A program made the position numbers and the translations under genes. Below the pieces are notes generated by a model, which was not told where the DNA came from, made no database searches, and worked only from the letters and a program-made list of their open reading frames with translations. Source: Alphaproteobacteria bacterium (lineage in GTDB: Bacteria > Pseudomonadota > Alphaproteobacteria > RF32 > CAG-239). Taken from it: 64,000 nucleotides of DNA. The stretch is from the NCBI GenBank assembly GCA_017939155.1, contig JAGAZZ010000021.1:40204-104203 (forward strand), in the 5' to 3' direction. Positions 1 to 64,000 of the stretch are shown here, piece by piece (the first letter of the stretch is position 1; each line of letters opens with the position of its first letter).

Positions 1-895
1 CCACCTTATCAAGGCTTTCTTCTTTAACCTGAGGTTTAACCGGAAGTTTTGCTGTTGTCCCCAAATCCTCTTCCTCATCATCTTCTTCAACAGCCGACAA
101 TTCAGGGCTGAGCGGATGAGCGTCTTTCGGCAAACGAATCATTCCATAGCCATATCCGCCGCCGTTAGCCGGACCCGACAAACCAATTGAATAATACCCG
201 CCGATATACCCATAGTCTAAATCAATATAATCAACATTAAACATCACACGGACTGTTGTTGCCCCAACGCTGGTCATATCGCACTTAAAGCCGTTGCCAT
301 TTAAAACAATATCATTATTGCCTTTAACATATAACATTGCTTTATCAGGTTTGCAAACGCTGGGCGTCTGCCCGTTATAACTTAAATTATATCCGAGCAC
401 TAAATTAAGTGCCGTGCTCCCTTTAACGCTGGACGCGTCAATAATCTTTACCCCATCAAAAAAGACATACGCCGGCGTAACGCCGATTCTCGCCGGAACC
501 GTTAAATACGGATTAACGCACACATGCGCCTGAGCATTTGCCTCGCACAAAAGCGCCGTCGCATCCAAATTATTATCCGTCAAATGTGCCAATGAATTAT
601 AAATATATTCTCTGGACATAGAAAGCTCTGCCGGAGCACATTGTTTATCCCGACAAACAATAACTGAATTTAAAGGCGGAATCCTTTTATTAAAAACCTT
701 AGCCGCAACATCAGGTTGCATAACAAACGCCTGCGATTCTTCCGCTGATAAACTTTGTTCGGAATATAAGCTTTTTTGAGCCCCGGGAGGCGTTGTCAAC
801 ATAGAGCGGTCAGCTTCAGACTCGCGGCTCGTGCATGAAGCGACACAAACAACACCGACAGCTAAACATAATTTAAAAAATATTTTATTGCGCAC
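1..895 (-). CDS. Putative lipoprotein, runs off the window edge (3' end missing)
   Basis: Manual translation from GTG at 895: MRNKIFFKLCLAVGVVCVASC-TSRES..., open to base 1. Lipobox-like VASC, several Cys, acidic/Pro-rich distal part. Absent from the ORF track because it has no stop in the window. Confidence 0.75.
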   Translation of the reverse strand, partial: MRNKIFFKLCLAVGVVCVASCTSRESEADRSMLTTPPGAQKSLYSEQSLSAEESQAFVMQPDVAAKVFNKRIPPLNSVIVCRDKQCAPAELSMSREYIYNSLAHLTDNNLDATALLCEANAQAHVCVNPYLTVPARIGVTPAYVFFDGVKIIDASSVKGSTALNLVLGYNLSYNGQTPSVCKPDKAMLYVKGNNDIVLNGNGFKCDMTSVGATTVRVMFNVDYIDLDYGYIGGYYSIGLSGPANGGGYGYGMIRLPKDAHPLSPELSAVEEDDEEEDLGTTAKLPVKPQVKEESLDKV

Positions 896-958
896 GCTAA
901 CTAACCTTTAATCAAAATTAAGTATATACTACAAAAACACTATAAGGAAAGTCCGCTA

Positions 959-1486
959 ATGGAAAGAAAATTGTCAAAAATATACACACAATATAAAAGC
1001 TTACCTCTTTTATTGTTAGCCATTGTCTGCTTTTTCCTAAAAGTCTGCAATGCCGAAGAAATAATATCATCTTCCATCAATCCGTTGAAAGTCGTAGACG
1101 GCGACAGCTTGGAAATCGGCTCCTCACGCATTCGCTTAACCGGCATTGACGCGCCCGAATATTTCCAACAATGTAAACACAAAAACAAAAAGCTCCCCTG
1201 CGGCAAACAGGCAACCGAACACTTAAAAAAGCTGACAAATAATAAAACCGTTCGCTGTGTTGTTCATCAAAAAGACCGTTACGACCGCTTTCTTTGCACT
1301 TGTTACGTTGATGAGCTTGACTTAAACGCCGAGATGATTCGCTCAGGCTTTGCCATAACCTATCTTGACAGCCCCTACGCTGCCGAACAAGCCGAAGCAA
1401 AAACAAAAAAGCGCGGAATCTGGCAGACAAAATTTATGCAGCCTCGTCTTTATCTCCGCTTAAAGGAACTGCAAAAAAGCAAATAA
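959..1486 (+). CDS. Thermonuclease (SNase-like) family protein
   Basis: Motifs VVDGDSL, IRLTGIDAPE, DRYDRFL, LNAEMIRSGFA and AKTKKRGIW; N-terminal hydrophobic segment. Confidence 0.9.
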   Translation: MERKLSKIYTQYKSLPLLLLAIVCFFLKVCNAEEIISSSINPLKVVDGDSLEIGSSRIRLTGIDAPEYFQQCKHKNKKLPCGKQATEHLKKLTNNKTVRCVVHQKDRYDRFLCTCYVDELDLNAEMIRSGFAITYLDSPYAAEQAEAKTKKRGIWQTKFMQPRLYLRLKELQKSK

Positions 1487-1582
1487 TTTAAATTTTACAT
1501 CAGATTCTTATTGACTCCTTAAAAAACTTATGTATAGTGCACAAAAAAGTTATGTTTAAATCTACAAAACAGGTGAATTAAA

Positions 1583-1882
1583 ATGTATGCAGTAATTAAA
1601 ACAGGCGGCAAGCAATATAAAGTAGCGTCCAATGACGTTATCAAAATCGAAAAAATTGCCGGTGACGCCGGAAGCGAAGTAATTTTTAACGAAGTTTTGG
1701 CTATGGACGAAACCGTTGGCACTCCTTTTGTTGCCGGCGCTAGCGTAAAAGCAACCATCGTTAAACAAGCCAAAGACGCAAAAGTTATCGTTTTCAAAAA
1801 GAAAAGAAGACAAAACTACCGTCGTAAAAACGGTCACAGACAAAACATCACACTCGTTAAAATCACCGAGTTGTGTAAATAA
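1583..1882 (+). CDS. rplU: 50S ribosomal protein L21
   Basis: [14 protein letters not shown]...GHRQ. Confidence 0.98.
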
Positions 1883-1901
1883 TTAACTAGGAGTTTTTAA
1901 A

Positions 1902-2159
1902 ATGGCACATAAGAAATCAGGCGGTAGCTCATCAAACGGACGCGATTCTATCGGACGTCGTTTAGGTGTTAAAAAATTTGGCGGTGAATCCGTAATCTCC
2001 GGCAACATCATTATTCGTCAACGCGGAACAAAATTCCACCCCGGCGAAAATGTTGGCATGGGTAAAGACCACACCATTTTTGCAACCGCAGAAGGAAAAG
2101 TTGAGTTTAAGACAAAAGCTAATGACAGAACTTATGTTTCTGTTGTCCCTGCTGAATAA
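1902..2159 (+). CDS. rpmA: 50S ribosomal protein L27
   Basis: [16 protein letters not shown]...[10 protein letters not shown]; AGGAG SD. Confidence 0.98.
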
Positions 2160-2178
2160 TCTTTCTCATAAAGAATAA

Positions 2179-2209
2179 AAAGGGGGTGCCAGACATCCCC
2201 TTTATTTTT
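2179..2209 (+). terminator. Intrinsic terminator after rpmA
   Basis: aaagggggtg-ccaga-catccccttt hairpin followed by a T-rich tail. Confidence 0.6.
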
Positions 2210-2243
2210 CAAAAAAATAGGATACATATTCCCATCAGGTTAA

Positions 2244-3335
<1,092 letters not shown>

Positions 3336-3350
3336 TTTTAGGAGTATAAA

Positions 3351-3695
3351 ATGAGCACGACAGACACAACATTGCTTAAGTTAATTGAAAAAACATTAGA
3401 CGACAACAAAGCAGAAAACATCGTCACCATAGACCTCAAAGGCAAAACCTCAATTGCCAACTATATGGTCATCGCCAGCGGTACATCAAACCGCCATGTT
3501 GCCGCACTTGCTGATAAGCTCAAATACACCTTAAAGCAAAACGGCTATAACACCACTTCAGAAGGTGAAGAAAATGCCAACTGGGTTCTAATCGACGCTT
3601 TTGATGTCATTGTGCACATTTTCTGTCCTGAAGTCCGCGACTTCTACAATCTTGAAAAAATGTGGAACACCGCCGCCGAACTACGCAAAAATTAA
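3351..3695 (+). CDS. rsfS: Ribosome silencing factor RsfS
   Basis: KAENI, ASGTSNRHV, WVLID, VHIF, RDFYNLEKMW. Confidence 0.96.
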   Translation: MSTTDTTLLKLIEKTLDDNKAENIVTIDLKGKTSIANYMVIASGTSNRHVAALADKLKYTLKQNGYNTTSEGEENANWVLIDAFDVIVHIFCPEVRDFYNLEKMWNTAAELRKN

Positions 3696-3784
3696 GTTTA
3701 TTATCGACAAGCTCAAAAAAAACTTGATTTATTATTTTTTAGCGTGTATCAAGAACAGCGTAATCAAAAAACGATTACACAAAT

Positions 3785-3860
3785 AGGGGTATAGCTCAGT
3801 TGGTAGAGCACCGGTCTCCAAAACCGGGTGTCGTGAGTTCGAATCTTACTGCCCCTGCCA
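3785..3860 (+). tRNA. trpT: tRNA-Trp(CCA)
   Basis: 76-nt cloverleaf AGGGGTATAGCTCAGTTGGTAGAGCACCGGTCTCCAAAACCGGGTGTCGTGAGTTCGAATCTTACTGCCCCTGCCA; anticodon CCA; encoded CCA end. Confidence 0.97.
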
Positions 3861-4211
3861 CTAAAAAAGCCACCTTCAAGGTGGTTTTTTTAATGGCATT
3901 TAGGGACAGTTGATGAGAACTCACGAAGAAGTGAGTTCGACCAGGAGGATAAGGCGGACGGAAGAACGCCGGTCAGCATAGCTGATATCCGACGCAGCGG
4001 CGAAGCAAAGTGTAGCCAATCTTACTACCCCTGCCAATAAAGAAGTCCGCTTTATGCGGGCTTTTTTGTTGGCATTTAGGGGAAGTTGATGAGAACTCAC
4101 GAAAAAGTGAGTTCGACAAGGAGGATAAGGCAGACGGAAGTATGCCGGTCAGCATAGCTGATATCCGACGCAGCGGCGTAGCAAAGCGTAGCCAATCGTC
4201 TGCCCCTGCCA
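3861..4211 (+). repeat. Two tandem ~176-bp tRNA-linked (rtT-like) repeats, each ending in a copy of the tRNA-Trp 3' end
   Basis: Units 3861-4036 and 4037-4211 are near-identical after their terminators. Each ends in aatc..ct(a/g)cccctgcca. A partial third unit lies at ~7541-7599. Confidence 0.9.
3863..3891 (+). terminator. Intrinsic terminator after tRNA-Trp
   Basis: aaaaaagccacc-ttcaa-ggtggttttttt. Confidence 0.85.
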
Positions 4212-4251
4212 CTCAAGATAAGCCGTCCGAAAGGGCGGTTTTTTCTTTATA

Positions 4252-4264
4252 AATCAATAACTTA
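4252..4264 (+). promoter_or_regulatory. IHF-binding consensus site
   Basis: AATCAATAACTTA matches WATCAANNNNTTR; identical copy at 5214-5226. Confidence 0.7.
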
Positions 4265-4480
4265 ATCGAGTCCGTGTGAGGCACTGCCATCAGAGCCATT
4301 TTTGGGTGGTTACACGGACTATCCCAGATGAAATCCTTTGTTTTACAAGCATTTAATGCGGTTTGAATCCTATCGGGTTTCGGGAAAAGTGAATTTGTCG
4401 ATTTGGGGATTTTTATAAAAGAAAAGCCCTCACAGCAATAAGTTGTGAGGGTTTGAGGATAGAATACATAAATCTGAATT

Positions 4481-5050
4481 TTAAGGTTTTTGGCTTACAC
4501 TATCGGTGTCTATACCTTTCCAATAACAGTTTACCGTGTGGGTAACATCGGTTGCAGATGTAATCCGAAGATTTTTTCCATTAAATTCAGCACATACTGG
4601 CATTCCGATAATTTCACTCAAAGATTTCATTTCTTTCACAACATCAGAAATCTCCGAACCGGAAGACGGCTCAACAATCACTTCACGGAAGCATTCACCT
4701 ATTCGGAACGGCGTGTAGAATTCTTTCATTTTTTCGATGATTAGCTTTGGCTCTATATTATCATATCCTAGAAAGTATCCTGATGTACAATGTGCTTGAA
4801 AAGAATCAAAAAGACACATGCTGTGCATAGTATTGCTGGTAAAGACCACAAACTTGTTGTTTTTACCAATCGCAATCAACTCTACATCCAAGGCGCTAAC
4901 ACCGGAGTGGTGGGCAACAGTCGCGACAATATCCGAGGTTACAAGGAAAAATGTTTCCCAATCTGAGTAATTTTCCTGAATTCTTGCGATAACAAATTGA
5001 TTGCTAAAATCAAGAGTGACATTTACATTGTTAATTTTAGTTGTTTTCAT
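4481..5050 (-). CDS. Hypothetical protein (cargo of cassette 1)
   Basis: 189-aa ORF; its C-terminal ~60 aa are similar to the 69-aa ORF at 7728..7937; hairpin terminator at ~4423-4453. Confidence 0.75.
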   Translation of the reverse strand: MKTTKINNVNVTLDFSNQFVIARIQENYSDWETFFLVTSDIVATVAHHSGVSALDVELIAIGKNNKFVVFTSNTMHSMCLFDSFQAHCTSGYFLGYDNIEPKLIIEKMKEFYTPFRIGECFREVIVEPSSGSEISDVVKEMKSLSEIIGMPVCAEFNGKNLRITSATDVTHTVNCYWKGIDTDSVSQKP

Positions 5051-5173
5051 AATTTGTAGTATTTTAATAGTTAAACATAATTGTATAATTTTTTTGTATG
5101 ATATTGTTTTTTTTTGAAAAGTAAAGGATTTATTACGGTGAATAGTCTGTGGATTGCCCTATGCGCCCTGCCA

Positions 5174-5736
5174 CTCAAGATAAAGGCGCTGGAAAGCGTC
5201 TTTTTTTATTATAAATCAATAACTTAACTGAGTCCGCGTGAGCCGTGCCAAATGAGGCTGTTTTTGGATAGTTATACGGACTAATATTTTTGAGAGTCCT
5301 TGTTTTTCAAAGTATTAAGCTGTTGGGAGAAATTTTAGCATTTGGGAATTTATAAAAGAAAACCCTTGAAACGAGATGTTTCAAGGGAAAGAAAATAAGA
5401 AATTGCGGCTTCCATGCAAATCAAGTATTCTTTTTTATGATTACCTAATATCAATCTTGCTCTTTTGATTGTCACTTCCAACAATTAAGACCTCAATACA
5501 ATTCGTCTAGAGCCTCTTTATGCTTTTTCGAAATTAATCCGACGGACTTGCCAAACCTTTTTGAGGGTGGAGTTAATGAATTGTTTGATTAACAAGAGAG
5601 ATTGGAGTAATCTATATATGTTTATATGATAATATCTTAGTAATTAATTTGTATGTATCTTTTACACCAAGACAGACTTAAAAGTCAATGTTTATTTAGA
5701 GCAACTAGTCCGAGGATTGCACTATGTGCCCTGCCA
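5174..5736. mobile_element. Putative mini integrative element (cassette 2) with decayed or non-coding cargo
   Basis: First ~200 bp homologous to 4212-4430. Ends with tagtccgaggattgcactatgtgccctgcca, like the end of cassette 1. No ORF of 60 aa or more inside. Confidence 0.55.
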
Positions 5737-5835
5737 CTAACGATGATTTATTTTTGTTCAATCGATTAAACACACTAAGAAAACAGCTTGTAAAACAAAC
5801 CTCGTAACAACACCCACAAAAAACAAAAAATTATT

Positions 5836-7374
5836 TTATTTCAGATTGTTGGCAATAGCATCCAATGAATTAAGAAAAGAATCTTGTTGAAGACTGTTAT
5901 CCTCATACATAAAATCGTCATCATCGGTGTCAATATCGTCAACTCCAATACTATCGCTCTCTAAATCGAGCTCATCAAAATCAGAATCTATTTCTGCTTT
6001 ATTTCTAATCATTTTCATTAATGCAGCGTTAAACTCCTCTTTGGTCAGGCAATCAAACCGTTGTTTAGACATTTGGATGTATCTCTCTTCTTCCATTGCA
6101 AGTTCTTCGGCAGATAGTTCTCTATTTTCTTTTTGAGCGTCTGTTTTTAACACATTTATATATTCTTCTTTACTGATGCAGTTGTCTTTATTGGCATCAT
6201 ATTCAGAAAACATTTCCGCAGAATCCGCTGAAACGAGAATTGTCTTTAGCAAATTTTCCATAAATATTTCATATTTTTGTTTGAAAGTCTGACGGTTGAC
6301 AGGTGGTTGTTCTAACGCTTCATCTAACAGTTTACGCATTATTTGAATAACAAATTTTTTTAGTTCATCTCCATTCAGTTGATTATCGTGATTAATATCA
6401 TGCTCATCAAAAAGTTCAAAAGCAAGCTGTTCTTGTTGTTCGGTTATTTCTGGAATGGCGGCAATATCTTTTTTGGTAATGATAGCGTCGTAAGGAAGTT
6501 CATCAAACATATTACCTAAATCTTCTTCCATCACGCGAAATGCCGGGGCTGTCATATTTTTCATTATTCTTTTCTTATGAGCATCAGAATTGTATGAGGG
6601 GCTTTCGCCATTTGCGATATTTTTAAACTCGGAAGACAAATCATTCAATGTATCAAACAAACCATCAACCATCTCTGTACCTGCTTTATAGTATTTATCT
6701 TCTTTTATGCCTGCAATATATTCCTCTTTGGTCAGGCAATCAGGATTTTTCTTGGAAAATGTATCAAAAGCTTCTTCATCTACCATATCTTCACGAGTCA
6801 GACAATTATCGTGGTCAAAATCCGCATCGTCATACGAAGCTTCGAGCAGAGCATCCCTTATTTTTATAGTTTGTTCACGCATATAGTTCATCATAAGAGA
6901 AGGGTCATCTTTGAATTTTTCGTCCATATCCATCATTTCAAACATCATATTAGCCTTAGCCTCAGCGGTTTCAATTGAGACTTTTAGACCTTTGAGATTG
7001 AGCAGATAATTCTCGAATTCTTCTTTAGTAAGACAATCCGGAACGTGCGCAATGGTTTTGAACAATTTGGGAGCGCTTTTTTGCAAAAAAATCGTTTGAA
7101 ATTCGCTGACAGAAAGACAATTATCTTTATTGCTGTTTGCCATGTCAAAAACAGCGGCGGCTGAGTTCTTTACTTTTTGTGTTATATCGGCACGCATTTT
7201 CTTTTTTTCTTGTTCAAATTTGGCAAGAGCTTCTTGTTGCTTTTGTTTTCTCTCTTGTTCCCATTGAACTTTCATTTTTTCAAAGTCATAATCCGGCGGA
7301 GTTGTATTTTGGCTATAGACAGTAAAGCTAAAAAAGAAGCTACATACAAAGAGAAATAAAATAGATTTTTTCAT
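5836..7374 (-). CDS. Secreted multi-EF-hand protein with acidic tail
   Basis: Signal peptide from MKKSILFL (ATG 7374); EF-hand-like loops NSNKDNCLSVSE, DFDHDNCLTRED, DINHDNQLNGDE and DANKDNCISKEE. Confidence 0.8.
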   Translation of the reverse strand: MKKSILFLFVCSFFFSFTVYSQNTTPPDYDFEKMKVQWEQERKQKQQEALAKFEQEKKKMRADITQKVKNSAAAVFDMANSNKDNCLSVSEFQTIFLQKSAPKLFKTIAHVPDCLTKEEFENYLLNLKGLKVSIETAEAKANMMFEMMDMDEKFKDDPSLMMNYMREQTIKIRDALLEASYDDADFDHDNCLTREDMVDEEAFDTFSKKNPDCLTKEEYIAGIKEDKYYKAGTEMVDGLFDTLNDLSSEFKNIANGESPSYNSDAHKKRIMKNMTAPAFRVMEEDLGNMFDELPYDAIITKKDIAAIPEITEQQEQLAFELFDEHDINHDNQLNGDELKKFVIQIMRKLLDEALEQPPVNRQTFKQKYEIFMENLLKTILVSADSAEMFSEYDANKDNCISKEEYINVLKTDAQKENRELSAEELAMEEERYIQMSKQRFDCLTKEEFNAALMKMIRNKAEIDSDFDELDLESDSIGVDDIDTDDDDFMYEDNSLQQDSFLNSLDAIANNLK

Positions 7375-7540
7375 AGTAATCCTAAAATAAATGTTATTTC
7401 CCAATTTAGGCACGACTTATTTTAAGATATGGTTAACATCAAACTATTTTTGCGAACCGAACGGATAATATAGTTTAAGGTTAGTTGTTCACGCAAAGCA
7501 CAATTAGGAGAATAAGACAAACAGCAAAGCGTCAATCAGC

Positions 7541-7599
7541 TATCCGACGCAGCGGCAGAGCCAATCTTACTGCCCCTACCATCAAAGAAGTCCGCTTTA
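7541..7599 (+). repeat. Partial tRNA-linked repeat unit with tRNA-Trp 3'-end copy
   Basis: tatccgacgcagcggc..agccaatcttactgcccctacca.caaagaagtccgcttta matches 3986-4054. Confidence 0.85.
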
Positions 7600-7600
7600 C

Positions 7601-7630
7601 TGAACTGTCCCCAAAAAGTTGAACAGTTCA
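7601..7630. repeat. ~30-bp IS3-end-like palindromic mini-element in a terminator loop
   Basis: TGAACTGTCCCCAAAAAGTTGAACAGTTCA; related copies at 10410-10441, 15724-15752 and 60554-60582. Confidence 0.55.
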
Positions 7631-7727
7631 TTTTACAGGCTCTTTGCAAATTTGAAGAATCTTATAAAAAAATCCCTCACAACATCAAATTGTAAGGGAT
7701 TTTTTAAATACGGCAACAAAGTTTTCT

Positions 7728-7937
7728 TCAAGACTGTTTGCGCCCCACTCTCTTCCAAAACTCCACCACTTTATATGCCGGAGTAGTAGATGTAATTTGA
7801 ATTGTCTTTCCTTTAAAATTGACATATACAGGCTTTCCGATAATCTCGATTAAAGATTTTATTTCTTGGACAGCATCAAAAGAACCCTCAGAAAGGTCAA
7901 TAACAATTTTACGAAGACATTTGAATTCTTTTTCCAT
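7728..7937 (-). CDS. Small hypothetical protein, paralog of the C-terminal domain of 4481..5050
   Basis: KCLRKIVIDLSEGS..EIKSLIEIIGKPV..F.GK...ITS.T aligns with ECFREVIVEPSSGS..EMKSLSEIIGMPV..F.GK...ITS.T. Confidence 0.75.
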   Translation of the reverse strand: MEKEFKCLRKIVIDLSEGSFDAVQEIKSLIEIIGKPVYVNFKGKTIQITSTTPAYKVVEFWKRVGRKQS

Positions 7938-7959
7938 AATAATTATTTTTTTATTACAC

Positions 7960-8817
7960 CTACGCTTTTACATTATTCAAAATATAAAGGCGCATTAACC
8001 TTTTTGCATACGGAAGCACTAACATTTTAAGAAGCGTTTTGGGATAAATCTTTACCTTCGATAAAATAAGCACTTCCAACAATTCCTTTGTGTGCGGCAA
8101 TTTAAACAGCTTTAGTTGCCCCGCTTTAGACAGCCCATGTTTTGAGATATACTTTTTCAACTCATCTTTGGTTAATGGCATCTCAAGCAATTTCAGCTCT
8201 GGCTCCTCAGAAATCCCATAGCGAACAGCATATTCAAACACAAACTCTTTTGCGTATGGCTGCTCAAACATCTTGAGTTCAACAACATAAGCAAAACGCC
8301 TGTACTCGATATACCTTTTCACCATCTCACAAGCATTAGGCAACTCAAACAGCTTAAGTTGCGCCTCTATGCAAAAATTTCGTTCACACAGATACCAAGT
8401 CATCACTTGCAACGCATTCGGCAATTCAAGCATTTTAAGCTGAACAGCCTCACTACAGACCCATTCTGAAAAATAAAAATCATGCAACTCACTAAAATCA
8501 GGAAGCGACAACAATTTCAACACAGCCTCATCACAAAGAGGATGTTCTGAAATATAAACCCTCACCAATTGCTCTGCATTAGACAACATAAAGAAAGTCA
8601 GTTGCAACTTTTCTGAGAATGTGACTTCCTTTAGCAAGGACTTTGCATAGGGCTGCTCAAGCAGTTTAATCTTAGCTCGGTCACAAAGTTCCCAACAAGA
8701 TAAATAAACACGCAACAACTCTTTTGCATCCGGCAAATCAAACAAACGCATTTGGTCTTCTTCATCTAAAGATGTTCCACACCGAACACGCGACCTAAGA
8801 ATAAATTTTTCAAACAT
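7960..8817 (-). CDS. Helical tandem-repeat protein (~27-aa repeats)
   Basis: About 10 repeats of (Q/E)LKL(F/L)ELPxAxELxxxY. Confidence 0.8.
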   Translation of the reverse strand: MFEKFILRSRVRCGTSLDEEDQMRLFDLPDAKELLRVYLSCWELCDRAKIKLLEQPYAKSLLKEVTFSEKLQLTFFMLSNAEQLVRVYISEHPLCDEAVLKLLSLPDFSELHDFYFSEWVCSEAVQLKMLELPNALQVMTWYLCERNFCIEAQLKLFELPNACEMVKRYIEYRRFAYVVELKMFEQPYAKEFVFEYAVRYGISEEPELKLLEMPLTKDELKKYISKHGLSKAGQLKLFKLPHTKELLEVLILSKVKIYPKTLLKMLVLPYAKRLMRLYILNNVKA

Positions 8818-8896
8818 AATAACAAAGATTTAAATTAATAATACATTTTCAATCTTTGCATATCATAAAATTAAGCTTATTGCAATAACTTTTTTT

Positions 8897-9427
8897 CTAA
8901 GATATTTTTGTGATATATTGCGGTAAAATAACCCCTCCTTTGATAACAACCAAGTAATACGGCACAACCGAAAAACGCAATCCTAATTTTTCATCACAAA
9001 CCGACCAGTCCACGGGAGTTGTATCAATATCATAAATCGAAGCCAATTTAACCAACCGCTCATCAACATCTTGCGGTAAATTTTTATCCAAATCTGGACG
9101 GATTGCAGGGCTAACATAAACAGCGTCAATCCACCCGTCTTTCTCCAAAGCCTCCAAATCAATTGAAAATAAATCCGCATTCTCAATAAACGGCTTAAAC
9201 ATATTAACACTTTTATCTGTCCATTGTATCGGCTCAGAAAATCCGCGTATGGCGCGGCTCCTCCCCTCAAAACACCTCTCAAACCACCTGACCACCCCTT
9301 CGTGTGTCGTTTCACCACCGCTACGCTTGTAATAATAGCGTAAATCCGCCTTAGGATTTTTAGCAAATGATAAAATCCCCTCGCTTAACGCATTATTGCC
9401 CTTTTCAATATAATGATACAATTTCAT
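8897..9427 (-). CDS. Hypothetical protein
   Basis: 176-aa ORF with GGAG SD; N-terminus LYHY...GILS. Confidence 0.75.
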   Translation of the reverse strand: MKLYHYIEKGNNALSEGILSFAKNPKADLRYYYKRSGGETTHEGVVRWFERCFEGRSRAIRGFSEPIQWTDKSVNMFKPFIENADLFSIDLEALEKDGWIDAVYVSPAIRPDLDKNLPQDVDERLVKLASIYDIDTTPVDWSVCDEKLGLRFSVVPYYLVVIKGGVILPQYITKIS

Positions 9428-9639
9428 ATAAAATCTCCCTATTTTGCCAATAAAAAAATTTTATCTCAAAAATTTTCTCAGTCAAGAGATTATCCTGCAA
9501 AGCAAAAATATAGTTATTGACATCCAAAAAATAATTTAATATGTTGATACCCAACGAGATAGAAAGCATTAAAAATTTACTCCCGTAAACAAACAATGTT
9601 ATCTATCGATTTAATCAATCTTTTTGAAATGGTATAGCT

Positions 9640-9831
9640 ATGGGAAACACAAGTCCGATACAATTTTTTAGGCAAGTAAAGCAAGAAGTAAAAAAAGTTA
9701 CTTGGCCTTCCAAAAAAGAAGTCATTAACGCTACAAGAATGGTCATCGTTGTTGTTGCGATTGCTTCAATATTCTTCTTTTTCGTTGATATGTTCTTTGC
9801 GGCCATTGTTAGTGCCATCTTTAAATATTAG
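9640..9831 (+). CDS. secE: Preprotein translocase subunit SecE
   Basis: FFRQVKQEVKKVTWPSKKE followed by a TM helix; directly upstream of nusG. Confidence 0.95.
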   Translation: MGNTSPIQFFRQVKQEVKKVTWPSKKEVINATRMVIVVVAIASIFFFFVDMFFAAIVSAIFKY

Positions 9832-9842
9832 GAGTTTATCCC

Positions 9843-10376
9843 ATGACTGCTCGTTGGTATGTTGTTAACGTATATTCCGGTTCGGAAAAAAAGGTTGCTG
9901 AGTCAATCCGTGAACAAGCCGTTTTGAAAAAAATGGATGATAAGATTTTAGAAGTGTTGGTTCCGACCGAACAAGTCGTTGAAGTAAAAAAAGGTGAAAA
10001 GGTAAACGCTGAACACAAGTTTTTCCCCGGTTACATCTTAATCAAAATGGAAATGAACGATGATACTTGGCACATTGTAAAAGATACGCCTCGCGTCAGC
10101 GGCTTCCTTGGTAGCCATAACAAACCGCAAGCTATCAGCGAAAGAGAAGTAAAGCGCATTATGGAGCAAATCGAAGAAGGGATTGAACGTCCGCAAACTC
10201 AAGTTTACTTTGAAGTTGGTGAGCAGATTCGCGTCATAGATGGTCCGTTTGCTTCCTTTATCGGCGTGGTCGAAGAAATTGACACCGAAAAATCTCGCTT
10301 AAAAGTTTCTGTTTCGATTTTCGGTCGTTACACTCCGGTAGAGTTGGAATTTAATCAAGTCGAGAAAATCGCTTAA
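9843..10376 (+). CDS. nusG: Transcription termination/antitermination factor NusG
   Basis: WYVVNVYSGSE, FFPGY, KOW motif GPFASF.G. Confidence 0.98.
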   Translation: MTARWYVVNVYSGSEKKVAESIREQAVLKKMDDKILEVLVPTEQVVEVKKGEKVNAEHKFFPGYILIKMEMNDDTWHIVKDTPRVSGFLGSHNKPQAISEREVKRIMEQIEEGIERPQTQVYFEVGEQIRVIDGPFASFIGVVEEIDTEKSRLKVSVSIFGRYTPVELEFNQVEKIA

Positions 10377-10470
10377 TTAATTTATAAGTCAAAAATAAAA
10401 ACCACCATATGAATTGTCCAATTTGTTTAAGAGGCTATTTATATGGTGGTTTTTCAAGCCTAAACAACAC

Positions 10471-10863
10471 TTATTTATTTGTTTTTCTAACCAAGGCTAT
10501 AATTAACGATACAAGCACCAAATAAATTGTTGTGTATGGATAAGACATAACATTCATAATGTATTCTACTGTAGTATCAGAGTAATTTATAATATATCCG
10601 CTTCCAACCAGCAAAACAAACACAATAAACATAAAGTATGGTATCCAACCAATCGCTGTCAAATAATATGATGTTTTTGGGTAGTTTAATATAAAATTTG
10701 ATAAAAACTTTGGTATTTTGTTAAAACACAGCATAAACATACCAAGGATAAATAATAAAAATAAGATACCGCTAGTATTTTCAAGCCCTAAAAAGGAAAG
10801 AGGAGTTTCTAAAACACCATATATTCCGCCTAATACTAAAGCTTCTTTTGACCATAATTTCAT
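10471..10863 (-). CDS. Hypothetical membrane protein (very AT-rich)
   Basis: 130 aa, about 4 hydrophobic segments, AAGGAG SD. Confidence 0.7.
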   Translation of the reverse strand: MKLWSKEALVLGGIYGVLETPLSFLGLENTSGILFLLFILGMFMLCFNKIPKFLSNFILNYPKTSYYLTAIGWIPYFMFIVFVLLVGSGYIINYSDTTVEYIMNVMSYPYTTIYLVLVSLIIALVRKTNK

Positions 10864-11054
10864 TGTTTGTACTCCTTTTCCAAATTAAGATAAGTTGTAT
10901 AAAATATTTTTATCTATTTTTTTTTATTTCTATCAAAATAGCCTGTGAATTGCACGATATGTCCGCCATTAAAGAAGCCACTTCTAAGCTACCACAAAAA
11001 ATAGACTGTTCATTTCAGAGGTTTTATTTTTACACCAATTCAAATCAACTTTTA

Positions 11055-13904
11055 CTACCACGAATAAGACAACCCGGCGTCTACGCCATAAGCCTTATAG
11101 TCGCTGCCAAACGTGTAATGCGCTGATGTATAAGCAGAAAAACGCGGTGTCAAACCAAATTTAGCCCCAACCTCCATTTTTCCCAATGTCTGGTTTTTAT
11201 AAGTGTTAATGGAAGATAACGTGCTGATTTTTGTTTTATCGCCCATAGCATAGGTCTGAATAACCGATGGCTTAACAAAAACCTTCGCCGTTTGCCCGCT
11301 ATCCGTGCAAAACAAATGTTCTAATCGGAGTCCGAGCTCTGCTTCCATATAGTGCATCAAATCAAAATCAACTTTTTGCCCAATATTATCCTTAAAACCA
11401 TCCATATCAAGCGCCGTATAATATAATCCCAAACTCGGCTCAAGCATCCATCCTTGAGAAGACAAGAGAAATTGTCGGGAAACATCAAAACTTCCCCCAA
11501 ACTGGAACGCTGACGTATCAGCAAAAACACTATGGTCATCCGTTTTCATTGAAATATCTTGTTTGCCGCCAAAAGCCGTTGCCAAAACAGTCCACCGATG
11601 CCGACCATAACGATAATACAAACCGCCCGAATAACTGTCTATATCCATAGAAGAGCCTATATCAGAACGATATTTTCCTTTTCCCGACAAATCATAATCA
11701 CCTTGCCTATAAGCGCCGAACAGTCCGAATTTATGATAATAATTAGCTGCCAAATCAAATCCGCCCGTCACACCTTTAATCTTTGCATCCATTTGAGAAG
11801 GCGCATCAATATCTGCATTTTCATAATCAGCATTAATCCACGCATCCCTATAAAAAGGCAACCGTTTATCACGGCAACCTTTGCACCGGTTAGCCCGTAA
11901 TCCTTCGCCAACTTTTTGCGAAATTCCCTGATTTTGTTCCACTGCGGCTGTTTGCATAGCCAAATATGCGGGAATTTCAGGCATATATTTGTTAATATCT
12001 TGCGTGACTGCCAAATACCAAGTGCTCCCGTCTTCCTCGCCCTGATAGTTGCGAAAAGCATCCCAAGCGTATGGACTGCCAATCACACGGCTAACCGCAA
12101 AAGCCTTATCATTTTGTACGCTGTCATTAGGCGCTTCTAAAAATACCGATACCGCATTTTGCATATCTTTTAACTTTTGCTGATTTTTTGAGTTAACCAC
12201 AACCTTTGTTTCGCCGTTAACATCACCATCAACATGGATAACACCATTATGAACAGTATCATTTTTGCTATCAACTTCCAAATCAACAACCAGCTCATTA
12301 TCGCCGGTTCCCAGATAAGAAGCGCTGTTAATCTTTGCATCTGTTCCCAACCTTAAAGAAGATTTATCGCCCAAAACAAAATCACGGACATTATCCATTT
12401 TGTTATTTAAAATAACCGTACCGCTTCCATCACCGGACATTGTAACATCATAGTCTTCCCCGTCAATTCCATCATCAAAAACAATATTGCCGTTTTCCAC
12501 CGTTTCTAAGGCAAGCTTACCTTCTTTTTCGATATATAGCGCATTGCTCTCATCATTGGCCTTATTACCCGAAAAGACGCTGTTTGCTCCGCTTGCCATA
12601 ATTTTTAAATTATCCGCATAGATAGCTCCGCCCTTGGCTTCGTCCGCTGAAATCGCACTATTATTATAAAAAGAAGCGTTAGAAACCAAAAGCTCATCCC
12701 CTTCATGGTAAATAGCTCCCCCTTTTGCACTAATATCGCTTATTGCCTTATTTTCAACAAACAAACCATTAACTTTTTTAAGCGATGTATCATTATAAAC
12801 GGCGCCGCCAAAAGCATTTTCTTGCGCTTTAGCCATATTGCCCAAAAAACTTCCGGTTATACTATCCATTTCTCCGGCATTAGAAATCGCTCCGCCAAAA
12901 GCTCCTGACCCATTATCAAGTCCCATCGCTGAATTATTATTAAAACTGCCGGATATATTTTTAATCAAACCATTATAATTATCAATTGCACCACCCCAAG
13001 CCTGAAAATTTCCGACAGCTTTATTTTCCACAAAGTTCCCCGAAACATCATCTATCCGCGCCATTTTATCATTATTATGAAGAGCCCCGCCGTTTGCTTG
13101 TTCCTGAGCTCGAGCCAAATTAGCGATAAAATCACCATTAACTTTATCAATTCTGCCCATATTAAAAACAGCACCGCCTTTTACACTAATCCCTTCGCCT
13201 TTATTGCCTAAAAAATCGCTGGATAATTTTTGAATTGAGCCATATTTATCATTATATACACTAACACCCTCAACAACGCCGCTATTTGCACTATTATCAA
13301 TAAAGTTGCTTTTAATCTCCCCAATTTTATTTCTGTTATTCAAAACGCCGCCATCTATCCAAACCGCCTCAGCAGAATTTATTTTATTATCAACAAAATC
13401 AGCCGTAATAGCCTCGCCATCAAACCCGCCTACACTGTTCTCTTGACCGATAACCCCTTCGTTATAAATTACCCCGCCTCTAAGAATAACCGTAGCGCCG
13501 TCTCCGGTATAATCATAGGTATAATTATTTTTTTGATAAAGGACATTATCAATTTTTTCTATATTTCCCGAATTGTTAACCCCCACACCGACATTTACGG
13601 TAGCCACCATTCCTTCAACAGCAACAGAGCCGTCACCATTTCCGCTTTCTGTCTTTGAAACGGTGTCATTATATATATGAGGCACTAATTGATAGCGATA
13701 ATAAACCGGCACAAGTTCATTATCCGGCTTAGGAGAATAAACCTTAAACACTTGCCCTGAAGTATCCGCCTTATACTCATCTTCGGAAATTTCTTTCACC
13801 TCGTAAGACGCCGCGTCCAAATCCCCCTCCTGCAATGATTTGGCACAAACATTTACAGCAATCAAACTAAATAAAATAACCAAAATATTTCTAAATTTCT
13901 GCAT
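11055..13904 (-). CDS. Autotransporter with Pmp-like GGA(I/L/V)/FxxN passenger repeats
   Basis: Signal peptide; repeated FxxNxA...GGA(I/V/L); C-terminal beta-barrel ending AGLSYSW. Confidence 0.88.
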   Translation of the reverse strand: MQKFRNILVILFSLIAVNVCAKSLQEGDLDAASYEVKEISEDEYKADTSGQVFKVYSPKPDNELVPVYYRYQLVPHIYNDTVSKTESGNGDGSVAVEGMVATVNVGVGVNNSGNIEKIDNVLYQKNNYTYDYTGDGATVILRGGVIYNEGVIGQENSVGGFDGEAITADFVDNKINSAEAVWIDGGVLNNRNKIGEIKSNFIDNSANSGVVEGVSVYNDKYGSIQKLSSDFLGNKGEGISVKGGAVFNMGRIDKVNGDFIANLARAQEQANGGALHNNDKMARIDDVSGNFVENKAVGNFQAWGGAIDNYNGLIKNISGSFNNNSAMGLDNGSGAFGGAISNAGEMDSITGSFLGNMAKAQENAFGGAVYNDTSLKKVNGLFVENKAISDISAKGGAIYHEGDELLVSNASFYNNSAISADEAKGGAIYADNLKIMASGANSVFSGNKANDESNALYIEKEGKLALETVENGNIVFDDGIDGEDYDVTMSGDGSGTVILNNKMDNVRDFVLGDKSSLRLGTDAKINSASYLGTGDNELVVDLEVDSKNDTVHNGVIHVDGDVNGETKVVVNSKNQQKLKDMQNAVSVFLEAPNDSVQNDKAFAVSRVIGSPYAWDAFRNYQGEEDGSTWYLAVTQDINKYMPEIPAYLAMQTAAVEQNQGISQKVGEGLRANRCKGCRDKRLPFYRDAWINADYENADIDAPSQMDAKIKGVTGGFDLAANYYHKFGLFGAYRQGDYDLSGKGKYRSDIGSSMDIDSYSGGLYYRYGRHRWTVLATAFGGKQDISMKTDDHSVFADTSAFQFGGSFDVSRQFLLSSQGWMLEPSLGLYYTALDMDGFKDNIGQKVDFDLMHYMEAELGLRLEHLFCTDSGQTAKVFVKPSVIQTYAMGDKTKISTLSSINTYKNQTLGKMEVGAKFGLTPRFSAYTSAHYTFGSDYKAYGVDAGLSYSW

Positions 13905-14016
13905 ATCAGTCCTCTAAAAATAGTAAACTAATATAAAACTAAAAAAATATTTTTAAAATTATCTTAATTTCAGCCAAAATTTAACCACAATCTCCCGCCG
14001 TTTGGCTAAAAATCAT

Positions 14017-14829
14017 TCATATTTTACTCATTTTTGCACATACAAACGCCTTAACCTCCTGTTCAATAAGGCAGACATCCTCCTCCGCCCAAAATTTAGA
14101 AAACCAAAATATCAGCTTTTCCATAATTTTAAGTTTCTCCAAAACCTCAAACGATGTTTTAAAATTCAAGTCAAACACCCATGCAACAAAAAACAACGCC
14201 ATATCCGCAAAATTACATATATATTCGCGCCGCACTGACTTATGCGCCATAAAATCTGCCCACACCTCAGCGCTGATTTTCTGACTATGCGGCTCCTTAA
14301 AGCAATACGCCGCAAAAAATACATCTTCAATTTCCTTAAAATTCTTAGCCAGCAAATAAAAATTCGCCAACTTGTCCGCATCACGCACCAAAAAACTCAC
14401 CAACCGCACTCTTTGCCTCATCATTTCAGGTAAACGCTTAAAGTCTTCATCACTATACAAACAATCGATTAAATGCCCGTGATGTCTGATAGGCAAAACA
14501 CAATCAGACGCATTAAATAAGTCATTTCCCTCCAGAATCTGCGCCCCGCGTACACCGTGGTCAAACCGTTCTCCGCTTTTTTTCTTAATAATTTCCTCAA
14601 AACGCCCGACATCATGCAACAAAACCACCGCCTGCAAATAGTCCTTATCCTCTTTAGATAATCTCTCAAAACAAGCCTCATGTTTTAACAGCAAATTCCC
14701 CATTCCTAACACCTGATAAGAATGTTTGATTTTTTCTTCCATAAAATCTTTCTGAAAGTCCGCCGTAATAAGCTTTGAGTTTCTTTCAAACGCCGCTAAT
14801 AAAATTTTTTTCGCCACTGATAAAAACAT
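14017..14829 (-). CDS. HD-domain phosphohydrolase
   Basis: KIKHS, LLHDVGRF, DHG, VRDADKLAN. Confidence 0.88.
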   Translation of the reverse strand: MFLSVAKKILLAAFERNSKLITADFQKDFMEEKIKHSYQVLGMGNLLLKHEACFERLSKEDKDYLQAVVLLHDVGRFEEIIKKKSGERFDHGVRGAQILEGNDLFNASDCVLPIRHHGHLIDCLYSDEDFKRLPEMMRQRVRLVSFLVRDADKLANFYLLAKNFKEIEDVFFAAYCFKEPHSQKISAEVWADFMAHKSVRREYICNFADMALFFVAWVFDLNFKTSFEVLEKLKIMEKLIFWFSKFWAEEDVCLIEQEVKAFVCAKMSKI

Positions 14830-14930
14830 TTTTTACCTCCAACAGCTTATAATCATATCAGCCAGCTCTTAATCAAAAGTAAAGAGAGGCTCTTTAATAA
14901 GAACCTCTCTCAAACATAAAACCTGAAAAA

Positions 14931-15137
14931 CTAGAAGCCTTCAGTATCTAAGCGCTTACGCAACTGCTTTCTTGAACGTCTGATAGCTTCTGCCTGACGA
15001 CGAGCTTTCTTTTCAGAATTCTTTTCATGGCAGCGACGGAGCTTCATCTCACGGAAGATACCTTCACGTTGCATTTTTTTCTTCAAAATCTTTAAAGACT
15101 GAGCAACATCATTGCCGATAACAGTAACTTGAACCAC
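14931..15137 (-). CDS. rpsU: 30S ribosomal protein S21
   Basis: [30 protein letters not shown]; GAGGT SD. Confidence 0.95.
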
Positions 15138-15302
15138 TTAAATCACCTCTTTTCTGTTCTCTAAAATTATTAAAAACTAACGCTTTATACCATACATTTT
15201 ATAAAATGCAACAAAAAAATACCGCCCAAAATCAAAAAAACGTAACCGATTCTTAACAACTTTCTCCTAAAATGCATAAACAAATAACAAAAGGATACAT
15301 CA

Positions 15303-15704
15303 ATGACTAAAAACCCTACTGACGTATACGAATTAATGGAAAATAGCGAAGGCGAAGTAATGGCTCTGATTTTTGCCGATAACACGGCCCCACAAAACGC
15401 CACATTTTATCTAAACGAAAAAGAAAAGCGCATTGAACTCATCCGCGCTCAAAACAATATTGTTTTCATTGACGGCCTGCAGCCTGAAAGTATCCAAAAA
15501 ATAAAAAAGTTAACCAAGCTCTATGTCTGCGAAATCAAATACAATAAAGACAAAGACGCTGAAAATGAAATCCAATACGTCTACGCCGCCAATAAAAAAG
15601 AACCGGTTGCAGAAGATAAACCGACTCCGCCCGCCCAAAACATCACGGACAAAGCCAAAAAAGCCCGAGAAAAAATCTTAAAAAAACCCGCTCCTCAGGA
15701 ATGA
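15303..15704 (+). CDS. Hypothetical protein
   Basis: 133-aa ORF with AAGGA SD and a downstream terminator. Confidence 0.75.
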   Translation: MTKNPTDVYELMENSEGEVMALIFADNTAPQNATFYLNEKEKRIELIRAQNNIVFIDGLQPESIQKIKKLTKLYVCEIKYNKDKDAENEIQYVYAANKKEPVAEDKPTPPAQNITDKAKKAREKILKKPAPQE

Positions 15705-15790
15705 CAAAAAAACTACCCGCCCATAAACCGTTCCGAAAAATCAGACAGTTCACACAGCGGGTAGTTTTTTATTAAAAGTGCAGGTGTCTA

Positions 15791-16102
15791 TCAGTCACAA
15801 TGACGATATTTCCACGCCAACTCGAAAGCAACATACATCTCTACAAATCCGGCAAAAATGTATAACAGCATCAAGCCACTCCTAATCAAAAAGTCTAAGC
15901 CACTATCTTGGCTCAACTCAAGTGCAGGAGAACAAACAAAAACGAAGGCAAAAAACAGCCCTAAAATACCTGATAGGGCAATTCCGCCATTGTACGAGTC
16001 GATACCTGCTCTTAACATATCTTTTTCAGACAAAAAAGAAAAAACAAAATTGAGTACCAGCATAACCACTGCTATTACTCCCAAAAAAATTGTTACAGTC
16101 AT
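15791..16102 (-). CDS. Hypothetical membrane protein
   Basis: 103 aa, three hydrophobic segments; SD-less AT-rich leader. Confidence 0.65.
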   Translation of the reverse strand: MTVTIFLGVIAVVMLVLNFVFSFLSEKDMLRAGIDSYNGGIALSGILGLFFAFVFVCSPALELSQDSGLDFLIRSGLMLLYIFAGFVEMYVAFELAWKYRHCD

Positions 16103-16351
16103 AATTTTTATTTTTTAATTGTTAGACATTCTCTTTTTTTGTACCACATTCATAATAATAACCATCTGACAGTATCTAAATAACTATGATACATTCTTAA
16201 TATACCACATTTTTTAAGCCAAAACAAGCAAAATCGACGCAAACTATCGTTTGATAATAAAAAAATGAAGAAAACAACATTTCCGCCAATGATATTTTCT
16301 TCATTTTATTTAAAGAGGTCTTTAAGCCCCTTTTATAAGAGGTTTATCACC

Positions 16352-17374
16352 TCAAAACCCGAAAACCGTATTTTTTAAGCGTTTCAAAGTTTGTTTTGCA
16401 ATGGCGCGTGCTTTTTCCGCACCCTCCGCCAAAACCTGCTCAACCTCGTCAAAATGAGCCATATAATAGTTATAGACTTCACGCTCCTGAGCTGTTTTTT
16501 CAATAATGGCGTCTAAAAGCATATTTTTAACATGTCCGTATCCGAGTTTACCGTTACGTAAGCCGTCTGCCATCTCAGCCACTTTATCCGCCGGAGCAAT
16601 AGTCTTGTATACTTCATAAACCAACACTTCTTCCGGATTCTTCGGTTCTTCAATCGGCTTCGAGTCGGTTTTAATCGCAAACACGGCTTTTTTCAGCGTC
16701 TTGTCATCTTCATACATCGGAATAACATTACCGTAAGACTTGCTCATCTTGCGCCCGTCCAGCCCCGGAATAACCGCAATATTTTCATCTGCCACATAAT
16801 TCGGTTGCACTAAAACGTCTTTACCGTAATACGCATTGATAGCTCCGGCAATATCCCGCGCAATTTCAACGTGTTGGATTTGGTCTTTACCCACCGGAAC
16901 AATATCCGTATCAAACGTCAGAATATCCGCCGCCATCAACACCGGATAGGTATAAAGCCCCATGTTAATCCCGTCATCATTAGGCTTTCCGGCAGCAACG
17001 TTTTTATCAACCGCCGCTTTATATGCGTGCGCCTTGTTCATAAAGCCTTTCGGCGTAAAAGCGGTTAAAATCGTCGTAATTTCAAAAATTTCCGGAATAT
17101 CCGACTGCCGATAAAAAATACTTTTCTTCGGGTCAAGCCCAGCCGCCAAATAAACACAAGCAATTTCCTTAATTTCTTTATTTAAAATTTCCGCGTCTTT
17201 CTGCGCATTAATCGCATGATAATCCGCAATAAACATAATATGGCGTTTTGCCGCCTTCCCCATTTCAATTGTCGGCTTAATCGCCCCGAGATAATTGCCC
17301 AAATGCGGCTTACCCGTCGGCTTAACACCGGTCAAAACCGTTTTTCCCTCAATCATTTTGTGCTTGCCTTTCAA
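16352..17374 (-). CDS. trpS: Tryptophan--tRNA ligase
   Basis: TGVKPTGKPHLGNY, YPVLMAADIL, VPVGKDQIQH, KMSKS; start may be 17356. Confidence 0.97.
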   Translation of the reverse strand: MKGKHKMIEGKTVLTGVKPTGKPHLGNYLGAIKPTIEMGKAAKRHIMFIADYHAINAQKDAEILNKEIKEIACVYLAAGLDPKKSIFYRQSDIPEIFEITTILTAFTPKGFMNKAHAYKAAVDKNVAAGKPNDDGINMGLYTYPVLMAADILTFDTDIVPVGKDQIQHVEIARDIAGAINAYYGKDVLVQPNYVADENIAVIPGLDGRKMSKSYGNVIPMYEDDKTLKKAVFAIKTDSKPIEEPKNPEEVLVYEVYKTIAPADKVAEMADGLRNGKLGYGHVKNMLLDAIIEKTAQEREVYNYYMAHFDEVEQVLAEGAEKARAIAKQTLKRLKNTVFGF

Positions 17375-17457
17375 ATTTCTGTTGTTTTTAATTTTTATTA
17401 TTGATAATCTTGTTTTCAGATTTTTGCAAATACTTTATATCAAAAAGGATAACAACA

Positions 17458-18747
17458 ATGTTAGACATCAAATTTATCGCTGAAAACAAAGAACTGGTAA
17501 AAGAAGGACTTGCTAAAAAAGGCTACACCGCAGAACAAATAGACATAGACGCTCTGTTAGCCCTTTATAAAGACGTCAATAAATTAAAAACATCCACTCA
17601 GGCGTTAGCAGAAGAAAAAAACCGCTTGAGCAATTCTATCAAATCAGCCTCAGCCGAAGAACGTCCGGCTATCATCGCTAAAAGTAAAGAACTTGGCGAA
17701 GAGCTGAAAAAAGAACAGGAACAACTCTCAGAAGAACAGCAGAAATTTGATAACATTATGTGGCGTATGCCTAATCTCCCCAGTCCGGAATCTCCTGTCG
17801 CTCCTGATGAAACCGGCAACGTTGTCATCAAAAGAGTAGGCGAACCGACAAAGTTTGACTTTGAGCCCAAAGACCACGTCGAACTTATGGAATTAAATGA
17901 CTGGTCAGAATTAGAGCGCATTACCAAAGTTTCCGGCGCCCGCACCTATGCCATCAAAAACGAATTATCCCGTTTGGAATTAGCTATGCACATGCTTGTT
18001 TTAGATAAGCTTGCGGCACATGGTTTTACGACCATCACCGTCCCTTCGCTTTCTAAACAAAAGCCGCTTTACGGTATGGGCTATCTGCCGTTTTCTCAAG
18101 ACGAAGTCTATTATATGCCCGCAGATGACCTCTATCTTTCGGGAACAGCCGAGCTGGTATTAAACTCTTTAAGAGCTGATGAAATTTTATCTGAAAACGA
18201 CCTCCCGATTCTTTACGCCGGATTCTCTCCGTGCTTCCGCCGTGAAGCCGGCGCCGCCGGCAAAGATACGCGCGGTCTTATTCGCGTTCACCAGTTCTTA
18301 AAAACCGAACAATTTGTAATCTGCAAAAATGATATTGCCGAGAGCGAAAAATGGCATAAAACACTATTAGCCATTTCTGAAGAAGTTTTGCAGGATTTGG
18401 AATTACCTTATCAGGTTTTGGAAATCTGCACCGGCGATATGGGCGCTCCGAAATACCGCCAGTATGATTTGGAAGCCTGGACACCTTCGCAAAATTGTTA
18501 TCGTGAAACCCACTCCTGCTCAAACATCACCGAATGGCAGGCACGCCGTACAAACTTAAGATACCGTGATAACAAAGACGGAAAAGTAAAATACGCTCAC
18601 ACCTTAAACAACACCGGTATCGCCACCCCGCGCGTTCTCGTTCCGTTTATTGAAAATCACCAACAAAAAGACGGCACGGTTCGTATTCCTGAAAAACTTC
18701 AGCCTTATATGAACGGCAAAAAGTTTATCGGCAAAAACGCAAAATAA
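17458..18747 (+). CDS. serS: Serine--tRNA ligase
   Basis: MLDIKFI, GTAE, FRREAG, GLIRVHQF, HTLNNT. Confidence 0.97.
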   Translation: MLDIKFIAENKELVKEGLAKKGYTAEQIDIDALLALYKDVNKLKTSTQALAEEKNRLSNSIKSASAEERPAIIAKSKELGEELKKEQEQLSEEQQKFDNIMWRMPNLPSPESPVAPDETGNVVIKRVGEPTKFDFEPKDHVELMELNDWSELERITKVSGARTYAIKNELSRLELAMHMLVLDKLAAHGFTTITVPSLSKQKPLYGMGYLPFSQDEVYYMPADDLYLSGTAELVLNSLRADEILSENDLPILYAGFSPCFRREAGAAGKDTRGLIRVHQFLKTEQFVICKNDIAESEKWHKTLLAISEEVLQDLELPYQVLEICTGDMGAPKYRQYDLEAWTPSQNCYRETHSCSNITEWQARRTNLRYRDNKDGKVKYAHTLNNTGIATPRVLVPFIENHQQKDGTVRIPEKLQPYMNGKKFIGKNAK

Positions 18748-18765
18748 CCTCCTTGGTGTTATACC

Positions 18766-19410
18766 ATGAAAAAAGTTGATAAAATTATCAATTTTATGCG
18801 TGCTCTTGAAGAAGTTTGCGTCGTTAACAGAGATTTGCTGCTTTATGACGGCTCAACTGAAAACGACGCAATGCACATCTTCAAGTTATCCTTTCTTGTT
18901 ATGCTCATCGCGCCATATCTAAAAACACCGGTTGATTACACCAAAATGCTTGAAATGGCACTCGTGCATGACATTGCCGAGGGGAAAACCGGAGATTACA
19001 CTGCCGCCAACCAGCTCACTCATCCCGAACTCAAAACCGAAAAATTAAAAAAAGAGGCTCAAGCAATCAAAGAATTAAAAGCAATGTTGCCCGCTCCGCT
19101 AAACCGCAAGATATACAATCTCTACCAAGAATACGAAAAAAAACAAACCCTAGAGGCAAAAATTGTGTCAGCTCTTGATAAGCTTGAAGCCAACCTCCAA
19201 GCCAATCAATACAAAGACGGCGATGTCAGATACTGGCAGCAATGCGAAAACGGTTCTGAGTATTACAAAATGGCACAACAAAAAAAAGCATTGATTAAAG
19301 AAATAGACGAACCAATCATAACCGAGCTTGAAAACGCAATTATCAGCCTATCTTGTCAAAATATGGCTAAATATGGTCTAAAAAATAAAAAAGAGTCGCA
19401 TAAATGCTGA
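18766..19410 (+). CDS. HD-domain hydrolase (YfbR/HD_3-like)
   Basis: ENDAMH, ALVHDIAEGKTGD, LDKLEA. Confidence 0.85.
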   Translation: MKKVDKIINFMRALEEVCVVNRDLLLYDGSTENDAMHIFKLSFLVMLIAPYLKTPVDYTKMLEMALVHDIAEGKTGDYTAANQLTHPELKTEKLKKEAQAIKELKAMLPAPLNRKIYNLYQEYEKKQTLEAKIVSALDKLEANLQANQYKDGDVRYWQQCENGSEYYKMAQQKKALIKEIDEPIITELENAIISLSCQNMAKYGLKNKKESHKC

Positions 19411-20456
19411 TATACGTTAACAAAAAAAAGGAAAGATACAAAAAAATAAAAATCTTAAGCTTGATTTTGTGCGTTTTTTTCATTTTTGCCATCAATATCT
19501 CTTGCTTCAAAAAATCGATTCACACGCCCGCTCAAAGCTTAACACAATACCAAACCTTAAAAATATCGCAAAACTGGTATAACAACGCCCAAACCGCCAC
19601 AGTTTTTACAAACAAAAAAAGCTCTCAAGCCGTTATCGTTATACCCGCAACATTAAATAAAGAGAATTTTCTCATCACTGCCGCGGCACTCTATAAAACC
19701 CTGACACCAAACACAGAGCTTTCTTTCACGAAAGATGTCAAACAACCTGAACTCCTCAAAAAAATAGTTGAAGCCTTGCCGCTTAAATCTTCTGAAAAAA
19801 CAAACAAAACCCTCCTTATCACAACTGACTTCAAGCAAGCCGAGCCCCTTATTTTCACCCACAAACTCTATCCGCACATCATAAACTATAAACAAGCTCA
19901 AAAACAAGAAATCCTGCAACCTTTATTAAACGCAACTTTTCCCAAACCCATCCCCCCTCAAACTCCGCTTGACAAAGACAAACTCGCCTTAAAAACTTTT
20001 GCTAAAGATTATGCCAAAAACCTCAAAAACATCCTATCATCAAAAAAGACCTTGGCATTTTCCGCACAAAATCTCTTCCTGCAAAACGCCAGAATATGTC
20101 TGCAAAACAAAGACAAAACTACCTGTCGCACCTCGTCTGAACTTTCTTTGGAAAAAAATTTAACCAAAGCCTTAAGCAGTTTTTCCAAACAAAATCCCCC
20201 TCAAAAATTAATTTTCTTAACCTCTGAACAAAAATTAGAAACTCCCGAACAACTAAAGCCAGACGAGGGATTGCGTTTTAATTTCGGCTCAAAAGAAACG
20301 ATTTTACTCCCCAAACAAATATCTGCTCTGGCAAATCCGACAAAAGCGTTCTATATATTAAAAAAACACGCTGGTCTGAATCCAAACTACGTTTCACCGG
20401 ATATGAACTTTTACAAATTCAAAACAATGGAGATAAACTTAAATGACGACATATAA
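19404..20456 (+). CDS. Membrane-anchored protein with C-terminal AMMECR1-like region
   Basis: N-terminal TM segment; C-terminus LKPDEGL..LLP..F..LKKHAGLNP.Y.S..FYKFKT resembles the AMMECR1 C-terminus. Confidence 0.55.
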   Translation: MLIYVNKKKERYKKIKILSLILCVFFIFAINISCFKKSIHTPAQSLTQYQTLKISQNWYNNAQTATVFTNKKSSQAVIVIPATLNKENFLITAAALYKTLTPNTELSFTKDVKQPELLKKIVEALPLKSSEKTNKTLLITTDFKQAEPLIFTHKLYPHIINYKQAQKQEILQPLLNATFPKPIPPQTPLDKDKLALKTFAKDYAKNLKNILSSKKTLAFSAQNLFLQNARICLQNKDKTTCRTSSELSLEKNLTKALSSFSKQNPPQKLIFLTSEQKLETPEQLKPDEGLRFNFGSKETILLPKQISALANPTKAFYILKKHAGLNPNYVSPDMNFYKFKTMEINLNDDI

Positions 20457-22164
20457 CGGCTACGAATTAAATTACTCAATCGAGGAATTAAAAAAGATGA
20501 CCACCGAGGAAATGACGGATGTAACACTTCTCTCAGAAGACGCGCCCGCCTATAAAGCGCTGGAGGAAGGAGATAAAAAAGCCTTAAAACATCTCGTCGC
20601 CGCAGCCAAAATTCTCAACAATGTCGCTCTAAAGCAAGACAATCCGCACAATATTGCGCAAAAAGAAGCGCTTGAAAAAGCCGTCCAAGCCGGCGATGAA
20701 CACGCAACTCTTGCGCTGAAATTATTTAATTCTCTAAACGGCGTATCCGGCTTAAACGGCATAGACCCTGAACCGATTAATATTTTCAAAAACCTCACCA
20801 CCCCAAAAGGAAAAAACTTCTATCCGGCAGACTTAAGCGAGCAAGAATTTCATAACATTTTATTGCAAATGTTCAAAGACAATCAAATTGCAGAAATCAA
20901 AAAAATTCTCTCCGCCCGCACCATGGTCGTTCGCGATGGTAATAAATTAAAAGCCATTGATTACACCGAGTATTTCAAAGACGAGTTCTCAGAAATGGCC
21001 AACGAGCTTGAAGTTGCCGCCCATTACAGCACTAACGCCTTATTCAAAGAATATCTTTCATGGCAAGCTCAGGCGCTTCTCCAAAACAATGAAGATATGG
21101 ATATGCTGGCAGACAAGCATTGGGCAATGATGCAGGACACGCCTCTTGAATTTACCTTAAGCCGTGAGAACTATGACGACGAAATGACTTCAACCGTTCT
21201 CGAAAACCCCGAGCTGGCAACCTTAATCAAACAGCATAACATCGAAGTCATTGCCAAAGATATGTTAGGCGCGCGCGCCGGTATCGTTAACAAGCAGGGT
21301 ACAAAACTTCTTTTAGAGTTCAAAGACACAATGCCCAAACTGTGCAAAATGATGCCTTATGCCGATAAATACGAACAAAACATCAAAGCCGATTCGGATG
21401 TTAAACAAACAATGGTTGATGTCGATTTAGTCTGCTTAAGCGGAGATTATGCCCAATGCCGTGGCGGAATGACTCTTGCTCAAAATCTGCCCAATAATGA
21501 TAAACTTGCCATCAAAACCGGTGGCGGTAGAAGAAACGTTTATCATCGCCAAGTACGGCAAAGCAAAGATGACGAGCGCACAAAGAAAATGTTAGACGCA
21601 TTTTTAGCTCCTGAATTTCACAAATACTACAATCCCGAAGCCGACCATATTTTCGTCATCGGTCACGAAAACGGACACTCTTTAGGTCCGAGCAGTGAAT
21701 ACCAAAATTCCCCCGGTATCTGCAAATCCATTATTGAAGAAAACAAAGCTGACACGGTCTCAATCTCTTTTATGCCCGAATATGTCAAACAAAACATCAT
21801 TACCGCCGAGCAATTAAAAGAAGTATACACCACTTGGATTTTCCGTCTGCTTTTGCGTGCAAAACCGGTATTTCCGACCGAAACCTATAAAATTATTGAT
21901 TTAATAGAGTTCAACACGCTCCTAAAACACGGCGCCATAACTTTTGATGAAAATAAATTAATCCATATAGACTTTGATAAAGTAAGCCCCGCCGCCTATG
22001 AAATTTTAACCAAAGTTATAGACATTCAGCTTTCAAAATCTCCCGAAAAAGCCCGTCAATACATCACCGAAAACACCTCTTGGACTGAGTTGCACGAATA
22101 TATCGCCGCAACCCACAAGAAACTCGGCTTAAAGAAATATAAAAATATTGTAAGTTTCTTTTAA
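20443..22164 (+). CDS. Peptidase M49 (dipeptidyl peptidase III-like)
   Basis: GKNFYPADL, AQNLPN, HENGHSLGP, EENKAD. Confidence 0.85.
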   Translation: MTTYNGYELNYSIEELKKMTTEEMTDVTLLSEDAPAYKALEEGDKKALKHLVAAAKILNNVALKQDNPHNIAQKEALEKAVQAGDEHATLALKLFNSLNGVSGLNGIDPEPINIFKNLTTPKGKNFYPADLSEQEFHNILLQMFKDNQIAEIKKILSARTMVVRDGNKLKAIDYTEYFKDEFSEMANELEVAAHYSTNALFKEYLSWQAQALLQNNEDMDMLADKHWAMMQDTPLEFTLSRENYDDEMTSTVLENPELATLIKQHNIEVIAKDMLGARAGIVNKQGTKLLLEFKDTMPKLCKMMPYADKYEQNIKADSDVKQTMVDVDLVCLSGDYAQCRGGMTLAQNLPNNDKLAIKTGGGRRNVYHRQVRQSKDDERTKKMLDAFLAPEFHKYYNPEADHIFVIGHENGHSLGPSSEYQNSPGICKSIIEENKADTVSISFMPEYVKQNIITAEQLKEVYTTWIFRLLLRAKPVFPTETYKIIDLIEFNTLLKHGAITFDENKLIHIDFDKVSPAAYEILTKVIDIQLSKSPEKARQYITENTSWTELHEYIAATHKKLGLKKYKNIVSFF

Positions 22165-22224
22165 AAAAGGTTGCAAATAAAACTAACTACGATACAAAAG
22201 AATTAATACTTTAGGAGAACTAAT

Positions 22225-22599
22225 ATGTTTGGACGCTTTTTCTACGGACAATGCTCGTTACGCGAAGCTTTTTGGAAATTCTCTATCTTAGGCTTGCTCG
22301 TTACAGGAGCTTTAGCCAGACTTTCAATGATACTATTAAAGCAAACGGCAAATTATGACCCAAGATTTTTCAGAATTCTGTTAAACAATCTTTCCATTCT
22401 CAATATGAACACAACTGTTGTAATTTGGCTCTGCCTCTATATCACAACATTTTTGGCTCTTGTTGCCTATTCTCTTCTTTGTATTGGCGGAATGTGGAAC
22501 ACTTATAAAGAATATGAAAAAAGCAAAATTCTGGCTTTCATCTGTTTATCATTGGTTTGTATTACCGCCTATTTTGCAATAAAAGCATCAATTTATTAA
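22225..22599 (+). CDS. Hypothetical membrane protein
   Basis: 124 aa, three TM segments, AGGAG SD. Confidence 0.75.
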   Translation: MFGRFFYGQCSLREAFWKFSILGLLVTGALARLSMILLKQTANYDPRFFRILLNNLSILNMNTTVVIWLCLYITTFLALVAYSLLCIGGMWNTYKEYEKSKILAFICLSLVCITAYFAIKASIY

Positions 22600-22709
22600 A
22601 AAAAACTTCAAGTCCGGTTAATCCGGACTTTTTTTAATCAAAAATCAGGGGATAACCCCCGTTTTTTGATAAATTTTGCTTGGTAAAATCTAACGATGTG
22701 TTATAGTAA

Positions 22710-25187
<2,478 letters not shown>

Positions 25188-25329
25188 TCTAAAAGGAATA
25201 AAAACTAAACTATCACTCAAAAGTCAGACAAATAAAAAATCATCCCGTGATTAATTTGTCTGACTTTTTTAAATAGTTATTAGTTCCATCTTTAATATAA
25301 AATTGTCAGGCTCAGCCAAAGGAAATAAA

Positions 25330-26202
25330 ATGAAGCAAAATAAAAATCATTATTTTTTCTGTCTTATGTGCATTTTGTTATCTCAAAGTTTGATAATTGC
25401 TACCAATCCCCTGCAAGGAAAAACTCTTTTTTCCACGGCACAAGCCAAAACAATCACTAATATCTATGATACATTTTATGATGAAATAAACATAACTCCA
25501 AACGCTATGATGGAATTTAGCAATTTAAGTCGGCAAGACATTCTTTCTTATCGTATTTCTGCCGTTAATAACTCGCCCATATTCCAAACATTGACCAACT
25601 ACGCCCCATCCCCTAACGTCTATCAAATAGAAAATAACAAACCTTGGATTGGCGCACACGAAATCTCTTGTTCAGGTCACATTACCGGAAAAGGCGCTTC
25701 CCGGGAAAGTATCGGCATTTTAAACCCTGAACTGCTTTACTACATAGCTCCTGAAAGCTATGCCTTCGAGCAAAAAAGCGGCTGTTCATCGGTTGATTAT
25801 CTTGAGCCGACAAGAATAACCTACTCTCCTTCGCAAAATCTAATAACGGCATATATCAACTATAGCGCTTTTTACACTAAAAATGGAACACAATGGATTT
25901 ATATACGAGATGCAAATGCCAGAGATTTTGGGTATAATTACGCCTATGCAGACCAAACAGACAATATTCACTTTAATCGCCCCCAAAACCTTTCTACCGA
26001 AGCCGTAAAAACGCGAGGATTTTACCATAAAGGAAATGCCTGTAAAGTAAGCGGCGGCTGTAATAACTACTCTCCTTTTGAAGATAGATATTTTTTCTCA
26101 ATTAACCAAATACCCGCCGCCGTAAACATAAAACTTTGGAAGGATTCTCCCAGTAACCTTACCAATCCAGCAGACATAACTTTCCGTTTTATTTTTGAAT
26201 AG
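25330..26202 (+). CDS. Hypothetical exported protein
   Basis: Signal-like N-terminus from ATG 25330; Cys motif CKVSGGCNNYSP. Confidence 0.7.
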   Translation: MKQNKNHYFFCLMCILLSQSLIIATNPLQGKTLFSTAQAKTITNIYDTFYDEINITPNAMMEFSNLSRQDILSYRISAVNNSPIFQTLTNYAPSPNVYQIENNKPWIGAHEISCSGHITGKGASRESIGILNPELLYYIAPESYAFEQKSGCSSVDYLEPTRITYSPSQNLITAYINYSAFYTKNGTQWIYIRDANARDFGYNYAYADQTDNIHFNRPQNLSTEAVKTRGFYHKGNACKVSGGCNNYSPFEDRYFFSINQIPAAVNIKLWKDSPSNLTNPADITFRFIFE

Positions 26203-26212
26203 ATGTTGATTT

Positions 26213-26926
26213 CTACACCCTCACCTCAAAAACTTCAAAAATCTGCCCTAAATATGCCAACAACTTTTCATCTTCCACCAAAGCCAACGCCTGCGCTTCA
26301 TTAGAAACCAAATCATTGGGAATTTTACGATATTTTTGCAGGTAATATTCCTTAACGCCCATATTTTTAAGCGAGTCGCCCATTTTATAAATATCTTCAA
26401 CGCTCAAAAACCGCGGGTCACACGTTGTTCTACACTCAAACTTCTTGCCGGAGTCTATCAACATCCGCAAGCTTTCTAAAACCTTATCCAAGTCAGCCGC
26501 TCCGCAGGTCAGTTCTTTATAGCGTTCAGCCTCAAACGGCGCCTTAATATCAAAACCAACCCAGTCAACCAACGGCAAAACCTCGGCAAAACGCTGAGGC
26601 AAATATCCTCCCGTATGAAGTCCTATTTCATACCCTAACGCTTTAACTTCACGCACGGCGTCAACCAGTCCGGCTTGCACCAAAGGTTCACCTCCTGAAA
26701 AGACCACCGCGTCAAGAATTCCTTTCCGTTGCTTTAGAAAATCAACAAACTTATGCCAAACAATATTCGTTTCAGCATTCACATCTTGCAACTGGGTATT
26801 ATGGCAAAAAGGACAACGCCAAGGACATCCCTGCATAAAGACAACAGCAGACATCCGGTTAGGAAAATCGACGATACTGAATTTCTCAATACCGCCGATT
26901 CTAATAGTGCTCACTAAACAGCCCAC
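26213..26926 (-). CDS. nrdG: Anaerobic ribonucleotide reductase activating radical-SAM protein
   Basis: CPWRCPFCHN, SGGEP; downstream of nrdD. Confidence 0.92.
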   Translation of the reverse strand: MGCLVSTIRIGGIEKFSIVDFPNRMSAVVFMQGCPWRCPFCHNTQLQDVNAETNIVWHKFVDFLKQRKGILDAVVFSGGEPLVQAGLVDAVREVKALGYEIGLHTGGYLPQRFAEVLPLVDWVGFDIKAPFEAERYKELTCGAADLDKVLESLRMLIDSGKKFECRTTCDPRFLSVEDIYKMGDSLKNMGVKEYYLQKYRKIPNDLVSNEAQALALVEDEKLLAYLGQIFEVFEVRV

Positions 26927-26950
26927 TAACTAATAAGTTAAACTTAAAGC

Positions 26951-27184
26951 CTATTCAGCAGCCAAAGACAAAGCTTCCTCAGTCTTGCAAACGCACTCGC
27001 GAGATTCACATCCCATAACAGCCTTATCTTCGCAGAAGCAAAGTCTTGAATTGAATTCACCCTTTTTGCCAACGTTAAATTCTGTCGTAGGTCTGATATA
27101 TCCCATAACACGAGTATACACTTCGCAGCGCTGTCTTTCAGAATCGTCCAATTTTACATCTTCAATATTAATAATATTGCTCAT
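26951..27184 (-). CDS. Stand-alone glycyl-radical domain of class III RNR
   Basis: CEVYTRVMGYIRP...FNVGKKGEF is the NrdD C-terminal glycyl-radical motif. Confidence 0.9.
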   Translation of the reverse strand: MSNIINIEDVKLDDSERQRCEVYTRVMGYIRPTTEFNVGKKGEFNSRLCFCEDKAVMGCESRECVCKTEEALSLAAE

Positions 27185-27212
27185 ATTTCTCCCTTTCATA
27201 AACTATTATATA

Positions 27213-29273
27213 TTACACTACTTCTTGCATTTTTGCAAGGTTTTTTAATTTCTCTGCCTTTTTTTCTTTATCACAAATCGGGCAGAACTCGTGTTCTCCG
27301 GCGATATACCCGTGTTTCGGGCAAACTGAGAACGTTGGGGTAATCGTGATATACGGTAAGCGATAGTTCGCTAAAACCTTCTTAACGAAATCACGACAAA
27401 CTTTTGCAGATGAAATACGCTGATTCATATAAAGATGCAGCACGGTTCCACCTGTATATTTAGATTGCAATTTTGCTTGCAAATCCAAAGCTTCAAACGG
27501 GTCATCGGTATAACCGACCGGCAACTGCGAAGAGTTTGTATAAAACGGTGCATCTGCAGTCCCTGCTTGAATAATACCGACATAGCGTTTTTTATCTTCT
27601 CTGGCAAATCTTGTGGTAGCTCCCTCAGCTGGAGTCGCTTCCAAATTATACATATGCCCTGTTTCTTCTTGAAATTTAACCAAGCGGTCACGGACAAAAT
27701 CAAGAAATCTCTCAGCAAAAGCCTGTCCCCAAGTATCGGCGATATGATGTTCATCATTAGTAAAGTTTCTAATCATTTCATTCATACCATTCACGCCAAT
27801 CGTTGAGAAGTGGTTTCTCAAAGTCCCTAAATATCTCTTGGTAAACGGGAACAATCCGTTATCAATCAGACGCTGAATAACTTTTCTCTTAATCTCTAAA
27901 GACGTGCGGGCAATGTTCATCAGTTCATCAACACGGGCAAACAATCCGGCTTCATTGCCTTTATAAACATACCCCAGTCTTGCACAGTTAATCGTAACCA
28001 CGCCAACCGACCCTGTCTGCTCAGCCGAACCAAACAAACCGTTACCACGCGCCAGCAACTCTCTTAAGTCAAGTTGTAAACGGCAGCACATTGAACGAAT
28101 TTGTCCCGGCTTCAACGAAGAATTAAGGAAATTTTGGAAATAAGGCAAACCATATTTCGCCGTCATTTCAAACAATAATTCCGTATTTTTATCTTCCCAC
28201 GGGAAATCCCAAGTCATATTATAAGTCGGAATCGGGAAAGTAAACGGCCGCCCCATAACATCACCACCCATCATCACATTGATATAGGCTTTGTTAATCA
28301 TCGCCATTTCTTCGCTTAAATCACCGTAGGTGAAATCCTGCTCAACACCGGCAATAATCGGATGTTGCTCACGCAAATCTTCCGGACATACCCAGTCAAA
28401 CGTAAAGTTTGTAAACGGAGTCTGTGAACCCCAGCGGGAAGGAACGTTCAAATTGTAAATCAATTCCTGCATACTCTGCTCAACTTGCTCGTATGTCAGC
28501 TTGTCTTTGCGAATATACGGCGCTAAATAAGTATCAACTGAAGAAAAAGCTTGTGCGCCGGCCCATTCGTTTTGCAAAGTTCCCATAAAGTTTACCATCT
28601 GCCCAACAGCAGAGCTTAAATGCTTCGGAGCACCGGCTTCAACTTTTCCCGGAACACCGTTAAAACCTTCACGCAACAAGTTTTTCAACGACCAACCTGC
28701 GCAATATGCCGCAAGCATACTCAAATCGTGAATATGAATATCGCCATTTCTGTGCGCTTCACCAACTTCTGCCGGATAAACGTGCGATAACCAATAGTTT
28801 GCCGTAACTTTACCCGAAACGTTAAGAATCAAACCGCCGTTTGAATACCCTTGGTTAGCGTTTTCTTTAATACGCCAGTCCAAATTCTCCAAATACTCGT
28901 TGATAGAACTTTCAACGTCAATCACAGTCTTACCGTCACCGCGCATTCTGTTTCTTTTATCACGATACAAAATATAAGACTTTGCCGTGTTAAAATAGTT
29001 TGCAGAAATCAAAACCTGCTCAACCACATCTTGTATATCTTCAACCGAAGGAAGCGATTCGTCAAACTTGTGAGATAAAATTTTCATCACCTGAGCTGTC
29101 AAAAGCCACGCATCATCACCGCCAAATTCTGAAGTAATTTCCCCTGCACGCAAAATGGCGTTATAAATTTTCTCTCCATCAAAATCGGCAAGCGTTCCAT
29201 CTCTTTTTGTTATACTTTTAAACGGCATTTTATATTTTTTCGCCGTTGGCATTTGCAACTCGTTATTAGCCAT
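27213..29273 (-). CDS. nrdD: Anaerobic (class III) ribonucleoside-triphosphate reductase, catalytic part
   Basis: ATP cone (KRDG), HIHDL, RSMCCRL, EATPAEG, CPKHG..CPIC; lacks the RxxGY motif. Confidence 0.95.
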   Translation of the reverse strand: MANNELQMPTAKKYKMPFKSITKRDGTLADFDGEKIYNAILRAGEITSEFGGDDAWLLTAQVMKILSHKFDESLPSVEDIQDVVEQVLISANYFNTAKSYILYRDKRNRMRGDGKTVIDVESSINEYLENLDWRIKENANQGYSNGGLILNVSGKVTANYWLSHVYPAEVGEAHRNGDIHIHDLSMLAAYCAGWSLKNLLREGFNGVPGKVEAGAPKHLSSAVGQMVNFMGTLQNEWAGAQAFSSVDTYLAPYIRKDKLTYEQVEQSMQELIYNLNVPSRWGSQTPFTNFTFDWVCPEDLREQHPIIAGVEQDFTYGDLSEEMAMINKAYINVMMGGDVMGRPFTFPIPTYNMTWDFPWEDKNTELLFEMTAKYGLPYFQNFLNSSLKPGQIRSMCCRLQLDLRELLARGNGLFGSAEQTGSVGVVTINCARLGYVYKGNEAGLFARVDELMNIARTSLEIKRKVIQRLIDNGLFPFTKRYLGTLRNHFSTIGVNGMNEMIRNFTNDEHHIADTWGQAFAERFLDFVRDRLVKFQEETGHMYNLEATPAEGATTRFAREDKKRYVGIIQAGTADAPFYTNSSQLPVGYTDDPFEALDLQAKLQSKYTGGTVLHLYMNQRISSAKVCRDFVKKVLANYRLPYITITPTFSVCPKHGYIAGEHEFCPICDKEKKAEKLKNLAKMQEVV

Positions 29274-29333
29274 TTTTTTATTAATCCCTTCTCTCTTTTT
29301 TATAAATTAATTTAAGTTTCTCTGAAACGCACC

Positions 29334-29381
29334 CTACTATATATTGATTAAAAAAGCGTAAACAACCACAACATATAGTAG
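29334..29381. promoter_or_regulatory. Tandem NrdR boxes
   Basis: ctactatatattgatt (29334-29349) and ccacaacatatagtag (29366-29381), 32 bp apart, upstream of nrdD; both fit acaCwAtATaTwGtgt. Confidence 0.8.
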
Positions 29382-29675
29382 AAAAACTTTTCAAGCCCCC
29401 TTTTTCGGTAACTGGAGTTATCCTAAAAAAAACTCCCCTTTTTTACAAGGGAGCCCTCCTTTCTTTTTATCCGATTCACAGTATCATATTAATATTAAAA
29501 TGATTTTTTTTTTTAAACGGGTGAATACAGCCCCCCTCAAATTTAAAATCCTTTTACTAACAACTTTTAAATATTTTTTTACCCTTTCTTTCCTATTCTT
29601 TTTAAATATAAATATTGACCTCATTTTCAGCCGCTTATATGATACTCGGCGGATAAAGATTTATGGAGATTAGCT

Positions 29676-30344
29676 TTGCAAAAAACAATAATATGGGACT
29701 TAGATAACACACTTTATTTTGAAACAGATGAATACAAACACAAACTGGATGAAGCAACGGCAGCCGCCGCAATTAACGAACTCGGTTTGCCGCTTGATTT
29801 TCAAACGGCTACTAAAAAAGTAAAAGAATCATACGCGACCTATCGTGACGGGCTGGAAATCTTTGCTCGTGAATATGGTATTCCGCATAAAGATTTATAC
29901 ATTTCCTACCATAATTACAAAAAAAAGCTCGTTTCAACAATCAAACCCTACGATGGTCTGCTTGAAAAGCTCCAAACAATAAATTGTCCGCAATATGTCT
30001 TTTCCACTTCCTCTAAAGACATCTGCGAACAAATACTCAAACATATCGGACTTTATGATTTCTTTAAAGGGCGATTCTATTCTGTGGAAGATTTTAACGT
30101 CTACAAGAAAAACGAAAGTTCCGAAGTTTATCAAAAAGTATGTGAACAAATTAACACCAAACCCGAAGACTGTATTTTTATTGATGACAGTTACTCAAAC
30201 TTAGATTTTGCTAAGCAAATCGGCATGGGCACAATCAGAATATACTACAAAAACAACTCCACCAAAGATATGAAATTTATAGATAAAGCCTACAAAGGCA
30301 TTTATGAATGTATTGACGGCTTAAAAAAAGATTACGGCTGTTAA
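29676..30344 (+). CDS. HAD-family hydrolase (pyrimidine 5'-nucleotidase-like)
   Basis: WDLDNTLY, FIDDS..NL..AK.IGM. Confidence 0.88.
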   Translation: MQKTIIWDLDNTLYFETDEYKHKLDEATAAAAINELGLPLDFQTATKKVKESYATYRDGLEIFAREYGIPHKDLYISYHNYKKKLVSTIKPYDGLLEKLQTINCPQYVFSTSSKDICEQILKHIGLYDFFKGRFYSVEDFNVYKKNESSEVYQKVCEQINTKPEDCIFIDDSYSNLDFAKQIGMGTIRIYYKNNSTKDMKFIDKAYKGIYECIDGLKKDYGC

Positions 30345-30371
30345 AAAAAGGCGGAGTCTCCGCCTTTTTTT
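30343..30371. terminator. Bidirectional terminator
   Basis: aaaaaaaggcggag-t-ctccgccttttttt between convergent genes. Confidence 0.8.
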
Positions 30372-30390
30372 ATACTTTTTCTTAAACACC

Positions 30391-31107
30391 CTATTCAGCT
30401 TTAGCCTCGTCCATTTTTTGGCACAGCAGATTCTCCATCATATAATTTTCAAGCGAATCAAGTTTCATCTGTTCTGTTTCCACTTCCGTATGCCACGCGT
30501 CAACTTTTTTCTGAATTGTTTTAAGATAAGCCTCATTAAGCGCTTTCGCCGTTTCTTGCGCATTTTGCGGTAAAGCCACACGCACGCCAATCTTGCCAAA
30601 CAACTCCTCTGTTTCTTGTTTTAATATCGGTAAAAAATAATCCAGCGCCTCAATATAAATTTGCACGTGCGTCTTTTCATGACGAACCGCCAAATCATAC
30701 TGGCAAGTTCCTTCCGCTAAACCTTTCAAAATATAAATCGTCGGCATATAATATTCCAACCGCACATCAATTTTTTCCGGATAAAGACAAACATAACCTT
30801 TGCTAACCTCAATCTGCCCCACGGTTAAATTAAAATCAAATATATCCCGAACCTTTGTCAACCCGATAGGCGTAAATTCTTTAGGCATACTTTCGCCCGC
30901 ATCCCTAAATTTTTTTTCTGTTTCCTGACGCAAAAACGTCTCATCTTTATCATAGCGATAGCGCAACTTCCCGTATGCTGAGCTGACAACAACTTCCGGC
31001 GCCTTAATAAAACTAAGGCACTCCTTCTCATATTCCTCAAGCGAATCACAAAAAGCAGGCTTTGTCACAAAAAAGCTCAAAATTAATGCAAAAAAAACTT
31101 TTTTCAT
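30391..31107 (-). CDS. Hypothetical exported protein
   Basis: Signal peptide; HExxH-like HEKTH. Confidence 0.75.
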   Translation of the reverse strand: MKKVFFALILSFFVTKPAFCDSLEEYEKECLSFIKAPEVVVSSAYGKLRYRYDKDETFLRQETEKKFRDAGESMPKEFTPIGLTKVRDIFDFNLTVGQIEVSKGYVCLYPEKIDVRLEYYMPTIYILKGLAEGTCQYDLAVRHEKTHVQIYIEALDYFLPILKQETEELFGKIGVRVALPQNAQETAKALNEAYLKTIQKKVDAWHTEVETEQMKLDSLENYMMENLLCQKMDEAKAE

Positions 31108-31148
31108 CTATAATATTCCTCAAATAAAGATATTGCCTCGGAGGACCT

Positions 31149-31823
31149 ATGAAATATTTTTACATAAGTTGTTTGCTCTTGTCCAGTTTTTTTACATATA
31201 AAACTTTGTCTGCAAAAGACAATTACGCTCAATATGCTTTTTTTATGCCCAAAGGCGCTTTTGAACAAAATACCACACTAGATGACATCGAGTCGATGCG
31301 CCCGCGTCAGCCCAAACCGACTCAAACCTGGCAAGACACCGAGCAAACACAAGAAGAAACACCCGCCCCCCAAATAACTCTCCCCTATGTCAAAAAGAAA
31401 ATCAAAATACAAAAAGAAATTGCCGATAATAAAGTAAAAGAGGAAACACCGCAAGTTTCCGCCACCACTCCCCCAAACATCACTCTGGAAAAACCGGAAC
31501 AAACAGCAAAACCGACACCTCTAGCCATATCGCCGGAGCTTCTTGAAAAATTAAACAAATATTCGCTTGAAGATACACCACTTGAAAAAGCAGAAATTAC
31601 CCCCCCGGCTCAAATATCAAAACCAATCCCGCAAAAGAGTCTTGCGCAAATGCTGTCTGATGTTCCTTATCCGAACCCGTCTTTACCTAAGTTCCAACAA
31701 GCCTACGCCTCTTATGTAATGGATTTGCGAATTTTTAACCGCCGCGGCAAACTTCCTGTCAATACCACGCAAGAAAAAACTTTGCAAAAAGCTAATTCGA
31801 TTCGCCGCTTTGACGTCAAATAA
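31149..31823 (+). CDS. Hypothetical exported protein with Pro/Thr/Glu-rich linker
   Basis: GGAGG SD; signal-like N-terminus. Confidence 0.7.
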   Translation: MKYFYISCLLLSSFFTYKTLSAKDNYAQYAFFMPKGAFEQNTTLDDIESMRPRQPKPTQTWQDTEQTQEETPAPQITLPYVKKKIKIQKEIADNKVKEETPQVSATTPPNITLEKPEQTAKPTPLAISPELLEKLNKYSLEDTPLEKAEITPPAQISKPIPQKSLAQMLSDVPYPNPSLPKFQQAYASYVMDLRIFNRRGKLPVNTTQEKTLQKANSIRRFDVK

Positions 31824-31827
31824 TCTT

Positions 31828-33630
31828 TTAATCGTCGCCGATTCTAAGCGCTTCAATAAACGCCGACTGGGGCACTTCCACTTTGCCAAACTGCCTCATC
31901 CGCTGTTTACCTTTTTTCTGCTTATCCAAAAGTTTGCGTTTACGCGTCACGTCACCGCCGTAACACTTCGCCGTCACGTCTTTACGCATAGCCGAAATTG
32001 TTTCTCTCGCAACCACTCTGCCGCCAATCGCCGCCTGAATCGGAATCTTAAACAAATGCCTTGGGATTAAATCTTTTAATCTCTCGCAAATCTGCCGTCC
32101 GCGCGATTCGGCCTCGCTTCTATGACACAAAAACGCCAACGCGTCCACCGGCTCCTCATTAATTAAAATCTGCACCTTCACTAAATCAGAAACTTCATAG
32201 CCCGTCAATTCATAGTCAAAGCTGGCATATCCGCTGGTGATAGATTTTAACCTATCATAAAAATCAAACACGATTTCATTAAGCGGAATTTGATAAACCA
32301 CCATCGCCCGGCTCCCGACGTATGTCAGTTCCTGCTGCACGCCGCGGCGCTCGGTGCAAAGTTTTAACACCGCACCCAAATATGTATCCGGCACAAGAAT
32401 TGTTGCCCGCACCATTGGCTCTTCAATAGACGCCACTGTCGATAAATCCGGCATATCCGCAGGATTGTGCAACATAATCGTTTCACCTTTGGTCAGATTG
32501 ATTTTATAGGCAACCGATGGCGCCGTTGTGATAATATCCAAATCAAACTCACGCCCGATTCGCTCTTGGATAATTTCCATATGCAAAAGCCCTAAAAAGC
32601 CGCAACGAAAACCTAAGCCCAACGCCGCCGAGTTTTCATTTTGATAATCAATACTCGCGTCATTAAGTTTCAACTTTGCCAATGCGTCTTTCAACGCCTC
32701 ATACTGGCTGCTGTCAACCGGAAAGATAGAGCAGAAAACCACCGGAATAGACGGCTTAAACCCCGGCAAAGCCTGTTCACACGGGCGTTTATTATCGGTA
32801 ATCGTATCACCGACACTGCAATCCCCCACGCTCTTAATACTTGCCGTAATAAAGCCCACCTCACCGGCAGAGAGTTCTTCCACATCTTGCATTTTAGGCG
32901 TAAACACGCCGATTCTATCGACAGTATACACGGCGTTGTTGCTCATCATACGGATAACTTGTTTTTTGCGCAAAGTACCGTCTTTAATGCGCACCAAAAT
33001 AATCACACCCAGATAAGAGTCGTACCAACTATCAATAAGCAAAGCTTTCAATGGCGCATCAACATCACCCTTTGGCGCCGGCAAATGTTGAACAATTGCC
33101 TCTAGAAGTTCATCAATGCCCAAACCGGTCTTTCCCGACGTTTCCACCGCACCGCTGGCGTCAATCCCAATAACATCTTCAATCTGACTTTTCACTTTTT
33201 CCACATCCGCCGATGGCAAATCCACTTTATTTAACGCCGGTACAATCTCGTGGTCATTATCAATCGCCAAATACACATTTGCAAGCGTTTGCGCCTCCAC
33301 CCCTTGCGTCGCGTCCACCACCAAAACCGAACCTTCGCACGCCGCGAGTGACCGTGACACTTCGTATGAAAAGTCAACGTGTCCGGGGGTATCAATCAGA
33401 TTAAGCAAATATTCTTCGCCGTCTTTAGCCTTATATTTGAGCCGCACGGTCTGCGCTTTAATCGTAATGCCGCGCTCTTTCTCAATATCCATCGAGTCGA
33501 GCACTTGCTCGGTCATCTCACGCCGCTCCAACCCGCCGCACGTTTCAATAATTCTGTCGGCAATGGTCGATTTTCCGTGGTCAATATGGGCAATAATTGC
33601 AAAATTTCTGATTTTTGCCAAATCCTGCAT
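31828..33630 (-). CDS. lepA: Elongation factor 4 (LepA)
   Basis: [35 protein letters not shown]. Confidence 0.99.
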
Positions 33631-33713
33631 TTGTCATTTTTCCTTTTCTTTAATAAACTTACCTTTATAAATAGGTTTTATTAAACGAGTTTTGTGAGAA
33701 ATATCACAAATTA

Positions 33714-33755
33714 GTCATTGCGAAGTGCGCCATAAGGCAGATACTGAAGCAATCC
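33714..33755. repeat. Degenerate REP/RPE-like palindromic element
   Basis: GTCATTGCGA...GAAGCAATCC ends, typical of GTCATTGCGAG-type REP-like elements. Confidence 0.5.
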
Positions 33756-33907
33756 ATAACTGGTACATAGCACACAAATTATAATATAGAACATAAAATA
33801 TATTTTTTGAAACCGCAACAGATTTTATACTTTCCTATTGCAACTCAGCAAAAAATATGCTTAAATAAAAAAAATAGAATTATTTGGTACAGCTAACGGA
33901 GGCAGTT

Positions 33908-34345
33908 ATGATTAGATTTATTGATATAGAGTTTGGCTCAAGCCGCTATCAGGAGCTTTTGGATTTACGTTATAAAATCTTGCTCCAACCGTTAGGCTTA
34001 AAATTTCTCGATTCGTACCGCGAACAAGAAGCTTCTTTTCTCCACATCGGCTGTATAGATAACAGTACTGACGAACTAATCGGCGGTTTAATCCTCGTAC
34101 CGGTTGACAATGAAGAAATCCGCGTTATGCAAGTTGCAGTAGACCCCGCCCGCCAAGGCGAAGGAACCGGTCGCAAACTCATCGAATATGCTGAAAAAAC
34201 CGCCAAAGAAATCGGCTATTCACGAATCGTTATGCACGCTATGCTCTCCGTCGTCGGTTTTTACGAAAAACTGGGCTTCACTCAAGACAGCGATTTATTC
34301 GAAGAAAAAGGCATAAACTTCGTCAGAATGGTAAAAGAGTTATAA
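33908..34345 (+). CDS. GNAT N-acetyltransferase (ElaA-like)
   Basis: VAV..ARQGEGTGRKL, FYEKLGF. Confidence 0.9.
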   Translation: MIRFIDIEFGSSRYQELLDLRYKILLQPLGLKFLDSYREQEASFLHIGCIDNSTDELIGGLILVPVDNEEIRVMQVAVDPARQGEGTGRKLIEYAEKTAKEIGYSRIVMHAMLSVVGFYEKLGFTQDSDLFEEKGINFVRMVKEL

Positions 34346-34382
34346 GAAGACTCTTTATACTCTGAAATCAGCAGAGATTGTC

Positions 34383-35504
34383 CTAATCCAAATAAAGTGA
34401 GCTTAATTTATATCTCTTGATAGCGTTTCTCACCAACACGCCGATAATCGCCGCCATCGGCACCGCCAACATCAAACCCAAAAATCCGAGCAACACACCA
34501 CCGGCCAACAAGGCAAACATCACCCATACCGGATGCAGTCCCACACTCTCGCCCACCAGCTTCGGCGTTAAGAAATTGCCCTCTAAAAACTGTCCGACTA
34601 AAAACACGCCAATCACATACATAACGTGTTCAACATCACCATATTGCGCAAACGCCAACACACACCCGAGCACAAAACCGGTAATCGACCCGACATACGG
34701 GATAAATGAGATAATACCGGAAATAAACCCGACCAAAAGTCCGAGTTCCAACCCGACAAGTTTTAAGCCGATAGAATAAAACAAGCCCAAAATCAGGCAA
34801 ACGCTTAACTGACCGCGAATGAAACCGGCGATAATCACATTAATTTCACTCATTGTTGACATAATGCCTTTTTTAGATTTCTTCGGCAAAAGCCCCTCAA
34901 ATTTTGCCACGAAAATATCCCAATCACGCAGCATATAAAACGTCACAACCGGCGTAATCAAAATAAGAGAAATCAAATTAATCAGCGCAAAACCGTTAGA
35001 AAGCAGCCCGCTTAGCACCTTGCCTATAATTTTCAAACCATTGCCGATATTGCCTCTGACCATTTCTTCAACATTACCACCTTTTAAATCCGGAAATTTC
35101 TCCGCCAGTTCTTGCAACATCGGGCGGATTTTTTCCATAATCAATCCTAAATATTTAGGCGTAGCCTGCAACAATAATGCAATTTGGTTCTCAAGCATAC
35201 CTAAAAATAATCCCAACGCCGGCAAAACAATGATAACCACCATAAAACAAACAACAAGCGTCGCCCACAAACGTGACAACTTAAGCCGTTGTAGCTTATC
35301 GACCATCGGGTCGAGCAAATATGCCAGCAAAATTCCCGCCACAAACGGCATCAAAACCGAGCGCAACAGATACAATAAATAAAAAAACACAAAAAAGATA
35401 ACAAACCACATATACGGGCTGACATAAAAACGTCCCCTCATTGTCGGCATACTAACATTTGCCGGTGTAACCCTCGCTTGTTTTGCTGTTTTAGTAGATG
35501 GCAT
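34383..35504 (-). CDS. AI-2E family (PerM-like) transporter
   Basis: FIRGQ, IPYVG, EGNFLTPKLVGESVGLHPV. Confidence 0.93.
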   Translation of the reverse strand: MPSTKTAKQARVTPANVSMPTMRGRFYVSPYMWFVIFFVFFYLLYLLRSVLMPFVAGILLAYLLDPMVDKLQRLKLSRLWATLVVCFMVVIIVLPALGLFLGMLENQIALLLQATPKYLGLIMEKIRPMLQELAEKFPDLKGGNVEEMVRGNIGNGLKIIGKVLSGLLSNGFALINLISLILITPVVTFYMLRDWDIFVAKFEGLLPKKSKKGIMSTMSEINVIIAGFIRGQLSVCLILGLFYSIGLKLVGLELGLLVGFISGIISFIPYVGSITGFVLGCVLAFAQYGDVEHVMYVIGVFLVGQFLEGNFLTPKLVGESVGLHPVWVMFALLAGGVLLGFLGLMLAVPMAAIIGVLVRNAIKRYKLSSLYLD

Positions 35505-36513
35505 AGTAATCTCCTGACTTTCTTAATTGATACCCTTGAACTTCCAAATTAGCCTGCAGTTTTTCTTTTATACCGCTAAACTTAAAATTAAAATGAACTT
35601 TACCATTTGCCATGGAAACCACCGTGACATCACGCACTTGCGGATGATTTTCTAAGATATGTTTCAATGAAGTCCATTCCGTTAATTTATTATAAGCATA
35701 AATAACCTCAAGCTGTTCTTCATAAACATCAAAATCCTGCTTGGCAACCACATCTTTTTTGACATCTTTAAAATAAGGAATAACTTTTTCAATAGCTTTA
35801 AGCGGTGTTAAGCCGTTAACATCAATAGTTTCAGTTCCCTTTTTAGGAAAATCTTTAAGATAAACCTTCCCCTCTTTAGGCGAATATTTCAAGACATACA
35901 CCCCGAAAACCTTATTAAAATCAGCTAATTCATCATACTCGCCCTCAGCCATATCAAAAACTCGGTTAGGTTTAACCGCCGCAATATTGCCAAGATTTTT
36001 ATCAATCGTCACAAGGTTAAGATTTCCCTTTTTTCTGTTTTTTTTCTCAAGCCAAGCTTGCCGCCAGATATTTTCATCACTCCACAAATCAAGCGTTCCG
36101 TCCTCTTTTTCCAAAAGCGGAATAACCAAAACGTCCTGCTGTTCGCCAATAACAAGAGGCATATCGTTTTCTTCCATATATGCTTTTAAAATATCTTCAT
36201 TAACGCTGATTCGTAAATCCGCAATATAACGCACATCAGAAGATTTTTCCATCAAAACCGTCACACCTGAAATAAAATGTTCCAGTTGCTTATCTGTCAG
36301 TTCATTAATTTTGTTCACACTCTCATCCGTGCTGATACTAAGCAAAACTTCGTTCAGACCATCGCGCTGTGCTTGAGCCATCGCTGTCCTTTTCGCCTCG
36401 ACAACGCTTTTTGCTGTCACATCAACACTAACATCAGCTTCATACACCGGAGCAGAATTTGCCAAACTGCAAAACAAAAGCCCGAGCGCCACACTAAAAA
36501 AAACTTTCTTCAC
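35491..36513 (-). CDS. DUF2066-like exported protein
   Basis: Signal peptide from GTG 36513; V.VDVTA.S..EAK..AM..A; typical alphaproteobacterial position upstream of the AI-2E gene. Confidence 0.65.
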   Translation of the reverse strand: MKKVFFSVALGLLFCSLANSAPVYEADVSVDVTAKSVVEAKRTAMAQAQRDGLNEVLLSISTDESVNKINELTDKQLEHFISGVTVLMEKSSDVRYIADLRISVNEDILKAYMEENDMPLVIGEQQDVLVIPLLEKEDGTLDLWSDENIWRQAWLEKKNRKKGNLNLVTIDKNLGNIAAVKPNRVFDMAEGEYDELADFNKVFGVYVLKYSPKEGKVYLKDFPKKGTETIDVNGLTPLKAIEKVIPYFKDVKKDVVAKQDFDVYEEQLEVIYAYNKLTEWTSLKHILENHPQVRDVTVVSMANGKVHFNFKFSGIKEKLQANLEVQGYQLRKSGDYYAIY

Positions 36514-36651
36514 TAAAAAATCTCCAAATAACCAAAGATATTTGTTTTCTACACCAAACAAGCATAAAAATCAAACTTTTTTATTGCCTTTTAAATACTT
36601 CTGATATTAACTAAAAAAAATTTAATGTTACTTAATTTTAAGGAAACTCTC

Positions 36652-37653
36652 ATGAAAACAACTAAATTTCTGGACTCTATATTACAAAGAGCCGCCCAAA
36701 ACTTCAAAACAATCGTTTTGCCCGAAGGTGAAGATGAACGCATACTTGAAGCCGCGCACCATATCGCCGCAAACAAAGCAGCCAAGCTCATTATCTTAGG
36801 AAATCCCGAAGAAATTAAAGCTTACTATGCTAAAAACAACTGGAGTTTGGAAAACATCGAACTCTTAAAACCGGAAAATTCACCCAAGCTTGAAGAATAC
36901 GCAAATCTTTTATATGAACTTCGTAAAGCTAAAGGGATGACCATCGAAGAAGCAAGAAAAATGGCTCTGAACTATAACTACTTCGGAACATTGATGATAA
37001 AAGCCGGTGACGCCGACGGTATGGTATCAGGCGCCAACCACTCCACAGCAGATACAGTCCGCCCTGCCCTGCAGATTATCAAATCCGCACACAAAGACCG
37101 TAGCGTTTCTTCAGCCGTTGTTTTGGTTGCTAATGACAAACCTTATATTTTCTCAGATTGCGCTATCATTATCAACCCATCCGAGCAAGAACTTGCCGAT
37201 ATGGCTCTAGCCAGTGCTGAAACCGCTATTAAATTCGGATTAGACCCGAAAGTTGCCATGCTTTCTTATTCCACCTACGGCTCAGGTTCCGGTGGAATGG
37301 TAGACAAAGTTAAAAACGCCACCAAAATCGCGCAAGAAATGCTTGAAAATAGTGAGCTTAAAGGCAAAGCTTTAATTGATGGTGAATTACAGGCCGACGC
37401 GGCTCTTGATATGGTTGTGGCTAAGAAAAAAGCCCCCGGCTCAAAAGTTGCAGGACACGCTAACGTTATGATTTTCCCTTGTTTGGAAGTTGGCAACATC
37501 GGTTACAAACTTTTACAGCGTTTATACGGTGCGGAAGCGTATGGTCCGATTATGCAAGGCTTAAATGCACCTGTAAATGACCTTTCCCGCGGTGCTTTGG
37601 TTGAAGATATTATCGGTATGATTGCCATAACCGCTATTCAAGCCGTTAAATAA
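36652..37653 (+). CDS. pta: Phosphate acetyltransferase
   Basis: IVLPEGEDERIL, DGELQADAA, GNIGYKL, NDLSRG. Confidence 0.97.
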   Translation: MKTTKFLDSILQRAAQNFKTIVLPEGEDERILEAAHHIAANKAAKLIILGNPEEIKAYYAKNNWSLENIELLKPENSPKLEEYANLLYELRKAKGMTIEEARKMALNYNYFGTLMIKAGDADGMVSGANHSTADTVRPALQIIKSAHKDRSVSSAVVLVANDKPYIFSDCAIIINPSEQELADMALASAETAIKFGLDPKVAMLSYSTYGSGSGGMVDKVKNATKIAQEMLENSELKGKALIDGELQADAALDMVVAKKKAPGSKVAGHANVMIFPCLEVGNIGYKLLQRLYGAEAYGPIMQGLNAPVNDLSRGALVEDIIGMIAITAIQAVK

Positions 37654-37674
37654 CAGAAATAAGGAACTCACACA

Positions 37675-38859
37675 ATGAAAAAAATCTTAGTTTTAAACTC
37701 TGGCTCCTCTTCATTAAAATATCAGTTGTTCAATGTCACAGGTGATAAATATGATGTTATAGCCAAAGGTGTTGCCGACCGTATCGGAATTAACGGCTCT
37801 TTTGTGGAAATTAAATTTCCGAACGGGGATAAACGCAAACGTGAAGTCGCCCTCCCCACACACAATGAAGCCATCAATGAAGTTATAGCTGAACTTCTAA
37901 ACGGTGCATTAACTTCAATGGCAGAAATTGACGCTGTCGGTCACCGTGTTGTACAAGGTGGAGATATTTTCAAAAATTCTGTTTTAGTGACAGATACTGT
38001 TGTTGACCAGATAGAAAACTTAGCCGAGCTCGCACCGCTTCACAACCACGCTCACGTTTTAGGCATTAAAGCCGTACAAAAGCTTTTGCCAAACGTTCCG
38101 CAAACAGTTGTGTTTGACACGGCTTTTCATCAGACAATGCCTAAAGAAGCATATCTCTATGCTTTACCGCTTGAACAATACACAAAATATAAGATTCGCC
38201 GTTATGGTTTCCACGGCACGTCACACGCTTATGTATCGCAAAAAGCTGCCGAGCTCATCGGCAAAAAAGGCAAAATCATCACCTGTCACCTCGGCAATGG
38301 TGCTTCAATCTCTGCGGTTGATAACGGAATTTGCCTTGATACATCCATGGGCTTCACGCCGCTTGCCGGATTAATTATGGGCACTCGTTGCGGTGATATT
38401 GACCCCTATATTCCGCTTTATATTTGCAAATCGCAAAACAAAACCCCTGATGAGGTTAATGAAATTCTTAACAAAAAAAGCGGTATGTTCGGTCTTTGCG
38501 GTTATTCTGACAACCGCGATGTAGAAACACTTTATGGTGTAGAACAAAGTGCAACAGACGCGATGGACACCTATATTCATAGCATTATCCGCTTCATCGG
38601 TTCTTACATCGCCGTCTTAGGCGGTGTTGACGCTATTGTCTTCACAGCCGGTATTGGTGAAAACGGCTCCTTAGTCAGAAAGCTTGTTTTGGAACGCTTA
38701 AGCTATTTAGGTATAACCTTAGATGAAGAAGCCAACAACAAGCGCGGCAGTATAACAGAAATCTCCACACCGGATTCTAAGGTTCGTGTTTTTGTTATCC
38801 CGACTGATGAGGAATATATGATTGCTAAAGACACAATGCAAATCGTCTTCGGCGCATAA
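37675..38859 (+). CDS. ackA: Acetate kinase
   Basis: NSGSSSLKY, APLHN, YGFHGTSH, FTAGIGEN, PTDEE. Confidence 0.98.
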   Translation: MKKILVLNSGSSSLKYQLFNVTGDKYDVIAKGVADRIGINGSFVEIKFPNGDKRKREVALPTHNEAINEVIAELLNGALTSMAEIDAVGHRVVQGGDIFKNSVLVTDTVVDQIENLAELAPLHNHAHVLGIKAVQKLLPNVPQTVVFDTAFHQTMPKEAYLYALPLEQYTKYKIRRYGFHGTSHAYVSQKAAELIGKKGKIITCHLGNGASISAVDNGICLDTSMGFTPLAGLIMGTRCGDIDPYIPLYICKSQNKTPDEVNEILNKKSGMFGLCGYSDNRDVETLYGVEQSATDAMDTYIHSIIRFIGSYIAVLGGVDAIVFTAGIGENGSLVRKLVLERLSYLGITLDEEANNKRGSITEISTPDSKVRVFVIPTDEEYMIAKDTMQIVFGA

Positions 38860-38926
38860 TCAATCTAAACAGTCCTAAAAGAAAACCGCTGATAATAATT
38901 CAGCGGTTTTCTTTTTATTTCAAGCC

Positions 38927-40534
38927 TCAATAATCGATTCCTTTCAAAACAACCTCCCGATAACGTGCAAAAAGCAACTCATCTAAATTTAGCAACAAAA
39001 ATTTGTCATCAGCATAAATAAAATTCTCTCTTGGAAACACCTCAGCTCTATTATACATCCAATAACGTATATCTTTAACCTGTAACGGCAACTGTTTATA
39101 CCTATCACTTTTAACCCCTAAGGTAAACAATTTAGAATCCCAAACTCCTGCTTTAATATCCACCGGATTATGTTTTTCTTCCCAGAACAATACTTCAATT
39201 AACTGAAATGGCATTGTTAAATTCCCCAAAAATTCGCCTGCTTTAACCACATAGCGCGAATCATAATATCTTAAACCGAAATTTGCCCCACCAAAAGCAA
39301 TTGATAAATATCTCCCCTGTGCATCAAAATTTTTATATTGTGTTACTCGCTCCACCAAGCGTGTATGATATAGCCGTTCCGCTCTAAACCCTAAATAACG
39401 TACTTTTTCAATCTCAAAATCAGTTTTAGCAAAAACCCAAAGCACAATCATCCCTAAAGCAAAAAAAACATTCTTTATCTCCCGCTGTTTAAAACGCGAC
39501 AATATGCTAAATGCAAAAACATATAACCCAAGCCTTCCCCAATATTCACAGCGGAAAACAGCAATATAAGAGCTTGCAGACACAAGAAAGGCAAATCGTG
39601 ATGCCAGAAAAACCATAACAATTCCAACTCCAGCAATGATTTTATTCTCCGCATTTTTGATAAACAGCCCTATCGCCGCAAAACACCCCGCCGCAAGCGG
39701 CAAACAATACCACCAGTCCATAAAATGGTAAAAATGAAACAATTGGCTAAAAGAACGCCACAACTCAACCGGAACACTCGCAAGCATTTCGCTTACCGAG
39801 CGTACCTGCAAATTATACCATTCATCGTTCAAATATCCCCATTTTAATAAAGCAAAAAAAACAACCTTATATCCCAGATACCCCGCAACAAGCTGTCCTA
39901 AAAAGAAGCAACCGCAAAAAAAGCCCTCTTTAACCGTCTGTTTATGAAGCCAAATCATTAACAACCGGCGCGCTAAAAATACAGTCAAAATAAAATTTAA
40001 ATTCGGCGGATAACTCCCCAACAGTAAAACATAAAAAACAACTCCACCCAGAAATTTCATCACCCCAAATTTCGGCTCAGCTAAAAACAACGCCAAAACA
40101 CCAAGTCCTGCCCAGCAAATAAACGGCAAAAGCAGATAAAAATAATAAAACAGCACAAACGTATGCGGATTTAACCCGATAAAAAGCGCTAACCAACCCC
40201 ACATCTTCTGTGGAATTTCCAAATATCTGCCAATAACAAACGCTAGCCCGACCAATGCCGCAAAACTCAAAAAATAAGTTACAACCGGCAAAATATGCCC
40301 ATCAAATAAAAAATAAGAAAAAATATGTTGGCTGAATCGTCCCTCAAAAAAACCGGATGAAAGCTTAACCCCATCCTTTAAAAAATCCCAATCATGATTT
40401 CCCCAAAAGAAATTAAAAACCATATACGCATAAACAATATTAAGGCTTCCCCAAACCTTAAAAAAAGTCCGAAGCAATCCTTTTTCATCATCTTTATACG
40501 TCAAAAAATTCCGCCGTTTTTCACCAAAACACAT
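38927..40534 (-). CDS. GtrII-like (GT-C) membrane glycosyltransferase
   Basis: Multi-TM; WGNHDW..EGRF near the N-terminus, YPP in the membrane region; paralog of the next gene. Confidence 0.65.
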   Translation of the reverse strand: MCFGEKRRNFLTYKDDEKGLLRTFFKVWGSLNIVYAYMVFNFFWGNHDWDFLKDGVKLSSGFFEGRFSQHIFSYFLFDGHILPVVTYFLSFAALVGLAFVIGRYLEIPQKMWGWLALFIGLNPHTFVLFYYFYLLLPFICWAGLGVLALFLAEPKFGVMKFLGGVVFYVLLLGSYPPNLNFILTVFLARRLLMIWLHKQTVKEGFFCGCFFLGQLVAGYLGYKVVFFALLKWGYLNDEWYNLQVRSVSEMLASVPVELWRSFSQLFHFYHFMDWWYCLPLAAGCFAAIGLFIKNAENKIIAGVGIVMVFLASRFAFLVSASSYIAVFRCEYWGRLGLYVFAFSILSRFKQREIKNVFFALGMIVLWVFAKTDFEIEKVRYLGFRAERLYHTRLVERVTQYKNFDAQGRYLSIAFGGANFGLRYYDSRYVVKAGEFLGNLTMPFQLIEVLFWEEKHNPVDIKAGVWDSKLFTLGVKSDRYKQLPLQVKDIRYWMYNRAEVFPRENFIYADDKFLLLNLDELLFARYREVVLKGIDY

Positions 40535-40626
40535 TTTTTTCTTTCTAAAAGAGCCTTTTTAAACAGTCTAGCGCTAATTTTATATTTATACAAACGCCGT
40601 CCAAACTTTTTTCACATCTTAGAAAG

Positions 40627-42249
40627 CTATTCATCCAATTTTGTAACAACAAACTCGCGATTCTTATAAAAATTAAGTATATCCAACACCAAAATAATAT
40701 ACCTATCGTCAACATAAACGCCGTTTTGTTTTGCTTCCATATAAAGCCAATACCTCATATTACTCATATTTTCCGGATTATTTTGCCAATAATCGCTATT
40801 AAGCCAATATGGACCGCCATTGCTATGGTCTACCCGCAAAATAGTTTTACCATTAATTCCCGTGCCAATTGCAACCGGCTCATCCATATTCTCCCAAAAT
40901 AACATTTTAATCACATCATGATAAAAAACTAACCCGTATACAATCTGTTCGCCAAGCAAATTTTTGCCCTCTAAAAAATGTTTCTGAAAATTCGGATTTC
41001 CAAATGAAAAGGCAATATATTTCTTTTCCATAACAAAATTCGGATGCGAAACAACTCTGTCCACTAATCTTTCCTGATATTTCCGTCCCGCCAAAAAACT
41101 GAAATTTTGCACTTTTTGTATTTCAAAATCTGTTTGCGCAAATAAAAACAGTACGACCACACCCCACAATAAAAACAAATTTTTTGAGCATTTCTGCCTC
41201 AACCGACCAATAATGCTCAAAGCAAACAGCCCTAACCCAAAACGTCCGAAATACTCCAGCCTCACCGCACTAACCTCTGACCGTGGACTGATAAGAAAAG
41301 CAAAGCGTGAACACAAAAGCACTCCGATTAAAAGCAAACTCAAAATCACGCGGCTCCTATTACATTTATAATAAAGCAAATAAAACGCCGCCGCAACCGG
41401 AATAAATAATAAAATACAATAATCCCACGCCATAAACGTATAAATATTAAAAAATTGCCCGACAGACCGACCAAACTCAAGCGGAATATTAGCAATAATT
41501 TCCTCAATACTGCGCATCTTAATATTATACATATCTAAACTAATAAGCGAACGACTTTCTAAAAGCAGGTAAACTAACTTAAACCCCGCAAATCCCAAAA
41601 GAAATTGCCCGCCAAAATAAACATACGCTAAAAAAATCCTCTTAAGTTCTTCATTTTCATAACAATAACCAATAATTTGTCTTGCCGTAAAGAGTGTCAG
41701 CAACAACGCAATGTTCGGCGGATAACTTCCCAAAACTAAAAACCAAATCACACTTCCCACAACAAAACGCTTTAAGGATTTATCTTTTGCACAAAGTATC
41801 AATCCGACCACGCCGACAAGCGGCCAAGCCATAAACGGCAAAGCCAAATAAACATAATAGAAAAAAACAACAACAAACGGATTTAATCCCGCAAATAACA
41901 CAAATATATAAAAAATACCTTTTTCTTGCGGCACCTTTAAATAAACCGCCGCAAGAACTCCCGTCAGCACCTGTGCGGCAATTGAACAAATCCACACCAA
42001 CACCGGCAAAACCTGCCCGTTAAACAAAACAACGGAAAATAAATGCTGGCTGTATCTTGCTTCAAAAAAACCATCTTTTAGAGCAAGCTGATTACGAATA
42101 TAGCCCCAATCATGGTCTCCCCACCAAAGCCAAAACAACAAATAAGACCAAACAATAAAGCAAATAAAAAAGCTTGTTACAAAAATTCGCCCTAAAAAAT
42201 TAATATCATAATTTTCCGTCAAACTAAAATTTCTAATTTTTTCTAACAT
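40627..42249 (-). CDS. GtrII-like (GT-C) membrane glycosyltransferase
   Basis: WGDHDW..EARYSQH, LGSYPPN; collinear with 38927..40534. Confidence 0.65.
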   Translation of the reverse strand: MLEKIRNFSLTENYDINFLGRIFVTSFFICFIVWSYLLFWLWWGDHDWGYIRNQLALKDGFFEARYSQHLFSVVLFNGQVLPVLVWICSIAAQVLTGVLAAVYLKVPQEKGIFYIFVLFAGLNPFVVVFFYYVYLALPFMAWPLVGVVGLILCAKDKSLKRFVVGSVIWFLVLGSYPPNIALLLTLFTARQIIGYCYENEELKRIFLAYVYFGGQFLLGFAGFKLVYLLLESRSLISLDMYNIKMRSIEEIIANIPLEFGRSVGQFFNIYTFMAWDYCILLFIPVAAAFYLLYYKCNRSRVILSLLLIGVLLCSRFAFLISPRSEVSAVRLEYFGRFGLGLFALSIIGRLRQKCSKNLFLLWGVVVLFLFAQTDFEIQKVQNFSFLAGRKYQERLVDRVVSHPNFVMEKKYIAFSFGNPNFQKHFLEGKNLLGEQIVYGLVFYHDVIKMLFWENMDEPVAIGTGINGKTILRVDHSNGGPYWLNSDYWQNNPENMSNMRYWLYMEAKQNGVYVDDRYIILVLDILNFYKNREFVVTKLDE

Positions 42250-43666
42250 AAACAAAACCTTGGTCATAATAATGTTCGTCTAAAAAATCCTGATAAAACA
42301 AATTTTCTGTTTCATAGCAAGAGCCATACGAAAAAACAAAATCATCTTCCCGCAAGCAAACTCTTTGATTACTTTTAGCAATAATTTTCGGTTTTCTGAC
42401 CTTAATCACTTTTTCTTTATCCGGCCATTCCCGACGATGAAACAGGCGGTAATTTAAAAGCGCCGCATATCCTCTCTCAAACCAATAATACCCCATAGCC
42501 TCAAAGCGTAATCCGCCCAACGTATCGTTATTACCGATAATAAATTCATCTTCATCAACAATTTCTAAGATTTGCGATGACAACAACACAACGTGTTTCA
42601 TTGGCATAAAAGAACGAATGACCGGAGCCTTATTAACCCAAAAAAAAGATAGCCACCCCAACCATGCGCTTAAAATAACAAAGCGGACAATTATATTTTG
42701 CCATTTCAGTGCCCAAAAAGCACAAATAATCGCAAAATAAGGATAAATAGGTAGCCAATATTGAAGCCACGGCGTATAAAAAACAATCTGTAACAAAAAA
42801 TACGTCGCCAAGCATAAAACCGCCAACACCTTAAACAAAACATCCCGGCAAAAAAACAATATTCCGACAGCGCCAATAACACCACACCAACAATAAGGCG
42901 TATTATATATGTCAACAGAAAAGTCAAACCGCTGCATTAAATTAAACAGAAAATTTTGCTCAAAATAAACTTTTAACGCTCCCTCACAATACCAAAACCA
43001 AACAAAGCATATCGTAAAAAAGACAGGCAAAATAAACGCCTTACCGACGGCTTGCCAAGACACTTTACCTTGGCTCACAAAAAACAAGCTAACCCCCGCC
43101 ACCGGTAAAATAAGCACAATCGCTTTTTGCAATGCCAAAAAGCTCAAAAAAAACATCAAAAAGGACAAATTAAGCGCCGCTTGCCATCCATACTTAATAA
43201 AACAAAGCCAATAATAAATGCCCGCCACGCCAAACATCAACATCAAGTTATCCGGACGAAACTCGCTCCCGCTATGTAGCACACATTCCGAACATAAAAA
43301 AAGCAAAACCGCTACCCACGGAAATAACTTATCAGAAGAACATAAGCGGCAAATTTTACTGATAAAAACGCAGTCTACCGCCAATACCAAAAGCATAACC
43401 GCTCTTAACACATACCAAATATACCCGCTGTTATGAAAAAACCAAACAATAGGATAAGATAAAAACCACAACAACGGATGATGATGTTCAAAAAAATCCC
43501 GATATGGCAAAAAACCTCTAAAAAACATAAAAGAAGCATAAGTATGCTCTCTTTCATCACAAGTAACCCCGCGGTAAAAAGCAAAACAATATAATAAAAA
43601 AAGGCTTCCCCCTGCCAATAAAACCAACTCAAATATATATGCCAGCCGTATTTTTCTTAATAACAC
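42233..43666 (-). CDS. ArnT/PMT-like (GT-C) membrane glycosyltransferase
   Basis: CDEREH..PYRDFFEHHHPL, EFRPD; probable GTG start at 43666 after GGAG. Confidence 0.7.
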   Translation of the reverse strand: MLLRKIRLAYIFELVLLAGGSLFLLYCFAFYRGVTCDEREHTYASFMFFRGFLPYRDFFEHHHPLLWFLSYPIVWFFHNSGYIWYVLRAVMLLVLAVDCVFISKICRLCSSDKLFPWVAVLLFLCSECVLHSGSEFRPDNLMLMFGVAGIYYWLCFIKYGWQAALNLSFLMFFLSFLALQKAIVLILPVAGVSLFFVSQGKVSWQAVGKAFILPVFFTICFVWFWYCEGALKVYFEQNFLFNLMQRFDFSVDIYNTPYCWCGVIGAVGILFFCRDVLFKVLAVLCLATYFLLQIVFYTPWLQYWLPIYPYFAIICAFWALKWQNIIVRFVILSAWLGWLSFFWVNKAPVIRSFMPMKHVVLLSSQILEIVDEDEFIIGNNDTLGGLRFEAMGYYWFERGYAALLNYRLFHRREWPDKEKVIKVRKPKIIAKSNQRVCLREDDFVFSYGSCYETENLFYQDFLDEHYYDQGFVYVRKN

Positions 43667-43681
43667 ACTTAGTCTCCGAAC

Positions 43682-43794
43682 TGCTGAAAAAAAACGTTCC
43701 TTTTTTTTCAGCAACAGGCTCTTTGAAAAAAATGTGCAAAAACAATAAGAAAAACTAGCGCAAAATTTAAAAAAATTGCATAAAAAAAAGGAAC
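43682..43794. repeat. 113-bp direct repeat (copy 1) upstream of a GT-C gene
   Basis: Identical by eye to 45499-45611; contains the tgctgA8-cgttcc-T8cagca hairpin. Confidence 0.9.
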
Positions 43795-43804
43795 CTTTAA
43801 ATTA

Positions 43805-44035
43805 CACAACACACAAAAATATAAAAAATCCCCTTTCTCTGCGAAACCCTCAAATAAACTGCCAATAACACAGACAACGCAACTAACCCACCAACAACAG
43901 TCAACACCGGCAAAATCTGTCCACCGAATAAAACTACAGAAAACAAATGCTGGCTGTATCTTGCTTCAAAAAAACATCCGCAATTTTTAATATATCCCCA
44001 ATTATGATTACCCCACTAAAACTAAGCAATCATAC
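43805..44035 (-). pseudogene. 5' fragment of a GtrII-like gene
   Basis: aaatgctggctgtatcttgcttcaaaaaaa and caacaccggcaaaa match the 5' part of 40627..42249; truncated and frameshifted. Confidence 0.75.
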
Positions 44036-44047
44036 AAATTAAATTGT

Positions 44048-45487
44048 TTAACTTTTCCGAACATAAACAAAACCCCGGTCATAATAATTTTCATCTAAAA
44101 AATCTTGATAATACAGTCCTTCTGTATAATAGCAAGAATCAAAAGAGAAAGCAAAATCATCTTCCCGCAAACAAACTCTTTGACTACCTTTAACAATAAC
44201 TTTTGGCTTTATAAGCTTAATCACTTTTTCTTTATCCGGCCATTTCCGCCGATGAAACCGCCGGTAATCCAACAGCGCCGTATACCCCCTCTCAAACCAA
44301 TAATACCCCATCGCCTCAAACCTCAGACCGCCGAGCGTAACATTGTTACCGATAATCAACTCATCCTCATCAACCTCTCCCAAAACTTGCGAAGAGAAAA
44401 AAACATTATGCGCCAACGGCACAAACGAAGCCCGCAAAGCCAACATATTATTAAAAAAGAAAACATACCCGCCCAACACACAGCTCAAAATAATAAACCG
44501 CCCCAGCACATTTTTCAGCTTTACAATCCAATAAGCGCAAATAAGCGCAAAATACGGATAAACCGGCAACCAATATTGAATCCACGGCGTATAAAAAACA
44601 ATCTGCAGCAAAAAAAACGTCGCCAAACATAAAACTGCCAACACCTTAAGCAGAACATCCCTAACAAAAAACAAAATCCCGACAGCGCCACCAACACCAA
44701 ACCAACAATAAAGCGTACCATATATCTCAAAAGAAAATTCAAACCGCTGCATTAAATTAAGAACAAAATTAAGCTCGAAATAGTCCCTCAAAGCCCCCGC
44801 ATAATACCAAAACCCGACAAAGCATATCGTAAAAAAGGCAGGAAAAATCAACGCCTTACCGACAGCTCGCCAAGGCATTTTACCTCGACACGCCAAAAAC
44901 AAGCTAACTCCCGCCACCGGTAAAATAATTATAACCGCTTTTTGCAAAGCCAAAAAGCTCAAAAAAAACATTAAAAAAGACAAATTAAGCGCGGACTGCC
45001 ACCGATATTTCACAAAACACAGCCAATAGTAAACCCCCGCCAAGCCAAACAACATCATCAAATTATCCGGACGAAATTCAACACCGCTACTCAACACGCA
45101 CTCAGAAGATAAAAAAAACAACACCGCCAATAACGAAAATAATCTATCTAAAGAAAATAACCGGCAGATTTTAACCACAAAAAAACACTCTGCCCCCAAA
45201 ACCACAAGCATAAAAGCTCTTAAAACATACCAAATATACCCGCTGTTATGAAAAAAATAAAGCAACGGATAACTCAAAAACCATAACAAAGGATGATGAT
45301 GTTCAAAAAAATCTTTATACGGCAAAAAACCACGATAAAACATAAAAGAAGCATAAGTATGCTCTCTTTCATCACAAGAAACCCCGCGATAAAAAGCAAA
45401 ATAGCATAATAAAAAGATAACCATCGCGGAAAATACAGCAATTTCAACCTTATATGCCAACTCAATTTTTTTTAAATATCCGTTCAT
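44048..45487 (-). CDS. ArnT/PMT-like (GT-C) membrane glycosyltransferase, paralog
   Basis: Highly similar to 42233..43666 over its full length; probable ATG at 45487. Confidence 0.7.
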   Translation of the reverse strand: MNGYLKKIELAYKVEIAVFSAMVIFLLCYFAFYRGVSCDEREHTYASFMFYRGFLPYKDFFEHHHPLLWFLSYPLLYFFHNSGYIWYVLRAFMLVVLGAECFFVVKICRLFSLDRLFSLLAVLFFLSSECVLSSGVEFRPDNLMMLFGLAGVYYWLCFVKYRWQSALNLSFLMFFLSFLALQKAVIIILPVAGVSLFLACRGKMPWRAVGKALIFPAFFTICFVGFWYYAGALRDYFELNFVLNLMQRFEFSFEIYGTLYCWFGVGGAVGILFFVRDVLLKVLAVLCLATFFLLQIVFYTPWIQYWLPVYPYFALICAYWIVKLKNVLGRFIILSCVLGGYVFFFNNMLALRASFVPLAHNVFFSSQVLGEVDEDELIIGNNVTLGGLRFEAMGYYWFERGYTALLDYRRFHRRKWPDKEKVIKLIKPKVIVKGSQRVCLREDDFAFSFDSCYYTEGLYYQDFLDENYYDRGFVYVRKS

Positions 45488-45498
45488 CCTGCCCCAAG

Positions 45499-45611
45499 TG
45501 CTGAAAAAAAACGTTCCTTTTTTTTCAGCAACAGGCTCTTTGAAAAAAATGTGCAAAAACAATAAGAAAAACTAGCGCAAAATTTAAAAAAATTGCATAA
45601 AAAAAAGGAAC
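45499..45611. repeat. 113-bp direct repeat (copy 2)
   Basis: Identical by eye to 43682-43794. Confidence 0.9.
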
Positions 45612-45633
45612 GTTTAAATGCCGCAATGCACAC

Positions 45634-45663
45634 AAAAAAACCGCTGAAAACAGCGGTTTTTTT
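45634..45663. terminator. Intrinsic terminator after the OmpA-family gene
   Basis: aaaaaaaccgctg-aaaa-cagcggttttttt. Confidence 0.85.
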
Positions 45664-45679
45664 AACTAATCAGACAACC

Positions 45680-46321
45680 TTACTGCCTGTTAATCAGCAC
45701 AATTTCAACTCTGCGATTCTGTTCTCTACCTGCCGCTGTCGCGTTAGAGGCAATCGGATTAGAAGAACCATAACCGTTAGAAACGATTCTGTTCCCGTCA
45801 ACCCCTTGCAATCTCAAATAATTTGAAATTGAGTTTGCACGCATCATAGATAAAGAGTTATTTGTTGCAGCACTTCCCGTACTATCCGTATAGCCATTAA
45901 CCTGAACCATTGTTTTGTTATATTCTTTAATCACTTTGGCAATAGAGTTTAACACTGGTTGAAATCCCGGTTTGATATTAGCGTCATTGCTGTCAAATGT
46001 AATATTTCCCGGCATAATCAAATAAATCTGCCCGTTTGCTTCCTGAACCTGAACACCGGTATTCAACAATTCCTGCCGCAACTTGCGCGCTTGAATATCC
46101 ATATAAGCCCCTGTTCCGGCACCGGCTGCCGCACCGATACCTGCACCAATCAATGCCCCTTTCTTACCACCGGCCAAAGCCCCGATACCGGCACCCGCCG
46201 CGGCACCAATTCCTGTTCCCCAAGCGGTTTTGGAAACTTTGCTTTCTCCCGTATATGGGTCGGTAGCACACGCACTCAACAAAGAAACAGCTAATAAACT
46301 GCAAATAAAAGATTTTTTCAT
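45680..46321 (-). CDS. OmpA-family lipoprotein (YiaD-like)
   Basis: Lipobox LSAC, glycine zipper, GYTDSTGS, NRRVEI. Confidence 0.93.
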   Translation of the reverse strand: MKKSFICSLLAVSLLSACATDPYTGESKVSKTAWGTGIGAAAGAGIGALAGGKKGALIGAGIGAAAGAGTGAYMDIQARKLRQELLNTGVQVQEANGQIYLIMPGNITFDSNDANIKPGFQPVLNSIAKVIKEYNKTMVQVNGYTDSTGSAATNNSLSMMRANSISNYLRLQGVDGNRIVSNGYGSSNPIASNATAAGREQNRRVEIVLINRQ

Positions 46322-46385
46322 CAATTTACCCTTCAAAAAGTTAAACCATTCGCTTATTTTATAAAGAAAACTGCTTAAAATAGTT

Positions 46386-47048
46386 TTAATGTTTGACAAG
46401 CTTTTTCATCACATAGCGAATTATTAAGAGTAAATATAGCGCCCCCAATCCCCAGATAAGCCAGGTTTTAAGCTCTCTGTCGCTGATTGCCCGTGTAATT
46501 TTATTAACATTCAAAGCGCTCCCCGCCACCTTAATTTCATCAGTCGGATTTTCATGCAAAATATTAACTACATACTGATAATCAGGATTCAAAAAATCAA
46601 AATTTAATACCAAATCTTCACCGTAAGGCACAACCTTTGCCGAAATAGCACTGGTCGTTTCATCATTATCAAGGTTAAAATGTTGCATTTTCGCATCTTC
46701 GGGAATTTCTATCCGGATAGGGTCATGTCCGATATGCGATACATCCGCCCCCGAAAGCGCCTGTTCCCCTTGGTTATACAAATACACCTTAGTCATATAC
46801 AAATCTTTATACTTTTTCCCGTGCACATCCACCGCATATTCATTATTGTTGCTAGAAGAAATAAGTTTAACCATATTTGTTTCATACCGCAAAATCGGTC
46901 GGCTGATATAAAATTGATAATATCCCAACGCAATCGCCGACACCGCCAAAATAAACGCTCCCGTCGGGCTTGTCCAAAACGCCCAAAAATCCTTTATGGA
47001 ACGGCTCAAAAAACTCGGCTCTTTCTTTTCCTCAACAATATCAAACAT
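46386..47048 (-). CDS. Hypothetical membrane protein
   Basis: TM segments at both ends; AGGAGG SD. Confidence 0.75.
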   Translation of the reverse strand: MFDIVEEKKEPSFLSRSIKDFWAFWTSPTGAFILAVSAIALGYYQFYISRPILRYETNMVKLISSSNNNEYAVDVHGKKYKDLYMTKVYLYNQGEQALSGADVSHIGHDPIRIEIPEDAKMQHFNLDNDETTSAISAKVVPYGEDLVLNFDFLNPDYQYVVNILHENPTDEIKVAGSALNVNKITRAISDRELKTWLIWGLGALYLLLIIRYVMKKLVKH

Positions 47049-47196
47049 TTTACCTCCTAAACACCCGCTAAATATAACCTCTCTTAACCAACTTTAAACC
47101 CACCCAAACCTCCAAAATAAATATTGATTTTAAAACAAAATCCAGTATCATAAACAAAGAAAAATAATTACTTAAATATTACTTAAATAAAAACTT

Positions 47197-47697
47197 ATGG
47201 AAACAACAATCAATTCTCCTGCCAAAACTTTTTGTTTTGCCCGGGTACAATTAAGGCAAACATACGCTCCTCTTAAGCTGGAGTGTATTGCCAAAGCGCC
47301 TTCTGATGGACGTAGAAAAAAAGTTATCGGTGAAAACTACGATGGTCAAAAAAAATTCATCCCAAATCAAAAGTATTCCCTGTACTGTTTATACGGGCGG
47401 GACATCTTTGAAGAGTATCATCTGTTTTGTAATGACACTCCGGATGCAGATTGTTTTAAAATCGTCAATGGCGGTTTCGACTTCGTTTTTAATGCTGACG
47501 AATTTTTTCAATTACTCAAAAATGCCAGCTGGCAAAATTGGAAGAATTTTACGCAAAACACCGTTTTAACAAACAAAGACGAACTCATCAAGTTCAGCGC
47601 TTTAGTGCAAAACGACACCGAACTGACGCACAAACAACGCAACCGGGCAACAGCTTTTATTCAAAAGTTGCAAGACACCCCGTTGTACCATCTATGA
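47197..47697 (+). CDS. Hypothetical protein
   Basis: 166-aa ORF with a TTGATT..TATCAT promoter-like sequence and a downstream terminator. Confidence 0.7.
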   Translation: METTINSPAKTFCFARVQLRQTYAPLKLECIAKAPSDGRRKKVIGENYDGQKKFIPNQKYSLYCLYGRDIFEEYHLFCNDTPDADCFKIVNGGFDFVFNADEFFQLLKNASWQNWKNFTQNTVLTNKDELIKFSALVQNDTELTHKQRNRATAFIQKLQDTPLYHL

Positions 47698-47732
47698 AAA
47701 ACGCCCGATTTCTCGGGCGCTTTTTTTATAAA

Positions 47733-49547
47733 CTACATAGCCTCATTTTTCGAACGCTTACGCAAAATCGGGTCTAATATCTTTTTGCGCAAACGAAGTG
47801 ACTTCGGCGTAACTTCCAACAATTCATCTTGTTGAATATAAGACAAAGCCTGTTCAAGCGACAATTTCCGCGGCGGAATCAAATCAATCGCCTCATCTTT
47901 ACCTGCCGCACGGATATTTGTTAATTGCTTAGATTTTGTCGGGTTAACTTCCAAATCGTTAGATTTGGTATGTTCGCCGATAATCATTCCCACATAAACC
48001 GGACTGTTATGTTCAATAAACATCGGACCGCGGTCTTGTAGTTTCCACAACGAATAAGCAATCGCCGTTCCGGCTTCGCTGGAAATCAGCACACCGTTAC
48101 GATGGCTCTCAATCTCACCTTTATAAGGCTCATACCCGTAAAATACACGGTTCATAATACCGGTTCCGCGCGTATCGGTCAAAAAGTCTGAGTGATAACC
48201 AATCAATCCTCTTGCCGGCGCATGGAAAATCAAACGAGTTTTATTGCCGATTTGCGACGGAATCATCTCTAAAAGTTCAGCTTTGCGTTGGCTTAATTTC
48301 TCAACCACCGTTCCTGAAAACTCATCATCAACATCCACCACAACCTCTTCAATCGGCTCAAGCATATTGCCGTTTTCGTCTTTGTGCAATAACACACGCG
48401 GACGGGAAATCGAAAGCTCAAACCCTTCGCGGCGCATCGTTTCAATCAAAACACCGAGTTGTAATTCGCCGCGTCCCGCCACTTCAAACGATTCAGCAGT
48501 TTCCGAACGAGAAATTTTCAAAGCAATATTGCACTCAGCTTCTTTTTGCAATCTGTCCCAAATCATACGGGAAGTAACTTTATCCCCTTCACGACCGGCC
48601 AAAGGCGAGTCATTAACAGAAAACGTCATCGACAATGTCGGCGGGTCAATCGGCTGAGCCTCTATTGCCTCGGTCACATCCATAGCGCAAATCGTATCCG
48701 CCACCGTTCCTTTAACCACACCGGCAACAGCCACAATATCACCGGCTTTGGCTTCATTCAAAGCCACGCGTTCAAGCCCCTTGTATGCCATAATCTTGGT
48801 AATGCGGGTACGCTCAATCTCGCCATCTTTATTGATAACTTTAACCGCGTCATTAACTTTCAACGTCCCGCTGTGAATCTTACCGGTCAAAATACGACCA
48901 ACAAATTTATCTGCTTCCAACGTTGTTGCCAACATTGAAAAAGGCTTATCTTTTTCGCAAACAGGCTCCGGAACGTATGACAAAATCAACTCAAACAACG
49001 GGCGTAAATCTTTTTTCTCATCGCTTAATTCTTTAACCGCCCAGCCGTTACGCCCCGAAGCATACAAAACCGGAAAGTCAAGCTGTTCATCGTTCGCGTC
49101 AAGGCTGACAAACAAATCAAAAATCTCATCCAACACTTCATCCGGTCTGGCATCCGGCTTATCCGCCTTATTGATAACAACAATCGGTTTTAACCCGATT
49201 TTCAAAGCCTTACCCAACACAAACTTTGTTTGCGGCATCGGTCCCTCAGAAGAATCAACCAACAAAACCACACCATCAACCATAGAAAGAATACGCTCAA
49301 CCTCACCGCCGAAATCCGCGTGTCCGGGAGTATCCACAATATTGATATTCGTCCCGTTCCACTCAACCGACGTACATTTTGAAAGGATAGTAATACCGCG
49401 CTCACGTTCCAAATCATTGCTGTCCATCACGCAGGTTTCAACCTTTTGATTATCCCTAAATGTTCCGCTTTGGCGCAAAAGACCGTCTACCAATGTTGTT
49501 TTGCCGTGGTCAACGTGGGCAATAATGGCAATATTTCTGATACTCAT
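47733..49547 (-). CDS. typA: Translational GTPase TypA/BipA
   Basis: [42 protein letters not shown]. Confidence 0.98.
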
Positions 49548-49658
49548 TTTCTGTTTGTTCCTTAAAAAATGCCTTTTAAGCTCTCTAAAAGGCATAACCT
49601 GACATTAAAATTTACCCTTTTATAGCAAAAAAATTTTAAATAGCAAGCATTTATGACA

Positions 49659-50177
49659 TCACAATTTAAATATAATTCCCAAAACCGCCGCCAAAATAAT
49701 ATAAAATATCGGGCTTTTTTTATAAAAATAAACCAACGCAAAAAACGCCGCCGCAAAAGCTCCCGCATAGTAATCTTTCACCGACAGCTTAAAAAGCTCA
49801 AACCCTGCTTGCAAAATCAACGCCGCCACCGCTGGTCTGATAGCCGCCATCACCTCACCTAACAATCTGTTTTCCGCACAACACCTCAAAAGTTTTGATA
49901 CCATAATCACAATAATCACCGACGGAACAACGAGCCCGAACGTTGCCATAATTCCCCCACCGACACCAGCCGCCTGAAAACCGGCGTATGTTGCCATATT
50001 AACCCCGACCGGTCCCGGAGTAGATTGTGATACCGCAATCATATCTGTCAGTTCTTCAGCACTAAACCAATCAAACTTTTTGGTTAAATCAAACAAAAAC
50101 GGAATCGTCACCATTCCGCCGCCAATGGCAAACAGTCCAATCTTAAAAAACTCATAAAATAATATTGCGTATATCAT
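49659..50177 (-). CDS. Chromate transporter (short-chain CHR) subunit
   Basis: FFKIGLFAIGGG, SQSTPGPVGVN. Confidence 0.9.
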   Translation of the reverse strand: MIYAILFYEFFKIGLFAIGGGMVTIPFLFDLTKKFDWFSAEELTDMIAVSQSTPGPVGVNMATYAGFQAAGVGGGIMATFGLVVPSVIIVIMVSKLLRCCAENRLLGEVMAAIRPAVAALILQAGFELFKLSVKDYYAGAFAAAFFALVYFYKKSPIFYIILAAVLGIIFKL

Positions 50178-50707
50178 TTCAACCTCATAAACCGTACCAC
50201 ACCGACACCGGCCGCCATCATCACAGCCATAATCGCCGAAACATTGCCTAACAGCAGTACCGCCAGAATAATCGCAAAAATTCCCAACTGTAGACGCGAT
50301 GTCACTGCTTTTTTAAATAAATGTATCACTTCGTTCAAAATAAGCGCAATCACACCAATCCGAATACCTGCAAACGCGTGCGACACAATCTGATTATCAG
50401 ATAACACCTGCAAAATCCCCGCCAACGCCATAATAATCACCAAAGACGGCAACACAATCGCCAATGTTGCAACCGCCGCTCCGCTAACACCTTTAATCTT
50501 ATATCCCGTAAACGTCGCCACATTAACGGCAATCACCCCCGGCGTGCATTGTCCGATAGAGTAATAATCAATCAGTTCGTTTTCCGTGATATATTTGTGT
50601 TTATCAATCAGCTCTTGTCGAAACAACGGCATCATAGCATACCCCCCGCCAAACGTAAACAAGCCGATTTTAAAAAACGATACAAAAATTTTCCGATATT
50701 CTGACAT
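50174..50707 (-). CDS. Chromate transporter (short-chain CHR) subunit
   Basis: FFKIGLFTFGGGY, QCTPGVIAVN. Confidence 0.9.
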   Translation of the reverse strand: MSEYRKIFVSFFKIGLFTFGGGYAMMPLFRQELIDKHKYITENELIDYYSIGQCTPGVIAVNVATFTGYKIKGVSGAAVATLAIVLPSLVIIMALAGILQVLSDNQIVSHAFAGIRIGVIALILNEVIHLFKKAVTSRLQLGIFAIILAVLLLGNVSAIMAVMMAAGVGVVRFMRLK

Positions 50708-50776
50708 TGATATTCTTCTTTTGCTGTTTATATCTCAGGTATCATATAAATATAAAACTTAAAAAAAGGTTTTTTT

Positions 50777-51826
50777 ATGCTCATAGGCTCAATAAAAGAA
50801 CAAGATAGCGCCGAAACGCGCGTATCATTAACGCCCGACGTCGTAAAACAGCTCATAACAGACGGACATTCTGTTATGCTGGAAAAAGAATACGGCTTAA
50901 AAGCAGGCTTTGCAGACAAAGATTATCTGAACGCTAAAGCAAGTTTAATAGAAAATCCTGACATTATTTATAAAAAATCACAAATTATCCTGCAAATTCT
51001 CCCGCCTTCACAACAAAAAATCGAACTCTTAACCAACAAACAAACCCTAATCGCTGATTTTCGCAATTTCATTTTTACCTACATTCCCAAAGACTTAAAC
51101 ATCATCCGTCTCGAACTTGTCCCGCGCACGTCCATCGCTCAAAGTATAGACATATTAAGCGCTCAAAACACGATTCGCGGCTATATGGGCGCCCTATACG
51201 CTCTCTACCACTCCCCGCGTATTGCCCCGCAGTTAATGACTGCCGCCGCTTCCATAAAAGCCGCCACTGCTCTCATCATCGGCACCAGTGTCACCGGTCT
51301 GCAAGCCGCAACTGTTTTCAAACGCCAAGGCTGTCGCGTCACAATTGTTGATATTAATGAAAAAAGCAAAGAGCTGGCTCAATCCGTCGGCGCAGATTTT
51401 GCTATGGCCGATAATAAAGAAGAATTAACCAAACTTCTAACCGATAAAAATTTTATTCTTTCCGCCGCCGCCACACCAAACGGCAATTCCCCCCAAGTCA
51501 TTACCACAGAGCAGCTTGATGTCTTGGCAAACGGGGCTATCGTCATTGATACGACCACTCAAAATATCGGCATTAAAGACAATTTTGCCAGCAATCCGCA
51601 TTATCATTTTCATCGTAATCTGTATTTTGAACGGTTAGCGCCTGACACGGCTTCTGTTCTTTGGGCAAATAATATGTATAATCTTATCTCATTAATCACC
51701 AAAGAAAACAACCAAATAGACTTAAGCCTAAACTACATTGCCCCAATGGTTTACACGCCGCGCCCGTCGCAATTTCCTCACCCGCCGGCTCCATTTTACG
51801 AACATCCGAATAACCTGCGCCAATAA
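50777..51826 (+). CDS. pntA: NAD(P) transhydrogenase alpha subunit part 1 (divergent)
   Basis: ETRVSLTP, LELVPRTSIAQSIDILS, MTAAASIK. Confidence 0.85.
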   Translation: MLIGSIKEQDSAETRVSLTPDVVKQLITDGHSVMLEKEYGLKAGFADKDYLNAKASLIENPDIIYKKSQIILQILPPSQQKIELLTNKQTLIADFRNFIFTYIPKDLNIIRLELVPRTSIAQSIDILSAQNTIRGYMGALYALYHSPRIAPQLMTAAASIKAATALIIGTSVTGLQAATVFKRQGCRVTIVDINEKSKELAQSVGADFAMADNKEELTKLLTDKNFILSAAATPNGNSPQVITTEQLDVLANGAIVIDTTTQNIGIKDNFASNPHYHFHRNLYFERLAPDTASVLWANNMYNLISLITKENNQIDLSLNYIAPMVYTPRPSQFPHPPAPFYEHPNNLRQ

Positions 51827-51837
51827 AGGAGTTACCT

Positions 51838-52119
51838 ATGTGTTTATTAGATATTTTCATACTTTCTTGTTTTATCGGCTATTTTGCTATATGGAGCGTC
51901 ACGCCGGTTCTGCACTCGCCTTTAATGAGTGTCACCAACGCCATCTCAGGCATTGTCATCATAGGCGCCTTTCAAGCCCTAAACAATATTCACGCACAAA
52001 ACGAAGCCTATTTATTATACGCCGCCATTTTCTTTGCCTCTGTCAATATCTTCGGCGGCTTTTATGTTTCCGCCCGTATGCTTAATATGTTCAAACCGAA
52101 AGACAAACAAGATGATTAA
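51838..52119 (+). CDS. NAD(P) transhydrogenase alpha subunit part 2
   Basis: VTPVLHSPLMSVTNAISG, NIFGGF.VS.RML.MF. Confidence 0.92.
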   Translation: MCLLDIFILSCFIGYFAIWSVTPVLHSPLMSVTNAISGIVIIGAFQALNNIHAQNEAYLLYAAIFFASVNIFGGFYVSARMLNMFKPKDKQDD

Positions 52120-53443
52120 AACACTCATTGCCCTCATTTATTCTATGTTCATTTTTGCCATCAACGGTCTTTCAACGCCGTATAAAGCTTATCGGGGCAA
52201 TATTTATGCCATAGTTGCAATGTCAATTGCAATTCTTTGGGGATTATTTGAACTTAACCCGCAATATCTTGTTCCTTCCATCATCGCATTAATCACCGGT
52301 GCGTTAACCGGCATAATCGCCGCACATAAAATCAGTATGCCGAATTTGCCGCAAATGATAGCCTTATTAAACGGTTTGGGCGGACTTGCCGCTGGTTTAA
52401 TCGGTTTAACGGAAACAACCAACACCGATTATCACCCTTTGCTTCTTTTATTTATCATCAGTATCGGTTTTATCACGTTCACCGGCTCAATTGCCGCTTT
52501 CCTAAAACTTGCCGGTATCCGCTTGTTTGCCGATAAAGACACGCTTCAAACAATCAGTTTAATCATCCTCATATTAACAATCATCAGCGGTTTTTATGCT
52601 TATCATAACGGCGGTGAATACCTATGGGGCTTTATTGCGTTGCTCTGCCTTTGGGGATTACTCTTTATATTGCCTGTCGGCGGTGCGGATATGCCGATTA
52701 TTATCTCAATCCTAAATTCTTTTTCCGGTTGGAGCACAGTTTTAGTCGGCTTCAGCCTAAACAACACTCTGCTCATAATTGTCGGCACGCTCATCGGCGC
52801 CAGCGGCACAATTTTATCTTATATTATGACCAAAGCGATGAACCGAAGTTTAAGAAAAATCATCTTCTCCCCGCCGCTTGCCATCACCGATGACATTCCT
52901 GATAAAAACAAAACTATTCATCAAGGCTCTCCCCAAGACGCCGCTTTTCTGATGGAAAACGCCAATAAGGTTATTATCGTCCCCGGATTCGGGATGGCCG
53001 CTGCCGGCGCACAACACGAACTTGCCAATATGGCAAAAATCTTAAAAACCAAATATAACGTTGAGGTCAAATTTGCTATTCATCCCGTTGCCGGAAGGTT
53101 ACCCGGACACATGAACGTTCTTCTAGCCGAAGCAGACATTAATCCCGATGATGTCTTTGAACTAAAAGACATTAATCAGGAATTTCAAACCGCAGACGTT
53201 GCCTATGTCATCGGCGCTAACGACACCACAAACCCGCTTGCCAAAGCCAAAACCGACAGCCCGATATATCAAATGCCGATTTTAGAGGTAGAACAAGCAA
53301 AAAAAGTCCTCTTCGTCAAGCGCTCTCTTGCCACCGGCTATTCAGGAATAGATAACCCCTTATTTTATGCCAACAATACCCTGATGCTCTTAGGCGATGC
53401 CAAAGAAGTCACCAAGCAAATTGTTGCCAATCTTGAGGAATAA
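52112..53443 (+). CDS. pntB: NAD(P) transhydrogenase beta subunit
   Basis: GGADMPIIISILNSFSG, AMNRS, IHPVAGRLPGHMNVLLAEA, GANDTTNP. Confidence 0.95.
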   Translation: MIKTLIALIYSMFIFAINGLSTPYKAYRGNIYAIVAMSIAILWGLFELNPQYLVPSIIALITGALTGIIAAHKISMPNLPQMIALLNGLGGLAAGLIGLTETTNTDYHPLLLLFIISIGFITFTGSIAAFLKLAGIRLFADKDTLQTISLIILILTIISGFYAYHNGGEYLWGFIALLCLWGLLFILPVGGADMPIIISILNSFSGWSTVLVGFSLNNTLLIIVGTLIGASGTILSYIMTKAMNRSLRKIIFSPPLAITDDIPDKNKTIHQGSPQDAAFLMENANKVIIVPGFGMAAAGAQHELANMAKILKTKYNVEVKFAIHPVAGRLPGHMNVLLAEADINPDDVFELKDINQEFQTADVAYVIGANDTTNPLAKAKTDSPIYQMPILEVEQAKKVLFVKRSLATGYSGIDNPLFYANNTLMLLGDAKEVTKQIVANLEE

Positions 53444-54040
53444 TTATTTTTTTGCCAAACAAGACATCCCTGCCAGATAGGTGTTAAACAACACTCTGAC
53501 CACATATTTCTTTTCCAAATGGGCAAACTCTTTTTCCGTCGTCAAAAACGAACTGAGCGCAAAAAGAGTGGCAAACAAAACCTCTCCTGAAACCAAACGC
53601 TCTTTTGCCGGTACTCGAACAAACAACTTGCGCAGATTATTTTCTAATAATTTGACAATCTTGATAATCTTTTTCAAATAAACCAAATCGTTTTTACCAA
53701 GCCCTTTCATAAAATGAAAATGATACAGCGCAAACCACACATTTTTATGCTCAAGCACATAATCGACAAACTTATTTAACAGGCTGTTCAAATTCTTATA
53801 AGCGTCTGACCCCAGTTCCGCACTTTTAAGCGCCAGCCACAACTCATCTAAAGTAAGGATATTCTCTTGTATAAACAATAAATCCAAACTCTTAAACTGG
53901 TTATAAATCGTCCCGACCGAATACCCCGAATAATCCGACAGTTTTCTTGCCGTTAAAAAATCCAACCCCTTATCAACCAAAAGCTCTCTTGCTTTAAAAA
54001 TAAGGTCTGCTCTGATGTCTTCTTTTGTTTTTGCGCTCAT
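53444..54040 (-). CDS. TetR/AcrR family regulator
   Basis: LTARKLSDYSGYSVGTIYNQF HTH. Confidence 0.88.
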   Translation of the reverse strand: MSAKTKEDIRADLIFKARELLVDKGLDFLTARKLSDYSGYSVGTIYNQFKSLDLLFIQENILTLDELWLALKSAELGSDAYKNLNSLLNKFVDYVLEHKNVWFALYHFHFMKGLGKNDLVYLKKIIKIVKLLENNLRKLFVRVPAKERLVSGEVLFATLFALSSFLTTEKEFAHLEKKYVVRVLFNTYLAGMSCLAKK

Positions 54041-54157
54041 TTGCAACACTCTTTTTATATTATTTTCCTTAAATTTAGAAAACTTTTGAACACTGTTCAA
54101 GTATTTTTTAACTATTTTCCGTTAAAAAGAAAAAAACGGATAAAAAAGGAAGCTGAT

Positions 54158-55525
54158 ATGAAAAAAATAGGTTTTTGTGCCATAGCCGGCAGCGGTATGA
54201 GTGCATTAGCGCAAGTCTTAAAACATCAAAATAATGACATCTACGGCTCAGACCGCAGTTTTGACCAAGGCAAAGAGCAAAAAAACAAACAAGCCCTTGA
54301 AAATATCGGTATTAAAATCTTTCCGCAAGACGGTTCTATGTTAGATAAAGATTTTTCCGTTCTGTACGCGTCAACGGCTGTCGAAGACACTATCCCTGAC
54401 ATCAAACGCGCCAAAGAACTTGGCATTCCCGTAAAACGTCGTTCGGATTTGTTAGCCGAAATTTTTGCTTCATACAAATATAACATTGCCGTCGGCGGTA
54501 CCAGCGGCAAATCAACCGTTACGGCAATGGTCGGCTATATTTTGGATAAAGCAGCGATGAACCCTTTGGTGATTAATGGCGCTCTTTTGAAAAACTATGA
54601 AGACAAAGCCGGCATCCCCAACATCATTTGGGGGAATGGCGAATATTGCGTGATTGAAGCAGACGAAAGCGATGGTTCAATTGAAAAATACACCCCTTAC
54701 ATATCCGTTGTAAACAATATCACACTTGACCACAAATCAATTGATGAACTAAAAGACCTGTTTGGTGATTTTATCAAAAGGGCAAAACACGGCGCCGTCA
54801 TAAACAAAGACTGTGAAAATAGCGCTGATTTATTAACTCTTCGTCCCAACACCATAACTTTTAGTATCAAAGATAGCTCCGCCGACTTTTACGCCGAAAA
54901 CATCACCGCCATCCCAAATGGCACAACTTATACCTTCCGTAACCAAACGTATTCATTAAATTTAATTGGCAAATTCAATGTCTTAAACGCCATGTGTGCT
55001 GTCGCCTGTTGTTCGCTTTTGGGAATTGATGCCAAAGTATCTTGTGAAATTCTGCAAACTTTTCTCGGCACAAAACGCCGACTTGAAGTCTTAGGCGTTG
55101 CCAACAATATCACGGTAATAGACGACTTTGCCCACAATCCGGATAAAGTAAACGCCTCAATGTCCGCCTTAAAGAGCTATTCCGGACGCTTGCTGATTAT
55201 GTTCCAACCGCACGGCTTTTCCCCAATGCGTTTAATGGGAAAAGAAATTATGGATTCGTTTATCCAATATATGTCATCTGATGATATTCTCTTAATTCCT
55301 GAAATCTATTTTGCCGGCGGCACCGTCAAACGAGATATTTCTTCCAAAGACCTCGTTAATTATGCCAGACGTCACAATACAAACGCACTCTTTTTTGAAA
55401 CAAGAGATACCTTAAAACAACACCTTTTAGACATTGCCCGCGCAGGCGACCGTATCGTCTTAATGGGCGCCCGCGATAATTCCATTACCGATATGGGCTT
55501 AGAAATCTTGGAGAAATTAAAATGA
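54158..55525 (+). CDS. Mur ligase, MurC/Mpl family
   Basis: IAGSGMSALA, GTSGKST, EADESD, DDFAHNP; next to an LD-carboxypeptidase, consistent with Mpl-type recycling. Confidence 0.9.
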   Translation: MKKIGFCAIAGSGMSALAQVLKHQNNDIYGSDRSFDQGKEQKNKQALENIGIKIFPQDGSMLDKDFSVLYASTAVEDTIPDIKRAKELGIPVKRRSDLLAEIFASYKYNIAVGGTSGKSTVTAMVGYILDKAAMNPLVINGALLKNYEDKAGIPNIIWGNGEYCVIEADESDGSIEKYTPYISVVNNITLDHKSIDELKDLFGDFIKRAKHGAVINKDCENSADLLTLRPNTITFSIKDSSADFYAENITAIPNGTTYTFRNQTYSLNLIGKFNVLNAMCAVACCSLLGIDAKVSCEILQTFLGTKRRLEVLGVANNITVIDDFAHNPDKVNASMSALKSYSGRLLIMFQPHGFSPMRLMGKEIMDSFIQYMSSDDILLIPEIYFAGGTVKRDISSKDLVNYARRHNTNALFFETRDTLKQHLLDIARAGDRIVLMGARDNSITDMGLEILEKLK

Positions 55526-56409
55526 GTTTCATAAAAGCAGGCGATAAAATAGGCATAATTGCCCCCTCCGTCGGATTAAAAGAAAAAGATTTAGCCCCAA
55601 CACTCGCCTTTTTTAAAAAACTGAATCTAATCCCCATATTAGCCTCAAACCTTAACAGCCACTATCGCTATATGGCAGGAACAGACAAAGAGCGTGCCTT
55701 AAACATAAACCAAATGTTTGAAGACTCCTCAATAAAAGCTCTTTTCTGTCTGCGTGGAGGAGCCGGCGCTACCCGTATGCTTGATTATTTGGATTATGAA
55801 ATCATCAAAAACAACTTAAAACCCGTCATTGGGCTAAGCGATTCAACAGCCCTGCAAAATGCGCTATACACTAAAACTAAAAACCCTTCTCTAACCGGTT
55901 TTTTACCCCTTTATGACCTAAACGATAAAATAATTGCCCCGCAAACCGAAGCTTCCTTGCTTTCCGCTTTGTTTGAAAACAATCATTTAATAACTTCAGG
56001 AACAAGTCTGCACGAAGGAACCGCCGAAGGTGTAATCATCGGTGGCTGTTTAAGCGTCTTACTCTATTTATGTGGCACGCCCTATTTTCCTGATTTATCC
56101 GGCAAAATCCTCCTGCTTGAAGATACTGATGAAAAAACCTACAAAATAGACTTAATGCTTAACCAATTAAAACAACAAAAAGGCTTTAATTCCCTAAAAG
56201 GCATCATCATCGGGCAATTTACCGACTGTCCGGTAGTTGACCCCGAAGACGGTACAATCAATGACTGCATTAAAGATTTTACCCAAAATTTAAATATCCC
56301 CGTCATCACCGATTTTGCTTATGGACACATTCCCGCACGCCATATTCTGCCCATAGGTCTTACGGTTAAAATATCGGCAACCCCTGAAACTTGCACTATA
56401 AGTTGGTAA
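55522..56409 (+). CDS. ldcA: LD-carboxypeptidase (S66)
   Basis: LRGGAG, GLSDST, LLEDT, GH. Confidence 0.9.
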   Translation: MSFIKAGDKIGIIAPSVGLKEKDLAPTLAFFKKLNLIPILASNLNSHYRYMAGTDKERALNINQMFEDSSIKALFCLRGGAGATRMLDYLDYEIIKNNLKPVIGLSDSTALQNALYTKTKNPSLTGFLPLYDLNDKIIAPQTEASLLSALFENNHLITSGTSLHEGTAEGVIIGGCLSVLLYLCGTPYFPDLSGKILLLEDTDEKTYKIDLMLNQLKQQKGFNSLKGIIIGQFTDCPVVDPEDGTINDCIKDFTQNLNIPVITDFAYGHIPARHILPIGLTVKISATPETCTISW

Positions 56410-57055
56410 AATAACGCAATCCGAGTTTATAAACGACAGCGCCGTATTTCATAACCCCCTCCCAACCGCCGTTATTAAACGCCGCCACCGCCGAGCAAAC
56501 AAACAAATTAGCCCCCGGCAAAAACATCCAACAAAAAGGAAAACCGACTTCCTTAAAGTCCGGCTGTTGCCCGTGAATCTGCACAACCACTGCTTCTAAA
56601 TGATACGCAAAAAAATAGCCAAACAAACCGTTAACCCATAAGTTATGAGGGATTTTATCGCCCAAAAACGTTGCAAACAGCATTAAAAAGAACAAAAATA
56701 ACGGAAAAAAATATGGTCCGATAACAATCAGCCAGTTCCCTTTTCCCTTAAACCCCATCGCCCCGCCGGATTCATCAGGGTTTAAGTGAATATGCACCAC
56801 CTTATGAAAAGTAAGCCATGCAAAAAAGATATGCGTAAACTCATGCGCCAAAATCTGCATAGAAACATTAGACCTCGCCATCGCCAAAATCTTAATTGCC
56901 AAATACGCCAATCCGCCACCCAAAAAAGCAAAAAATTTCATATTATTAAATTGAAAATAATGCAACGCCTGCACCATCGCCGGCAGATAAAACAGCGAAC
57001 ACAACGCAACCGGCCACTTAAGCGCCCCTAAAATTAAATCAAAAATACGCCCCAT
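56396..57055 (-). CDS. M50-like membrane metallopeptidase
   Basis: HEFTH in a TM context, GPYFFP. Confidence 0.8.
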   Translation of the reverse strand: MGRIFDLILGALKWPVALCSLFYLPAMVQALHYFQFNNMKFFAFLGGGLAYLAIKILAMARSNVSMQILAHEFTHIFFAWLTFHKVVHIHLNPDESGGAMGFKGKGNWLIVIGPYFFPLFLFFLMLFATFLGDKIPHNLWVNGLFGYFFAYHLEAVVVQIHGQQPDFKEVGFPFCWMFLPGANLFVCSAVAAFNNGGWEGVMKYGAVVYKLGLRYFTNL

Positions 57056-57204
57056 TTTTCCCTCTTGAACAGAATTCTAAAACCTAAATTTAAATTTTCA
57101 AACAAAATTTTACCTCACACTGGAAAACCCCGCATTAAGGATTATATCAAAAGCACCTTTATTAAGAGGAGTATTTTTCAATGTTAATATTTTGGAGAAA
57201 AAAA

Positions 57205-57612
57205 ATGGTTGAATACAGAAACAATCGGACCCCCGAAACCGATAACCAAACAGAGAACGACTATAACAATCTCCGCGGTTGTGACTGTGAATGCTGTCAT
57301 TGCAAAAAAATTTTTATGTTGCTCGTTTTGCTAATCTTAGTATTTATGGCAGGCATTATGGTTGGCAATTGCGGTCGCTGCCGTTACGCTGACAATTATT
57401 ACAATAAACATTACGGATATAATTTTAATAATCCGCAGTTTGTAAAACAAAATCCGCAAGCCGCTCCTAAAAAATTTCACCGCGGTATGCAACAAGTTGC
57501 CCCCGCTCCGGCAGCTCCCACGCAAGACCCACGTAATTACCAACCCCAACCTCAACCCTTTCCCAACGGGCAATTGGGCGGATTTATTATAGAAGTAGAC
57601 CAAGCCGACTAA
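57205..57612 (+). CDS. Hypothetical single-pass membrane protein with Cys cluster
   Basis: CDCECCHC before the TM segment; Gln/Pro-rich tail; GGAG SD. Confidence 0.65.
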   Translation: MVEYRNNRTPETDNQTENDYNNLRGCDCECCHCKKIFMLLVLLILVFMAGIMVGNCGRCRYADNYYNKHYGYNFNNPQFVKQNPQAAPKKFHRGMQQVAPAPAAPTQDPRNYQPQPQPFPNGQLGGFIIEVDQAD

Positions 57613-57749
57613 GCTTTCTTATTTGTAACAAAAAAGGCAGATTACCCTAAAATCTGCCTTTTTTTCGTAAATCTATTGACAAAAAACATTTTTCTTCCTA
57701 CAAAATCCTCATAAAAAAATTATTATTAACAATTAAAATTCCTACAATT

Positions 57750-58961
57750 ATGAACGCAATGTACATCGGGTCTTTCGACCCATTCACATCAGGCCATTTA
57801 AATGTGGTATCTCGAGCTCTCGCTAAACATGTAATAACATTAAAAAACGGTCAATTTAAACCGACACAGTATCTGAAATATGACAAACTGATTATTTGTG
57901 TCGGCAAAAACGAAGCCAAAACACCGATGTTCAGCACTCAAGAACGCTTAGAGTTTATTGAGCTTGCAATCCAAGAGCTCCCGCGCGCAGAAGACATCAT
58001 CGTCATCTCCAGTGATGATTTGACTGTTAATATTGCCCGCCAGAACAACGTCAGCGCCCTCATCCGAGGCATACGCTCTGAGATGGATATGCAAAACGAA
58101 CTCTCGCTTGCTGAAACAAACCGCTTTCTTGCAGCAGAGCAAGGGTTTGAGTTAACAACAGATTTTTTTACACAAGAAGATGAGTTTAAAAAAACAATAT
58201 CTTCAAGTTTGGTGCGTAAACTTCTTAAAATGGAGCAATACACAGCCGCTTGCCGTTGTCTGCCGCTGGGTATCGCCCAAAAGGTCATCGCATCGCAACT
58301 GGAAGAAAGATTTTGTAAAGGCTTTACAAGTCCTTTTTTCTACTCAAAAGACAACTGTAACAAAATCATCAAAGCATATTTGGCAAGACCTTATCACAAT
58401 CTGTTGCATTTGGCCTATATGTTTGATATGCTTAAACTTTATCTCAAGCAATCTGACCCAAGGGAGCAACCCGACTGGCTGGAATCGTTAGAAATAGCAA
58501 TTTTATTACACGACTATGTCTATGAAACGGCTCAACCTGAGGCCGAGCCTTATTACAACGAAACCGCTTCGGTCGGTTTTGTAACAAGTATGACAAAAGA
58601 GTTTATGTGTTATCGTCATCTAAACTTGCCATTAATTTCATCGTTGATTATGGCAACAACACATGATGACGCCTATCTTGCCAAGACCCCCGAGGCAGAA
58701 GAGCCCTGTCAGGTCATAGCCGACCTTGATTTGAGCATTCTCGGCACGGCAGATTCCGCAAGTTGGAAAAATTACACCGCCGGCATTCGTAAAGAATACG
58801 CCGCTTATTCTGATGAAAAATACACTAAAGGACGCCTTGCGTTCTTAAGTTCACTCCTTCAAAAAGAGCAGATTTTTCACACTAAATTCTTTAACAAAAT
58901 GCTTGAAAAGCAAGCTCGCGAAAACATCAAAAATGAAATCGCACGCCTGCAACAAGGCTAA
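57750..58961 (+). CDS. CoaD-like adenylyltransferase fused to an HD phosphohydrolase
   Basis: GSFDPFTSGH, IRGIR, ISSSLVR; C-terminal YHNLLH, LLHDYVY, DLDLSILG, IRKEY. Confidence 0.85.
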   Translation: MNAMYIGSFDPFTSGHLNVVSRALAKHVITLKNGQFKPTQYLKYDKLIICVGKNEAKTPMFSTQERLEFIELAIQELPRAEDIIVISSDDLTVNIARQNNVSALIRGIRSEMDMQNELSLAETNRFLAAEQGFELTTDFFTQEDEFKKTISSSLVRKLLKMEQYTAACRCLPLGIAQKVIASQLEERFCKGFTSPFFYSKDNCNKIIKAYLARPYHNLLHLAYMFDMLKLYLKQSDPREQPDWLESLEIAILLHDYVYETAQPEAEPYYNETASVGFVTSMTKEFMCYRHLNLPLISSLIMATTHDDAYLAKTPEAEEPCQVIADLDLSILGTADSASWKNYTAGIRKEYAAYSDEKYTKGRLAFLSSLLQKEQIFHTKFFNKMLEKQARENIKNEIARLQQG

Positions 58962-59129
58962 GCCTAATCTTAAAGCCGCCCCACCAAGGAGCGGCTTTTA
59001 TTATACAAAAAAACCACGCAGTAGACGCATAGCTAGCTTTTTTACTGATTTTCTAATTGACAAAAACGATTCTTCTTCTATACTTTTTTCAACAAAAAAT
59101 TATTGTTTAATTATTAAATCTTTTAAATT

Positions 59130-59894
59130 ATGGAAAAACTAAAAAAACAACTTACCGGATTATCTCTGATAATCTGTGCCGTTTTCTTGCTTTCAAGCCT
59201 CTGCTCTTGTTCTAAAAAAACACAGCAGAAAATAGAAAACAACCGGCGTTTTAATGAACTGCTCAAAGAACTGTTCTCAAAGGGAGATTTGTCGGATAGT
59301 TTAAAAAAGGAAATTTATAAGAATATGCCCTATGAGGTTTTTCTTAAAAAAAATCCTTTAAAAAAAGAAACGAACCGATTAAAAAACCTCTCAGTAAAAG
59401 AAAAACAAAAAAACGACAGCCTATTCAAGTTCTTGTATTCCTCTCAAATCCTTGAGCTTCAGAAAGAACATGAAAAGTATCAAGATAAGTTTGAAATCTT
59501 GCGCATAAAGCGTATATGGCTAAACAGCAATGTAACACCATGGACTTATCAATCTTGGCTCGCTATTTCATACCACGCAACAGGACGGAGTAGTCACAGC
59601 ATATTCTCTACTGTAGGTTCATATTCCGGCACTATAACGCCTGATATGCGCGGCAACGCCGAATACGTTGGAGAATATAAACTTGATTATGTAAACGTTG
59701 TCTTTTCAGACAACAGTTTTAAGCAGTTCAAAATCAAAGACAATCCGGAATGGCTGTTGGCAAAAACCGGCGACAAAGTCAAAGTTTGCTACATCATCAG
59801 AGGTTATGACATCCCTACGGATGCCTGCCAAGTGTTAGAAAAAGGTGCGCACAATCTTATTGTCAGCACCAAGTATGTTCCACTATTTAAATAA
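59130..59894 (+). CDS. Hypothetical lipoprotein
   Basis: Lipobox LCSC-SKK; C-terminal region similar to the next gene. Confidence 0.75.
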   Translation: MEKLKKQLTGLSLIICAVFLLSSLCSCSKKTQQKIENNRRFNELLKELFSKGDLSDSLKKEIYKNMPYEVFLKKNPLKKETNRLKNLSVKEKQKNDSLFKFLYSSQILELQKEHEKYQDKFEILRIKRIWLNSNVTPWTYQSWLAISYHATGRSSHSIFSTVGSYSGTITPDMRGNAEYVGEYKLDYVNVVFSDNSFKQFKIKDNPEWLLAKTGDKVKVCYIIRGYDIPTDACQVLEKGAHNLIVSTKYVPLFK

Positions 59895-59900
59895 AAAATT

Positions 59901-60542
59901 ATGAAATTTAAGTTTATTATTTTAACCCTCATCGTCATATCGCTTTCTTTTTTGAGTTCATGTTCTAAGAATGAACCTACTGCAAAAATAGAAAAACTTG
60001 ACGAGAAAAAATGGCAAAAAGAAATCGCAGACTATTCGTTTGAAAAATTAAGACTCTCCTCTTTGCAAAAAACAAATGATTTTCTTGAACAAAGCAAAGA
60101 AATTCCGCTTTGTTATAAAGACAGCGTTAACAACATTGTCTACAAAAAAGAGATAGTTTACATCAAGCGTATGGCATCTTCTTCTGTCATGAACTCTCCG
60201 GCATTTTATAATAAAACCTTTTCAAGAAACACCATAAGAGAAAATGGACGGGGTGCTGAAAATGAGGATTTTGTTGTGATTTACCTAAGCGACGGAAAAA
60301 TCATTAAAGCCACTCCGACAAAAAATCCGGAATGGATGGGAGTCTTAATTGGTGAAAAAGTAATTAAAACAACCGGAAAAAAACTTCAGGCGACCTATAA
60401 AACAACTGAATATATTTCACCTGAAACCGATTGGCAGATTTATGCTCATAAAACTTTTTATATTGATAAGGATATACTAACAACGCTAAAAAGTCTTAAC
60501 TATGTTGATTACACCACTTATCAACCTCTATACCAAAAATAA
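59901..60542 (+). CDS. Hypothetical lipoprotein
   Basis: Lipobox LSSC-SKN; SD..K....NPEW....G.KV motif shared with the previous gene. Confidence 0.75.
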   Translation: MKFKFIILTLIVISLSFLSSCSKNEPTAKIEKLDEKKWQKEIADYSFEKLRLSSLQKTNDFLEQSKEIPLCYKDSVNNIVYKKEIVYIKRMASSSVMNSPAFYNKTFSRNTIRENGRGAENEDFVVIYLSDGKIIKATPTKNPEWMGVLIGEKVIKTTGKKLQATYKTTEYISPETDWQIYAHKTFYIDKDILTTLKSLNYVDYTTYQPLYQK

Positions 60543-60673
60543 GAAAAAGCTCTTGAACTCTTCCCCTTTGCGGGACAGTTTAAGAGCTTTTTTATTTTTA
60601 AATAAAAAACATATTGACAAAAAACTCATTTGGTGGTATTTATATTGTCAAGTTTTAACAACTGAGAGAAATA

Positions 60674-60733
60674 ATGTCTTTACAAATAAAACATCTTGCT
60701 CTGCGTTGCCGCAGGCTGACAATGCGACGATGA
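60674..60733 (+). CDS. Putative Arg-rich leader peptide MSLQIKHLALRCRRLTMRR
   Basis: GAGAG SD, ATG at 60674, TGA at 60731-60733; 5 Arg codons in the last 9; sits between a TTGACA promoter element and a terminator. Confidence 0.65.
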   Translation: MSLQIKHLALRCRRLTMRR

Positions 60734-60762
60734 TTATCTGACACCCCCAGATAAGCAGTCGC

Positions 60763-60791
60763 AAGATTTGAGCTCTCTCAAATCTTTTTTT
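60763..60791 (+). terminator. Attenuator terminator in the GNAT leader
   Basis: aagatttgag-ctct-ctcaaatctt plus T-run, ending 28 nt before the ATG at 60820. Confidence 0.75.
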
Positions 60792-60819
60792 ATAATCCCC
60801 ATTATAGGAACAGAGCAAA

Positions 60820-61599
60820 ATGAGCAAAAAACATTTAATCGTTAAAAAATTAAACAGCACAAACTTAAAAGACGTTATGTCTTTACAACAAAAAATCATC
60901 AACGGTCTTCATCCGGATGAACAGCATTTTATTTTACACAGAACCGAAGCTGATTATCTGAAATCTTTAAACGGCACAAGTTCAAATATGTTAGGTGTGT
61001 TTGACAACGGCGAACTGATTGCCCAAACTGTCTATGGCACCCCACAAAACGGCGAACCAAGAGATATGCCGGAATTTAAATCTGACACTCCAAACGAAAA
61101 TTTGGTCATTTTTGAAGCAATCTTGGTTGACCCAGCATACAGAGGCTCAAGCCTGATGAAGAGAATGCTTGAATATATTGAACAAAACGCCATTGATTCG
61201 GGCAGAACGCACTCCATCATTCAAATTGCCGTTGACAATCCCGCCAGTTGGATTAACGCCTTGCATTATGGTATGTCAATCACCAAAGTTGACCTGGACC
61301 CCTCAGACGGTGCCAAAGTTATCTATCTTGAAAAAAAGATTGAAAAAAACAAAACTCAGGCTCCTTTAATGCAAGACAATAATCAGGCATACAGTATGTA
61401 TTTAGGCGAGAATATTCATAAAAAAATTCCCTCATTGTTTATGAAAATGCAATACTTAATTGCCCAAGGTTATCAAGGCGTCAGCTTAAACAAAGAAACG
61501 CAAAGCCTTATATGGCAGAAAAAAAGTGAAGAAAAAACAAAAGTCCCCTATTTCAATCTGCTATTACAACAAAAAAAGGCAAAAATAGCTTCTTTATGA
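60820..61599 (+). CDS. GNAT-family acetyltransferase
   Basis: ILVDPAYRGSSLMKRML, DNPASWINALHYGM. Confidence 0.85.
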   Translation: MSKKHLIVKKLNSTNLKDVMSLQQKIINGLHPDEQHFILHRTEADYLKSLNGTSSNMLGVFDNGELIAQTVYGTPQNGEPRDMPEFKSDTPNENLVIFEAILVDPAYRGSSLMKRMLEYIEQNAIDSGRTHSIIQIAVDNPASWINALHYGMSITKVDLDPSDGAKVIYLEKKIEKNKTQAPLMQDNNQAYSMYLGENIHKKIPSLFMKMQYLIAQGYQGVSLNKETQSLIWQKKSEEKTKVPYFNLLLQQKKAKIASL

Positions 61600-62445
61600 T
61601 TTCTTAATTCCGAAGTAATACCACTCGGCGCCGATTTCAGCTCTCAAATTCGGTAACAAAATAAACCCGTCATTTGGCGCCGTTAAAACCTCGCCGTTAT
61701 CATATTGAGCAATAACCTCACCTGCTTTGATTTCATCTAAGTGTTTATAATTTTTACAAAGCCGCCCTTCTTTCTTTTTAACCACATATCCTTGCATTAA
61801 GATATGTGTCTTAGGTCTCTCCGCCGGCTTTTCTTTCTCAATCATTTCAAAACCAGCCAACGTATTGATAATCGCGCTGTATGCAATCTCAATAGCCTCA
61901 ACGCTTTTATGATACCCGCATTCAAGCGTGGTTGCTGTTTTGCCGAAATCATGCGCCGCCCTTTCGGTTGAAAAATCCTCGATTTCACAATTTCCGGCAT
62001 AAATTTGCGGCCATCCCTCTAAAACATACCCCACATCAAGTCCGGCAATCAGCTTTTGGTTATTCACATCCGGATAATCGCAAAAAGCAAACGGCACATC
62101 CCCCTCACAATGGGTCGAGTGTAAATCAAGCAGTACATCATGTTTCTGAATCAACGGACATAATTCATTAGCAAGCCGTTGTTCGTATGTTTTCGGTTCT
62201 TCAAAAATTTTAATAACCCGATTAAGATTCTCATCAATCTGGCGCACATCTTTGGCATACGCTTGCGCATTACAAACCGGCACCAAGGTCAAACAACCTG
62301 AACAAAGTCTGATTTTTCCCGCCTCAAATTCTTTTAACAATCGCCTGATAGCATTTGTCCCCGCCGTTTCATTGCCATGAATAGCCGCAAAGACAAGCAG
62401 CTTTACCCCCTTTTTTTCTCCCTCAAATGTATATTTTTCAATCAT
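61594..62445 (-). CDS. Succinylglutamate desuccinylase/aspartoacylase family (M14) protein
   Basis: IHGNETAG, NLNR, LDLHST, TLECG. Confidence 0.9.
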   Translation of the reverse strand: MIEKYTFEGEKKGVKLLVFAAIHGNETAGTNAIRRLLKEFEAGKIRLCSGCLTLVPVCNAQAYAKDVRQIDENLNRVIKIFEEPKTYEQRLANELCPLIQKHDVLLDLHSTHCEGDVPFAFCDYPDVNNQKLIAGLDVGYVLEGWPQIYAGNCEIEDFSTERAAHDFGKTATTLECGYHKSVEAIEIAYSAIINTLAGFEMIEKEKPAERPKTHILMQGYVVKKKEGRLCKNYKHLDEIKAGEVIAQYDNGEVLTAPNDGFILLPNLRAEIGAEWYYFGIKKS

Positions 62446-62446
62446 T

Positions 62447-62791
62447 TCAAGACTGCTCCAAAACGCTGATAAAATTTTTATATCTCTCCTTGTATTGCCC
62501 TTCATATTTTCCGGCAATTTCCATTAAAGACTTTTGCTCGCGAAACCGCCCAAGCAACACCTCATCTGTTTTAACGCTCAAAACTTCCGTCCCCTCGTCA
62601 TAAGAAAGATACAATCTGATTAATTGTGCTTTCAACGGATAAGCCATTATTTCATCATAATATTTTTTTGCTAGCTTAAAGCTAACAGTCAGCTCAGCCG
62701 TTTCTGCCGCCAACGCACGCGCAACTGTCACTTGGCGGATAAACTCCATAATCAAAATCGGTGCAAAAGAAATTTCAGTATTTTCTTCCAT
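62447..62791 (-). CDS. Hypothetical protein
   Basis: 114-aa ORF ending immediately upstream of the M14 gene. Confidence 0.7.
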   Translation of the reverse strand: MEENTEISFAPILIMEFIRQVTVARALAAETAELTVSFKLAKKYYDEIMAYPLKAQLIRLYLSYDEGTEVLSVKTDEVLLGRFREQKSLMEIAGKYEGQYKERYKNFISVLEQS

Positions 62792-62909
62792 AATTTTTTT
62801 TCATCCCAAACTTATCAATAAGCCGAGTCTACTCATTTTCTACCGAAAAGTCAAAAAAAAGTTCTTCTTTTGACAAGAAGAACTTAAATTTTTCTTCATA
62901 CAAAAAAGC

Positions 62910-63059
62910 TTATTTGCCGCAAGGAGCAACAATTTCGCTCAAAGACAAAACGCCAAGCAAATAATCATTTGTGCAAACTTTTTGATTGCCGATATGACCA
63001 CGAGCGCCTGTGCAAGCAGACAAAGCTAACAAAACAACGACAACAGCTAACTTTTTCAT
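62910..63059 (-). CDS. Small lipoprotein, YhfL/DUF4223-like (below the ORF-track cutoff)
   Basis: MKKLAVVVVLLALSAC-TGARGHIGNQKVCTNDYLLGVLSLSEIVAPCGK (49 aa), AAGGA SD; resembles the E. coli YhfL pattern TGHIEN..NCSYDYLL..CG. Confidence 0.8.
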   Translation of the reverse strand: MKKLAVVVVLLALSACTGARGHIGNQKVCTNDYLLGVLSLSEIVAPCGK

Positions 63060-63192
63060 AATAAAGTCCTTTCAAAAATTTCGTTCCATCAAAGCGGCTA
63101 CCCGCTTACATAAAAATATTAAAGTCTGTATTCTAAAAGTCAAAATCAAATATTTCGTTGAGTATAACTTCAAAAACTCACGTTATTTCAAA

Positions 63193-64000
63193 TTAATACT
63201 TTATCTTTTCCCTCTGCCAGCCTTTCGCCGCCCGGCAAAGGCAATCATTATAAAAACAATTACTCATTTTTTGAGGCACCGCAATCCGTCCGGCAATAAT
63301 TTTTTGCCCGGTAACTTCCGGTACGTCCCAAGCCTGTCCTTCGAGTCGACATCGCGCCATATCGGCAAAAGCCCGCGCTTCCATATACGCGCCAAAATCA
63401 GAATATCGCACCTTAAAACCTCCCGAACATCGCCTCAACAGAGAAGCAAACGCCTCTTTATGCTCCGGCAAAACAAACCCATTCCCGCCAAGAAGCGCAC
63501 AAAAATCATCATACACCACCGGATTTTTCCATCCCCCGCCAAATAACACCATCTCTTTGGGGATTTTAATTTCAGCCGACACAAGGCTTAACGCCTGCAC
63601 GGCGATATAAGCCGCAAAATATTCAAATGTCCACACCGCGTTTTCAAACAAAATACCGCGCTTTCGCACATATTCAAAGACATCTTCCTTAAAATAATAA
63701 GCCGGGTCGCCGGATTTGGGTAACACCTGTTCATAATATTTTCTCCCGACATCAAACAAAAACCCCACCATCTCTTTATCAAGCTGTCCTTGTTTGCCAA
63801 ACATCCCGTCAACATCATACGCATAAGCTGAATTTTGTCTGATAAAATTATCCGTATATTCATTAAAAGGTCCCGTATCAGTAGCTAAAATCGCTTTTTT
63901 ATCAGCAATAAGCGCAAAATTAGCCGTATTTCCGCCATTAAAATAGCACCCCTCTCCCTCAATTGCCGCAATTCGTGCGTTATGTGGCGCCGCCATTGGC
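63193..64000 (-). CDS. anmK: Anhydro-N-acetylmuramic acid kinase (5' end outside the window)
   Basis: NGGNTAN, DTGPFN, YDVDG..G..G, LPKS, GGGWKN, EARAFA. Confidence 0.82.
   Translation of the reverse strand, partial: PMAAPHNARIAAIEGEGCYFNGGNTANFALIADKKAILATDTGPFNEYTDNFIRQNSAYAYDVDGMFGKQGQLDKEMVGFLFDVGRKYYEQVLPKSGDPAYYFKEDVFEYVRKRGILFENAVWTFEYFAAYIAVQALSLVSAEIKIPKEMVLFGGGWKNPVVYDDFCALLGGNGFVLPEHKEAFASLLRRCSGGFKVRYSDFGAYMEARAFADMARCRLEGQAWDVPEVTGQKIIAGRIAVPQKMSNCFYNDCLCRAAKGWQREKIKY

What the first reader, a model, noticed from the sequence alone, without database searches (positions are those of the whole stretch)
4194..5745. Integrase-free tandem gene cassettes at tRNA-Trp with attL / attP / attR junction anatomy
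Seen: the core ccctgcca (tRNA 3' end) recurs at junctions ending 4211, 5173 and 5736. Junctions 1 and 2 are followed by the same ~200-bp arm: ccactcaagataa, terminator, identical IHF site AATCAATAACTTA, inverted agtccg...cggact repeats, tttggg.att..tataaaagaaaa, then the cargo terminator. Junctions 2 and 3 are preceded by the same arm, tagtc(t/c)g(t/a)ggattgc(c/a)ctatg(c/t)g. Junction 3 resumes with ccactaa, like the native tRNA flank. Known: tyrosine integrases use tRNA 3' ends, IHF and arm-type sites, and tandem integration gives B-O-P' / P-O-P' / P-O-B'. Inference: two minimal elements (962 and 563 bp), each roughly promoter-gene-terminator oriented against the tRNA, with no recombinase. 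This would be an integron-like cassette array mobilised in trans.
Basis: partly seen in the sequence, partly recalled or inferred. Interest (0 to 1): 0.85.

Follow-up and report, generated by a model that had tools for sequence, protein, structure and literature searches.

The report
Recombinase-free gene cassettes behind tRNA-Trp
Two small gene cassettes with shared end sequences sit in a row behind a tRNA gene, carry no recombination enzyme of their own, and occur in different numbers, orders and tRNA sites in related gut bacteria, so they look like mobile units moved by an enzyme that was not found.

Summary
The repeats are real. CCCTGCCA ends at 4211, 5173 and 5736, and also at 3860 (the true tRNA-Trp end) and 4036. 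Junction 1 is not the tRNA. It is the tail of a second copy of a structured, tRNA-tail-bearing element that I call U.

Units 4212-5173 and 5174-5736 share a left arm (terminator, IHF-like site, 9-bp inverted repeat 34 bp apart) and a 30-bp right arm ending in the core.

In 35 related species the tRNA-Trp-to-secE spacer runs from about 260 bp to 12.5 kb. Cassettes with these arms carry unrelated cargo in either orientation, number 0 to 3, and sit after the tRNA or after a U tail. One species has a 724-bp cassette exactly between core copies where a relative has none. Contigs from 96-97% identical strains place cassette 1 in other array positions. The same arms occur at tRNA-Gln and at Tyr- and Pro-type tails, each with a matching core.

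No tyrosine integrase lies in any array examined. This genome has only XerC/XerD-like enzymes plus serine recombinases.

Verdict: recombinase-free, cis-mobilizable cassettes at tRNA 3' ends, a new variant of a known kind. The recombinase is unidentified.

The parts
3785..3860 (+). tRNA-Trp (CCA anticodon). Its 3' end CCCCTGCCA is the primary attachment core.
   Evidence: ARAGORN; Rfam tRNA, 68 bits.
3861..4036 (+). Tandem unit a: a terminator (about 3866-3889) plus the structured U element (3893-4036). It ends in a copy of the tRNA-Trp tail.
   Evidence: covariance model R1, 145.9 bits; alignment and consensus fold.
4037..4211 (+). Tandem unit b: a terminator plus a second U element. Its tail (4194-4211) supplies the core of junction 1.
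   Evidence: 87% identical to unit a; R1, 140.9 bits.
4212..5173 (.). Cassette 1 (962 bp).
   Evidence: Bounded by core copies. The same cassette, 96-97% identical, sits in other array positions in runs X4 and X5.
4212..4426 (+). Left (P'-like) arm of cassette 1. It holds CTCAAGATAA, terminator 4220-4241, IHF-like site 4251-4265 and inverted repeat 4269-4320. A further conserved block runs to about 4400.
   Evidence: 44-arm alignment.
4481..5050 (-). Cargo of cassette 1: a 189-aa protein of unknown function. Its terminator hairpin lies at about 4427-4455, read by eye.
   Evidence: ORF; no Pfam or NCBIfam family; 18 homologues at 50-100% identity, none named.
5144..5173 (+). Right (P-like) arm plus core of cassette 1 (AGTCTGTGGATTGCCCTATGCGCCCTGCCA).
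5174..5736 (.). Cassette 2 (563 bp). It has no ORF above 44 aa.
5174..5362 (+). Left arm of cassette 2: terminator 5182-5203, IHF-like site 5213-5227 and inverted repeat 5231-5282. The repeat has one uncompensated change.
5363..5387 (-). Minus-strand terminator inside cassette 2.
5707..5736 (+). Right arm plus core of cassette 2.
5836..7413 (-). 525-aa EF-hand protein gene. It is further accessory DNA in the same tRNA-to-secE interval.
   Evidence: Pfam EF-hand_7, EF-hand_1.
7468..7583 (+). Decayed third U element. Its tRNA-Trp tail variant ends at 7581, marking an older junction.
   Evidence: R1, 27.7 bits.
7728..7937 (-). 69-aa fragment paralogous to the C-terminus of the cassette 1 protein.
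   Evidence: 75% DNA identity over 99 nt (family D3).
9642..9833 (+). secE, followed by nusG at 9843-10376. This is the conserved far border of the variable interval.
   Evidence: Sequence; NusG Pfam; secE matches in relatives.

Best explanation
Units 4212-5173 and 5174-5736 are two members of a family of recombinase-free, cis-mobilizable gene cassettes. The family uses the 3' end of tRNA genes, or copies of that end, as its attachment site.

Each cassette has three parts:
- A conserved left arm of about 200 bp. It carries a replacement tRNA trailer-terminator, an IHF-type bend site and two inverted copies of AGTCCGTGT.
- Cargo, in either orientation.
- A 30-bp right arm. It carries a third AGTCCGTG copy followed by a diverged copy of the tRNA tail that ends in the core.

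I infer that a site-specific recombinase acts in trans. The most likely kind is a tyrosine integrase that binds the T-arm-like AGTYCG motifs and exchanges strands within the 7-9 bp shared with the tRNA tail. It is either a helper-element enzyme missing from these assemblies or a host enzyme.

Repeated insertion at any core copy (the tRNA end, a U tail, or an earlier cassette's end) would build the tandem array.

Shown: the anatomy, the family, precise presence/absence, different positions in near-identical strains, use of several tRNAs with matched cores, and the absence of an integrase in the arrays.

Inferred: the enzyme, the strand-exchange site and present-day activity.
For: 1. Precise insertion. 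G024 carries a 724-bp cassette between two CCCCTGCCA copies. G005 has the tRNA joined directly to the same downstream DNA (G005 68-397 matches G024 792-1121 at 95.8%).

2. Minimal site. In G034 about 260 nt separate tRNA-Trp from secE. Its terminator matches the start of arm 1 (98% over 48 nt).

3. Variable arrays:
- G010: three tandem cassettes.
- G025: U plus two cassettes.
- G003: tRNA | U | cassette | U.
- G021: only two U units.
- G029: 12.5 kb.

4. Census. I found 47 non-redundant right arm + core ends. For 34 of them the left end was also found, giving sizes of 485-7935 bp.

5. Cargo is unrelated and lies in both orientations. It includes HD, NUDIX-like, TfoX-like, C5 methylases, a GmrSD-like gene with type I R-M and DndB-like genes, and small membrane proteins.

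6. Strain level. Contigs of runs X4 and X5 are 96-97% identical to the window. They have cassette 1 followed by a U unit instead of cassette 2. In X5 a single contig joins window 4041 to 9481 across 1312 other letters.

7. Same arms at other tRNAs. They occur at tRNA-Gln(ttg), with right-arm core ..TCCAGCCA, and at Tyr- and Pro-type tails.

8. Arm conservation is at sequence level. Among the 44 arms that passed a degenerate pattern requiring both halves, 35 keep both exact 9-mer halves. The variants seen are not compensated, which fits protein sites rather than RNA pairing.

9. Some right arms keep a 17-nt match to the tRNA tail (TCTTACTGCCCCTGCCA). The arm therefore descends from the tRNA 3' end, as attP sites of tRNA-targeting elements do.

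10. No tyrosine integrase lies in any array examined: 32 genome loci, 11 metagenome loci and the genus loci.
Against: - No cognate recombinase was found. G000 (100% complete by marker genes) has 2 PF00589 matches, best read as XerD and XerC.
- Clusters of the AGTCCGYG motif occur only in arm loci. They occur beside none of the integrase loci fetched.
- No viral contig holds the right arm (0 stretches). No plasmid or phage record matches the junction.
- No circular or excised form could be looked for, because only contigs were laid.
- G000 holds no arm copy outside this locus.
- The counts of conserved motifs are partly circular, because the arms were collected with a pattern that required degenerate forms of those motifs.
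- Insertion and precise deletion cannot be told apart without a rooted tree.
- The arms are long and similar enough (75-90% over 100-200 bp) for homologous recombination to shuffle cassettes.
Confidence: 0.6

Rival explanations
1. The cassettes are immobile relics. On this reading they are deletion derivatives of larger integrase-carrying islands or prophages that once integrated at tRNA-Trp. Today's differences between strains come from homologous recombination between the repeated arms, U units and cores, and from exchange of the whole interval through the conserved tRNA and secE flanks.
For: - Prophages do use tRNA-Trp in this group. Viral contig L128 ends in a roughly 50-nt tRNA-Trp 3' fragment followed by a cassette arm.
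- Islands with 390-420-aa integrases and tRNA fragments exist in the genus.
- The arms offer 100-200 bp of 75-90% identity.
- Decayed junctions exist: window 7581, G024 at about 1170-1220, and G005 at about 483.
Against: - None of 47 non-redundant cassette ends is accompanied by an integrase or an integrase fragment in the stretches examined.
- The right arm is always the same 30 bp abutting unrelated cargo, and the left arm the same roughly 200 bp. Random deletions would not leave that pattern.
- The integrases seen at tRNA-Lys cross over in the anticodon region with 45-50-nt repeats, not at the 8-9-bp 3' core.
- The G024 insertion shares only 9 bp with its target.
Confidence: 0.2
2. This is a host-run cassette system. 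A chromosomal recombinase present in every member moves the cassettes, so no helper element is needed. Candidates are XerC/XerD or one of the five Mpi-family small serine recombinases. That would make the array a true functional analogue of an integron.
For: - Arrays differ between 96-97% identical strains of a species whose complete-by-markers genome has only XerC/XerD-like tyrosine recombinases plus serine recombinases.
- All 36 genus genomes have at least 2 PF00589 matches.
- Mpi-family recombinase genes occur as cargo in or near arrays in 4 of 32 arm loci.
Against: - No dif-like site was found at the junctions or anywhere in the genome with my recalled pattern, which is a weak test.
- Inverted repeats beside four Mpi-like genes show no AGTCCGTG motif.
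- The recombinase genes have no fixed position in the cassettes that carry them.
- An IHF-type site plus distant repeated sites is the layout of integrase arm sites, not of Xer or invertase sites. That comparison is general knowledge and was not tested here.
Confidence: 0.15
3. The repeats are a local tandem duplication that has since diverged. They have no recombination function, and the arms are simply a tRNA trailer plus a regulatory region.
For: The first 33 nt of arm 1 equal the native tRNA-Trp terminator of G034. The neighbouring U units are tandem duplicates.
Against: - The two cassettes share nothing between their arms.
- The same arms flank unrelated cargo in dozens of genomes and at other tRNAs.
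Confidence: 0.03

Closest known systems
Cis-mobilizable elements (CIMEs) and tandem accretion at ICE attachment sites in streptococci
   Same: The DNA segments are flanked by attachment sites and carry no recombination or transfer genes. They lie in tandem with other elements at one site and are thought to move when a related element supplies the integrase.
   Different: CIMEs are described as deletion derivatives of a known ICE family, with an identified helper and a site at the end of a protein gene. Here no helper or integrase is known. The units are as small as 0.5-1 kb, the site is a tRNA 3' end, and the arm family serves several tRNAs. I saw only search listings and abstracts of the reviews; the details given here are recalled.
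Integron gene cassettes
   Same: Both are arrays of small units, often of one gene, without their own recombinase, inserted one after another at a fixed chromosomal site. Cargo varies between close relatives.
   Different: No attC-type imperfect palindrome lies at the cassette boundary, and no integrase gene lies next to the array (rsfS/obgE upstream, secE/nusG downstream). Cargo sits in both orientations with its own terminators. The arms are about 200 bp with an IHF-type site, and the core is a tRNA tail.
tRNA-targeting genomic islands, including tycheposons of Prochlorococcus
   Same: Integration occurs at tRNA genes and leaves partial tRNA repeats. Successive integrations push older elements further in, and degenerate remnants accumulate (passages of 10.1101/2020.12.28.424599).
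   Different: [quoted passage not shown] None of the cassettes seen here does. The shared core is only 8-9 bp at the extreme 3' end, up to 17 bp in some.
Integrative elements that exploit host Xer recombinases (IMEX) and dif modules
   Same: Both lack a recombinase of their own and form tandem arrays at one site.
   Different: Those use dif-like XerC/XerD sites. No such site was recognised here (a weak test with a recalled motif).

Membership tests
Integron cassette array | An integron-type integrase gene lies adjacent to the insertion site (attI). | tested here: not met
   The neighbours are obgE and rsfS upstream and secE and nusG downstream. The whole genome has 2 PF00589 matches, on other contigs, best read as XerD and XerC.
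Integron cassette array | Each cassette ends in an attC imperfect inverted repeat where the crossover occurs. | tested here: not met
   The inverted repeat lies 58-109 nt inside the cassette, not at its boundary. The boundary is a tRNA-tail core.
Cis-mobilizable element (att-flanked, no recombination genes) | The element is flanked by attachment-site repeats of a site-specific system. | tested here: met
   Core copies end at 4211, 5173 and 5736, with conserved arms.
Cis-mobilizable element (att-flanked, no recombination genes) | The element carries no integrase, excisionase or transfer genes. | tested here: met
   Cassette 1 holds one 189-aa ORF without a family, and cassette 2 holds no ORF above 44 aa.
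Cis-mobilizable element (att-flanked, no recombination genes) | The element is mobilised by the integrase of a related autonomous element. | tested here: inconclusive
   No autonomous relative with these arms was found. MAG assemblies may lack plasmids and phages.
tRNA-targeting tyrosine-integrase island | A direct repeat of the tRNA 3' part bounds the element, and the tRNA gene is kept intact. | tested here: met
   The tRNA is intact. The repeats are 8-9 bp here and up to 17 bp in other members.
tRNA-targeting tyrosine-integrase island | An integrase gene lies inside the element. | tested here: not met
Transposon or MITE with target-site duplication | Terminal inverted repeats lie at the two ends. 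| tested here: not met
   The ends CTCAAGAT... and ...CCTATGCG are not inverted copies of each other. The AGTCCGTG copies nearest each end are in direct orientation.
IMEX / dif module | A dif-like XerC/XerD site lies at the junction. | tested here: inconclusive
   A scan with a recalled degenerate motif gave only matches with 4-5 mismatches, and none at the junctions. The lineage's real dif site is unknown to me.

The most novel reading that the evidence does not exclude
A family of uncultured gut Alphaproteobacteria runs a tRNA-anchored cassette system that works like an integron but is built differently.
- Recombinase-free cassettes carry a portable arm of about 200 bp. They are captured, stacked and reshuffled at the 3' ends of several tRNA genes.
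- The recombinase is encoded elsewhere (host or helper). It reads T-arm-like motifs and needs only a few bases of tail homology.
- A structured element, U, copies each tRNA's tail and so multiplies the landing sites.
- Defence genes are among the cargo.
Probability: 0.3. Interest if true: 0.8.

Novelty: new variant of a known kind. Interest (0 to 1): 0.62.

Why it matters
If these cassettes are active, they show how small genomes of uncultured gut Alphaproteobacteria trade single genes and defence systems. They would do so without carrying integrases, plasmids or prophages in the array.

The conserved arms also give a simple sequence handle for finding such cargo in metagenomes. The cassettes use several tRNAs with a matched core, which suggests a recombination system whose target can be changed by swapping a few bases. 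That would be of interest for genome engineering.

The neighbouring U element is an unclassified, covarying structure tied to tRNA 3' ends in several alphaproteobacterial families. It deserves study of its own.

Tried and rejected
Tried without result:
- Rfam on 3000-9000 at E up to 1 found only the tRNA.
- TnpB-type nuclease domain (PF07282) is not found in G000. Two Y1 transposases exist, but nothing links them to the arms.
- A dif-like motif scan gave nothing usable.
- Inverted repeats next to four Mpi-like recombinase genes show no arm motif.

Leads that dissolved:
- An integrase next to an arm-like module in G022:C19 looked promising. It belongs to a 21.8-kb island in tRNA-Lys(ttt) with a 45-nt anticodon-side repeat, and the arm-like module is simply the next thing downstream.
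- An integrase in G034:C47 lies upstream of tRNA-Trp, outside the array.
- Small (193-208 aa) tyrosine recombinases sit about 300 bp from tRNA-Thr(tgt) in G023 and G013. One lies inside the 12.5-kb G029 array. Their neighbourhoods lack the AGTCCGTG sites.

Collections searched for a helper:
- Viral contigs held one relevant hit, a prophage end (L128). The other five were chance matches inside unrelated sequence.
- The right-arm pattern gave 0 viral stretches.
- PLSDB plasmids and GenBank phages gave no match to 5100-5400.

Methods that fell short:
- A first loose arm pattern collected 169 mostly false stretches and gave an unusable alignment. I replaced it with a stricter one.
- A 'distal T-arm-like block' in the left arm matched my regex in only 5 of 44 arms, so I make no claim on it.
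- Runs X2 and X3 gave only short pieces identical to the window and no joints. Parts without cover in any run are not used as evidence.

Considered and dropped for U: hammerhead-like motif (not conserved across copies), guide RNA of a transposon nuclease (no such gene), IS end (no similarity).

Supplementary files of papers were not consulted.

Literature searches for integrase-less tRNA cassettes and for tRNA-linked structured elements turned up no description of this system. That is four keyword searches, not proof that it is unpublished.
Full report
**Setting.** The window is contig C10:40204-104203 of a 1.78-Mb, 58-contig assembly, 100% complete by marker genes. Record titles of look-alike loci name uncultured Alphaproteobacteria MAGs, and the sequencing runs that hold the stretch are labelled gut metagenomes. 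The genome has a permuted tmRNA. The gene order is obgE (2265-3335), rsfS (3351-3695), tRNA-Trp (3785-3860) and then 5.8 kb without housekeeping genes. After that come secE (9642-9833) and nusG (9843-10376). The finding lies in this variable interval.

**Observation.** CCCTGCCA occurs 7 times in the window against 1.54 expected; 0 of 100 shuffles reach 7. Five copies end at 3860, 4036, 4211, 5173 and 5736.
- The arms after 4211 and 5173 are 78% identical over 120 nt (E = 4e-18).
- Each arm has a + strand terminator and the identical AAATCAATAACTTAA. That sequence fits the IHF consensus as I recall it.
- Each arm has a 9-bp inverted repeat 34 bp apart.
- The 65 nt before 5173 and 5736 are 75% identical.

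So the description is correct. One correction matters: 4211 is not the tRNA end. Between the tRNA and 4211 lie two 176-bp tandem units (87-88% identical). Each is a terminator plus a roughly 145-nt element that ends in a copy of the tRNA-Trp tail.

**Are the two units cassettes?** I compared the same locus in relatives. A search of 60 relatives found parts of 3861-5760 in 32 of 35 genomes of the genus (only five candidates per genome were scored). The tRNA-Trp-to-secE interval is hypervariable:
- G034: about 260 nt. Its terminator equals the start of arm 1.
- G021: two U units only.
- G024: one 724-bp cassette.
- G010: three tandem cassettes.
- G025: U plus two cassettes.
- G003: tRNA | U | cassette | U.
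- G029: 12.5 kb.

G005 and G024 share the tRNA and the downstream DNA at 95.8% identity. They differ by the 724 bp that sit exactly between two CCCCTGCCA copies.

Across all loci in hand I found 47 non-redundant right arm + core ends. For 34 of them my heuristic also found the left end, giving sizes of 485-7935 bp.

Cargo is unrelated from cassette to cassette and lies on either strand. Examples are an HD-domain protein, a NUDIX-like and a TfoX-like protein (both read by eye), small membrane proteins and C5 DNA methylases. A 7.5-kb cassette carries GmrSD-like, type I R-M and DndB-like genes.

The cassette 1 protein (189 aa) has 18 homologues at 50-100% identity and no family or name. Cassette 2 has no ORF above 44 aa.

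**Strain-level evidence.** Logan contigs from four gut-metagenome runs were laid on 3300-9900.
- In X5 (another study, about 97% identical), one contig carries the U tail plus arm start, then about 4.6 kb of other DNA, then cassette 1 (4242-5173). A U unit follows the core at 5173. A second contig joins 4041 to 9481 across 1312 other letters.
- In X4, cassette 1 is followed by a variant right arm and then the flank that follows the true tRNA in the window.

So the same cassette occupies different positions in the arrays of near-identical strains, with breaks at the core. These are contigs, so circles, excision frequencies and absence cannot be judged.

**Other tRNAs.** The same arm follows tRNA-Gln(ttg) in G023, G015 and G031. 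There the right arm ends in ..TCCAGCCA, matching the tRNA-Gln tail CCCCAGCCA. Two tandem junctions carry a Tyr-type tail (..CCTCCACCA) and others carry Pro-type tails. The core therefore changes with the target while the arms stay. That is what one expects if strand exchange needs homology in a short overlap and recognition lies in the flanking sites.

Some right arms keep 17 nt of the tRNA-Trp tail. The arm is thus a diverged copy of the tRNA 3' part, as in attP sites of tRNA-targeting elements.

The AGTCCGTG motif occurs three times per cassette and resembles the T-arm sequence GAGTTCGAA. Its copies are conserved as sequence, and the variants seen are not compensated. I read them as protein-binding sites. 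The motif counts (IHF-like in 42 of 44 arms, both repeat halves exact in 35 of 44) are inflated by how the 44 arms were collected.

**The missing enzyme.**
- G000 has two PF00589 matches, best read as XerD and XerC (just under NCBIfam's equivalog cut-offs). It also has five Mpi-family small serine recombinases, two large serine recombinase matches (one with internal stops), one partial Resolvase match, two Y1 transposases and no TnpB-type domain.
- In the genus, 36 of 36 genomes have PF00589 matches, and many have extra 370-430-aa integrases.
- The 20 integrase-centred loci and 20 small-recombinase loci I fetched show no arm motifs.
- No tyrosine integrase lies inside any array among 32 genome-contig loci or 11 metagenome loci with cassette-cassette junctions.
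- Mpi-like genes occur in or near arrays in 4 of 32 loci, at no fixed position. Their own surroundings in G000 lack the motif.
- Viral, phage and plasmid collections hold no copy of the junction. The one exception is a prophage end abutting a cassette.

The enzyme is therefore unknown. MAG binning may have lost a helper plasmid or phage.

**Reading.**
- Best explanation (0.6): cis-mobilizable, recombinase-free cassettes at tRNA 3' ends, moved in trans by a site-specific recombinase, probably of the tyrosine type.
- Rival (0.2): immobile relics shuffled by homologous recombination.
- Rival (0.15): a host-run system using Xer or Mpi-like enzymes.
- Rival (0.03): a plain diverged duplication.

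**Compared with known systems.** This works like streptococcal CIMEs and, loosely, like integron cassettes. It fails the defining tests for an integron: there is no attC at the boundary and no adjacent integrase. It also fails the test for a self-sufficient tRNA island or tycheposon, because it has no integrase. I file it as a new variant of a known kind. Four literature searches found no description of it.

**Side finding: the U element.**
- U is a structured element placed directly after a tRNA and its terminator.
- Its 5' part is a diverged reverse complement of that tRNA's 3' third.
- Next come a direct copy of the T-stem 5' strand plus TTCGA, and a conserved insert of about 88 nt with two covarying hairpins.
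- It ends in an exact copy of the tRNA from about position 58 to CCA.
- Each copy matches its own tRNA: nine full copies in G000 at eight tRNAs.
- RNAalifold on 16 copies gives 23 pairs, 12 of them with a compensatory change.
- Rfam has no match.
- A model built here finds it in 6 of 150 other alphaproteobacterial genera sampled. In the seven hits I inspected, it lies next to a tRNA with a matching tail.
- Cassettes land on U tails as well as on the tRNA end.
- Its function is unknown.

Noticed in passing
window 3893-4038, 4069-4213 and 7468-7583; also G000 C39, C30, C52, C13, C40, C44, C46: A structured element of about 145 nt ('U') follows many tRNA genes. Each copy carries both an inverted and a direct copy of its own tRNA's 3' third, around a conserved insert with covarying hairpins. 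G000 has 9 full copies. There is no Rfam family. It also occurs in 6 of 150 other alphaproteobacterial genera sampled.
   Followed up: partly
G000 C35 (tRNA-Gln ctg), C38 (tRNA-Glu ctc), C30 (tRNA-Lys ttt), C19 (tRNA-Gln ttg); L032 6940-7050: Arm-like modules follow other tRNAs. Each has a terminator, an A/T-rich IHF-like stretch and an inverted repeat that resembles the T-arm sequence. They suggest sister cassette families with other site specificities.
   Followed up: no
G000 C10:17631-18251 and 22730-23326, C11, C30, C32: There are five small serine recombinases. Two were scanned and match NCBIfam's Mpi 'master DNA invertase' family, one above and one just under its cut-off. That is unusual for an alphaproteobacterium and hints at invertible promoters or shufflons in this gut lineage.
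   Followed up: partly
L140 6818-7366 with tRNA-Thr at 7661-7736; L141; L146; L147: Tyrosine recombinases of about 193-208 aa (catalytic domain only) sit within 0.3-2.6 kb of tRNA genes (Thr-tgt, Ala, Gln) in several relatives. Direct and inverted repeats lie between tRNA-Thr and the gene in L141.
   Followed up: partly
window 5836-7413 (-) and 7960-8817 (-): The same variable interval holds a 525-aa protein with EF-hand motifs and repeated D-N-C-L-T-K-E-E-F-like blocks. It also holds a 285-aa protein made of roughly 27-aa repeats with no Pfam family.
   Followed up: no
L034 6900-14700 (G023, tRNA-Gln): A 7.5-kb cassette carries a defence cluster: a GmrSD-like gene split into two ORFs, a type I/IIG methylase, an S subunit and a DndB-like gene.
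   Followed up: partly
G000 C45:29176-30732: The open frame of a 516-aa large serine recombinase lies immediately beside tRNA-Thr(ggt), which is on the opposite strand. It may be another tRNA-linked element.
   Followed up: no
window 5046-5082: The roughly 35-nt stretch upstream of the cassette 1 ORF start recurs at 85-92% identity at unrelated loci in several relatives and at G000 C45:20754-20792. It may be a shared 5' leader or N-terminus.
   Followed up: no
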